A DNA stretch of 64,000 nt. Origin: Vermamoeba vermiformis. Taxonomy: Eukaryota. The position numbers and the translations under genes are program-made. Below, one piece after another: positions 1-64,000 of this stretch. The stretch covers positions 186,001-250,000 of the forward strand of contig JBEWZL010000003.1 in assembly GCA_045837725.1 (NCBI GenBank), written 5' to 3'. Position 1 is the stretch's first letter. Every line of letters begins with the position of its first letter. The notes under the pieces are model-generated. The model did not search any database. It was not told where the DNA came from and saw only the letters and a program-made list of their open reading frames with translations.

Positions 1-509
1 TGCCAGATCCAGAAGTCACCGTCATCGTCCACAATTTTGCAAATTTCAGCGATATTTCACCAGTGCGAGTCATTTGCATTATGATCAGTTACGGCAACCC
101 TGTTAAACGACAAACCAGTGCTGTCGAAGCTGAACTTCAAGTCCTCGTGACAGCTGCAAACGGAACTTTAATTGACGAACCATCAGCGGAACAAATTGTC
201 TCAGAATTCGTTTCAAGTGCCAATGCCAACAAATCGATCGCAGATCCAATCTTAAATCCAAACTCCGATGAAGGTCGAGAATTAATTGGTACTAAGCCAC
301 TCAACGGCAATGAACTGCCCGGAACAGTTCCGTTAGGGCAAGTCCGACCTCCAACTTCCAGTCCGAGCATCGATAACGGACCAATCAGCAACGAGCCTGC
401 TGCAACTGTGCCTGTCAAAACTCCGGCGTCAAAAATTATGTCAAGTGCCTCTCAAGCATTCTTTTCTGCCTACTTAGTTGGATTCATATTGTTCATGCTG
501 CTTCATTAG
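1..509 (+). CDS. 3' part of a Pro/Ser/Thr-rich surface protein with a C-terminal GPI-anchor-like signal (5' truncated by window)
   Basis: Open frame to TAG at 509; P/S/T-rich linker, then small residues (MSSAS) and a hydrophobic tail AFFSAYLVGFILFMLLH. Confidence 0.6.
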   Translation, partial: PDPEVTVIVHNFANFSDISPVRVICIMISYGNPVKRQTSAVEAELQVLVTAANGTLIDEPSAEQIVSEFVSSANANKSIADPILNPNSDEGRELIGTKPLNGNELPGTVPLGQVRPPTSSPSIDNGPISNEPAATVPVKTPASKIMSSASQAFFSAYLVGFILFMLLH

Positions 510-555
510 TGGAGGGTAGATGATTTATTGTTAAAATAAATGTAAATGTCAGCAG

Positions 556-3490
556 TTAATCTAATTTGCAGCCTGCAGGTTCTGTCAAAAGCACGTCATA
601 ATTCTTAACCATATCTGATGGCAGTCTGCTGAATGGAATTAAAACAATTGGCATGTTGCAATGTTCCTCTTTTTCATTGTAATTGTTGACCTCCATGATT
701 GCATCTGACGAAAATCCAGCTGCCCAAATCACCTGCAATTTGTCAGTTGCAAGCTCAATCGTACTGATAAGAACTTACACAAACTATTGGGCTCCAAGGT
801 TCTAGTTTTCTTAGTGAAGGAAGACTAGTTTCAACATCTACAGAGCCCAGCACTTTGTTCCAATTCTTTGATTGCCATTCTGACATGACATAATTGTTAC
901 CAACTGTGCGAAGCAAGGCCAATCCATCAGGCATTGCATGGTCTTCAACCTCAACAAATTTTTGCTCCAAATGAGTGAATGGTTTGGCAAGCAGTTCTAG
1001 GGAAGTCAGGCCAAATTCATCTGCATCTCCACAAATAGTAGAGTCTAGACAGCATTCATAGGCAATTGAAGACTTGTGGAATGCAGATCCTTCAACTGCA
1101 AGTTCTGTGATTAGTGTGCCATAATTGCTTAGAACCAACATCTTTAGCAGATCTGGACCTTTGCTAATTTGAGGTTGATGAGCATGCTGCAAAGCCTTCA
1201 TCAAAAATCAGTTTGTGGAAAAAAACATTCAGGGTTAGTCAAACCAAGCTAACCATCACTGCTAGGGCCACAAGCCTAAATAAAAAGTTAAAAAGAATTG
1301 AAATAAAAAAGAAAAAAGACACGATTAATTTTTCTAAAACACAAAAAAAATACGGGGAATCATTCCTTTTAACGATTGGCATTTTTTGGCTTTTTAGGCA
1401 ATAATTGACCTATATACAGCATTGCAACATATATTCAGTAATAAATATCAATGAATATACCTGCTTAGCTCAGTACAGTGCGTCTGATTAGTAAGGAAAG
1501 ATGATGTCTTTGCAAAACGTTTATTTTTGCAAAGATACAATGCTCATCAATTAAAAAACAGATAATCAAAGCAAGGAGAAATTGTTGTGGCCCTAGCAGT
1601 GATACCTTCACATGCTTTTTTACTCCAGCAGAAGAAGCAATGTGTTTCAACATCCACCAATCAGAAACTCTCCATTTTTGCTTGGTATTGACTCCTGCTC
1701 CCAATTGCTGCATTGAAACAGTGGGTACATAGCTTAAATTCATCTTTTCAACATTGATTTGGTGGGTGATTTGCAGGAAGCCATTATGAAACAAAGCAGC
1801 ATAGATCATATCTTGATAAAGCTGTCTATTGTTAATAGAGATTCACGAAGGGTGAAATCATACATACTGCTTTGTTATCTGCTGCTAGTCTTGCCACATA
1901 ATCTCTTGCATACATTTGACAAAGTGCACCAGCATCAGCCCAAATGTCTGCTTTGCTGTTTGCCAGCTGTTGTTTTGTTGGTTTGCACTGAGCTGCAAAT
2001 AGCACAATCTATTAACAGCCATAGTTAGTTCACATTTCAACTATTGGGTAACTTTGTACTGCTTGAAATAGCTGCTTGAAATACAATGTGCGACTGCCTA
2101 AGCCTTCCAGAATTTGTGAACCGTTTGCATGGTACTTCTTGATGTAACTGTAAAAGTCTATGCCGAAGTACTCTTTGATGAGATTATTTTGGTTTTGCAT
2201 CTCTTCTTTTGGTTCTCGTGTCATTTGAAATAACAGAAGACGTGCTCTATCATTGCTAGCTCTTGCACTCTCAGTGAAATTAAGGGCACTATAGTGGGTG
2301 GTAAGCATAACAAACTGAACAGTTAGAAATGATTAAAGAGTTGTAAAACATACTCCAACATTACTTTGCACAGCTAATTCTTCCATTGCAGTGACAAAAA
2401 TGTAGGGAAGTGAAGTTGGTTTGTTGTAAACAGGCAGGGAATTTGCAGGTGTTCCAGTATGGCAGAACATGCCAACAAACTTATCTTGCAGTGAATGCAC
2501 TTCATCACAGAATAGAGCAGTTATGTTATGCTCGACAATGTTTGATTTTGCTCTTTTGGTGAGATTTTCAATTGCTTGAGCATCCATACACTTCCATGCT
2601 CTTTCTACTTTCTTAATAAAGTATTCTCTGCAACTTCTGTTTTCAAAAAGCTGGGCTGAGATGGACATGCAATCAGCTTCAGAAAACTGAAGCTTTTGAG
2701 CTGCAAAACAGTTAGAGAATTGGCTGCAAATGATTAAGTCATGTACCTGCTTCAAAGCCTTCAGTATAGTGGTTGATTGCAACCAAGAAGAATACTTTCA
2801 TCACCTGCTGTGCTTTGCAAGTGAGCTCTTTGTACTGATCTGGGGTTGCTTTTGCAAGATCTGGAATAATTTGCTGACATAATGAATTTATCTGTTTTTC
2901 TATTGGTGCATAGTATGGAGAGGTCTGTGGTCTGTCAGAAAACTTAAGATAGATTGCCTTATTGTGTCGAGTATAAACACGTGCAAGGTGAGTCTTGCCA
3001 TAGCCAGAAACTATTGAAACTGTTAACAATGATGGTAGTGAAATAGAAAGACAGACCTTGAGCCACAACACCAAGAAAGAGTTCTTGGACATTAGGCTTT
3101 GATGAAGCTTTGACTGTAGCCACAAACTGCTGGAATTTGGAATAGAGTGGCTGTTTTAAAACATCATCCATGAAATAGTTTTCAAATTCAAGGTTTTCAC
3201 CATGTGGTAATGGCTTTTTCAAGCAGTGTCCAAATTTCTTGTGCTGTTCCTCTAAATTCTTGCTAAGGTTGAGGGCTGTTTTCAGCTTTTCAAAGGCCTC
3301 TAGTTAATTTTTAGAAAAATACAGTGATCATTTCAGACTTGCCTGCAAATGGAGTTTGCTCTTCAGTATGAGGAAGGGTTGAAGATGGGGAGTGTTTGCT
3401 GCCTTATAATATCATTAGCAAAAGGAATAGAATCTAATTTTTGGTTAGCTTACATTTTTGCAGAGCGGATGCAAACTTTGTTCGCTTGGC
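556..3490 (-). pseudogene. Degenerate P-loop NTPase gene (Crinkler/CR-NTPase-REase-like), fragmented by frameshifts and stops
   Basis: Collinear minus-strand ORF fragments in different frames; Walker A-like SGYGKT (ORF 2739-3125) and Walker B-like ALFCDEVH (ORF 2333-2782); KGPDL motif downstream; intron-like segments near 3300-3455; very few CpG. Confidence 0.6.
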
Positions 3491-3981
3491 TTGTGTGATA
3501 CAGCGAACAGTTTGGCAATTAAATAAACTGGTGTTTCGTACATTTCTCACTTTGTAATTATCTAAATAAATATTAATGCAAAATAAATTGCGAATGATTA
3601 AAGAAAATTACAAAATCGCACCAACCAAAATATTTCTCTCAACGTAAAATAACTAATTTATATGGTAAAATTAATCTGTTGTTTCATAAGCTTACCACGA
3701 GCAGACTCTTTAATTCTCCGTCCCAAGATTTGAGTGCGAAGTTGGCCAACGATTCGGCCAAGCATTCTAAACCGTTACGTTGATTTAATATTAGTGTACA
3801 AGTTGACTATGAGCTAATCAGCGTATTGCTATGTCCCGAAGAAAAATAGACCAGAACAATTTTTTTTGCTACAAGGAACCGAGAAACAACAAATTTTACG
3901 TCGGCAGAGGTAATTTTTGAACTTAAAAAATTAATACAGCCACGACGCAATTTTAATTTGTAATATTCGTTTATTGGTGCA

Positions 3982-5769
3982 TTAAGCGATGAGGTAAGAC
4001 AATACATGCTGCCACATTTCAAGCGGAAGTGTTGTGTTATTGCATCGTTTAATATTATTATAAAGCACTATTAGGTCCAGTTTTCGCTGGTAATTTTTTC
4101 TTAGTAATATATCCAGCCGATAATCATCAGACACCGTTGTGAGGTGCAACAGCGAGATCGGGAACGGATTTTTCTCGTAATCGGCTAAAAAAGTCTGAAT
4201 AGCATTGCTGTGCCATACAATGTCTATTGCCAAATAGCGTAGCGCCTTATTAATATTCAGAACTCGCACCAGATCCGCGAACAAATCCGGAGCGGTAGGG
4301 GGGTCCAAACCTCGATATACTTTCTTCTTTACAATTAGGCTCTCTAACGTCTTATTCTTCAACAACATATTCCATACGTACTTGCAAGCACTGCCGTCCA
4401 AATCTTTGTTAATCAGCTCTAACTTTTTGAGTTTGGAATTCACTTCGATTCCTCGCATTAATATTTCGAAGTCTTTAAGGTTTAAAGCGCCGCCGTTAAT
4501 TTTTAAATTAGTCACGCAATTTTTCGGAGAATTAAGGCCTTCAACGAGCAGGCTAAAGTCGAGTTGATCTAGTTGAACCGTGTTGAGTTCAAGTTTTGAT
4601 AACTGGAGTGATTTGAGCATTTGACAAAGTCCTAATGGTGGTTCATATTCTGGTGTAATGAAGAAATTTTGGTTTGATTTTAAGCCAATCGTTAGCGACT
4701 TGAGATCTCGTTGCGGACTGTCAGCGAAACTTTGACACAATGACAAGTACGATTTTGAATCAATAGCGATATCTGTCAATGTCGTATTCATTTTAAATAC
4801 GTCTACTAAGTTTGGAGTATATAAATATTCAAAGTTAACGGATCTTAAAGTTGTGTTGGATCCCAACCGTTTTGCAATGGTGTCATGCAGGTTGCCTATA
4901 TTCTTCACTGACAGTCTTGTTAGCTTCGTATTTGCATCGGCTATATCAAATAAAACATCGAGAGACTTTCCTTCAATTATTGCTGACGAATTTGTTCCTT
5001 CAATTTCAAGTTCGTGCAAATTGATCTCTGATCCAACGAGTGGTTTTAAAGCTGAAAAATCGTACTCAGTTTCTCGTAAAAAAAGTGTCAATTTTGTTAA
5101 TGATCTATTTTGCGCTATTGTTGGTAATAGGCCGTTGTTTTCTTCTGGCGTGATTCTGATGGATCTGAGTGTCGACGACTGCTTTAATAGCTCGAATAAG
5201 TGTCTATAAAATTGTGTTGTATGGTAATCACGATTGAAATTTATGTTTATATCCGCTGTATTATGTCGTAATAAATCGAGGGGAATGCATTCCGGAAAAT
5301 CTTGATCTGCGAGCGAGATCCGTTTCAGAGTTGTTATTTTTTGCAATGACTCGCAAAATTCTCTTGTATTTCCATGAAGTGGTGATTGGAGTCTTAACTC
5401 TGTAATTGACGGGACGGATCGGATCAACTCACATAACGCATTTGTCACTTCACTTGATTGAACTTCTATTGTCGTTAATGTCTTAAAATTATTGCTATTT
5501 TTGAGACATGCAATAAGCTTATCGAGTTGAGTGGCTTTTAAGACAACAAATTTCATGCATCTGATTTGTTGGAGATTAATCTCGTTTAAATAGTCATTAA
5601 TGCCAAAAATATTCCTTGGCATCCAACGGATAGTGTCCTATTTATAATAATATTATTATTAAGGTTTGTTTAACTAAAAATTTGAAGCAGATGCGTTTTT
5701 CATCAAGCGCGATGCGCTTTAATTCTTTCGTAGTTATGACGATGTCCAAAGATATTATTGTCTTACCAT
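3982..5769 (-). CDS. RNI-like leucine-rich repeat protein with a C-terminal F-box-like motif
   Basis: 546-aa ORF with repeated N..L..L.L motifs; extendable by an ATG-only first exon (5767-5769) and GT-AG intron 5638-5766; ends LPLEMWQHVLSYLIA. Confidence 0.75.
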
Positions 5770-5933
5770 TATTAAGCCTTGAGTTGTGCTGCTCCAATGG
5801 GACGCAAAAAGACAACAGAAGATCGGGACCAGAGGTGAATATGAGGCCTCATTTAAATTGAGTATTATGGTCTTTATTATTTATTTACATCGATAGGAAC
5901 AAGCAGCTTTTCCATGAATACGAGGGAATGAGC

Positions 5934-6438
5934 TTATTCGTTGTTCTTGACACCGTACTCCATGAAGCACTTGAGCATTAACAGAAAATTGGCCACAAAT
6001 GACAAACTCGTTAATAGCCATAATAGCCACGCACGATTAATTAAGAAAAATAGCGCAAACAGGCCATAGAGAACTAAATTAGATAAGTTAGTATTCCATT
6101 TACGGTTACAACGTCACAAAAAATAATAGAACGAACACAACATATGTAAAAATAGTATAAAATTAATATCGAGCGTTATTTGATTCAAAAGTAATTTTTG
6201 ACAATTTTTTTCTCGATCTAATCTGGATCTACTCACTTGCAGTGATAAAAAAGAAGAGATATCGGTCTCCGCATTGAAGTCTGAAAGTTTGCTTTGGTTT
6301 TGGCTTCGTGCTGATAAGATAATGGTTCAGAAGCAAGAGTGTCCCGAGCACGATCGGAATCCAAAATGACAGCTCTAAAGCACTGTAGACAATGAAAATG
6401 GTCCAACAAGTATTTACAAGACTAATGGTCCTCCACAT
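5934..6438 (-). CDS. Small multi-pass membrane protein, function unknown (2 exons)
   Basis: Hydrophobic exon from ATG 6438, GT-AG intron, second hydrophobic exon LYGLFALFFLINRAWLLWLL...KNNE* with TAA at 5934-5936. Confidence 0.5.
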
Positions 6439-6577
6439 CGCTGGTTATTAATACTAAAAGCAGCAACAACAGAACTCGTTTTGTCCCCGGCAAAATTTTC
6501 GGTAGTAGTAGAACAAAAGCGCTTGCAAATGCTAAAGTAATCATGTTTGAAAGTAATTCATATCAAGTTCTTTACAT

Positions 6578-9500
6578 TTATGTCATTTTTACAATTTTTC
6601 CGGCTTGGAAATCGCCAGAGACTTTAAAGCCGTGTTGAGCAAAGTAATAAACGCCTTGCCCGTCAAATTTACCCTCTTTAAAATTTCCTTCGTACACGTC
6701 ACCATTGGCTGTCTTATATTTGCCATAGCCGTGCATTAAATCGTCCTTCCATTCGCCTTCATATCGATTTCCAGCTCGCTAAGAAAACGCGTTAAAAAAG
6801 TTGCAAAAAATAGCACATCCACATCCGGATCAATTTTGCAGGCAAGAGACTCAATAATAATACAGCATATTACTTACATCCGAAAACACGCCTTTTCCAC
6901 ACCGCCGGCCTTGTTTGAATTCGCCGTAGAATGTAGCACCAGCCATGCTGCTCCAACTGCCGAGCCCGTGAAACTCGTCGTCTTTGAAGTCACCCGTGTA
7001 CAGATCTCCATTTTGAAACACATACACGCCCTTGCCGTTGGGTACTCCTCGTTCAAAGGTGCCTTCGTACCTTAAAAAGCAAAATAAGGTTAGTACTTGG
7101 TTCGAAAGTTGTGGTCACGCGGATCAGATCAGATGCGCCTGACCCAGATCTTCGCACTACGAAGCTGATGCAAGCAAAAAAAATAACGAAATTGTTACTA
7201 TCATGGTGCAAAAAGCAAAAAGAGAGAGCACAACACCTCCGATTCCCAGGTAGTCTCCTACCCCAGTACTAAGAAGGCCTGAACAAGCTTAACTTCGCTG
7301 ATCGGACGGGAAGCGGTGCATTCTTGTTAGTGTGGTCGTGCCCGAGACGTATTGCTACCTCGTACTCGGGTCACTACTTACTAACAAGGACCAACAACCC
7401 CACATCCGGATCTTTGCGTGTTTTCTTCAAAATTTTTCAAACTCAAAAAAACTTTCTAGGCTTACCTGCTTCCATTGTGCATGGTGTAAGTGCCCTTGCC
7501 ATGTCGAGTACCATCTTTGTATTCACCGACGTACACATTGCCGTCAGTCGTCGTGTAGACACCTTTGCCATGTCGCACGCCCTTGGAATTGAATTCTCCT
7601 TCGTATCGATCGCCATTCGGGTACAGTTTCACGCGCTTGACGAGCACTTCTTCGGTCTTGTTTTCCGCGTTGCTATTTGACGGCGTTGTTGTGTCTTCAG
7701 TAACTCCGTCTTTCTTGCCCGACGGTATGCTGCTGTTGGATCCGGTCTTGGTCTGTTCTTTCGTCAAGGCGCTATTGATAGAATCAACGCTGGCGGGTCC
7801 TTGTGTAGACAGGTCTTCTCGTGGCGTGTTTGGTGATGTTGGCGTTGTAGGCACGGGCACTGTGTTGACGTGCTCTTTCGAGTGCAGTGACGCGAGTGAG
7901 TCCTTTAACGTCAGTTGGGGCCTGACAGGTGTAGTCGGCTCACTTGATTGACCATTTGCAGCTGTAGTTCCGCTCGGCTGCTGAGTATTGCTTGCAATAT
8001 TTGCAGCTGTTGTCTCGCTAGTACTGCTGTTTTTGTCGCTCGAAGTGGCGCCTTGGTGAGGGTCACTTTTAGCGATTTGAAGTTCACTGAACGAATTGCC
8101 AGCGCTCCTTAATCCGCTCTCTGTCTTTTCGTCCAATTTTAACGGTCTAGGTCTGCTCGGTGATAAAATGGCTTTAGGTTGTGGTCGCGGAGATCCGACG
8201 GGGGTTGAGTTGCTGGATCCGCCTCCAAGCTTCTCAATACTGTCTAGCACTGGCTTCTTGATCGGCAGTGCTGTCGTTGGTGGTGAAACATCGTCTGAAT
8301 GGGTCGCGAGTGGTACTGGCATTCGTCGCGGTTTGACTTTGATATTTCCTTCTGCGTCCGCGCTGTACTCTCTGCAAATAAAATTCATTAATTAATCGTT
8401 CACAGAACGTTAAATTAATGCAATTAACCTAACAAGAACTAAATTTCCAAATTTAGAACGCAATAATTTTCATCGCGAAAAGAAGTAATAAATTTTGTGC
8501 CGTTATTTTACGATCAGATATCGTCATATAATATTGCAATTACTATATATAGTAATAATATGATATCGGTGGACTTACACTTTATCGCACATGATCAGCA
8601 CAGCGGGATTATTGCAATATTTTTCCAACAATCGTTTGACGAGTCCACGACGGTCTTCAGGACAATCTTCGTGAAATAGAATACTAATAATATCAATATA
8701 CACATCTGTACACTGCCACGTGCCACGTGCCAATTCGAAGGTCAATGTCCATTCGTACTGGAACGTGTTTTTAATGCACATTTCTTTCCTTCGCGATTTG
8801 ATCAGGATTTTATCTAAATATATTAAAAATGAGATTAGTATAATTAAAATATCATAAGGCCGTTTATGGCTATTGGTTGTAATCGAAAAAAATTAATGGA
8901 TAAAGAAATTCGTGGAGCAAGATCCACGCTAATTTTTGTAATTAAGCACTTTAATTGCATTATTTTAAATATACGTTGCTATTTTAGAAGAATGAAGATT
9001 AATGTATGCAATTAATTAAGAGATTTTTTGTAGGTCGTTAATGCATCCAAAGTAACACGTACCAGCTTTCAAATAAAATTCAATTTTCCAGCCGAGTTTG
9101 ACGTCCTTTGTCATGCACTGATTGCCGAGTGCAAATTTGAGCTCAATAATTGCAGGACTGATCGCTGTTTGATTGACGCACTTCAGCACTGTAATCACGT
9201 GACTGTTATCGCCGCCCATCACTTCTTCGATAAATCGTTGCAAAGTCATGGCAATGGTACCTAAATATAGATCGTTCGGTCAATACGGCTCTTCTAATAG
9301 ATATTTCCATAAATAGGCAAAATAATTTCACCAGCCAATAAAAATTAGTAATTTTGAGCCGTAATCGAATAAATGTAGTAAAAATACGAAATAAATATGT
9401 ATTGGGTATATTTTTGCCATATATTTTGTTTATTATTATTTATTGTTCGATTGCGGGATATTTTACCACGCGATCGGAGGAATTGGATCGAAATAAATAA

Positions 9501-9997
9501 AGCCTCCGAACGAATTGGTATTATTCAATGGATATTATTCATTAAGTATTATATTGTGGCCGCATTATTTATTAATTAAGGATGACGTAAATTAATTTCG
9601 ACCGTGTAACGTCTATTTTTTTAGAACCAATAAATTTAGTAACTGTAACACAAATAATTACGATACTGCGGGCTCGTTAAATATAGAAATAATATTAAAA
9701 TGGTTGATTTTGATCATAAGGCTTACCTAAATCAGATCCCGCAAAAAACGGTAAAAACGAATCTGATATCTTTTCGGCGCTTTCTTCACCTTCAATATTA
9801 TTTGCTAATGTTGTTAATATTTGTAATACTCCTATTGCTGGGTTTGCTCCTCCTGCTGCCTCATCTACAATCACTTTGTTATTCTGATCGAATATCTTCA
9901 TGAATGGACCAAGCCGAGGCAGATCTGCGCATAATGGCAGAGCTTTATAAGGCCTCGTGATAAGGTTAATTAGCTTTTCTTTGTTGGCTTGTTGCAT
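6578..9997 (-). CDS. MORN-repeat protein with an N-terminal globular domain and a long S/T/P-rich linker (6 exons)
   Basis: Repeats such as GDRYEGEF..GVRHGKG and GNRYEGEWKDDLMHGYG; exons joined by GT-AG introns; ATG 9997, TAA 6578. Confidence 0.85.
7225..7343 (-). rRNA. 5S rRNA: 5S rRNA gene, copy 1, inside intron 7071-7465 of the MORN gene
   Basis: 119 nt; helix I GGGCACGAC/GTTGTGCTC; conserved CCGATC..CGAAGTTAAGC and TTAGTACT..GGAGAC..CCTGGGAA; T-run terminators downstream. Confidence 0.96.
7354..7389 (-). repeat. 36-nt conserved 5S upstream block (-46 to -11), identical to 60404-60439
   Basis: CCTTGTTAGTAAGTAGTGACCCGAGTACGAGGTAGC in both copies, with the same 10-nt spacing to the 5S start. 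Confidence 0.9.
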
Positions 9998-10153
9998 TCC
10001 ATAGACTCTGCTTTTGAAAATTAACCCGCAGCTGGCGATTAAAAAAATTAATTTGCCCGCGCCCAAATTTAACGAAGAATCTAAGCACAAAACAACAATA
10101 TGGCACTCACTGAAGGTAGTCATATTAATTTATATAGTGTTTACTGATCAAAT

Positions 10154-10809
10154 ATGCGAACAGAGGCGATTGGTCAGCTCATCAAGGAGAAACTCCCAGC
10201 TGAGACAGTGGTAAGATTTTAAGCCTATTAATATTATTTATATGTATTTACAGGCGCACAAATAATGTTTATTTTCTTAATTTATTCCCCAGTGCAATTT
10301 AACTAATTTTTGTAATTGGATCAAGCTCGTGGAAGACTTTTCTGGCGGTTGTGGTGCCAAGTTCGACTTGGTAAGTACGCCCTTATTATTATTATATTTA
10401 TGCACGTATATTCACGCGTAAAATTTGTTACAGGTAGTTGTTTCAAAGGATTTCGAAGGAAAAAGTTTGTTGGATCGACAACGAGGTACGTTATATTGAT
10501 GAATCGTGCGCGATAATATTTAAAATTACATTGATAATATAACAACTAGTTGCGAGCGAGATTGATTTTAATCAAAGACAGATTTCCTATTTTCTTTTCT
10601 GAATCTCGCTCAGCCTTTCGCGCTTTTGAAAATTGCTTCGTTAAGCTGTATAATACGTATCGTATATTTTATTAATATTATCTATAGCTGTCAACGAAAC
10701 CTTGAAAGATGTGATGGGCAAGATCCACGCTGTTACAATGAAAACTTGGACCCCAAAACAATATGAAGAACGAAAGAGCACTGTTCAAGGCAACCATAAG
10801 ACATTTTAA
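10154..10809 (+). CDS. BOLA2: BolA-family protein (BolA2-like), 4 exons
   Basis: Spliced translation MRTEAIGQLIKEKLPAETV/LVEDFSGGCGAKFDL/VVVSKDFEGKSLLDRQR/AVNETLKDVMGKIHAVTMKTWTP; not present in the ORF track. Confidence 0.9.
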
Positions 10810-11338
10810 ATATGATTAACAAACACGTGTTTGTCGGCTAATTACGCAGTTTGTGACCTTCAGAACTGGTAATCACATCCGAAATCACTTCTGTAAATAA
10901 GAACCAATCGGATAAACTTATTGGTACCATAATAACATTCTAGATATACAAGTTTATCTATTTCATGCTATTTAACGTTATGAAGTTGCCTCCGGTGCCT
11001 GAGCGATTTGGATTTGCCTTGGATCAACAAAATAACGCTGCTTTACTTATGTGCGCTGCTGAGTCAATATTAACGATAAACCGCAACATCAAGATTTGGG
11101 AATATATTTTTCAAGCCAGTTTTCGTTCAATTTCGGATGCGAGGGAATTTGCGTGGCTTTTCTGCGGTTTGTTTTTTTTTTCGTTTTCAACCATTACTTG
11201 CTGTTACGTAACCACAACTCTTATTTCATAGTAGAGTATTCAGTGCAATCAGACTTTGACTGGAATTCTAAAACAGATCAAGAACATCGTGCGTGGATTT
11301 ACCCCAAAGTAGCTTCTAACATTAATTAACACGAAAAA

Positions 11339-14300
11339 ATGGAATTAAATATTCCTAAAATTGAGATTGAAAATACAGGTACGTCAATTAATACGGCAGC
11401 TTGGCTAGGACAGAATTACTCGTTAAAAATCAAGATCTTTGCCGAAGCAAATCTTTTAATGATAAATCATCGTGCAATATAATAAATAGTATTTAGTAAT
11501 AGCGTCATACTAATTAATTTATCAGAAAATAATGGAGAAAAATCAAATCCGTCCGAAAGCACCAAGCAAGGAGATTTGACCCCAGAAGAGGAGAATTACT
11601 TGAAAAAAGAGCTCCTTTCGCGTGCTATTCACAAAGAAGTGCTATTCCTTAAGGAAGAAACCTCACTGGCGAGATTAGATCGAACGACCATCTTAAAGTT
11701 TTTCTTTGCAAATTACTTAGCGGAGTTTCCTTTGCTTAGAAAAACGAAGAAAAAATTCTGGGATCGAATGCAAACGCTCTCAGCCAATATGGAGGTTAGT
11801 ACCAGCTTTTAAATTTACTTTTTTTGTTGGTCGCGACAACGTATTTTTACTTAATTTAGAAATGCGATCCTCTTGATTTTCTCGTAATAATTAGCATAAG
11901 GAATGATAATTTTAGTAATACAACATCGTTGATTAAGTACACAATTTATTTTTCAAATAATTTTGCCTACTTTTTTTTTTTGAAACGGCAGATCTGCCGT
12001 TATTAGATTAATTTGAAAATAGTATTATTTATATGCACAATGTGACTAAATTCAATGATAATTATAATCATTGCATTAGCGAACTCGGGAACGAATTTTT
12101 AAATCACAGTTTTACGCAGGTGTTTACTGCGTAATTGACCCTAGAATTTTAATTCATTATTTGATCTATAAATACGTAATATTAACGATATTATTACTTT
12201 TATAGCAATTGAAGCTCTCAAATGCAATTGAACGAGGAGAAGAAACTTCGAGCGATAAAATTTTCCGCCGCGTTGAACGAAAAATTGTGCTGGTGATGAA
12301 TTCTGCGATTAAAATCACGTCGTCTGATTGGCTGCAACAAGCACAAGCATCGCGTAATGCAGCAACTGAAGGTACGAACTTTTCCGTCAGATCCTGCCAA
12401 GCTTTATTTCCATATTTGGTTTGATGCTTAAAATAGTAATTTTATTGTTATAGGCTTGTTCAGCAATACCCAGACCAAAGAAGATTTTGAGGCTAAAATT
12501 TACGCCACGAGAAAAGTTAGCGAGAAGCGCATGACCGGAGTAGTGACTAAAATGGTAATAACGCTCTATTTATAGTCTGCAGGTAAAATATGTACTAATA
12601 TGGTTAATTGTAGAACTATATCATTATTTCCAAATTTGGAGATAAGGAAGGAATTGTAGCGCGAAGCATGAGTGAAATTGAAGAATTGCACGGCAAAGTA
12701 AGTCATTGGTTCATGAAAACTAATCTTTGCAGTAATTTATTAACGCATTACTTGCCATTTTTAGCTTAAGAAGGAGTTTAAGGAGATAAAACTGCCTTCG
12801 ATGCCGAAGAAAATCAAAGTCAGAAATCCTTCCGCAGAAATCATCGAAAAGCGTCGCAAAGATTTGAACTATTATATTCGCAATATTCTTATTCATGAAG
12901 AGATTCGCAAGTGCGAGCTCGTGCGAAGTTTCTTATTTGAAGATATGACTCATTTGAGCGATGCCGAGCAACAGAGTAAGTTTCGATAACTTTTATAGCC
13001 TTATATGGTCAATCATATTGCCAAATTTAGATATTTTTTGTAAGGCCCGGCTAATAGTATTAATTTATATAGATGTCGATAAGACCCGTGAACAAGAGAT
13101 CCAGGATCAGTTGAAGGAAGCAGCACTTCAAAAAGATATTGAAGACCGAACCAATCAAATGTTCAAAGTCACGAGCGAGTTCTTTGAGTACTTGGCTGCA
13201 AACGGAGGTTTCCCGATGTTTATTAAGACCTTGAAGGACAACCCGGACATTACTAGCCTTCCCGAAAACTATCAACGTTTGTTCGAATTGGCTCGTTTGA
13301 AAATTTCATTTTTGGTTTACAACACTTTGCACAGGTACGTTAAGACGATTAATTATATCAATAGGATATTTTGAACTAACTTTTATTTTTCCGATGTTTA
13401 CAGAGACGACGGGCATCAAGAGGCGTTTGAGAAGTTCAAGAGTTTGTACAATATTATTCCGTTCACGGCCTTAGTTGTCATTTTGAAGATTTCAAATCCT
13501 TTCTTGTTGCTCAGAGGCCTCTTCGGTAAGTTCTAAAAACCATCGTACGATGGCATCTTTGACACGTGTCAACTCCGCACCTCGGTCACGGAAACTAACG
13601 GTATGATATCTCAGAGTTGTTCTTGGCAAGGCCATTCGGTGCCAAGAGTTTGATGCAAAGAATGTTGTCGCTGTCCATGAACGATGACATGAAAGAGGCC
13701 AAGAGCGAGAAGGTCAAAATGCTCGAAGAACTCGGCAACGATCAAGATCTTGCTAAGAAAGTCGAGAACTTTGTTAATAACGAAGAAGCACGACGTAGCA
13801 TTGGCGTTACTGAAGTTGAAGGTAAGATCCTGAACAATTTTTTGTACATCCGCATCGGATTTGGATCAAATTTTTGACCTATGAATTTAGAAATGAGCGA
13901 AGAACAGTATGTCAAGTTAGTTTTGACTTGCGACAAGATCGAGCCACCAATCAGTGCTCAATACATCAACAACTTGACCGAAGACCAAATCGAAAAGATT
14001 TACCAACTCATCGGCATGGAATTCGCGGCACGTGACGCCAAGCTCTTGATTAGTTTCATGGGCAACAGCGAAATCACTGATGTCATCAAAGAGATGTTCA
14101 CAATGTTCTATGTAAGTAGAATTATATGACCGACAGCACGATGACTAATCATCTCTTCGTGTAGTTGCCGTTGGTCGAATTGTACAAAAAAGTGGATCTG
14201 GGTCAACTCATCAAGACCGTTGCTTCTTACATGAAAGCTGTCATCGCTGTCGCAGAAAACAACAAGCGCGAAATGGATGGTCGAAAGAGTGAGTTTCAAA

Positions 14301-15240
14301 AATATTTCCTAAAAAGGAAAAATTTAATTGGTGCAGATCTAACGCGTTATCTTTAATAGTTTTCCAACAATACCTTCAAATCTTCAAGGAGCACGAACAA
14401 GGCATTTACAGGTTCATCAATGAATTGCTGACGCAAGAAGCCGGCATTCTTCGTGAACTGATCACGTGGGGCTACGATTTCTTCGAGTTCATGCGATTGG
14501 GAAATTCCGAGAAACCCATTGACATCAACAAATTTGTCACGGGAGTCGTGGGCGAGGACAAAGAGAAGCTTGAGTTGTTGAAGCAAGAAGTTCTAGCCGT
14601 GAAAGAATTCCACATCGCGAGACACAGACGCCGCGCAGAACGTTTGAAATATATTTTGACGACCCTTGACAAGAACCAAGTTGGCGATGCTGCAGGCACG
14701 TCTCATTGGGAGTTTTTGGACGACGAAGATGAAGACGAGGAAGACGACGTCGAGCACGCGGACGAGAACGGCAACAACACGAACGCGGAGGCTACTCCGA
14801 GACGAGCCAAAAATGGAAATAAGTCCCCGAAACAAGAATTGCCCGAGCACCTCAAGAAAATTCCCGCGCCAAAATTAACGCTCGTGCCAACACTCGTGGA
14901 TTCATTCGTGCCGTTAGTGTCTGATGGTCTATCGGGTTATAAGCCAAAAATAGTATCAGTCCAGACTCCTTGGGAACGAATCGATGGTGCGGATAAAGAT
15001 CCGTATTTAGATCTGCTGCAAGAAAGCTCCGGAGAGGAAGGCAAAGAATCGAAATCGAAATCGAAATCAAGAAGCAAGAGCATTTCGAAAGGAAAGAGTC
15101 CGAGAGAAGCATCAAGCGAAGCTACCACGCCTAAAGAAGAGAAAAAGGATCACTTGAATCCGAAAGATCTGAAGGAGTCCAAGAGCGTGCCAAGTTCTCC
15201 ACGTGAGTCTCAAGACGGAAACGCATGCAACCAACAGTAA
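11339..15240 (+). CDS. PX-domain protein with PX-associated and DUF3818-like regions (yeast YPR097W/Lec1-like)
   Basis: LTPEEENYLKKELL N-terminal motif; PX motifs LPSMPKK..EKRRKDLNYYIRNIL; LFLARPFGAKSLMQRM; multi-exon. Confidence 0.75.
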
Positions 15241-15494
15241 TCATATTAAGCATTACTGTTTGGTTCAATATTTATTTTGTAAGCATAATTTTTTGATTCA
15301 ACTTTGGTCTGAGAAGTTCAGCTGTAATTATTTAAATAAATTAATTAAAATAGTCTGGTTTTGATAGCATTTTTATATTATTAAATATCTCGCCTCGTTT
15401 CTCCGGTTGACGATGGCAAAATAATTCGGCGGAATTTCATTTATTTATTTGACAAAGGTTAGGGAAAATCAGTAATTCTACAATTAATTCGGAA

Positions 15495-15943
15495 TTAAGC
15501 CTTTTCAGAACGGAATGCTCGCTTAGTGTTGTGCACAAAGACACCGAACAAAGCAGCGGACAAGCCGACGTAAATAGCAGCAACAATGATGTTGGCAATC
15601 AAGATCGCGTAAAGAGTAGCTACGATAGCAACGATCCAAAGGGCCAAGTTAGCAATGTCAATGAGGAGTACAATGCCAGCACCTATATTTTAAATCGGGA
15701 AATTAATCCGCTGCATGGATTATTGCGTCTAAAATTTCAGATCTTACCAACTGTGCCAATAACCAAAACAACTTTGTTCAGAGTTACTGAGCCTGCAATG
15801 CCTAGTGCGCAAACAGCGATTTGGAGTACTGAGACGGCAATACCAAGCGCAGATAAGTTGAGGATGCTCAGGATCAAGCCGATAACGGACAGAATCAGCA
15901 GCGTGATTGACAGACCAAGGAGAGCTTTAGCTTTAACGGTCAT
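15495..15943 (-). CDS. Small 4-TM membrane protein, tandem copy A (2 exons)
   Basis: MTVKAKALLGLSITLL...VIGTV/GAGIVLLIDIANL...FVHNTKRAFRSEKA*. Confidence 0.75.
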
Positions 15944-16530
15944 AGTTATAGCTTACAATAATATAGCTTCTTGATTGTTTGAATGAAATTAGTAATTGAA
16001 AGAATGAAAAAAACAACGATGACTGACTTGCTATAAATATCTACGCAGGCACGTGATGTGTGAACTACTTCGAATGCGTAATAGCGTACGAAAAAACGAA
16101 AAAACAACAAAAAACAAGGCTGAAACTAGGTTTTTTGAGCCGCCAAAAATGTCACCGTTCGTGTCAAAACACGAACAATGGAATTGAAGAGCCAATACAA
16201 GATCCAGCAATAATCTATTTGTAATTGAGCATTTCAAACGTTAATTATAATGATTGTGCAAAATATCTCCGCTCAGATCTCAGTGTACATTTACAAATTG
16301 AACTGCAGAAACCGGAGAATGACAGAACTGACAATGGCCAATTGTTCGTTAAAGGTGATGATAATGCACAGTGATATTGTAAGGACGGAAGCAGGCTTAT
16401 TATCCTAATTCACACTTACTTGCCGTTTTAATATCTCACCAAGTATCCGGTTGACGATCCGGCAAAAAAATCAGGCGGAATTTCATTTCGTGCTAACGTG
16501 AAAATCAGTAATTCTACATTTAATTCGGAA

Positions 16531-16961
16531 TTAAGCCTTTTCTGCAGAGCGAAACGCTCGCTTAGTGTTGTGCACAAAGACACCGAACAAAGCAGCAGAC
16601 AAGCCGACGTAAATCGCAACAACAATAATGTTGGCAAGTATGAGCTGGTAGAAAACTACGATAGCAACGAAATTCGCGATATTAATTAGGAGTACAATGC
16701 CAGCACCTATATGTTAAATTGGGAATTAATCCATGGATTATAGCGTCTAGAATTTCAGATCTTACCAACCGCGCCGATAACCAAAACAACTTTGTTGAGA
16801 GTGACCGAACCTGCAATGCCTAGTGCGCAAACAGCGATTTGGAGTACTGAGACGGCAATGCCAAGCGCAGATAAGTTGAGGATACTAAGGATCAAGCCGA
16901 TAATGGACAAGAACAGCAGCGTAATTGACAGACCAAGGAGAGCTTTAGCTTTAACGGCCAT
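16531..16961 (-). CDS. Small 4-TM membrane protein, tandem copy B (2 exons)
   Basis: Close paralog of 15495-15943 with the same intron position and an intact frame. Confidence 0.75.
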
Positions 16962-17152
16962 AGTTATAGCTTGCAATAATATTAAACTTGATTGTGGTTG
17001 AAACGGTAAAGAAAGAATCAAAAAAACGATATTCAATTGAAATATATTTTTGGCTCCAGTAACAAATGTCACTGTGCATGTCAAAACATAACAATGCGAT
17101 TGTAATATATTTGTAATTGAGTATTTCTAGTATTCAATTAATTATACGGATT

Positions 17153-19425
17153 TTATTGCTTCTGTTCTTCAGTTTGATTTGTATGAATCAAATGAATATT
17201 AACTTTTTTCAATGCTTCTTCGGCCCACGTAGGATAATTCTGCTTCGGGTACTGTTGCAAGAAGAAATTCGCAATAAACTAAATCAAAAGAGATTAATAT
17301 TAAAATTAAACACCGACCAGATATTAATATTAAAAATTAAAGTATTTATAAGAGGTGAATTATATACCTTATCTAATGTTCCATCGATAATCGAGTTCCG
17401 TAAATCATCCATTAATCTCATTTGATAAGCAATGTTGTGGTAAGTAATTAATTGACCTCCGATTTGTTCTTTAGCAGCCTATATAATAAAATCATATTAA
17501 CAAAGAGTCATGGCATAGTTAGACTCGGATCAAAAATTTTTGGATGTGGACTAGATTTGCAAACTTACCACTGTGTGCAGATAAGCGCGAGTATAATTCT
17601 TGCAAACCATGCAATTGCAATCTTCTTCAATGGGTCTATAATCAAATTGATAGGCAGCTGATTTCAAGTTCAACGTGCCGAGCGGTTGGTTGCGAACTAG
17701 TGCAGTGCCGAATCTGGCCGTACGACTAAAAAGCAAATATTATTACCATATTGCTTCATATGATACTAACCCGAGGCACTTATATATATATAAGTATCGT
17801 ACTTACCTTGGATATACACAATCGAACATATCGACGCCCAAAGCCACGCACACCACCAGATCCACAGCAAAACCTGACCGATAGGAAATTATTATTAGAG
17901 CCTTAAACTTATATAATATGTACTAAGTGCCGGCTTGTATAGTATCATAGTATAAGGTGCTTCATAAATGTATCTGGGGTCAGATCTAGTGTCACTTACC
18001 AACACCCATTAAATAACGTGGCTTATTAGCAGGCAAGTGATCAGTGCACAAATCAACCATCTTCCAGAACGCGTCTTTGGATTCACCGCCAGACAGACCT
18101 CCAATAGCATATCCAGGCAAATCTCTCTTAATCAGACCGTCGAGGCAGATCTTGCGAAGTTCAGGATCCAACCCTCCTTGAACAATACTATAAAACAATA
18201 TATTAATACAACCGCAAATGCGAATATATCGAGAACTAATTAGAAATCGTCAAATTCAATTAAAAAAAATTTTGCGATCCATTGTTGTTGGATCCAGATT
18301 TCGACACGTACCCGAATAAATTTTGATCATGAGGTCTCTTATGAGCAGCGATACAGCGGTCAATCCATCGCAATGTTCGGTCAGTAGCTTCAGCGACACG
18401 TGGGCCAGTTGTTGTGCTGCTAACTACGTCATCTAACGCCATCATAATATCCGCGCCTAGCAACAAAAGAAATATTTAAATACCAGATATATATGCAAAT
18501 ATAACATATATCAATAGTAATAATATGGTTCTGATATCTTATTAATAACTGTGAGTATCGCAAATTATTTATGATTTTTTTGGATCTGACCCTAAATTTG
18601 ATCTAAGACCCAAAATTATACTACATACGTACCAATAATATTTTGCAATTCCATAGACTTTTCAGGCGTCAAGACCATTTCAGTACCGTCGTGAGGTGAA
18701 CGGAACCGAACTCCTTCCTGTCGTTTCGCTCAGATTAGCTTATTTTCATAAATATTTTATCAATTTTATTTTTACCTCGGTAATGTGTGCTAATTTTAAT
18801 AAAGAAACCATTTGAAAGCCTCCACTGTCCGTCAAAAGATTTCTACGACGATCAATAATCAGGAGCTGATTCGTAATACATGAAAAATAGTATAAATAAT
18901 ATTACCTGTTCCAATTCATAAATTTATGCAAGCCTCCGAGTTCTTTTAATGTATCGGGACCTGAAAAATATTATCAATAACGGATTCTGCTTTTGTACAT
19001 TCTTCCAAAGGGTTGCGTTATTAATATTGATCCGATTAATACCTGGTCTATGTCCCAAATGATATGTGTTGCCTAGAATAATTGGACAACCGAGATCTGT
19101 AACTTGTTCAGATGTGAGACCTTTAATCGTGCCCTAAAATTATTTAAAAATCAGATAATAATATTCGAATGATTACAGAGTCAATAGGGGTTGAAATTAA
19201 TATTTGAGAAATATCTCAGATCAAAAATAAAAATAATAATTTTATTATTAACTTACCTGAGTTCCTACGGGCATAAACATTGGTGTTTTGCACGGACCGT
19301 GAGGAAGAGTTAATACACAAGCCCTAGCTTTGCCGAATGTCGCAATAACCTACGATCTTGCGTTAACAAATCCATCCACCTCGTTGGTAACTGTTTACCT
19401 CGTGCTTTAGCGGACGCCCTTCCAT
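17153..19425 (-). CDS. QTRT1: Queuine tRNA-ribosyltransferase catalytic subunit
   Basis: [74 protein letters not shown] motifs across many exons. Confidence 0.95.
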
Positions 19426-19623
19426 ATTTACTGTTTAAGTTGTTCAATTGATGTAAGATCCGTCTACTCTTAAAAAAGATACAAATTCAACCGTCAGAAG
19501 GACAATTTCCTGTGCGGGAAACCCGAGAGCGATCCGCCCTCCCGAACCACAAAAGAAATATTCCGAATTCGCTTTTATCTACAAAATATTACTTATATAC
19601 AATATTCATATCCATTTGAGTCT

Positions 19624-21164
19624 TCACAACGTGATATCCTCTTCAGAATCAAGTCGGATCTGTTGGAACTTGGCGACAACTTTCTTCTGCTTGTGCTTTC
19701 GTACTACATATATAGAGACGCCTAATGTAGCTCCAACACCAATAGTAACCACAAGAATAATAAGTCCAAGCATCTGATTTGTTCCTGTCTGATCCGTGTT
19801 GCTCGTTGGTCGATCTGGCGATTGACACTTGACATCAAACGCGTAGTGAATGGAATAAAAAAGCGCACTTTCAATCACTCTGACACTTTGTGGCATCGAT
19901 TTGTATTCGCATCGCTCGTCTCGTTCGTACTTGCCCACGATGGAGAACTTAGGCGTCGGACAATCATCACCGTGGAACACCATGGTGACAGCACTCACAG
20001 GCGATACTACAAGTTCAATAGACTTTTGTTGATATGGATATAGACATCCTGATAAACGTGTAACGGAGACGTCAGACACATCCAGCTGATCGGTGAAAAC
20101 ATCTCCGTTGAAAATTGTCACATCGCCTACTGTAATGTTTTGCTGTCTAACATTTCCATCGACCTTCCATATAGGAGCATCATTCTGGTTATTTGGGACG
20201 CACTTAGCTGATGGGACCGGTGCTGATCCTTTGCAAGCTACATCCACAAAAATTAGCACGTGTCAATAATATCCGCATACATTGATATGGGCTGAAAGGC
20301 ATAGCACTTACCAGGGCACATAGTCTTAGCATCGAATAGAACAAAATCGGGCTTGTTCATGCCAGATCTTCCCAGCCTTTGCGAAAGAATCAATACCGAC
20401 GTTTTGAAACCTTACAGTGTCAATTTTGAAACACTTACTTGATGCTATTGATGTAAGATTCTATTTTACGACCACCTACGCCCGCACAAGTCAAAGCAAT
20501 ACGAATAGATCTATTTTAACAAGTCAGATCACAATTCGCCAACAACAATTTCTCCGACTTACCCATCACTTGGAAGCTGCGTGCTTTTAATAATGAACTT
20601 GCGTTCGTACCATTTGTTCAGCGAGAACTCCGTGGTGTCCTACAATTACAGTGTGAATTAGCGAAAATTCTCGTGTTGTCCACATGCACCGAAACTTTAT
20701 GCGTATCTCGAGCGATCCACTTGGTAATTAGGTGGATGCTTGATAAAGGTCGTATAATAATAATAATCGTATTTTAAGCAACTTACGGCTTCCGGTGTAT
20801 TTTCTAAGCCGTTTTGATCCAATATTTTTCCTCCATCTGCTGTTTGAAGCGCAACGATGCAACTTCCGTCGTTACTAGTCGTACTAATGGTATATTCAAA
20901 TAAATAGCTCTCGGCAGGTTGCAACTTGAGGCGCTTATCTGCAAAGAAGGCGCTGATCTCGGATTTTGTATTATTCTGGCCACATTCTGCGAGCGATGCT
21001 GCGATAGTGAGAGGTCCACCGAAAGCACCATATTCAAGGGTTGAGTCGTTACAGGTCGAAGAGCGTTGGGTATCTTCGTACTTGGCAAACGGATTGCAAG
21101 TCGGTACATCTGCGACAGCATAGCTTAAAGCCAACACTAGCGCAAGCAAAATTATCCTCTTCAT
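19624..21164 (-). CDS. Cys-containing type I membrane (surface) protein, family member 1
   Basis: Signal peptide MKRIILLALVLALSYAVA, Cys-containing ectodomain, C-terminal TM and basic tail; internal exon boundaries approximate. Confidence 0.7.
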
Positions 21165-21223
21165 TATAAGGAAAATTTTTATGCTGTTGTGGTGCTCCTT
21201 CAAACGGAGAAATAGATAATCAA

Positions 21224-21460
21224 GAGGGATAACTTAAACACGTTAGATAAGTGACCCTCGTGCTATGAACCCCCGTCCAAACAACCCTAGGAGACGACTG
21301 AGAGGCACTAGGTTGATCTCGAACTTGTCTAGCCCGAAGGTTGGACGAGTCCTGGATCGGGGGCGGCATGCTGCGCAACGTAGGGAGGCACTACTATATA
21401 AGGCAAATAGTTCACAACGAAAACTGGGCTAAGTTAAAAAATGCTCATGAGATATCCCTC
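21224..21460. ncRNA. Candidate structured ncRNA or foldback element, identity unknown
   Basis: GC-rich island with nested complementary segments: GAGGGAT/ATCCCTC, TAACTTA/TAAGTTA, CCCCCG/CGGGGG, CGTCCAA/TTGGACG, CAACC(C)TAG/CTAGGTTG; CC-UUCG-GG hairpin on the minus strand. Confidence 0.4.
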
Positions 21461-22329
21461 CAAAAATTGGTGGCAACACAAGCGGTACGCAAACTTTGGC
21501 AACGCAAGAAATTTGGATGAATCCTTCTCGGATTTTTTTTAGGTATGAAATATTAATGTGTTCTACAGTATGTACATGCAATGCAATCAATTGACTGGAT
21601 GTAAGCAAGTCGCCTAAAATTTCGAAATCCAGCTTTGTTTCGTACGCTCCAATGGTGCGTTTTGTAATAGCGCAATATAATATGCGTTGAACTTAATTTA
21701 ATAGATGAGTTGAACTTAGTTAATAGTATGTCAAAAGTAATATGGTATGATGTGCGCTCGTACGATCCGCGTGTGGACCCTGGGAACGTCCCATCGCACG
21801 TATGCGTTGCATGTTTGGAAATATTTTTAATTAACGCAAATATAATCTCCACGCATGATTTACTATTCGTTCAGCGCTTTGTTCGCTTAAATTTAAGCTG
21901 TACACGAAGCACAATGGTTGTTGTGTCTCGATCAGACCACACCATGGTGATGTTAATTAGGTAAGATAGTACTGCCACGACAAGCTTATTATTAACACTA
22001 AGTTCGATAGAGCATAGTATAGGCTGGCACGCGTCTGGCCGAGAGCAAAAAATATTTTTAAATTGTCAGTAATTTATTTTAAAATACCAGGCAATGCAAA
22101 AGCCGAACTATAGCGTCGAATATTATAGCCCAATGATATTTTATTATAATATTATTATCTAAATTATTTTGGTGCACGTACCACAGAAACACGGATTTGA
22201 TCAAACCAAAAGTTGTCCTAGGGTTGCTCTAATCCTATTGAAAGGTGGTCTAAAGGCAACAACAACGAGCCGCTGTTTCCTTAGTTGCAACAAAGAGCAC
22301 ATTAGTAGCGACAAAGTCAAACGTGGACT

Positions 22330-22530
22330 TTTCGGCAGTGCTGGGAATGCCTTCCTGACAACACTGTCCTATGTATCTCTATCTTGCTTATTGTAGGCAC
22401 TGCCGCTGGAATAATCATTGCAATTGTGTTGGTGGTGTCAAGTGTTGCAGACAACAGCGACGAGCAAAACTCGAACTGGAAAACATCGCTAGGCAACGAG
22501 ATCCGGCACCACGAAGCGCAAGTTTACACA
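22330..22530 (+). pseudogene. Frameshifted TM/cytoplasmic-tail fragment of the surface protein family
   Basis: VGTAAGIIIAIV, then in another frame GVKCCRQQRRAKLELE, matching VGTAGIIIGIVFGVRRYRQRKRAKQLDLE of 22849-24285. Confidence 0.6.
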
Positions 22531-22848
22531 AAAGCTTTGTGCAATAATCGTGTTCTAGCTACTAACAGAAAAGGTGTTAGGACATGAGTTGAATCCGGAT
22601 TTCGGATCTTGAGAAAAGCTTTGGACCAGTCAATAGACATCTGGGCTATGAGGAAGGCAAATGTAACGGCAACAACGCGGGTAAATATCCAGGATATTTG
22701 AAAGTTTGGTTCCGATTAATTGGTTCAAGTAAAATACCGAGCAATTACATCGGAAAATCTTCCGCCATAAAGCTCGCGCATTCGGATCAGTCATTTCATC
22801 ACTTTTATTTTACACACCGCAACACGCAAAGCATTAATTATGTTTATT

Positions 22849-24285
22849 ATGCACCGTGTATCGTTGTATTTTTGCTTATTATTCTCGGTGGCAATGATGA
22901 CAGCACCATTTGCCTCTGCTGTCCAACCCAACTGCGATCCGTTCGAGTCAATCCAACGCACTGTACAATCAACATGCCCAGAATCAACAATAGAATATGG
23001 TGCTGATGGCAACATGCTCACTTTGACTGCTTCGTTGGCAAACTGTGCATCTGCGAAACCAGAATCTTCCGTTAGCGTCTTTTTCGATCAATTAGTTACT
23101 CCAGTAATTGACAAATCTACCAACGAATGGATCCTATCGTACTCGATTATGTGGAGCGATCCATCAACGAATTGCGTTGTGGATGTCACTCCAACATCCG
23201 CAACGGTCACTCCAAAACTCCCTTACTCTCTACCAAACGATACAAATGGCTTAAATAACAGCCCATTAACGGTAGGTTATCCATTGATTTCAAAAGATTT
23301 TTGTAAAGAATCGAAATCCGGAGCAATTCACTCCGATGCTGTCTTTGCGACTGCAATATTGATTCGTTACTTTATAGAATATTAGCGAATACGCACTCAA
23401 TCAATGGTACACTCGTTCATTTGTCATCAGCGGTTCTTCGCTGTCATCGTTCAGATTTGGTTTCACATGTGCATCACAAACACCCGGAACGAACATGAAA
23501 CAAGTCGCGTACATTAGAGACATTTCTTGGAAGTCGGGACTAAATAGCAGTACTGTTTATCACTCACTTAGGTCTTGCGTTGGTAAGCGTTTACCGGATC
23601 TGTTTTTTTTGACAGGCATTAATGAAATTTCGCAGACTGCTATGACTCGCCAATTGAAGGAGCGGATTGTTTATCATTTGGCGATGAATATCGATGGGTA
23701 TACGAAGGAAACATCGACATCGGAGATTTCTCCGTGAACGTGCCGCTAACTGTCATCGGCAACGTCACAACGTACTTGCTCCGCGTGCGAGAGCTGCTCG
23801 ATATCCGTGGCTGCCTCATTACTAAACTTAGGGACGAGCGATATGAATACTCGTACTCGTATATTGCAATCATTGGGTACAGAGGAAGCACAGTCGTCAT
23901 TCTTCAAGATCCTGGATGCACCTGGCCCAGATTTAGCGTCGATCCCACGCCTGAACGAGCATACCCTCAATTATATAACGATAGTATTTGCGATTATCCT
24001 GGAAGTCTTTTTGTGGTTTCCAATGGTTCGGATGTGACGACAGTGACTAAGGAGTCAATCACTATACACGTCACTGATAGTGCTTTTGAATGTTATTACC
24101 CGACTTATGGCTGGATAGCTATTATTGTTGTACCTGTAGTCGTTGGAACAGCAGGAATTATCATCGGGATCGTGTTCGGAGTTAGACGCTACAGACAACG
24201 AAAGCGAGCCAAGCAACTCGATTTGGAAATGGAACAGCAAGCACAGCGCGTTGATCCAATGGAACATTGTCCTCCTACAAAATAA
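22849..24285 (+). CDS. Cys-containing type I membrane (surface) protein, family member 2
   Basis: Signal peptide; PNCDPF..STCPESTIEYGA..LTLTASLANC aligns with PTCNPF..STCNDSTLEYGA..LTIAASLAEC of member 1; C-terminal TM. Confidence 0.7.
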
Positions 24286-24723
24286 ATAGGGTTGTCCTGT
24301 TGCTATGTATTGTGAAAGGTCGTCAGCGATTTTAAGGCTTTTTTGTGAAAAGGGTGGGGGGGGGAGGCCACGAAAAAAAATAAATTTGGGAATTTATTAA
24401 AAAAAAAAAAAAAAAATATAAAAAAAAAAAAAAAATGAAACGTTTGATCGTCAAATTGTCAATTAACCACAGAAAAAATCAAGAATACAACGACTGTGTT
24501 GTAGCTTAAAAAGTAAATGAACTCTATGTAGCATACATTGCCAACAGCTCTTCGAAATAAAGGTACTAAACGTTTTAATTTGCAAAATCAAAGACAAAAT
24601 TTGTAGATGGTATTATTTTTCTGGTCCTATTTGTCCTGTAATTCAGTATTCTTGCACAATATTCTTGTCAAATGTCGTCGATATTATTTCTGATTTTTAA
24701 AAAATATTTAGACAAGGCCTACC

Positions 24724-25387
24724 ATGAACACAGATTCAGAGCAAAAGATCGCCGAAATAAATAAGCTTGGACCATGCTGGAGAGCCATATGGCTTGCATT
24801 AATTAATACTCCTGATTGCAGTGTATACGCTGAAGATGGTTGTTACATCGCTGAATACAAAAAACCATTAAAACACCGAGTCGAAGAATTTTGGCAACAC
24901 GAAGTCGAGGATGCGAACGTAAAAGGTTGGAATTGGGTCGGAGATACTGGCGTATATGTAAACAAAATAACTGGACCATCGACAATACAACAGGTACTTA
25001 ACTCTCATTTTTTTTGTCACGATCAACTCGAGCACATCCAAATTTTATTTGTAAGTCAGCGTATTTGGATCCTAACTATGATACTTGTAGGCCGCTATTG
25101 AGTGGATCTTAAGCACGGGCCATTTCGAATTTTCAATGCCGCAGCGTACTGCAGACGATGATCCGGATTATCAACCGGAAGTAGATAATGACGCCGCAAT
25201 TAATACGAGCCCTGGCATGACATGGCAACAATTTTGGAATCATTCAGTGAAAGGCGGCAATGACTTGCCTAATTGGGAAGGTGGACCTGAACAAATTATG
25301 ACACTTGAAAATCACGGCAACAGGTGGATCTGGATCGCACAAAAAGAGCCCACCGTTTATTACGTGATTCTAGGAGTATCTGGATAA
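24724..25387 (+). CDS. Hypothetical Trp-rich protein (at least 2 exons; true start uncertain)
   Basis: Exon to ~24992, GT-AG intron, in-frame exon AAIEWILSTGHFEFSMPQR...ILGVSG*. Confidence 0.5.
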
Positions 25388-25548
25388 TCATAAACAGTCA
25401 TTTGCACGTCGATTTAAGACCGACATTTAAGTACGGAAAATTTGTCGTCTTTTTTTGCGGTCTCAAAATCAAATCTTGAACGCTTAAAATTAGCATTTAT
25501 TTATAGGTTCAATACTAGAGTAGGCTTTGATCGTGCTAGCAAGTTCTC

Positions 25549-26422
25549 AATAGAGCTCCTCATGCTGCATCTGCTTGATCTGCTGTCGCGTTCTTTTCTT
25601 CTTCAGACAGAAATGAATTTCGACCGCAAGACCAACAATGAAGCCAACAGATCCAACACTCGCCAAGACTCCAATGATGATAGAGTCCCTTGTCAGTCTA
25701 TCAGCATATGCAGCGTCATTTGGACTAGCACCGTCGTTGTCCCAGTACTTAATTACGATTTGATTGGTCGAGTAACTGATTTGATATTAATCTGCTATGT
25801 CATCTACAGCAACAACAGGTACGGCACATCCGTCTTTGAAGGTGATTGTGAATGCACAATACGACGAATCAACACTATTGATCTGATCGCCAACTGGATC
25901 GTCTTTACCGACTACTACAATGAAGCAACAATCATCGTCGATGGCTGCGTTAATCCATCTATGAGGTTAATTATAATGGCAACGACACCAATTATCACCG
26001 CAACAATTTGCACGAGAACAGGAACAGAACCGTTACTGACTCTTCCATCGCTGTCTATACAAGTAACAGTCGGGATGTAGAAGTAAGAAGGAGGGTTTCC
26101 ATAAGTAGTAATTTGATCGTACGTGAAGTTTTTGCAGTCCATTCTGTTGGTCGGCATTCCAAGGGGAAGTCGTAGTGCGGCAACGGAATAATTTCGTACT
26201 CTGGTACCGGGCACAATGGATTCATGATCAAGACAACCGCTTTACCGGCCACTACATGTAGCTTAATCTTGTCCTTGGTGATTTGTCCAGTACTACATCA
26301 TATGCATAGAAACAGCCACTAGCGATGAGATAGCCACTTTAGCTATTGTTGGTAATTGCTTTGATGTTGCAAAATAGAATACAAAGTCTCTTTGATCGAT
26401 AATATTGAAAAAGCTGAGGCAT
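25549..26422 (-). pseudogene. Decayed C-terminal modules of the surface protein family
   Basis: Fragments SGCFYAYD, KAVVLIMNPLCPVPEYEI and two TM-like segments, broken by stops and frameshifts; similar to LSGCLYPY..DCPTPKFSI of member 1. Confidence 0.5.
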
Positions 26423-26751
26423 GTCTGTCGTAAAATCCGCTTTGATCTCGAATCCAGAAAATTTAGTAGTAAATCGATTATTTCTCGCGGGAGTTGGTCC
26501 TAAAAAATTATTAATTTTTTACAATACTATTGGCGCATTTTAAATTAATACAAACCATCGGAAAAACAGATTTGATTTTCTCCATCAAATACCAACTGCA
26601 GTACTGATGAAAACAAATAGATTATAACCTTTAAAATTGAAATAGTTGCTAGTAACGTTTAACTGAAGCTCGGCTTGTTTTGTTGGCTCGTGGCTTTAAA
26701 AAAACTTTAATTTTGAAACCCAACCAAACAAACACAGCCACGCGCGATAAA

Positions 26752-29509
26752 ATGGGTCAAACAACCACAAAATCGAATAAAAAGCACGTGGTTGAGGTTA
26801 AGAAAAGCCGAGATCAGCTGCTACAGGTCCGATTAAACTTTTGATTAGTTTTTTCAGTGTTGTAAGCGTTGTTTAAACGAATAATAATTACTTACGAATT
26901 TTTAGGAATTTAATGAGCGAAGAGAACAGGTGATTGAAGGTTATTTGGTACGGATGTCACTTTCCCACTTATTTCTGATTCCCTTCGATTAATTATTTAA
27001 CTTGCATCCAGCAATCCGTCGTATCATCAGCAATAAGACCAAATGGAATACTTCCAGCAGAAATTGTCGAGATGATTCTTCAGCACCTCTCCGAGCCGTC
27101 AGAACAATTTCAGATCGCTTCTTGTTGCAAACTGTGGCTCAGTCTAATTATCTCAAAGGTGCGTAAAATCAAAATTTGTTATTATACCTCATTGCTGATT
27201 ATTTCATCAAAAGTCCTACGTGTTCCTGCAACGCAGATTCGTTCGATCGAACACGGCCAACGGCTTGTAAGCGTCTGAATATCATAATATCGTAATTCAA
27301 TAATATTACAGTAATATTTAACACGTAATTATATTTATTAGGTTTTGGCCAAGCGTTTTAATGCGTCAAAGTTGGGATGGTAATAGTACTGTATTCGTTG
27401 GATGTGCTTGGTCAATGCACAAGAACTCGCTGATATTGAACAAATGGTACAATAGTCAGCATACAATACATGAAGGAGGTTCTGAAGTTGTTGCTCGATC
27501 GCATTGTCTGGATCTGGCGACGAACAAATTAATGAACGAGGCCGAGTTTGAAACGCATTATATTAATAGCACCAAAGTAGAAACAAAATATTCACCTGAT
27601 TTCAATGAAAATCATATGACTTGGGAATCCGTTACTTGCTACAAAGAAGACGGATCGAGCTTCGAGATCAGTACGTAATTTTTAATTTTTTTTAAAATAA
27701 CTGAATTTACGTAATTATTTATAATTATATTAAGAATATGAACACTCTGTTGGCCATAACTCGCGATTTATCACTGGTGTTGCTAATATGGACGGATCCA
27801 ATCAGCTGATGCTTTTCGATCGAAGTTAGTAAGTTCCATTAATCTTATTACTTCTTAATATGGACATATATTGACATATATTTTTCTGATTAGCTTTTCG
27901 GGTAATCGTGAAGAAGTTGAACATAAAATTGAAACATACGACCTTAATACGGGTCATCGGCTAAATTCCCGGATCCATTCTTGTTTTTTTATTCTTGGAT
28001 TTTGGGTACGTATCAATATAAATATACTAATTTCATTAATCATTTTGATGTATAATGTTATAGAAACACTATGTTATTTCTTATGGACCTAATTCGATCC
28101 TGTCTTTTCTGGATCTGAATACTGGCGTGAGCAAGAAGACGTGGCAGTTTAATATTATAGATCCGTGTCAGATGAAACTCAACCAATTATTGTTCATTCG
28201 AAATAATACGGTAAATATGATTCAAGTCCAACACCAAAAACTAAACTTTCGGATTTCAGATGGCGATCGGCGTGGAGAACTTTGTTCGCCTGTACGACTT
28301 GAACAACGATGCGATGCTGAAAAAAATCAATATATTAGAGTGCGTTGGCATAAAACTCAAGAAAAAAGAAACCGCTTGGGTAAGACAAAGATTCTGTTTC
28401 CTCGTTTTTTTGTTCAACTTCCTAATATGGAAATTCGATTCATTGCAGGTGGTTAGTGTCGCTTTTGACGATTGGAAACTAGTCACTGTTACGCATGTAT
28501 ATCGTTGGTATGATAACAACGGTGAAAATTATAACCCCATGATTGTTTCGGATGTGTGGATCTCGATCTTCGACCTGACTGCTAATTATCGTCACTTGCA
28601 AACAATTAGAACCAATTTTAGCTGCTCTAATACATGGCCCGTAGAAATATTGCTCCCTGCAAGCGGAAAAATTCTAATTAACGCCAAGTACGTTAGTGTA
28701 GTTTGAGAATTCACCGAACTAACGTGTAATTTATTATTATTAGATTCTCGGAAATTTTGGAATTAGACTTTTTGCACCCGAATTTAATGAAAAATACGAT
28801 CAAAATTGCCAGGTGTCACAAAGTAGGTCAAAGATCCGGATCGATCTTTTCTTTCATTTTTCTAACCAAGCAATAGAATGAGAGCAAAGTCACCGTTCAA
28901 GACATTTCACCGGTTAATTTGACGGAGCATTTATTCCAAGAGCTTAATGCGGATCTAGCTGACCTTACTTCCACGACGTACTTTTTGCGAGATCCAAATG
29001 AACAAATTGAACGGTATTACTTCAGTCTTATTTATGCTTAAATAGCCTAATATGTTAACTTTCTATATTAGGCAATTAGTGAACGATCCCAGCTCGTCAA
29101 TAATTGAGATTTACGATGATATTTTTGAGCTTGGCAGATCGCAACAAAAACGGATCACGTTCATTTATCCGATCAGTTTTGCCTCTATAGCGCAATCACG
29201 TGGCACAAAATTTAAATGGATGGACAAAGCGGAGTTTAATCGTCATTGGGAGATTCGACAAGATTACTTTTCCACCGTTCATTTGGCGACAATGGATCTG
29301 TCAAAGTGTCATTACGCCCACACACCGTATGTACCAAACTACGTATCGATATTATAGTACAAGGTTTAATCACTATTTGTAGGAGATTTCTGCCGGAGCA
29401 TATGAAAGGCGAGGTATTCTTCCTTTTGTTTGAGGAGTTTGATCCGAAAACAAACCAGTGGCTGATCTGCGAGCCGTTTGTGCCTGAAGGAACGACTTTG
29501 GAGCTATAA
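26752..29509 (+). CDS. F-box protein with putative beta-propeller region, paralog A
   Basis: MG start; F-box LPAEIVEMILQHLSEPSEQFQIASCCKLW; multi-exon; ends LFEEFDPKTNQWLICEPFVPEGTTLEL*. Confidence 0.75.
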
Positions 29510-30052
29510 GCTTGATAATTCTATCATAGTGACGGTAAATCGTAGTTTTGAACTCACATCGTTTTGTTTATCTGACTTCAGAAGAGACAGACCAACCGAG
29601 AAGCTGTTGTATAAAGACTTTCTTACCAGCGACAGCTCTATTATAAACGCTTTCGTGGTGATAATGTTAGTAAGATCTTGGATGGAGTTTCGGCACAAAA
29701 AAGTTCGATGCTAGCCTCGGAACTGGGTTAAAGTTCATGTGGTCCGTCGTGATCCAGCATATTCGTGACTTATTATATATATCGAGTGCAAGAAGAGCTA
29801 CCAATAGAAACGAATCCGTAGCTGTCGTAAGGCGATCGGTTTTTGTGCTTTTGCTTCAAAGAATGCTTTCATTCGCGTAAAATATCGAAGTATATTGTTT
29901 GGGACTGAATTCAAGTTCATTCTAGAAGCCTGCAGCCAAGTGGGGCGTGAGTTCATATTGTTTCCAAAAATAGAAATTTTTAGTTGAACTCATTAAAGGT
30001 AAAATCACCGGAAGTCATTCACGATTTACATCACGAATTGGTATACATACTT

Positions 30053-30924
30053 ATGTTCCATAATATCGTAAAACGAACCGGCGCACACTTGGTTAAGGCG
30101 CCAAATGCCAAATCCACTCTGAAAGTCACATCCACTCTCTTCACGGCTTCATCATCTCGACCTTTAATGACGAATGCTCAAGATAATAATTCTCCTGCTA
30201 TTCTCAGACCTATTGAAACTAAGCGCATCGACCAAACGATGGAAAGACTGATGAAAACTTCGCAGCCAGAAGGCAAAGTCGAGTATGTCATCGCGAAAAT
30301 GGATCAAGTATTGAATTGGGCCAGAAAAGACTCTCTTATGCCCCTTACGTTTGGTTTGGCATGTTGTGCGGTCGAGATGATTCACGGATTCGCTTCAAGA
30401 TACGATATCGAAAGATTTGGAATGGCTCCTCGAGCTTCGCCTCGCCAAGCGGATTTAATGATAGGTATGAGTAATATATAATCTCAATGTAATATCTTTT
30501 TTAAGGATTTGGAATACCTAAAATTTTAATAATTTGGTTTTCTTTAGTTGCCGGAACTGTGACCAATAAAATGGCCCCAGCGCTCAGAAAAATCTACGAT
30601 CAAATGCCTGAGCCTCGCTACGTCGTGTCTATGGGCAGCTGCGCGAACGGTGGAGGTAAGAAAACTTTTCAAGATTTCTTCATCCGCTCCGCTAAATCCA
30701 CCATACCGGAAGATTGGCTTTGACAGCCTACATATTAACATATGTTTCACCTAGGATATTATCATTATTCCTACTCTGTAGTACGTGGCGTAGATCGATT
30801 ATTGCCAGTGGATGTGTACATTCCGGGCTGTCCTCCGACCGCTGAAGCAATGCTTTACGGCTTACTCGTCATGCAAAAGAAAATTTCGCGAGAACAGCGA
30901 CTCTTGAGCTGGTACAGACAATAA
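30053..30924 (+). CDS. NDUFS7: NADH:ubiquinone oxidoreductase PSST subunit with mitochondrial presequence (3 exons)
   Basis: [68 protein letters not shown]. Confidence 0.97.
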
Positions 30925-31278
30925 GACACAAAATATTCCGCGGTGTAATTTCCATTCATTTTTCATTCATATTTATTCGTTAAATCCGCTTAATTTCAAC
31001 TAACTGAAGAACCTGACGTGTACTAGGTCTATATGCAGAAAAATAAATACGCATCATTGTCTCATTCAGTTTTTTTGATCGGTCGCATGACGAAAATGAA
31101 ATCTATTTAGCCAAGCGCAATGCATAGCTTTCTGATGGCAATTAAAGCGTAAAAAATGACGGTCTGCGAATGGCACGCGTCAAAACGTTTATTTATGATT
31201 ATTGCAAATTTTTCTTCGGTGAGTAAGCAAGTAGCAATTCAACACTATTGTTGTTAGTTGTGGAAATATCCTGGTTCA

Positions 31279-33948
31279 TTATGCCAGTTGTAAAGTCGTT
31301 CCTTCAGGTACAAAGGGCTCCGCTATCAGCCACTGATTTGTTCGTGGATCAAACTCTTCGAACAAAATGACAAATTTCTCGCCTGTCATATTGTCCAAGC
31401 AAACATACCTACGTAACTTATCAATATGATGCATAGTAAGCACTATAAGGTATATTTACTTGTCGTATTGAACGGTGGTCAGCTCGAAAGGCGTCAGAGC
31501 CAAAGTTTGGAAATATTCTGGTCGAATCTGCCAATTGAAATCAAACTCTTCTCTTTTCATCCAAGAAAATTGTCTTTTAACAGTTGCCTCTGAAGACTCT
31601 TTCGTCTTCTTAAGATATGGATAGATGAATGTAATTCTGCTCGTAGGATGCGGATCCAGGTAAAAAAGTTCTTCTGCGGGAGATTGCGGTTCCCTATAAC
31701 ATATAAGTTAGCGTACTAAATCCTTTTAAATTTGTAATTATGTACTTTGGTGGATCCGCATAGAACGTTAAAGTAGTGATTGATTCTAAAGACGAATTGA
31801 GCACTCTAGTCACATATTCAGCTATTCCAAGCGTTGGAATGGATTCTACGTGCAATTTGCCAGCCTAGAATAATTAGAAAATTAAATTAAAAAATTCTCG
31901 GAAAAAAAAAAATAATATCGGACTTACCTCATCGTAGCGACCAACGTTGATTGTATTTTTATACAAATTAGGATGGTTAAAGTCAATTTCCAGCACTCCG
32001 CAGAACCTGCCAGTATATGTAAGTCAGATCCAGTATTTGTTGCCCCAGAGGACTTACTTCGAGTTGAGCAAAATTTTGTCTTTTGGTGGCAACAAAATTT
32101 GTACGGGATTAAATCTGGTGAGCACCAGAACTGTCCGTATTGTATTCAAACATTGAAAATTATTCGTCGTGTCAAAAATTGCAATTTCCACGTCAGCTCC
32201 GCGTGCATATCTATCTAGGTCATAGACACACAGAGTTACGACTAAGTTCCAATGGTCTAATGCCACACTAGAAATCTGCAAAAAAAAAGAAAGTTAAGGT
32301 AAATATAACAAAAAATAAAGCAAATTTCTACGCACGTGTAAATTTTCTCTTCTTCTCAAAGTCTTTCCTGTTTGCTCTAAGACGTTGAACTTTCTTATCA
32401 AGGAGTCGTCGCTTAAGTCATAAGAAAATATTGTGTGACCCGCTGCAATAATAATCTGCAAAAAAAGTATTAGATTACATGACTGTGTATTAATCGAGTA
32501 AATATAATTCATACCTTATTATCACGAATATTTATTACTTGATGACCATAATGGATGCAGGTAAAATCCAATGAGTGGCTGAATTTCTTGGCTGCGGATC
32601 CGTTCTCCAGATCGTGAAATGTGAAACAGGAATTGGCATAAGCGACCACGAAATTTCGCTATAAAACATTAATATGAGCATTCAAATAATATTCGATAAT
32701 TTAGAATAAGACTAACCCAATAGCCAAGAATCAAAGTAGTCCGTAACATGAGTTTGTGCAACTGCTGCCCCGTATCAATATCATACGTTTGAATCTCATA
32801 TTCAATTAAACTTGTTTCGCTCTTAATTCTACCATTGAAATTAATTAACGATAAAAATAACGGCAATAAAGTCAAAATCTTACGATGTGCTGAAAAAGAG
32901 CAACACTTGATTCGAACCGTCCAAATTAGGAAGTGCAGTAAGAGCCCAATTACCCAATTTACCCTCGTCAAGCCCTATATTACTTATTAATATTATATGA
33001 ATATATTATGCTACCAAGATTTACGTACCGATTTGGAAGTTGGATCCGTCCTTTTTAAAAAAATTCATTGCTTTGGGTCGTAAGTATCCTTGATGGTTAC
33101 TTTGGTACAATGGACGTATAATAGCATCGTTAATATATTTGGTTCCAAACTCGACTTCTTGTACTTCGTTGTTTGTCAGATCCATTCGGTGAGCTCGTCG
33201 CGTATACGTCGTGTATCCAGTCTGCTTGTTCCAAGAATAACATTCCTTGTTTAATATTAAGGAGTTCTCGTGCATTGACCAATCAGAAGAAAGAGTGTCG
33301 CCCATAAAGTTGAACGACCGTAAACGAACACTGGACCAGTATCTTAAATAATATTACTTATGTAAATAGAATAAAATAATATATACTATGCTTATTATGA
33401 TATTTTCAGCGCCTTACAAGCCATTTTTGATGTTCAGTTTGCCGAATCTACGATTGTACCAGCCGAACGACTTATTTCAGATTAAATAGTTAGAATCAAT
33501 ATTATTTATAATGCTTCTACGTACTTTTGAGATTACGATACTAAGCCACAGTTTGCAACAAGAAGCGATCTGAAATTGATCTGACGGCTCGGAGAGGCGC
33601 TGAAGAATCATCTCGACAATTTCTGCTGGAAGTGGTCCATTTGGTCGTATTAATGACGATACAATGATTGGCTAGTCAAAGGAATCAGAAATAACATCGT
33701 TTTGTAGCGTGCATCCGACTTACCAATGCCTCGTACAGTTCTCTTCGCTCATTAAATTCCTAAAATTTAAATTTTGGTGAATTAGGCTATTTCAGAAATA
33801 CTCTAAATAGGTTTCGTAATTTTTAAATTGAGAAGGTAAGTTAAAAACGTTTTTTGGGTCTTACATGTAATAGCCGATCTCTTTCTTGCTTTGCCGGATT
33901 ATTAGTGTCTGAAATTTGTATTGGTCGCGAAGTAGCACCTTGTCCCAT
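31279..33948 (-). CDS. F-box protein, paralog B of 26752-29509
   Basis: MGQGATS start; F-box exon nearly identical to paralog A; ends LFEEFDPRTNQWLIAEPFVPEGTTLQLA*. Confidence 0.75.
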
Positions 33949-34234
33949 TGCAAATTATGCGTGGCAGGTGGCTGGAATTGATCGAGTTTCAAACCCACGA
34001 GATCGTGCTGCGACTATAATTCTAATTTACTTTGTGATAAACAATGTTTCATTTTTGATGAGACGCTTACTTGAATTTTTCAGAAGATTACGATTTCTGC
34101 TCCGTCATTTTTGTGAACGGCGAGTCCGGTTAGAAAAGAGTTGACCGAAAATGTTACTTTTCTGCCGAGTCCCTTGGGGAGAAAAAACGAGTAGTCTATT
34201 AATTTCACAATTTAACAGGCTAAGCCAGAAAAGT

Positions 34235-35972
34235 TTATTTTTCTTTTTCCGCCAAAATCTCGAAGAAATTTGACGTGCAAGCAATAGCGCGATGTTCTGC
34301 TTTAGGCGGCTCAACGATCGTACTTAAATCTCTGACCTTGCGGCCTCTAGTATTAATTTTTTTACGAGCTGAAAAGTAAATAGGTCTCGTATCAGCCAGC
34401 GTTAGTATTGTGATCCAGATCCCGCGAGGTATCGTCGTTCGGTGCACCAGATCTTTAATCAACACCATTAAATCCTTTCGTTTTTCTTCTACCATATCTT
34501 TTCTCATATTAACGCATAATTCTATGAATTTTTTAATATCTTTACGCTTCCACGCACGAATATCCTCCGGTATTCCGATCTGGATCTGCTCCAATTGAGA
34601 TTTTTTATCAATGTCCAAATCATCCTTATCCATCGCTAAAATAGGATATTCACGGAAAAAATCCGTGAAAATATGATGATTTACCAGCTGCTTGATCGTG
34701 ATCCGTCGTCGTGGATGATAATCCAACATGTCGTTCAATAATTTCAGCCATTTCACTGGTAATCGATCGGCACGTGGAATTGCCTTTTTTAGCTGTTCGT
34801 ATTCATGACGAGCAGGCGCCATTCGCAAAATTTGCTGAGACTTCAGTCCGTTTCGTAATTCTTCCTCAGTCGGGTTTCCTAATGTAGTAAATATAGAGCC
34901 CCATGGCTGCCCCAAATTATTTGTCTCGTTAAATAATGAAAGACCATTGCGTAACATAAACGCAAAGATTACGCCAATCGACCAAACATCCATCGCTGAA
35001 GTTACCATAGGACCAGGTGTAGTTATGCTAGCGAATAGAATGCTCGTTAATTATAATTGATACATATACTGATCAAAATCAACTATTATTATTAACTAGT
35101 TCTGCGATCTAAGCGAAGAATTTAAAAATTAAAAAAAATTCTGTATTTTTAATACTATATTAGTAAATGAGGTTTAAATACTTACAAATGAACAAAAGTT
35201 ACTAATTCTACGGGTCGAAAATGGAATTCCTCGGTTTTAATTGCTGTGGCGACTTGGTCTTTGTCCAACGTTTCAAACGCTAGCCTTGCGTTATTTATAA
35301 ACCCGCATATTTTGATCTTTTTCAAATCTTCACTGAGTAAAATATGATTTGGCTGTATTAAATAGGTTAAATTGTAGCTAAATTAAATTACAACGGCTAC
35401 TTACGTGCAGATTCGTATGTACCACTCCAGCATTCTCTAATTCGTTAACCGCTTCAATAATTCGGTATAATATGCGCACTTTATGATCGAATGATAGGTT
35501 TTGAAGTCGATTCCGAAACTGTGGCGAAGCCAATGTCGTGCCATCTGCAAAAAAATTAACCAAAATTCAAAAATAAATCATTGAACTTACGTATATACTC
35601 CATACTAATTACTAAAGTCTTTCCCAGGAAGCACGGAATTTTTTCGATGGTAATATCGTAAATTTTGAGAAAAGTATCCGACATCTGAGATAGCTCGGCC
35701 GAAATTACTGCTGCTTTGTACTGTTGAATACCGTGAATCACATCACTTATATTTACACATTTTAGCACGACAATTTTATCGCTCCAATAGTCATAACACC
35801 TAAAAATACGAGTTTTGTAAGGCGCATCCTGAAAATAATAAATTAGATCAAGGTTAGAAACGAGAATACTACTGTTTCAACGCACCTGCTTATGTACATC
35901 GCTCAATATTTTGTAGCGCTCGAGTAGAACGTCTCCTGGCACAACCAGTTTTGTGGTCTTTGTTTGTTCCAT
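34235..35972 (-). CDS. CMGC/MAPK-like protein kinase, probably a pseudokinase
   Basis: AMDVWSIGVIF, LGNPTEEE, LLNDMLDYHPRRRITIKQLVNH; catalytic loop reads HTNLHPNHILL and KICGF replaces KICDFG. Confidence 0.75.
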
Positions 35973-36229
35973 TTCAGATCAAAAAAGAAATGCGAAGTTC
36001 CACAAACGGTCTGATCGCTGAACACGAAAAATTAAACTATGCTAAAAGGCTCAGGACTCAATTAGTAGCCCAAGCGTTGGTGTTGGTGTTCGTGCACAAT
36101 TTTTCTGGTTCGTCGTGGAAGAGCCGCCAGACCGAAATTGGAAACCCACAAATTCAATAACGAACGGAAATAATCCCTCTATTACACCTATTACTTTCTT
36201 AATTAACGATTTACTACTCCTTTAAATTG

Positions 36230-37958
36230 TTACAAGTATTCGTAAAGCCGTGTCAAGTGCTGCTTGATTTCCTCCGGAATTGTTTTTACGGGCAGTTTAA
36301 TTATCTGTAGCGAGGTTAATAGCGATAAATTCTCTAATTTTACATCATTTTGATTCGTTTCTAGGTATGTTAATCTCGTCATATCTCGTAATATCGAAAA
36401 ATCTGCCAGACGCTCAACTTGTAATCGCTCTAATGCTGTCATTCGGGATAATTCACTGAAAAATTCCTTCCTGCTGACTACAGCTCTATTGCAAAATTCT
36501 CGCAAAGGTAATTTTGACAGTAGTGTGATATTATCGTTTTGCCAATGGCTGTCTAAATGACATTTCAATGATGTGAGCTTCGTTAATAGCCTAAATTCGT
36601 TAAATAGCACTTCCGAAATCTCATTGCAATCTAAACTTTCCAAATTTGGCAATGTTGAAGCTGCGTACAAATTAGGAACTGACAACTTTTTTAAGTTCGT
36701 GAACGGCAAAAAAAATGCAATTGTATTGCGCAATGCCTCGCATGTGAAGCTCTTTAATAATGTCAGATCACTTATATATTCATACGTAATCCTAGTTTGT
36801 CTATCGCTCACGAAAAGATCCAACTTTCGTAGATTCGTCAAAAATTTGAACTGTGCCGGCTGATTACCGCAGTACCAAATGTTAAGTCGGGTTAAATTAC
36901 TGTTATTAATCCATTGAAAGAACTCTCCTCTCAATCCTCGGGCTTCAAGTCGTAAACTTTCTAATGCTGTCAAATCCGCTAAAAATTGTAGCTGATTGTC
37001 TTGCATCTGAAACATTCGTATAAAACTGAGTCGCTTTAACTTTTTTAAAGCAATAATACGATCCATATTGAAATAGTGATCTCCTGAGAGAACTAATCGC
37101 GTGAGGTGGATCAAACTGTCAATTCTTTCAAAATTAGCGCTGCTTATCTTCAAATATTCTAACGATGTCAATAAATCCAATTGAAAAAATCCATTCGATT
37201 GCGCATTTCCAAAGCACACAAACTTCTTTAGGTTAGTAAATAATTTCGGGATTTCCGGGTTTGTAGTTGCCACTGAATTATTCTTGATAATTAATGCTGT
37301 CAATTTTGTTGGATTCGATATGAACAGAAATGGATCAATAGATACGAAACTCACAGAGCACTGAAACATTTCCAAATTAGTAAATTTTCGCCAGCTCGTT
37401 CCAAATTTATGCTTGTTGTAATTAAAGCTTCGTAGTTGAGTAAATATAGGCTGTAATATCATAGGACATTCGTCAAAGTAAGTTAGATTCGTCAGTGTTG
37501 TTAATCTAAGCCATTCTCCATCAAAAGAATCACCGTCTGGTCGATCCAACGATAACGATGTCAAATTTGTTAATTTAGCCAAATGCTGCGTATAATATAC
37601 TATTCCTCGATCTACACTCTTCTTAAATTGCATACTTATTGGTATACTCGGATAATGAACTAAGATGTGTTCCACGATCGACTGGATGGAGGTTTTGTTC
37701 GTGAAATAAAAGGTGAAATGATTATCAAATAATTTTCTATGCCATTTTTTGCACGTTGATGCTAATAATCTCTTTGCTGGGGCTGAGGCAAATGAGCTAA
37801 TTAAATTAATAATTTCTTCGGGCAAATCCACACCTTCCTGCTCTTCCTAAATATATTTGGTCATTACTTACTGCTAAAAATTTTAATAATGACGACGAAA
37901 AAGAATTTACAGTCACAAGTACCAATGTAGAAGGAAGATCTTTGCTTTAGCTTACCAT
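36230..37958 (-). CDS. F-box/LRR protein
   Basis: DLPEEIINLISSF..LASTCKKW followed by LTNLTSL-type repeats; ATG-only first exon at 37956-37958. Confidence 0.8.
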
Positions 37959-38280
37959 CTTTTTCTTCGTAGTAAATTAAATTGAAAATTTGTTTCAAGT
38001 CCTAACAATTAAGAGTGCGATCTAGCACTTGTCTTGTATTCGCCGTGACTATTTTGTATTATCTATAGCGAATAAGTTTTTACCAATTTTTGACAGACAG
38101 CAAGCAATCGCCAATGGAGAGAGAAGTAACAAAAATTTCAATTAACTATAGTAACAAATACCAAGTAATCGAATCTTGCATTTAAACGTAGGTAAACACG
38201 TCTGACTACGTCAGATCAGTAATTGACAAATCTGTAATTCTGTCTAAAATCATTCATAGTTGTTCAAATATTGTGAAGCA

Positions 38281-41147
38281 ATGTCAAACGACAAAGACAC
38301 GATTAAACTTGCGGCAAAATCGGCACACACTCTCGCGGCTAGTCTATTAAAAAAAACAGATGGGGAAAAGTCAAACGTAAGACGATATCTGCAGCTTATT
38401 AACTTATAAAATACAATAATTAAATTATTTTGATAACCTAATAATTATTTAGATCGGTTCAAAAATTGTTCTGATTAAATTTTGATTTGTCCCTTCCTTT
38501 AGGCTGGATCGACCTCAAATTATACGAATATGAAGGACAATGACGTATTAATATCAGGCACTATACGCGCGTTCGATAATGAAGTATATTGATAATGACC
38601 ATTGGCGAGATTACAAAATTACTGTCACGGCGGATGGCGAAATTAGTGCAGAACAAGCCAAGTCTAAAGCGAGCGCGAAACCGCAAAAGAATTGCCCTAT
38701 AAAGGTAAATTATTTATAATGCTGTCTGATGGGCCTGGAATTGAATTATTTTTTGTAACTGCTCAGGAATTCCGGATCAAACCGTTTAGCAAAATTGCTC
38801 CTTCGCGTGTGGTCAATGCTCCAGGTGTTTTTAACCTCAATATTGATAACGAGACTAAATATAGTCCCGGAGATCTTTTGGCAACCCAAACAGCTGCGGT
38901 AAGTTTCGTTCGGATCCGTCTGATCAAAACCGATTCTTTACATCGAATTTGTGTAGCTCACTCTTATGTAATCATACTATAGGAAAGTGAGAAGTGGATT
39001 AATACGCTTAAGTACGCTCGCTGCTTAAAACTTCAAACGTTGCAACATCCGCATCCATTAAACGAAACCTCAAGCGTTTCATCCTGTCGGCTCTGCGATG
39101 TCAAAAACCGACAAGCGTGTACGTCTTAAATCTATTCTATATTATCGTGCATATTATAATTCAATTTAGCTACGGACGTAGCAGGCATGCAGTGTTTGTT
39201 TTGCCCAGAAAAACAACACGAGATCTGCAATTCGTGCTTCAATTTGATGAAAAACTTGCGCGATGACATGTTAATTATATCTCCTAATCATACACAACAT
39301 CAACTCATGGCCTTCAGCAAAGCAAGCGAGATCCATCCGTACGATCCGGCACAAAAAGTCACGTGCAGCCAATGCAACAAAATCTCCGAAGATACCATCT
39401 ATTATTGTCCGATATGCGACCACGTGGAGTGCTCGGACTGTGCAGTGCCAGCAAAGAAAAAATCAAATGCAGATCTGACGAATGACTCTATGCGCCTTGA
39501 GCCCCAGTTCATGAAACAATATATTTCACAAATAATGATGCCAATCACTTCAAGCTGTCGGTCAAAGAAAGTCAACGCACATCGTCGGATTTGGCAATCA
39601 AATCTAATCAAGCCTGGGACGTGTCAACCATTGACCTCGCACCGGTCCCCACCGCGTACTTTGAAGTGACATTTAACACGCTGAAAGACACTGAACTGGT
39701 CTCAGTTGGTGTTGCCAATCAGATATTTGTGCAAAACAAGCTGTTGGGTGATCAGCAAAACAGTTACGGATTTTTCAATAACGGTAAAGTAAGCTAGGGT
39801 TAGGGTTTGATTTTTGACTGGCCGAACAAATATTTTAACCAAATGACTAGGCTAGCATGAACTCTATAAATGATGCTGAAGATGGATATGCCAAATTTGG
39901 TAATGGTAAGCTGAACCACCGATGGTTGACTCCTGTCGCTTTCCACAAGAAATTGCTTCTGACTACTCTGTAGGCGACACTATTGGCGTTGGCATGCTTT
40001 ACGACAGTTTCAATCAACGCAAGTTATTTTTAACGAAGAACGGTCAAACGATCAGTAAGTTATCGAGCTCGCATATGACCTAATAAGGCAATTACTAAAA
40101 TGTTACAAGAAACCTTTTCAAAGAGTGTGCACAGAGGCATGGATTGTTTCCCAGCTGTATCGTTCACTCGTAAATCGGACGTCGAGTTTTCAGTGAACTT
40201 CGCTGGTCCGTTTAAATTCGATCTGGCCTCGATTCCCGACTACAGATCCGATCGATCGTGCAGACTCGGAGAACTGCCGCAAGAAATTATTGCAAAGTGC
40301 TTTTCTCACGCAGTGAAAACTCCCGCTCAAGTCAGCGAATGGCGAACAGTAAGTAGAACCAGAAACTGGTCATTTCCTTATTTGGAAAGTTGTTTCCAAC
40401 CCAAGTATTTTTAGATCTCGAAAGTGATTGGACAAGCCGTTGTTGAAAATACCGTTTGGAAGGCATTGTATATGATGGTATACCCGCATCAGAATCCGGA
40501 TCTGAAGATCAAAAATTGGCGCAACTTCTTCAAGAACAGATTTCAAGCGTGGAAAGAGAGGGCCAACACTTACGCAGAAAACTCTCAAATTGGTAAGAGC
40601 TTTGATTCTGTCGGAGATTGGACCGTGAAATTTCCTTTTTTTAATAAATATTTTTGTCTAACGAATTCATTTCTCATCAAAACCCTTAAATTAATTTTCA
40701 TGTCTTTATTTAACTGAATAATCATTAACTAATTCTTGAGCAGAAAATTGTGAGTTTGAATTCGAATGCCCAATGTTGTGGAACAATTTGTCACCTGGTC
40801 TTGCACCCGAACAAAAATTTTGCAACAAATGTCAAAAGACCGTGTACCAAGGTACCTATCATTTCCATTTTTGGAAAAAAGAGTGACATCTGTAAAATTT
40901 TTTCACAGATCCGGATCTAACCCAGTTTTTTTGCAAAGTGTACAGCGAAGATTCATTACACGAGGTTATATCGATGGGCAGATGTGTAGCGCTGTTTAAG
41001 TTATCCGAACTCGAAATAGATGACCGCGGCCTTCGTCCTCGCATGGGATCCGTTCGTCAACTTCCGCCAAAGAAAATTCCGCTTCCATTTGCCAGTAGTA
41101 CTACCAATTCAAGCACCCCGGCTTTGGACGATGACTTGTATGAATGA
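38281..41147 (+). CDS. Multidomain protein: PH-like, Cys/His zinc-binding, SPRY and F-box regions plus a C-terminal Cys module
   Basis: SEKWINTLK (PH-like end); CxxC clusters; AYFEV..VSVGVA, GDTIGVG, FPAVSF..VNF (SPRY); LPQEIIAKCFS (F-box). Confidence 0.7.
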
Positions 41148-41363
41148 GTAGCGTCCCACAAAAAAAACCTTTTTAACATCAGTAGTACCATAACCATACT
41201 GATAATCATAGGTATATACTGTGAGAAAGTGTTTTTTTTTTTTTTTTTTTTTTTGGGTTTTTTTTTTTTTTTTTTTAAATCGAGAAATTTGCAGTTTGCA
41301 CCGCGATACAAAAACCTGTCCACGGGCAAACCATTTTTAAGCAACAATGCAAAGAACTAACAC

Positions 41364-41618
41364 ATGACAGAATCAAGAATAATCGACCTATCAAATCTTT
41401 CCGGACTGGAGGTGGTCTTGTTAATCGCAGACGAACAAGCTTTGGACACTCTCGTTAGCACTAAGCAAGTTAGGGGAGTAAAACGGATAGCACAAGGAAA
41501 GCGAGGGATTACCATTACAGCGACATTGATGAATGTAAGCATTGCTGACCTCCAAGCAAACCCTTGTATTAAAAGGTACGACCTTAATAATTACAATAAA
41601 CCTGGTGCGTCCAATTAA
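41364..41618 (+). CDS. Small intronless hypothetical protein (84 aa)
   Basis: ATG-to-TAA ORF with globular-like composition in an intergenic gap. Confidence 0.4.
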   Translation: MTESRIIDLSNLSGLEVVLLIADEQALDTLVSTKQVRGVKRIAQGKRGITITATLMNVSIADLQANPCIKRYDLNNYNKPGASN

Positions 41619-41880
41619 TTAAGTTCCGTATCTCGGATTTTGGTTTCAATGATACAATGTTACATAGCTAGATGTGATTAGTAACCTAGAATATCAACAA
41701 AACTTTTAAAGTAAGCCTTTACACGCTGTTTCAATCGCGCTACCAAAATTTGCATCCCCTTGTATAAAACAGCCAAATAACCATCCAAGGGGAATAACAA
41801 AAGCAAGGATTGTATATATAAATTTGCGACGTAGAGTAAGCTAGGATTTGTGTCGATCAACTTACAAAGATTAGTATCGC

Positions 41881-41911
41881 ATACTTAGCGAATGCTTCTA
41901 AACAAATCGGA
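41881..41911 (-). repeat. 31-bp dispersed repeat, copy 1
   Basis: Reverse complement is identical to 61232-61262 (TCCGATTTGTTTAGAAGCATTCGCTAAGTAT). Confidence 0.85.
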
Positions 41912-41997
41912 CGAATATGATTGATTCAGATTTCCGCCCAATACAGACTTTGTCTCTTTAGACTATTACACCTAATTATATTTTATCGATCATTTAA

Positions 41998-43243
41998 TTA
42001 GTGTCCAACAAGAGTTCCATCGCTCAGGATTGGTTAACCAAAGCGAAAAATTTCTTAGCGAGCACGTGATTTCCGCACAAGACACCACCAGCCGCAGGAT
42101 TGACAGCAGTGTCAGATTCAATCATCGGATGCAACGCGACACCACCTGCTTCTTGCACGATGATTATGCCTGCTGCCACGTCCCAGCTGTGCACACCTTG
42201 AGGCTGATAAAAGATGTCATAGGTGCCTTTAGCGACATAACACCTAATGTAGTAATATTATATAGTAATATTAATGTGGGCTATATATGATAAGTTATTA
42301 TGGTGCGTAGTGTCGTACATGTCAAGAGCAGCAGATCCGGCCCTTCGAACTTCACGACAATTTTCGAGCATTTTTCTGAGTCCGTCAACTGTTTTATCGA
42401 GTGTTTTAGTGTCTCTGTTCACTGAAAATCCTGTGCCGATCAAAGCTTGCTAAATTCAAAGAAAAAAAAAATGGTCAGTAAGATCCAGACCAAAAATTAG
42501 TTTAGCGTTAAGTGCTTATCGTACTTTAAGATTTTCAGTATGTGAGACGTGAATAGGCTTGCCGTTCAAAAATGCGCCTTTGCCTTTTGCAGCTGAAAAC
42601 AGCTCGTTGATAATTGGATTGAAAACTACACCGACAACTGGAACTTTGTTGATTGCAAAGCCAATTGACACGCAGGTAAATGGAAATCTAAGCAAAATTA
42701 TTATTTAATTTTTGGATAAAATAATACGGATTTTTTTACCTGTGCACGAAGTTGGTCGTTCCATCAATCGCTAGAAATCAGATCTAAATTAGATCGCTCG
42801 AGCAAAATAACTGTTAATCGTATAATAACTTACGATCAATGAGCCAAGTGGGATTTTCAGTCAATTCTTCGCTGCCGTGAGTTGCTGAGACGGTCTAAAA
42901 AAATTATTAAATTTCAAAAAAAATAAAATTTAAATTGGAATTCGTACTTCTTCGCCGATAAATAAATGACTGGGATATTTGGCCTTAATAGCGTTCATCA
43001 AAAATTGCTCGGTTTTTTTATCGGTCTCTGTGACGAGATCCACGTCCAGTTTAAAGTCAACTTTCTTAGAGTCGTCATTATATCCTATTAAATATGATAT
43101 TTAGCATATTTGCATTAAAATACAGCCTAATAAACCGCGTTTTATTGAATAGCTTTGCTGCGTAAATTACCTGCACGAATAAGATCTCCGGCTTCAGCCG
43201 CTAATTTTAAAGCGAACTCGTAATATTCGGTGTAGTCAGCCAT
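41998..43243 (-). CDS. IMPA1: Inositol monophosphatase
   Basis: [43 protein letters not shown] motifs. Confidence 0.93.
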
Positions 43244-43424
43244 CGTTATATAGAGATTAATGCAAGTAGAAGTAATTTTTATTGACACAACCGCCAAAAA
43301 GAATTTTGAGATTTCGGCAACGTCACCAAGCAACGTTGATGGTCTGCGGAGAACTCTTAATTTCCCATAGGAAATAATATTAACATAATTAATAGTTTCG
43401 AGTAAAGGAATTCTATTGTTTATT

Positions 43425-46557
<3,133 letters not shown>

Positions 46558-46714
46558 AAATATTCGCTAACACCAATAATATAAATTTTTAACGTTCGTG
46601 GTTCAGAGTTCAACTCGAAATGACGATCGGAAATTTGTTCCAGCAAAGTGAACTCCTTCAAAAACGAAAAAGGTATGATTTATCGACACTCCAACGTACA
46701 ATTAAAACATTAAT

Positions 46715-49700
46715 CTATTTAGTTTTTGGAGTAGGATTTCTTTGAATAGCATCGTAGTTCGGCGAGTTAAATTGAGCGGGCATTTTTCTCTTTTCTTCAA
46801 GTTGAGCGAGAGCTGCTTGGGTCTTCGAGGGAACGCTCGGTGAGTGCTTGAAGAAGGCCTTATTTGACTTGCGCAAGAACTACAAATATAATTAGAACGT
46901 GCATCTGGATCAAGATCGTGGCTGACTTACCTTCATTAAATCAATTAACTTGTCGTATTCTTTGCCTTCATAAATCAGCACTGCAGTAGGCGGAACTTTC
47001 TTGCCGTCCTTAAAGCCACCAGGAATAACTTTACGCTGCACTTGGAAGTGGATGTAAGGCTTGTCACCTGCAGCATCGTAAAGCTCATTAGATTCGTTCA
47101 AAGAAAGATTACGGATCTCTCGACATTACCTGTTTTAGGCTTGATGGATCCAGAGTACTCTCGCTTAGACAAACGCATCAAGAACGTGCCTTTCTTTTCG
47201 TTTTGTAGTACTTGAATCGCTTCATCTCTGCTCAATTCACCAAAGAATCCACTGTAAAGATTAGAAATTGTTAGTATCACGCTAGTACGTAGCACAGTTA
47301 AGTCACGATTTTTTGCAATTAAGTCACGATTCTGAATTTTTGTCCAGTACGTGCTCTGCAGATTAGTCTCAAATTAACACTATCTTTGTACTTACGGAGT
47401 AGTGATAGTCTCATGCAACTGATTATAAATGATTGTCAGTAATTATGAACAGATCTGCATTTAAAAAAATAATTGTTACTCACGTTATCGAGGATTGTAA
47501 TGCCACGAGTCAAAGGACCGTAGTAAGCCAGTAAGTCTCCGAATGCTTCAATAGTGACGATCTGATTGTTAGTATTTGCTCCCAATAAGCAGATCTTCAA
47601 TGCTGCGAATTTCGGGTGGTTCTCAAAGTCACTCGGCAAGTGGATCTGTAAGTACGCGCTGAAGTCACCAACAAACTTCTTCCAAGGAATATCGAACTAA
47701 ATAAGGAAATGTTAGCTATACTAAGCTATTTTAAGAATGATCGTCGACTTACGCGGCCGCCGTATGTTTTCTTCCAGAATGATCGACCTTCCGTATCACG
47801 AATAATGTCTTCAATAATAATTTGACTGAGAATGTCATTCTCAACGATATAAGCAAAGCTAGGTCTGTCATCTGGCGCTTGGGCCCAGCAACTTTCAATC
47901 AACGTACGAAGCTTATCAGGTACATTGGGTGGCATAGGAGGTCGTTTGCCAGCAACTTTAACAGTCGAAATAAAATCTAATAGTGTTCATGTTAATATGG
48001 TACTGCATATTTCATAAATTATTATTAATTTAAGCGAGTTTTACCTTCGGGCTTTTTGAGTTGATCTTTCCACGGGTATTCGCCGCTCATCATTTCCCAA
48101 AGCACCAAACCGAACGAATAAATATCACTCTTTTCGTCACAAACTCCGTCGAACATTTCAGGAGCCTAAAATTAGACCACGTGTTTATATTAGATATCGG
48201 CAGATTTGCGGCAATTTAATTTTGTGTATTGCTGCTTACCATATAGTTAGGAGTACCACCAACACTTTGCACGTTGCCAAGAGGCTGGCTGAGACCAAAA
48301 TCGGCAATTTTAACCGAGTAGTTGGAAGTGAGCTGTAAATGGAGTTAGCAAAATAATAATTATTTTAATAGGTACATGTTGCAAATTAGCGAATAAATTT
48401 CGACAAATTACGTACCAATAAGTTACCAGGTTTCAAATCCAAATGGAGAATGCCTTCTTTATGCAACCAGTACATGCCTAGCGCAGTATCTCGTGCAATC
48501 AACATTTTTCTAAATTAAGTAAATGTATAAGTGTCACCGTATAACTCCGTCGTAATACGATAAATATGTGTCATAGGTAATAATAGTATGACAATTATAG
48601 TAGTATCTGTATATATTAATATTTTCAAATTACCGTTTAAAAGGAAGGCCACCATCCTTTCTAATTGCATGATACACACTGCCGTTTGGCATATATTCCA
48701 TAACTATAACAAATAATAGCATTAATCAGCATTTGTTGCAAAATAACCACGCGGGATCTGCAAAAGCGTGCGTATTTGACGCGTCAAATGTCATTTGTGT
48801 AATTAGATTGCGTGCTAATATATGCAACTTACCAATTGTAGGCTTGCTGCCTTCGAAGCATGCACCCAAAAATAGAAGTATATTTTCGTGTCTCAGCTTA
48901 CTTAAAAAGAATCAAATTAGTATAATTAAACATTTCGTATTGTTTGCAAAATAAGTAATTCGCGTTAAATAAGCTGTAAAAGTCGCAAATTTTAAACGTC
49001 ATCAAGAAGAGTAAAATAATTCGGGTATAAAATCAAATCAGAATCTTACGCTAAGATTGAGACTTCGTGTTTAAATTCATCAATTTGCTTTTGCGAGACA
49101 GAGTTGAGAACTTTAACTGCGACATCAGTACCACGGCATTTGCCCTATAATAATAAATATTAAATATTGGCTCAAAGTTTAAAAGACGAAGAATCTTTTT
49201 AAATTAAAAATTAACCTAAAAAATCTGTGTACCTTGTATACGACACCAAAAGCACCGGATCCTAATTTGCTGGTAGTATCATTATAGTTGACTTTGATTT
49301 CATCGGCCTTAATCTCCCATTTTCTGGCCAAGGAGTCGTCATCTGCATCTGGCTCTTCGCTGTCACTGTCCAAATTATTTCCTTTAAGATTAGGCTCGCG
49401 CATCGTAGATACCATGCCCAAGATAGAAAATGGTTTTCGTTTTTGAGCGACACCTAGTTAATTAAAGCATTAGCAAAGTCGTAAATTTTGTAACGGATTG
49501 AAATTCTGAAGGATAGCTGAAATTAATTAAAAAAATATCTGCTAGTAATTTATTATTACAGAATAGCTCTAATGAATATTAGCAAAATGGCGCGTAAATT
49601 GGGGTATATTTGATTTTTAAAAAAACGTCAAATCCACAACCTACCTTTTAAACGAGCCACTTGACGCATCATCAAGAGTTTGCGTTTGATTTGATATATT

Positions 49701-49870
49701 TTTTCAAAATATTCGGTCTCCTGCGAGCCAAGACGTTCAATTTCATCTCGATCCTTTGACTTTACGGTCGAAAGTTGGATTTCAAGGAGACCAAATTGAA
49801 TTTCGAGTTGCTCAAGGTCAGCGAGCAATTTATCTTCTTCATTGTCGAAGGTAACACCGTTCTTCTCCAT
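46715..49870 (-). CDS. TKL protein kinase with a C-terminal SH2 domain (Dictyostelium SHK-like)
   Basis: LGSGAFGVVY, HLDLKPGNLL, IADFGLS, GTPNYMAPE, DIYSFG, CWAQAPDDRPSF; SH2 GFFGELSRDEA..GTFLMRLS. Confidence 0.9.
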
Positions 49871-50141
49871 CGTGTTATCTTGTCGCAGGAGCTATTGCAA
49901 ATTGAAATTTTTCCTGTCTGTTCACTTTTGCCCAGCTCAATATTCTTTACCTAACCAATAATTAACACAACATGACCTTTAATTCAGCTTGGGTCTCCCG
50001 TTAGCCTACTAGCAATCTTGTTATTCTCACTTGGAAATTAGTCTCGAAGGTTCGGGACCGTTTGTGATAGACAAATATTATATTTCGGTCTTTACTACTT
50101 GCTAAAAACAAGCACTACCAGGCGTCACTAAAATATAGCAT

Positions 50142-51859
50142 ATGGAGGCGAAATACTCGCACGTGATTGATCTTAGGTCAGATACCGTTACCAAGCCAAC
50201 TGATGAAATGCGCGAAGCTATGAAGAACGCAGTCGTCGGAGATGACGTATTTGGTGACGATCCTACCGTTAAGGAGTTAGAGGCGAAGGCTGCAGCCTTG
50301 TTGGGCAAGGAAGCCGGATTATTTGTGACTTCAGGTAAAACCAACAAAACCTCTTCTTTAAAATTGGTGAAAATTTTTTAAATGAATATGGTCGTATTTT
50401 TCGGGTCTAAGCATCGAAGATACTTTCGATCCAAGGAAAATTAATAACGGTAACACCTTCATTTCTGTAGAAGCCACAATTAACCTGTATTATTATTTGC
50501 AGGAACTATGGGCAATCTATTGTGCGTGCTGACCCACTGCAACGGACGAGGTATGTCAATTGTTCTTTGCCAACGAACTGGGTAGTAAATCCGAGAAAAC
50601 ACGCATCAACAAGCGCTCGTGGCTCAAGTGGTAGAGTGTCTGGCTACGAACCAGGAGGCTGCGGGTTCAAGTCCCGTCGGGCGCAATTTCTTTTTTGCTT
50701 TTTACTTGCCAATACCCTTCTAATTAATCCTTCCGGTTCATATTGCTTTCCAGTTTACCGCGGGCTTATCGTTTTTTCTATCATTGTAGATCCAATGCCA
50801 CCAGTTTTTTTTTGGACCGTTCTTTCTTCCCTAACACTTTTTCTAGGTGAGGAGTTTATTGTTGGCGACCAGGCACACATCTACACTGCCGAACAAGGTG
50901 GTTCTGCGACAGTTGGAGGAGTGCACCCTCGTGTCGTGCCTACGAATCCGGATGCCACTCTCAGTCTCGATAGAGTTGAGGCTGCCATTTGCCCTGACGA
51001 CATCCACTGGCCGATTACTAAGCTTGTATGCATTGGTAAGTGCTTTGTTGATGTTAAAACCTTTTTGCGACCGCGACGGATCGAACTAATCCACCTGCAG
51101 AAAATTCACACAACAGATTGGGCGGTCGTGTTATTACACCGGAATACATCGACCAGCTCGGCGCCTTGTGCAAACGTCGCGGATTGGCGTTGCACATGGA
51201 CGGAGCTCGTTTGATGAACGCAGCCGCTGCTCTCGGAGTTCCTGCCTCGCGCATTGTTGCTGCATGTGACACAGTCAGCTTGTGCCTCTCAAAGGGCTTG
51301 GGCGCACCTATTGGCTCCGTTATTGTTGGTCCTAAAGATTTTATCACTCGTTGCCGCCGCTTGAGAAAGGCTCTTGGAGGAGGTAAGTTCCTGGTTTAAC
51401 AACCCTAGAATTACCTTAAAACCCATCCTAATACGTCTTTGTAGGCACGCGCCAAGTCGGAGTTCTTGCTGCACCTGCTCTTATTGCTTTAGAGAAGATG
51501 CCCGAAAAGTTAAAGTTGGATCACGAAAACGCGAAAAAATTCGCTAATGGTACGTTGGTTGATCAACTAATATCGCATTACTAATGGACTCGCTCGCATC
51601 AGGTATTCAACAATTCAAAGACGAAGGTGTTTCAGTGTCGTTGGATGAAGTTCAAACGAACATGGTCATCTTCCGCTACAACAGGAAGGACGTCACTGCC
51701 GCGGAATTTTGCAAACTGCTGTCACAAAAGAACGTGCATGTCCTTCCTTTCTCGTACGGTATTCGTGCAGCCTTCCATCATCAGATCCAATCGAGTGACG
51801 TCGACATTATGATTGAGCGAATGAAGGAATTGTTTTCCGAGCTTAATGCCAAGAAATAA
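50142..51859 (+). CDS. GLY1: Low-specificity L-threonine aldolase
   Basis: [48 protein letters not shown]. Confidence 0.93.
50613..50685 (+). tRNA. tRNA-Arg(ACG): tRNA-Arg(ACG), inside intron 50551-50846 of the threonine aldolase gene
   Basis: Acceptor GCGCTCG/CGGGCGC, anticodon arm TCTGG-CTACGAA-CCAGG, T arm GCGGG-TTCAAGT-CCCGT, T-run terminator downstream. Confidence 0.95.
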
Positions 51860-52064
51860 ACAGTAAGTTCTTTCGTATTATTTTTTTGGAGGTGCTGCAC
51901 CTCTTGGTACAGCTGGAGGGTTTCATTCCGAGATCTCGCCGAGTTCATTATAAAATTTCGAATCTTAAAGCAAGCCAAAACGTGACGAAATAAGATAACC
52001 TTTAAAGTCATTACTGCTCTTTTTCAAATTAACACGTAAGTCAAATCCACATCTCTCTCAAAAC

Positions 52065-53159
52065 ATGGACAACATCGCGAATAAGAATGCAGTCGTCACC
52101 GGCGCGAGCAGTGGCATCGGCAGGTCTGCGGCTATTGCTTTAGCTAAGGAAGGTTGCAATGTCGCTCTGTTGGCACGCAAGGAGGACAATCTAAAAGGCA
52201 AGATCGCTTGATCCAGAATTAGCTTGAGAGTAATACTTACCTCTCGATAGAAACTGCCAAGTTGTGTCAAAAAGAAAACCCGAAAGGAAAGTTTCCGGTT
52301 ATCCCTTGCGATCTCTCGGACCTAAAGGCGATCCCGGATGCCATCAAAAAAATTGGCCAGGAATTTGGCAATGTGGTGCATATTCTATGTAAGCAATGCA
52401 TTCAAATGCTAATTTTCCCTTTATTTTAAAGCTGTGTGATTGCAATTTGGTCGCGCGATCCTAAACAACGCGAATTCTAATTGTTGTACTGTTAAACAGG
52501 CAACATCTCCGGAAAGGGTTCGCAATCTACTATACCTGAAGGCTCCATCGAGGATTGGGACAAGACAATCTTATTGAATTCCATGGCTCCGATCCACGTC
52601 ACAAAATTGCTGTTCCCTATGATGAAGGACAATGGATGGGGTGTAATCATTAACTTAGTATCAATTGCCGGCATGGTAAGCATACTATCACAAAATGAAC
52701 AACATAGCATGGAATTAATACCTGTTGCAATAGGAATTTTTCAAGGGATCTGCCGCTTACTGTGCTTCAAAGCACTGCGCGCGTGCCTTCTCGAATACGT
52801 TATTCGAAGATATAAGACACCTCAATATCAAAGTGTGCACTATCAATCCTGGGTAAGATCGACGTGCGACCTTCATTTTTGTTGTCGGATGTACCTCGCT
52901 AGATCTAACAATCTTATTTAGATATGTAAACACACCTTTATTAGATGACAAGCCAGAATTGGATCGTAATAAGATGATTCAACCCGAAGACATTGCTCAG
53001 ACAATCTTATTTGTTTGCAAGGTGAGTTTAAAAATTTGCTCGACGAATTCGTGCCTAAAGTTAAGGTATCATATTAATGCTTTCATATAGTTCCCTCAAA
53101 CTGGATGCCCTACTGAGATCGTTATTAAACCTCAGCTGACTCCCAAGCAGCAGGCGTAG
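52065..53159 (+). CDS. Short-chain dehydrogenase/reductase
   Basis: VVTGASSGIG, INLVSIAG, YCASK, INPGYVNT; the first intron requires a GC donor. Confidence 0.9.
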
Positions 53160-53386
53160 GACAGATCGCGTTGTCGTTAATCCAAAGTTATTTAATTTGA
53201 CGTGGCTAGCCCGCTGGAGTATGCCTCCGCTAATTTGTATCGAATTGTAAATAGCCAAATTTCATTGTTAGAACAGAAACGTGTGCAGGTGTGAAAGTGT
53301 GTTCCGCTAGTTTCGCCGTTACCATTTCTCTACCATAATTTGTTAAATTACCACGAGTATAACTTTCGTTATTTATTAACTGAACA

Positions 53387-55625
53387 ATGGGTAATAAAGT
53401 ATTAAAGTCGGATAACGAGCCCGCAGAAGGGCCGATCTCACCAGAAGAGCTTGGTAATTTTCATTAAATTAAACCGTAACGCGGAAAATTACTTATATAT
53501 ACATTCACGATAAATTATAGAAAAATTAAATAGAAAACGTCAAGCCATTGTAAATGAAATACTATCGACCGAAAAATCGTATGTCTCGGCGCTCCGCTCT
53601 GTCGTTGCGGTAAGAATAACATAATATTATCAATTAACACGTCATTATTAAATTCGCTTCTTGACGAACGTACCTATTTTGAAAGATCCAAATATTAAAT
53701 AAATAAAATTTAAATTATTTATTCAATCAAATGTGTCATGGTCAAATCATACCATCAAATAACGTGATAGATTCTATTAGTTTGCGCGTTCTTAATTTGA
53801 ATTTAATAGGTTTGGTACATTCCGCTCGATAATGCCGTAAAAAGCGGCAAGCCAATAATCAAGCAAAGCGAATTTACAGCCATATTCAGCATTATACGAA
53901 GTAAGTTCTAAATAACATATTTGCATCTTTGACGGGTTAATAATAACATTAATACCAGATATTTTGGATCTGCATGAAATTTTACTCGCTGAAATTCAAG
54001 AGCGAGTTTCACAATGGACCAATAAACAATTAATAGGCGACATATTTGTTAAGCACGTAAGAAATTAATTTTATTATGGTAACAGAAGCGATACCATTAG
54101 AGCTAATTTTGACGTGTTAGGCCGAAGCGTTGAAGTTGTACACAGAGTACGTCAATAATTATAACAACGCATTAGAAACAGTAGGTCATTGCCAACAAAA
54201 AGAATCCGTGAGGAAATTCTTCGAAGTAAGTTAAATTACGCAAATTATTCCTGGAGGTATTGATAATAACCGATGCTTTTTTGACTTTGCACAGGAAGGA
54301 ACAGAAAGTAACTTGAACGATCAAAAGTTGGATTTAATGTCATATTTAATCATGCCTATTCAACGTATACCTCGGTATCAACTTCTACTTCAAGTACGTA
54401 CAACGAACTAATTCATGTCTCATCATTTGACACGTGTCAAAGTCCTATTTGCTCATCAAGTCTATGTATTATAGGACCTATTAAAATCTACACGAAGGAA
54501 GCACAAAGATTACAGAAACTTGGCGCTGGCACTCGATGAAATCATCAACGCGGCCACGTACATTAACGAACAAAAACGTGTCTATGAAGAGACTTCTAAA
54601 CTTGTTTCAGTGCAGCAAATGTTAAACGATGACTATGTAAGTGGAATTAAGTCAAAATTAACTGTGCTGACCTCTTTAGGACATTATTGCACCGCACAGA
54701 AGAGTGCTCGGAGATGGCGATTTTAAACCACTAGAGTAAGTTTTAGTTTCTATTTAAGAACGATAATTCTAATGAAATTTCATCAGATCTACTACAGTGA
54801 ACGCTAATTCAGTGCACTGGATCTTATGCAATGACTTGCTAATTCTGACTACAATCGGCAAAAGTTTCTTCTCAAGGCAACTAAGGTAAGGACGCGAATT
54901 ATTTCCCCTGGTCTTAAATTAACCTTAAATAGGTACAACGTGTTGTTAATGGCACCGTTATGCGATACTGTAGCAAATGTAATCCCATCGAGCGGTACGC
55001 GAGGCAATTTTTCGGCGTAATAACTCTAACCGTGCTTCGCTTGCAGAAAATAACGCTATTAAGATACAACATAAGCAATCTGTATTCTATTTTGGATTTG
55101 AAACGCCAGCTTTCATGAATTCTTGGTTGAAACGTAAGAACATGACCGGATCTGCCATATTATTCCGCTTTTTTACTTATACTGTATTATTCTACAGAAT
55201 TTGAGGACGCTAAAAAGATTGCGTACGAAGTTAGACTGCTTACAGAGAAAACATTTCCTAAAAAGGAAAATAGCAACACCGTTACAAGTCCCGAGCCAAA
55301 TAGATCGTCTAGCCCTATTAGACCTAATCAATCAGTATCGATTAGCGATGCTCGTCGTAAACATAGCTCGCCATCAATAAGAAAAGACTCGGCACCTAAA
55401 AAACTTATCGTTGAAGAAGAGATCAAGCCTGCTGCTGAAAAAGAAACGCCTAAAAAGGATAAAAAGAAGGATAAAGAAAAGAAGCAGAAGAATTTCGACG
55501 AATCATTACGCCAGCCATTGTTGAGCGAGAAGAAAAAGAACAAGAAGGAGAAAAAATCGAAAAAGAAATCTAAAAAAGGAAAGAAAGGCGAATCTGAAGA
55601 GAATAAATGTTGCGCGTGCTTTTAA
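53387..55625 (+). CDS. DH-PH RhoGEF with a polybasic, Cys-rich C-terminus
   Basis: EILSTEKSYV, LYTEYVNNY, YLIMPIQRIPRYQLLL; ends KKGKKGESEENKCCACF*. Confidence 0.9.
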
Positions 55626-55804
55626 TAGCGAAAAACCTAAATTATTTTGAGTTTGCCGTCCAGATCTTTACCCGAGATTTTCCTTGTGAGCGAAACACAA
55701 GAGACTTGTGAACTTTTCCAGGGATTCTTTCAATATTACAATTACTTTCAATCAGAATCATAGCTTTATGCCACAGAACAGGCGCACATCGTCCGACAAA
55801 GCAG

Positions 55805-58800
55805 ATGTCTCGCGAACGATTGCCTGTAACCGCCGCGGAACCTGCTCCTGGCCCAGATTTAACTAGCAGTCAAATTCCGCTCACTCAGTCGATATCTGAC
55901 GTCAAAGACGCAGTACGAGTAAGCATAAAATCAATTGAAATTTTTTTCAGAGATCAAGCTTCTGTTCCATCACAAGTTTTTAACTTGGTGTTGCATAATT
56001 ACATTATATCATAAAAGTGCTAAATTTATCCGAATTAACTCGTTTGACGATTATTCAATGTTATTTTTTGAATGGACATCCAAAATGACAACTGAAATTA
56101 ACCAAATATTCAGAAAAAATACAAAGTGTATGTCAATGAACCCAAGGAGGCCGAGGATGAAGCAAAATTGACTTCCAAGCAGAAGCATCACAAACGGTGC
56201 GTCAGATTCGCTCAAAAAGTGAAAATCTTACCGAATGTGAAGCGAAATGCGATTCGAACGGCTCGTTACACTGCTGTTAATTATTTTCCATGGGTAAGAC
56301 ATAATATGCCTTGATATAAATCACTATCCCGCCTTTTTTAATCTTTGATCCGCAGCTTTTTGGATCTATCTATGCGAAATTAATCCTTGTGCTGATGAAA
56401 TTTTGGCCTCAAAATATTAATATATAATATAAAGGTACTAGGAAGGCAATTTAGACGCCCTGCAAATACTTTCTTCTTAGCTGTGACGATTATTTCTTTG
56501 ACCCCAATTTCGCCTATTGATCCGGTTAGTTGGACCGTATTCTTTTTCATAGTCCTTCTAGCGTCTATTATTAAAGAAGGCGTAGAAGATATTGTAAGTA
56601 TTTAAAACCTATTTTTAGCACGAGTACTGATTTTCCATCAGATCCGTCACAAAAATGACAAGCGTGTAAACAACCGGAAAATTTCTGCTTGGCGCAACGG
56701 CGAAGAAATAGTTACACGATGGGCTGATTTAATTACGGGAGATATTATCAAGATTAGGGACGAGGATGAAATCCCAGCGGATCTTGTCATTCTGGCGACT
56801 TCTCAAAAGAACGGTCAATGTTACGTCTCAACGGTCAATTTAGACGGGTACATGCTACACATATTATAATATTACAAGATTATTATGCCTTTGCAAATCG
56901 ATTTTGAATCAACAATCTCGGGATCCAATTTTTCTAACACGAAATTTCCGTTCAGAGAATCAGCGCTGAAGACGCGCCAATCAGTCAAAGTCACGCATTC
57001 ATTAAGCGAAGAGAGTCTCGTTAATGCAAAGATGATTATGGCCGTTGATGATCCGTCGCCTTCGCTAAATTCTTTCAACGGCTACATCCAGGTCCGAGAA
57101 AGCGATCAAGAACCAACTCCGGTCACAATACCTTTAGAGCATAGTAACTTATTATTACGAGTAATATCTGTCATATTATTATCGTCAATAATCATTGATA
57201 TTAAAATAATCTATTTTTAGGGCACTGTTTTGAAGAACTCGGAGTACGCGTACGGCGTCATAATTTACGCGGGAAAATTCACCAAATATGCACTGAACTC
57301 TAAGTGAGTAAATTGACGTCATATATCATCTTGTATTAACGCGTCATAGGCGTAATTCGAGTCGTAGAAGTACTGTCGAACGAAGCTACGATCGATACAT
57401 TGTTGGAAATTTAATTGCACTATTAATAGTAGCATTTGCTTATGGCACTTACGCCGCTATTTTTCAGGTACAAAATATTCTACTTTAATTTAATTCTTTT
57501 TCATTTTGACCGGTTGAAACTTTGCAGCAATTCGATTTGACTGGTCATTGGTACCTGCCTGACCAATCAGATTACGCTGTATTTGGAATTTCCATGTTTT
57601 TTGCATACATCGCTCTATTGGCTGTGTTCGTCCCTCTCGCACTGTACGTCACTTTGGAAATTGTTCGTGCCGGACAGGTCAGTTTTATCAATTTTATTAT
57701 CGCTCGACTCGTTCACTGAAAGTTGCCATTTTAGTACAAAGTATTCGGCAACGAGAAGTACTTGTACGATCCCAAGCGAGATTTCAAGCCAGCTTCTCGA
57801 TCGTTGAATTTACACGAAGACTTGGGTCAGATCAAGTACATTTTTTCAGACAAGACTGGCACATTAACGAAGAACAAAATGATTCTGCAAACAGTAACCG
57901 TCGGCCATGATGTAAGTATACCTCGTGCTATTCATAAAAACTAATATTACGTCAGATCTACTCGAACGATAAAGCACTTCCAAATTTGGAAATGGACGAA
58001 GATTGGAAAAATTTGGCGCCGATTTCAAACAAAACATTTTTATGGAACGACACGTGGTTGATTGGCAGATTGAAAAGTTTGTCGAAATCAAAAGACCCAA
58101 TCGAGAACGATCCGTTGTATTTAATGCTTCTGACATTGACACTTTGCCACTCTGCAAATGTCTTTGATAAGCACGTGGATGAAAATACAGGTATGCAATA
58201 TATTAAAGGTGCCGAGTATAGCATATTTATAACTATCCTATTAATAGGAGTTATTTTCCATACGAGTTCACCCGATGAAAAAGCACTACTCGAAGCTGCC
58301 CAAAATTTCGGTTTTTGTTTCTTGTCACGTGACTTTGACACGATCAAAGTGAACGTGTTTGGGCAAGTTAAGTCATTCACTTTGCTGCACGTGCTCGACT
58401 TCACTGGTGAACGAAAGCGCATGTCCGTGATTGCCAAAGACGAGAACGATCGAATTACATTACTCACCAAAGGTACAGATAATAACCTTCCTAATTTGGA
58501 AATGTTAAAGTAACGATGTTCAATAGGCGCTGATGCTGTCATTTTGCACCGCGCATCCGCTGATCAAGAATTGGTTTCGCCCAAGATTATCGAGGACCAA
58601 GCTACCAAATTAGGAAATGCCTGTTTGCGAACACTCGTGATCGCTTACAAAAACATCAAGCTAGAGCATTATGAGCGGTGGTACAATGAGCATTGGAAGC
58701 CTAGCATTGAAGACTATTTGAACCGTCAAAAAATCATTGACAAAGCCTCGGGTACGTAAAACAACAAGATTTTATTTATTCGTATAATCCGACCCTCGTC

Positions 58801-61033
58801 TTTGCAGAGATTATCGAAACAGATTTGCAGTTGCTCGGTGTGACAGGTGTCGAAGATGAACTTCAAGACAATGTCCCCGAGACCATCTCACGGTTATTAC
58901 ACGCTGGTATCAAAATATGGGTAGTAGTACGTACTTCAATATGCTTTCACATAGCTATTTATAATTTACTCACTGATTGTTAGACTGGTGATAAGCGCGA
59001 GACAGCGTTCAACATTGCAAGTGCGTGTAATTTGGTTCATGACTCGAGCACTGTTTTTCTTCAAGTCCGTTCAGAATCTGATAAAGGCAACATCTCCTCG
59101 GCCATGAAACAAATTCAAGACTTGAAGCCCGATTCTTCTGAATACGAGTAAGTGACACGTGTCAAAAGTTGACACTTGATGTCAACACTAAAATATTCAA
59201 GCAATTAGTTAATAATCTTGATTCATTAGTCCCTGATGTTATATTAATGCTTATATATATTTTAGTGAAGAAGATGCTCAAGATCATGAATCGTGGCTCA
59301 AAAATGTCGAAGGTGTCAAACGAGTCGGCTTAGTGCTGGATGGCGAGACATTAGAGTACTGCACTGAACACTACTGGGACGAGATTATGCCACTATTGAC
59401 GCGTTGTGACTCGGTGATTGTTTGCCGCGCCAGTCCCTTGCAAAAAGAAAAAGTGGTCAATAATGTCAAACGATATCATAAGACAGCTGTCACTCTTGCG
59501 ATAGGTAAGGCAGACGTTATCGTAATACAAATACAAATACAAACTGCGAAATTTCCTTAGGTGACGGAGGCAATGACGTGTCAATGCTTCACGCGGCCGA
59601 TGTTGGCGTGGGTCTGCCGGGCGAAGAAGGATCACAAGCGTTAAGTAAGTTATTGTTTGGTAGTGCCTTTGACGGCCTTACTAATGTACGCATAGTGGCT
59701 GCTGATTTCCAAATCGGGCAATTCGAAATTTTGGATGATTTGTTGCTGGTGAAAGGCAGATATTTTTATCGACAGATCAGCATCTTCATGTTTTATTTCT
59801 GCTACAAGGTACCTCATATATACATATATATGTACGTTATATTAATACAATCCCTATAGAGCTTGTTTGAAATTATCTGTCGATTTTTGTACGTTCCGTT
59901 TGCAGCATGGTCTGGCACGAATTTCATGAACGACTTGATGGACACCTTTTATCAAGTTTGTAAGTACCTCTTTCCATATTAGGCAATACTAATGTACACG
60001 ACTGACTTAGTGTTCACCTCTGTGCCAATTATCTTCGTGGGTATTTTCGAAGAGGACATATCCCGTGATTGGCTGTTGAAATACCCGCAATTGTACCGCG
60101 AATGCATTGCCAAGAAATTTTTCAACTTCCGCGTGTACACGTTTTGGATCGCCATCGCACTCTACCAGGGCGCATTCTGCTGGGGAATTTCAACGTGGAT
60201 GTTCAACGAATCAGCGAGCAGTGACGCGAAGTACCCTGGTCTCATGGGCGAGAGCATCATCAACGTCTCGTACATTGTCGTGATTGCTAATTTGCAGTTG
60301 GCCCGCATCATCAAGTAAGTGTTCATGACCGACTTTTGACGCCTAAAACTATCCTACAAATTTGATTTAAAGACTCGCAATTAGTTTTTCGTATTATTAG
60401 TGCCCTTGTTAGTAAGTAGTGACCCGAGTACGAGGTAGCTACGCTTCTCGGGCACGACCACACTAACAAGAATGCACCGCTTCCCGTCCGATCAGCGAAG
60501 TTAAGCTTGTTCAGGCCTTCTTAGTACTGGGGTAGGAGACTACCTGGGAATCGGAGGTGTTGTGCTCTTCTATTTTTTGCTTTTGCGCCGGTCCCTACGT
60601 TCATTTCTTTCTTTTGTCGTGTTGTTGCAAGATCTAGATCAAATTGTCATGTGTCCCATTGCTAACTGCCGATATCATTTTCAGACGATGGGTGTATCCT
60701 ATACACCTCAGTATCTTCGGTTCAATAGTGCTCTACATTCTCATCGTGATTATCCTGTCGTTAGTCGAAGGAACGGATCTGTTTCAAATGGGAGAGTGGA
60801 TGTTCCAAGAACCGAGCTTCTACTTCGGTCTCGTGTTGACAATTGTGGTCTGCTTGTTGCCTGAGCTATTAGTCTCGTATATTAAGCGCACTTATTACCC
60901 GGAGTTAAGCGACATAATCGAAGAAAAAGACGTGTTGAACAGACATCAAAGTGGCTTAGACGAAAAATTTACTGAAGGTTGGATCGAGCTTGCAAGACGA
61001 TCTCGCGCAATAACAAAGCTAGATAAAGTGTAA
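55805..61033 (+). CDS. P4-type phospholipid-transporting ATPase (flippase)
   Basis: [42 protein letters not shown]-terminal TM helices. Confidence 0.95.
60404..60439 (+). repeat. 36-nt conserved 5S upstream block, identical to the 7354-7389 reverse complement
   Basis: Direct sequence comparison. Confidence 0.9.
60450..60568 (+). rRNA. 5S rRNA: 5S rRNA gene, copy 2, inside intron 60315-60684 of the P4-ATPase gene
   Basis: Identical to the reverse complement of 7225-7343; T-runs downstream. Confidence 0.96.
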
Positions 61034-61231
61034 ATAGTTGTACTAGTAGAAGTAAAATAACATCATTCGAAGACCGAACCTGGATCAAAATTTCTCTTTT
61101 GACACGATTTTAAAAATGCTTCTTTACTATCAAAAAGTGTATTTATATGGAAATGTTACTAATCGGTGTTAGTACAAGATATGAAATGACGCCAAAGCGA
61201 AAAGTTTTGTCTGTTAGTAGGATCGGAGAGA

Positions 61232-61262
61232 TCCGATTTGTTTAGAAGCATTCGCTAAGTAT
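61232..61262 (+). repeat. 31-bp dispersed repeat, copy 2
   Basis: Identical to the reverse complement of 41881-41911. Confidence 0.85.
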
Positions 61263-61316
61263 TTAGCCAATCCTTAACTACCATATTAACCATAATAAGC
61301 GCAATAGATGACCTAT

Positions 61317-64000
61317 TTAACTGAACGGCTTTGATTGCATTGAATGAGCTTGAAGCTGGCTCAAGATCTGTTGTTGCTGCAACAATGGTAGTTGCGTAAA
61401 GCCTAGAAAAGACTCAATTAGCCGCTGTATAATAACACTTATAATTAACTCGTCTTCTTTTTCAAAGGGTAGGTACCTGGAATATTAACAGCCATTTGGA
61501 TGAGTTGCGGTGATGGCATTTGAGGGGTGTTGTTGCCCCGCTTGAACGGATTGTCAATCACGCTCTCACCATTGCTTTTAACAAGATTAGACACTTCACG
61601 TTGGAAACATTATAAAATTATCACTTACACGGTGCTGAAGCCAGGAGGAGCATTGACCGCAACGTGAGGCATTGCAGTGTAACGAGGGGACCTATAAAAA
61701 GTTGTTAGTAAAAGCCGTTAAATAGTTAAATATAACACTAGACTTACTTCTTATCCGCGGGCTCGGAGGACCAGATCGAGTTAAAGACCGACGGCACATT
61801 GTTGCTGTTATTGTTCGGAGCAGGACTAACGCCATATGAGGGTTGAACAGGTGCGTTCAATGGATTGCCCTTCGTGGCTGCACCGCCAAACGGGTTATTG
61901 TAATCAGTACTCGAGCCGAAGAATCCACCGAACGGCTGAGGCGTAGGAGCTCCCATACTTTGAGATCCTTGGCTGCTGAAACTACTCGGGGTCGGTGCAC
62001 CCATCTATTTAAATAGACGTTAGACCAGTTTGTTTTCGTCGCACGTATTCTTATTTGACTTACTTGATTGCCATAGTTGCCGAATGGCGTGTACATTTGA
62101 CCGCCCATGACCTGCGTGGATAAAGGTGCGCCATTGGGCATTCCGTTGCTATTGAACGGCTGTTGTTGCTGTGGCTGAGCTTGAGAAGCGAACATGTCCC
62201 AGCCAGTAGGTCCTCTATTAACACTCGTATTATTGGCAACTGTCACTAAGGGAGGCATATTGTTCGGTTGAGAACCAGGGCTGGATCTGATCTCGGAACC
62301 AATGGGCTCAGGACGAGCTTTAGAAGGCGATGCCACGTCAGTTTTGACGTTGTTGCTCGAGCTAGGCTTGAAAAGAATGACTTCTTCGTCCTCTTGATCC
62401 ATTTGCGGTACTGGCTCCATAGACAAGTTGCTCGCGTCAATGTGCAGCATGCTGTTGTTGTTGGACGAGCCAAACGGGAAGTTGCCGTTAGCGAGCATGG
62501 GCGAGTTCAAAAACTGTACACCGCTCTTGGGCAGTGATGAGATAGGCGTGCTTTGAATCTCCTCGGCATCCATGAGTGGTTGATTCGCTTTGAGTTGACT
62601 CAACTTGTTCACAGCTTGGTCTACTGGCAATGAAACAGCATTAGAAACGCAACAGGACTAACTTTTGAATCAGACTTACCTTGAGTATTGATTTGATCGT
62701 CATCCACGGACCTCAATGAGAACTTTCCGAGAGCAGTATTGTAGTACACGATCTTCTCGTCCTATTTAAAATGTTAATAAGACTAGGCAAGTCGCGTAAC
62801 GTAAGGGACAGGACTTACAGTATCGGGTACTTGATAGTTAGCGAGAATCAGACCGAATGCTTTGATTTTAGTCATGCGCTTCAAGATGCCAAGTACGCGG
62901 TCGTCAATGTTCATCGGGTTATTGTCCAACATGGCCGCGGCTTGGAAGTCCACCAATTGGAACGACTCTTTGAGAGGCAGAAAACCTTGAAGCTCGAGCT
63001 CTTCGACTAGAGGTCGCTTCATGCTGGCACTAATGTCTTCAGCCATGTTGTTCGCAAGAATTCCGAGAATGTAATTCAAGAACGAAGCTGTTGTCTCGCG
63101 CAATGCCATCCATTTAGCCTATTGATAGATTCGTTAGCACGTGATCATTTGAAATAATTATGATTCAATTACCTCGGAGAACTCTGACTTTTTGAGGTAT
63201 AAGCAGTTGTATTTCATCCAATCGCTGAAGATGGACAACGGCTTCAACAATTTGGGCAGCTTTTGGTTAGCTTTAGTGATAACACGCATCGCAATCAAGT
63301 ACGTCTCCAAAGCCAAGGACAACGAGTACTTTTGAAGCTCAGTGCGCTGACCAATCTCAATGTAGCTCGGTGTGATACCGTCGGGCACAACATTGATGTT
63401 GTTGAACGTGAAGATATTGATCACGAAGATCTTCAACAGGACTTGTTCGTTGATGAGGTCCTTTCTTAACAACTGTTCATATTCGGATAAAGCCTTAGTT
63501 TCTAATTCAGGCCATGACTCCAAACTACAAAGACTCATTAGATCCAATTCAACTGACAGCAATACTTAGTTACTACGTACTTATTCTTCGTGAACAGAAT
63601 ACCGTGAAGTCGAACAAACTTGGATAAGAATGAACGAACCTCAGGCGCGATGTCAGCGTCTTCGATAAATTCTTTTTGTAACTTTCCACCACGACCACTA
63701 TACACGATAAAGGTTAGCTCTAGCGCTATAATATACTACTGCTATTAACGTACGATGATTGGGAAGAGGACTGTGAGCCTTCTACTTTAGCCTTATTCTT
63801 TTCGAGTAACACGTTAATGTTGTCACGTGCTGTCAAGAACGGATGCGTAACAGCCAAGCTGCGGAAGTAGTGATAAACAGCGTTGAAATCATCGTCGCAG
63901 TACGTGTTCAATACGGCGAGTTGATTGTGAGGATTACCCCACGACGGCATCAACTTCAACGCTCGTTTGTAGTAATTGGCGGAGGCCATCCAATCACGTG
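61317..64000 (-). CDS. SMG7: SMG7/EST1-family NMD factor (5' truncated by window)
   Basis: YYKRALKLMPSWGNPHNQLAVL..AVYHYFRSLAVTHPFLTARDN and LVEELELQGFLPL; low-complexity C-terminus with no visible PIN domain. Confidence 0.8.

Follow-up and report, generated by a model that had tools for sequence, protein, structure and literature searches.

The window, that is, the whole 64,000-nt stretch of DNA analyzed here, harbors two 5S rRNA genes, which were detected by an Rfam search (RF00001, 104.7 bits each) and are identical in sequence. Both copies (hereafter, A and B) are located within spliceosomal introns, on the sense strand of their host genes, and each is preceded by a conserved 36-nt block (hereafter, the leader) and a short variable spacer. 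The features are listed below by position in the window; signed positions are counted from the first nucleotide of the 5S gene (+1).

7225-7343, minus strand: 5S rRNA gene copy A, full length (Rfam RF00001, 104.7 bits)
60450-60568, plus strand: 5S rRNA gene copy B (Rfam RF00001, 104.7 bits)
7205-7224, minus strand: T-rich trailer of copy A with two T-runs, likely the Pol III terminator; the trailer of copy B is similar, not identical
7071-7465, minus strand: host intron A, 395 nt, in a MORN-repeat gene (GTAAG...TACTAAC...AAG), with MORN Pfam matches on both flanking exons
60315-60684, plus strand: host intron B, 370 nt, in a phospholipid-flippase (P4-ATPase) gene, with the PhoLip_ATPase_C profile on the flanking exons and frames checked
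7354-7389, minus strand: leader of copy A (-46 to -11), identical to 60404-60439
60404-60439, plus strand: leader of copy B (-46 to -11), identical to that of copy A
7344-7353, minus strand: variable 10-nt spacer of copy A (-10 to -1), ending in CTC; 4 of 10 positions differ from copy B
60440-60449, plus strand: variable 10-nt spacer of copy B, equal in length to that of copy A
7380-7388, minus strand: leader arm of stem 1, CTTGTTAGT, pairing with 5S nt 13-21 (7323-7331) in the minimum free energy (MFE) hairpin
7365-7374, minus strand: leader arm of stem 2, GTGACCCGAG, pairing with CTC plus 5S nt 1-6 (7338-7346) in the MFE structures

Splicing of intron A was seen in a contig of run X7 that joins 7069 to 7466, with the reading frame checked. 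At intron B, the upstream exon matches positions 67-170 of the PhoLip_ATPase_C profile and the downstream exon positions 180-251. Spliced host mRNA was present in contigs of runs X7 and X10, indicating that both hosts are expressed and spliced. As both 5S copies are sense to these hosts, we infer that the host pre-mRNA must carry the leader plus the 5S. The window has three Pol III genes, and every one is intron-nested and sense to its host. The motif CTAAC occurs exactly twice in each intron, once as the real branch site and once within the 5S (nt 14-18).

The 36-nt block that the first-pass annotation described as common to both copies was borne out: it is identical at -46 to -11 in A and B, and a search of the window allowing up to three mismatches returned these two and no others, compared with none expected. 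The two spacers (AATACGTCTC and TACGCTTCTC) differ at 4 of 10 positions and have the same length, and the identical 5S then follows. A third copy, from DNA run X1, also has a spacer of exactly 10 nt (0 gaps), and the leader-bearing contigs of that run show spacer variants at 7350, 7351 and 7353. The unit shared by the two introns is sharply bounded, at about -46 and just past the two T-runs, and nothing else is alike between them. Outside the unit, 727/3000 and 1610/3000 shuffles scored as high as the two introns (p = 0.24 and 0.54), and an introner-like homology of the whole introns was rejected. A mobile element (MITE, SINE or introner) was rejected as well, terminal inverted repeats and target-site duplications being absent from both introns (seed 7, length at least 8). 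At E-values up to 10, the Rfam search of 7000-7600 returned nothing over the leader; besides the 5S, it gave three lncRNA matches attributable to chance, and no tRNA-like fold was found in the leader. A scan of viral contigs with the leader and a scan of genome contigs with the 5S 5' end both gave 0 matches.

The leader is complementary to -3 to +21 of the 5S gene. As had been noted from the letters alone, CTTGTTAGT (7388 to 7380) is the perfect complement of 5S nt 13-21 (7331 to 7323), a 9-nt inverted repeat of 100% identity in both introns, and GTG-A-CCCGAG (7374 to 7365) complements CTC plus GGGCAC (7346 to 7338) across the start site, with one bulged A. The same annotation held that the spacer had diverged while keeping its length and the pairing CTC; the divergence and the length stood, and the CTC proved not to be specific to the hairpin. 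GTCTC also precedes +1 in L017, a metagenome copy with the same 5S, likewise intronic, that lacks an intact hairpin, and in a flank of run X1 without the leader, the C at -1 is all that is shared.

The 67-nt stretch from the leader to 5S nt 21 folds at -26.9 (A) and -26.6 (B) kcal/mol (z of -5.3 and -4.5), and 0/200 shuffles were as stable in each case. The duplex of the leader with CTC plus 5S nt 1-25 has an energy of -26.9 kcal/mol, which was reached by none of 20,000 shuffled versions of the leader (mean -11.5, sd 2.9, best -26.8 kcal/mol). When aligned with the antisense of -3 to +21, the leader matches at 21/25 positions with 2 gaps, and 18/5000 shuffles scored as high (43/5000 and 14/5000 in further shuffle tests of this alignment). 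The pairing z-scores of the two leaders were -4.5 and -4.9, compared with -1.7 to +1.4 for 22 other 5S flanks. The complementarity between the leader and the 5S is thus real and non-random, and its origin by chance in an ordinary flank is hardly credible. The 5S is self-similar inside, and the first 11 nt of the leader match sense 5S nt 67-77 at 10/11 (168/5000 shuffles), as chance would allow; however, no shuffle reached the duplex, and the leader pairs with the 5' end right next to it, in the order of a hairpin and across the start site. This 10/11 match was also all that spoke for a leader derived from the 3' half (sense strand) of a tandem 5S, a candidate rejected as weak.

The leader was not general among 5S flanks in DNA run X1, where more than 99% of the 5S word depth has a different flank, starting right after -1. 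The depth was ~350,000 over the 5S gene, 2,726 in the bin 7358-7381 and 380-675 for unique flanks, confining the leader to roughly 5-8 copy-equivalents. With more than 99% of the 5S depth leaderless, the block is a minority feature and not the general 5S promoter of this organism. Equivalent pairing was seen in 0/22 other distinct 5S flanks at p<0.05. In L017 the leader is degenerate: only 14 nt are left, 41 nt further upstream (AAGTAGTGACCCGA, retained 14/14 at -76 to -63), its 5' neighborhood has diverged, stem 1 is degenerate though the 5S is unchanged, and the pairing lacks significance (p 0.07-0.25). A second, independent masking hairpin in L017 was considered, as inspection by eye showed complements of 5S nt 7-14 and of the start; these were not significant, and the candidate was rejected. 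Both Pol III genes of L017 are sense to the host, with a tRNA lying 257 nt upstream of the 5S and having its own T-run.

The 5S genes of another organism are dispersed, and across 20 distinct flanks upstream of them sequence information is almost nil beyond -38 and rises from -36 to -1. A conserved block of ~36-40 nt before dispersed 5S genes thus recurs, in that organism without complementarity to the gene. Head-to-head 5S pairs exist there (L028 and L029). For the intron context of its 5S genes, ORF heuristics and Pfam searches on 10 flanking ORFs were uninformative.

Between copies A and B, the block has 0/36 changes and the adjacent spacer 4/10 (Fisher p = 0.0013), and the trailers differ by indels and mismatches. 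Judged by these comparisons, the block is under constraint and kept by selection. The unpaired leader bases, namely the 11-nt part of the loop and the unpaired AA, A and A, are likewise invariant between A and B. We considered a neutral relic, in which the complementarity would be the scar of an inverted duplication or insertion and gene conversion or a recent origin would account for the conservation. The restriction of the block to so few copy-equivalents and its degeneration in L017 would suit such a relic, which we nevertheless regard as very unlikely: the contrast between block and spacer and the indels and mismatches of the trailer speak against it, the third copy repeats the pattern (in the block, 1 change within the aligned part and another at the edge; in the spacer, 5 inferred changes), and conversion by the main 5S family, which lacks the leader, would remove the block and not preserve it.

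The first-pass annotation proposed that only a transcript starting upstream could form the hairpin, which would sequester helices I and II, and this was supported in silico. In both full introns the leader stems had pair probabilities of 0.98-0.99 (0.99 for stem 2 in intron A), and the native 5S helices I and II had 0.000; in an RNA from -10 onward, without the leader, helix I had 0.95 and helix II 0.87. The leader-bearing host pre-mRNA or excised intron is thus predicted to form the hairpin and not helices I and II, and a Pol III transcript from +1 is predicted to fold as normal 5S.

It is possible, and we hold this tentatively, that the leader was selected as an RNA mask, perhaps atop a promoter role. 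The leader in the Pol II host transcript would pair with 5S nt 1-21 once these are made, so that the intronic 5S would lack helices I and II, bind no 5S-binding proteins and not enter ribosome assembly, and the branch-point-like CACTAAC (5S nt 12-18) would be hidden; Pol III transcripts from +1 would lack the leader and fold normally. The leader might then be a polymerase-dependent folding switch, with initiation by Pol III at +1 giving normal 5S and Pol II read-through being locked out of that fold. Such a switch, if true, would let 5S genes sit sense in introns while sparing splicing, 5S-protein homeostasis and ribosome assembly.

The far-above-chance pairing (0/20,000 shuffles, and z-scores well apart from those of the 22 other flanks), the completeness of the predicted switch in both full introns and the sense orientation of A and B within spliced hosts all argue for a mask, as does the second CTAAC of each intron being the one in the 5S. 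The variable positions among leader copies are all in the predicted loop (-13, -10, -8, -7 and -5), and the sole stem change, C to T at -45 in the third copy, retains a G.U pair (n = 1, on the author's reading of the contig). L017 also holds the helix-I-complementary 14-mer perfectly, at another distance. However, the unpaired leader bases are as conserved as the paired ones, the loop length is fixed, and L017 lost stem 1 with no change in its 5S and shows no significant pairing. The 5S arm of the hairpin is invariant, so compensatory changes could not be scored among the copies compared, and the native 5S fold would bury nt 14-21 anyway. In the literature searched, no precedent for such a mask was found described.

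Bacterial attenuators and riboswitches are switches by alternative pairing, and are alike in that one strand of a helix is contested by a segment lying upstream of it and the fold follows the extent transcribed; the choice here would hang on the polymerase and the start site, not on a ligand or the ribosome. A precedent is P5SM, the plant 5S rRNA mimic in TFIIIA pre-mRNA that, as described in the consulted part of the source, is bound by L5 and controls exon skipping (PMC3378873). It too is a 5S-type fold in a Pol II pre-mRNA, one relevant to splicing and 5S-binding proteins, and so counts for the mask. P5SM, as far as that part describes it, is a mimic in a suicide exon that presents the 5S fold, whereas here a canonical full 5S gene (104.7 bits) lies in a constitutive-looking intron and the leader would prevent the fold. 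Were the pairing selected, it would reveal a cell's way of resolving the conflict that arises when the gene for a structured RNA that binds proteins lies within another pre-mRNA, and would provide an RNA whose fold depends on the polymerase that made it.

The leader could also be part of an RNA from an upstream start, either a 5'-extended 5S precursor or an RNA-mediated dispersal unit (about -46 to the second T-run), with the hairpin serving processing, stability or priming. The sharp ends of the shared unit and the dissimilar remainder of the introns would fit, and longer 5S precursors are known: Yarrowia lipolytica has tRNA-5S dicistronic genes, and in Haloferax volcanii a tRNA-like leader is cut by tRNase Z (PMC2566860, in the section relied on here). 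These precursors likewise have a structured sequence directly 5' of the 5S, with a role at the RNA level; the leader here differs from them, so far as that section goes, in pairing with the 5S body and offering no tRNA-like substrate, and no tRNA abuts the 5S. We consider this reading unlikely. Type-1 Pol III genes have their start set by the internal control region, and a spacer diverged at 4/10 positions inside an otherwise identical unit misfits a recent copy. Further points against it are that the leader has neither a tRNA-like fold nor an Rfam match, that the hairpin engages the 5S itself, so that cutting it would damage the 5S, and that target-site duplications were not found.

The reading we favor, at a probability of about 40%, is that the block is a promoter-proximal flank that arose by duplication of the gene's 5' end in inverted orientation; we rank it somewhat ahead of a selected masking hairpin. 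The block would be the 5' flank, maintained by selection, of a 5S subfamily that is small, dispersed and nested in introns, and would act mainly as a DNA element in the zone before the start where TFIIIB sits on a 5S gene. Its complementarity would most likely go back to a fold-back event that copied a short piece of the 5' end in inverted orientation, a copy then preserved by constraint on the flank, and the masking of helices I and II would be a by-product and not the selected function. The promoter role, the inverted-duplication origin and +1 as the Pol III start are each what we infer.

An upstream promoter element had been the fallback of the first-pass annotation. The position at -46 to -11, the fixed distance to +1 and the conserved unpaired bases fit it at least as well as they do a hairpin, and the position and distance match the region bound by TFIIIB on type-1 Pol III genes. 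Since the unpaired bases are also invariant, pairing alone does not explain the conservation of the block. The 21/25 match to the antisense of -3 to +21 is as an inverted duplication would give, and the head-to-head 5S pairs of the other organism were counted for such an origin. Against the promoter role, no clear TATA-like motif is seen at about -30 (-34 to -22 is GTAGTGACCCGAG), the only AT-richer stretch being TTAGTAAGTA at -41 to -32, and the block is on a minority of 5S genes. Neither the 5S depth of run X1 nor two tRNA flanks showed the block to be shared by further 5S or Pol III genes in the genome: similarity of the block to the upstream regions of the two tRNA genes was not significant (2373/5000 and 1641/5000 shuffles as high). 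A shared Pol III upstream motif, TAGTAA..CCGAG, seen by eye before tRNA-Arg, was likewise not significant and was not counted. The 14-mer kept at -76 to -63 in L017 is not predicted by a TFIIIB site, and a promoter role alone is insufficient for pairing that 0/20,000 shuffles reached, so this reading needs an added assumption on origin.

For the S. cerevisiae 5S gene, addition of TFIIIB is described as extending protection up to bp -45 (PMC10245719, in the excerpt drawn on here). The leader resembles this TFIIIB-binding flank, as that excerpt presents it, in position, in the fixed distance to +1, in conservation within a family and in the variable stretch just before the start. It differs in having no clear TATA-like motif, in occurring on <1% of the 5S depth, in not being shared with tRNA flanks and in being an antisense copy of the first 21 nt of its own gene. 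It is well known that dispersed Pol III genes can have conserved 5' flanks; an antisense copy of a gene's own first 21 nt, on a sense-intronic gene, was not found described in the literature searched. The remark that no equivalent had been described agrees with that search.

Even if the block is merely a promoter with a palindromic history, Pol III genes in sense introns would still be an unusual genome habit. Among 609 C. elegans tRNA genes, 44% are intronic and 56% of those are in the host orientation (PMC4999229, in the passage used here). They are alike as small RNA genes in introns exposed to host transcription; relative to the figures in that passage, the Pol III genes here are sense in 3/3 cases in the window and 2/2 in L017, and the 5S copies bear an antisense leader. 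Candidate splice-signal mimics were also observed within the introns, GTAAGT in the leader at -38 and CACTAAC in the 5S.

Three RNA genes were detected when the whole window, which is eukaryotic, was searched against Rfam: two identical 5S rRNA genes (copies A and B) and one tRNA. The two 5S copies have in common a unit of ~190 nt, beyond which their flanks are unrelated (727/3000 and 1610/3000 shuffles score as high).

RNA genes of the window and parts of the shared 5S unit (unit positions relative to the 5S start)
7225-7343, minus strand: 5S rRNA copy A (Rfam, 104.7 bits)
60450-60568, plus strand: 5S rRNA copy B (Rfam, 104.7 bits)
50613-50685, plus strand: tRNA-Arg(ACG) (Rfam)
-46 to -11, gene strand: 36-nt block (leader), 36/36 identical between copies A and B
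-10 to -1, gene strand: spacer, 10 nt and of equal length in A and B, 4/10 positions differing
119 nt, gene strand: 5S gene body, identical in A and B
3' of the 5S, gene strand: trailer, T-rich with two T-runs, similar in A and B

The 36-nt block described in the first-pass annotation was confirmed and is non-random (0/20,000 shuffles). A search of the window at up to 3 mismatches recovers it in copies A and B and nowhere else, and the leader itself has no match in Rfam. The complementarities reported for it were also correct: CTTGTTAGT is the perfect complement of 5S nt 13-21 (stem 1), and GTG-A-CCCGAG is the complement of CTC+GGGCAC across the start site (stem 2).

The pairing between leader and 5S is beyond chance. 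The duplex of the leader with CTC plus 5S nt 1-25 has an energy of -26.9 kcal/mol, reached by 0/20,000 leader shuffles; an equally good duplex was formed by 13 of 18,276 window 36-mers, a count in which the antisense 5S strands and the leaders themselves are included unseparated. The 67-nt hairpins (-26.9 and -26.6 kcal/mol, versus shuffle means of -13.6 and -14.6) had z scores of -5.3 and -4.5, with 0/200 equally stable shuffles each. Aligned to the antisense of -3 to +21, the leader matched at 21/25 positions with two gaps (18/5000 shuffles score as high), and the -60 to -4 flanks of A and B gave 43/5000 and 14/5000 against the same target. Among 24 distinct flanks, the two window copies were the only outliers in the duplex test, none of the 22 other 5S flanks being significant (z -1.7 to +1.4, lowest p 0.064).

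For partition-function folding the introns were trimmed to 7072-7465 and 60316-60690, a few bases off the refined borders. With the leader present, its stems were paired with a probability of 0.98-0.99 and helices I and II of the native fold fell to 0.000, versus 0.95 and 0.87 in a transcript from -10 (0.99 and 0.90 in the 5S alone). The proposal that helices I and II could be masked in a transcript started upstream therefore holds in silico. Selection for such RNA masking, alone or in addition to another role, is a tentative and rather doubtful reading, supported by a predicted switch that is complete and a pairing that is strong and exactly placed. The sense-intron context of the 5S copies also speaks for it, as the sense strand of the host carries copy A and copy B alike.

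Host introns of the Pol III genes
7071-7465, minus strand: host intron A, 395 nt, between MORN-repeat exons
about 50551-50846, sense: host intron of tRNA-Arg, in a beta-eliminating-lyase-type gene
60315-60684, plus strand: host intron B, 370 nt, between exons matching flippase C-terminal profile positions 67-170 and 180-251

Splicing of intron A is visible in one X7 contig, and is consistent with a loose end from run X10. A mobile element was unsupported, with no TIRs or TSDs in either intron and no whole-intron homology between the two.

A metagenome scan with 5S nt 25-57 returned 40 loci with 43 matches, of which only L017 carries the window's 5S; 38 loci are from another organism and one (L010) from a third. 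In L017, the identical 5S (13-131) and a tRNA (388-461), both on the minus strand, lie downstream of an exon ending at M24 peptidase profile position 96/208, followed by GTAAGT. Sense-intron nesting thus appears to hold for 3/3 Pol III genes of the window and 2/2 of L017, whose downstream exon would be beyond the contig; in an excerpt of PMC4999229, by comparison, only 56% of intron-nested tRNA genes of C. elegans are in sense. A genome-wide habit of Pol III genes in sense introns is possible and makes a census worthwhile.

The 36-nt block was found in 0/40 metagenome loci. The L017 flank is nevertheless homologous to those of A and B (0/5000 and 1/5000 shuffles score as high). It retains the 14-mer AAGTAGTGACCCGA at 14/14 positions, 62 nt from +1 versus 21 nt in the window copies, while its counterpart of CTTGTTAGT is degenerate and its pairing with the 5S start not significant (p 0.07-0.25). 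The first-pass interpretation was partly supported, at the level of predicted structure. The loss of stem 1 in L017 counts against masking; the independence of the 14-mer from distance counts for it. At about 170-200 (minus strand) of L017, CGGGCAGAC, 11 nt past the 14-mer, resembles by eye the 5S start CGGGCACGAC, and the 14-mer pairs locally with it in the MFE fold; it may be a fossil of an older leader and 5S junction.

The other organism has many dispersed 5S genes, including divergent head-to-head pairs a few hundred nt apart (L028, L029). Its 20 distinct flanks form about three sequence groups by eye, with conservation limited to roughly -36 to -1; the profile is ~0 bits upstream of -38 and rises from -36 to -1. 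Conserved blocks of ~36-40 nt in front of dispersed 5S genes are thus a recurrent feature, here with no antisense relation to the gene.

Between A and B, changes number 0/36 in the block and 4/10 in the spacer (Fisher p = 0.0013), with mismatches and indels in the trailer; this contrast contradicts a neutral relic, which fares worse than the promoter and masking readings. Run X1 is DNA from what may be the source sample itself or a closely related strain, and is therefore no independent sample; its leader-bearing contigs vary at ≥5% at 7350, 7351 and 7353, all within the spacer, and at 7356, within the loop part of the block. A further leader-bearing copy, the third (record 6), has a different far-upstream flank and 6 differences in 7323-7387 without gaps, 5 of them inferred to be spacer changes; the C to T change at -45 implied by its loose end retains a G.U pair. 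Restriction of variation to the predicted loop speaks for masking; conservation of the loop and its fixed length speak against it, and the 5S arm, being invariant, offers no covariation in its favor.

Summed word depth in X1 was about 350,000 over the 5S gene, 2,726 in the leader bin 7358-7381 and 380-675 in unique flanks, and an alternative flank starts directly after -1. Word depth is not copy number, but by this ratio the leader is absent from well above 99% of the depth over the 5S gene and is carried by roughly 5-8 copy-equivalents. No variant within the 5S reached 5% in X1, so the main family and the intronic copies do not differ in their 5S sequence. In one contig of depth 188, 7248 is followed directly by 7297, with 48 nt of 5S missing; it resembles a 5S pseudogene variant that carries a deletion, at some place in the X1 genome. 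At 6950-7221, two haplotype-like X1 contigs (depths 274 and 401) cover the MORN exon, and the contig over the intron shows 6 substituted positions and 1 indel relative to the window, indicating a haplotype or strain other than the assembled one.

As a variant of a conserved Pol III flank, the leader is restricted to one lineage, present on a minority of copies and unusual in its antisense design. We favor, at a probability of about 0.4, a flank of promoter type that arose as a palindrome and masks the RNA as a by-product, in which the block would act at the DNA level, close to the Pol III promoter. TFIIIB-region flanks of 5S genes are among the nearest described likenesses to the block, which fills the zone protected by TFIIIB in the yeast 5S gene (to -45, in an excerpt of PMC10245719). 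The fixed 10-nt distance to +1, unpaired bases as conserved as paired ones, and the same kind of block in the other organism likewise argue for a promoter role. Against it count the lack of a TATA-like motif at -30, a main 5S family without the block, no similarity to tRNA flanks, and the 14-mer conserved at the wrong distance in L017. For masking, no precedent was found: searches of openly available full texts turned up neither an antisense leader in front of a 5S gene nor intronic 5S genes. Also among the nearest described cases are plant P5SM, a 5S-like fold within a pre-mRNA that binds L5 and steers splicing (excerpt of PMC3378873), and 5S produced from longer precursors (excerpt of PMC2566860). 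A precursor or dispersal unit, a relic and chance jointly take the remaining probability.

The branch-site region of intron A, CCAAGTACTAA (7090-7100, gene strand), is complementary at 10/11 positions to 5S nt 72-82 (7262-7272). The 5S also holds a branch-point-like CACTAAC (nt 12-18) and the complement-like TTAGTA, and the leader has GTAAGT at -38; this complementarity and these splice-like motifs may be due to chance.
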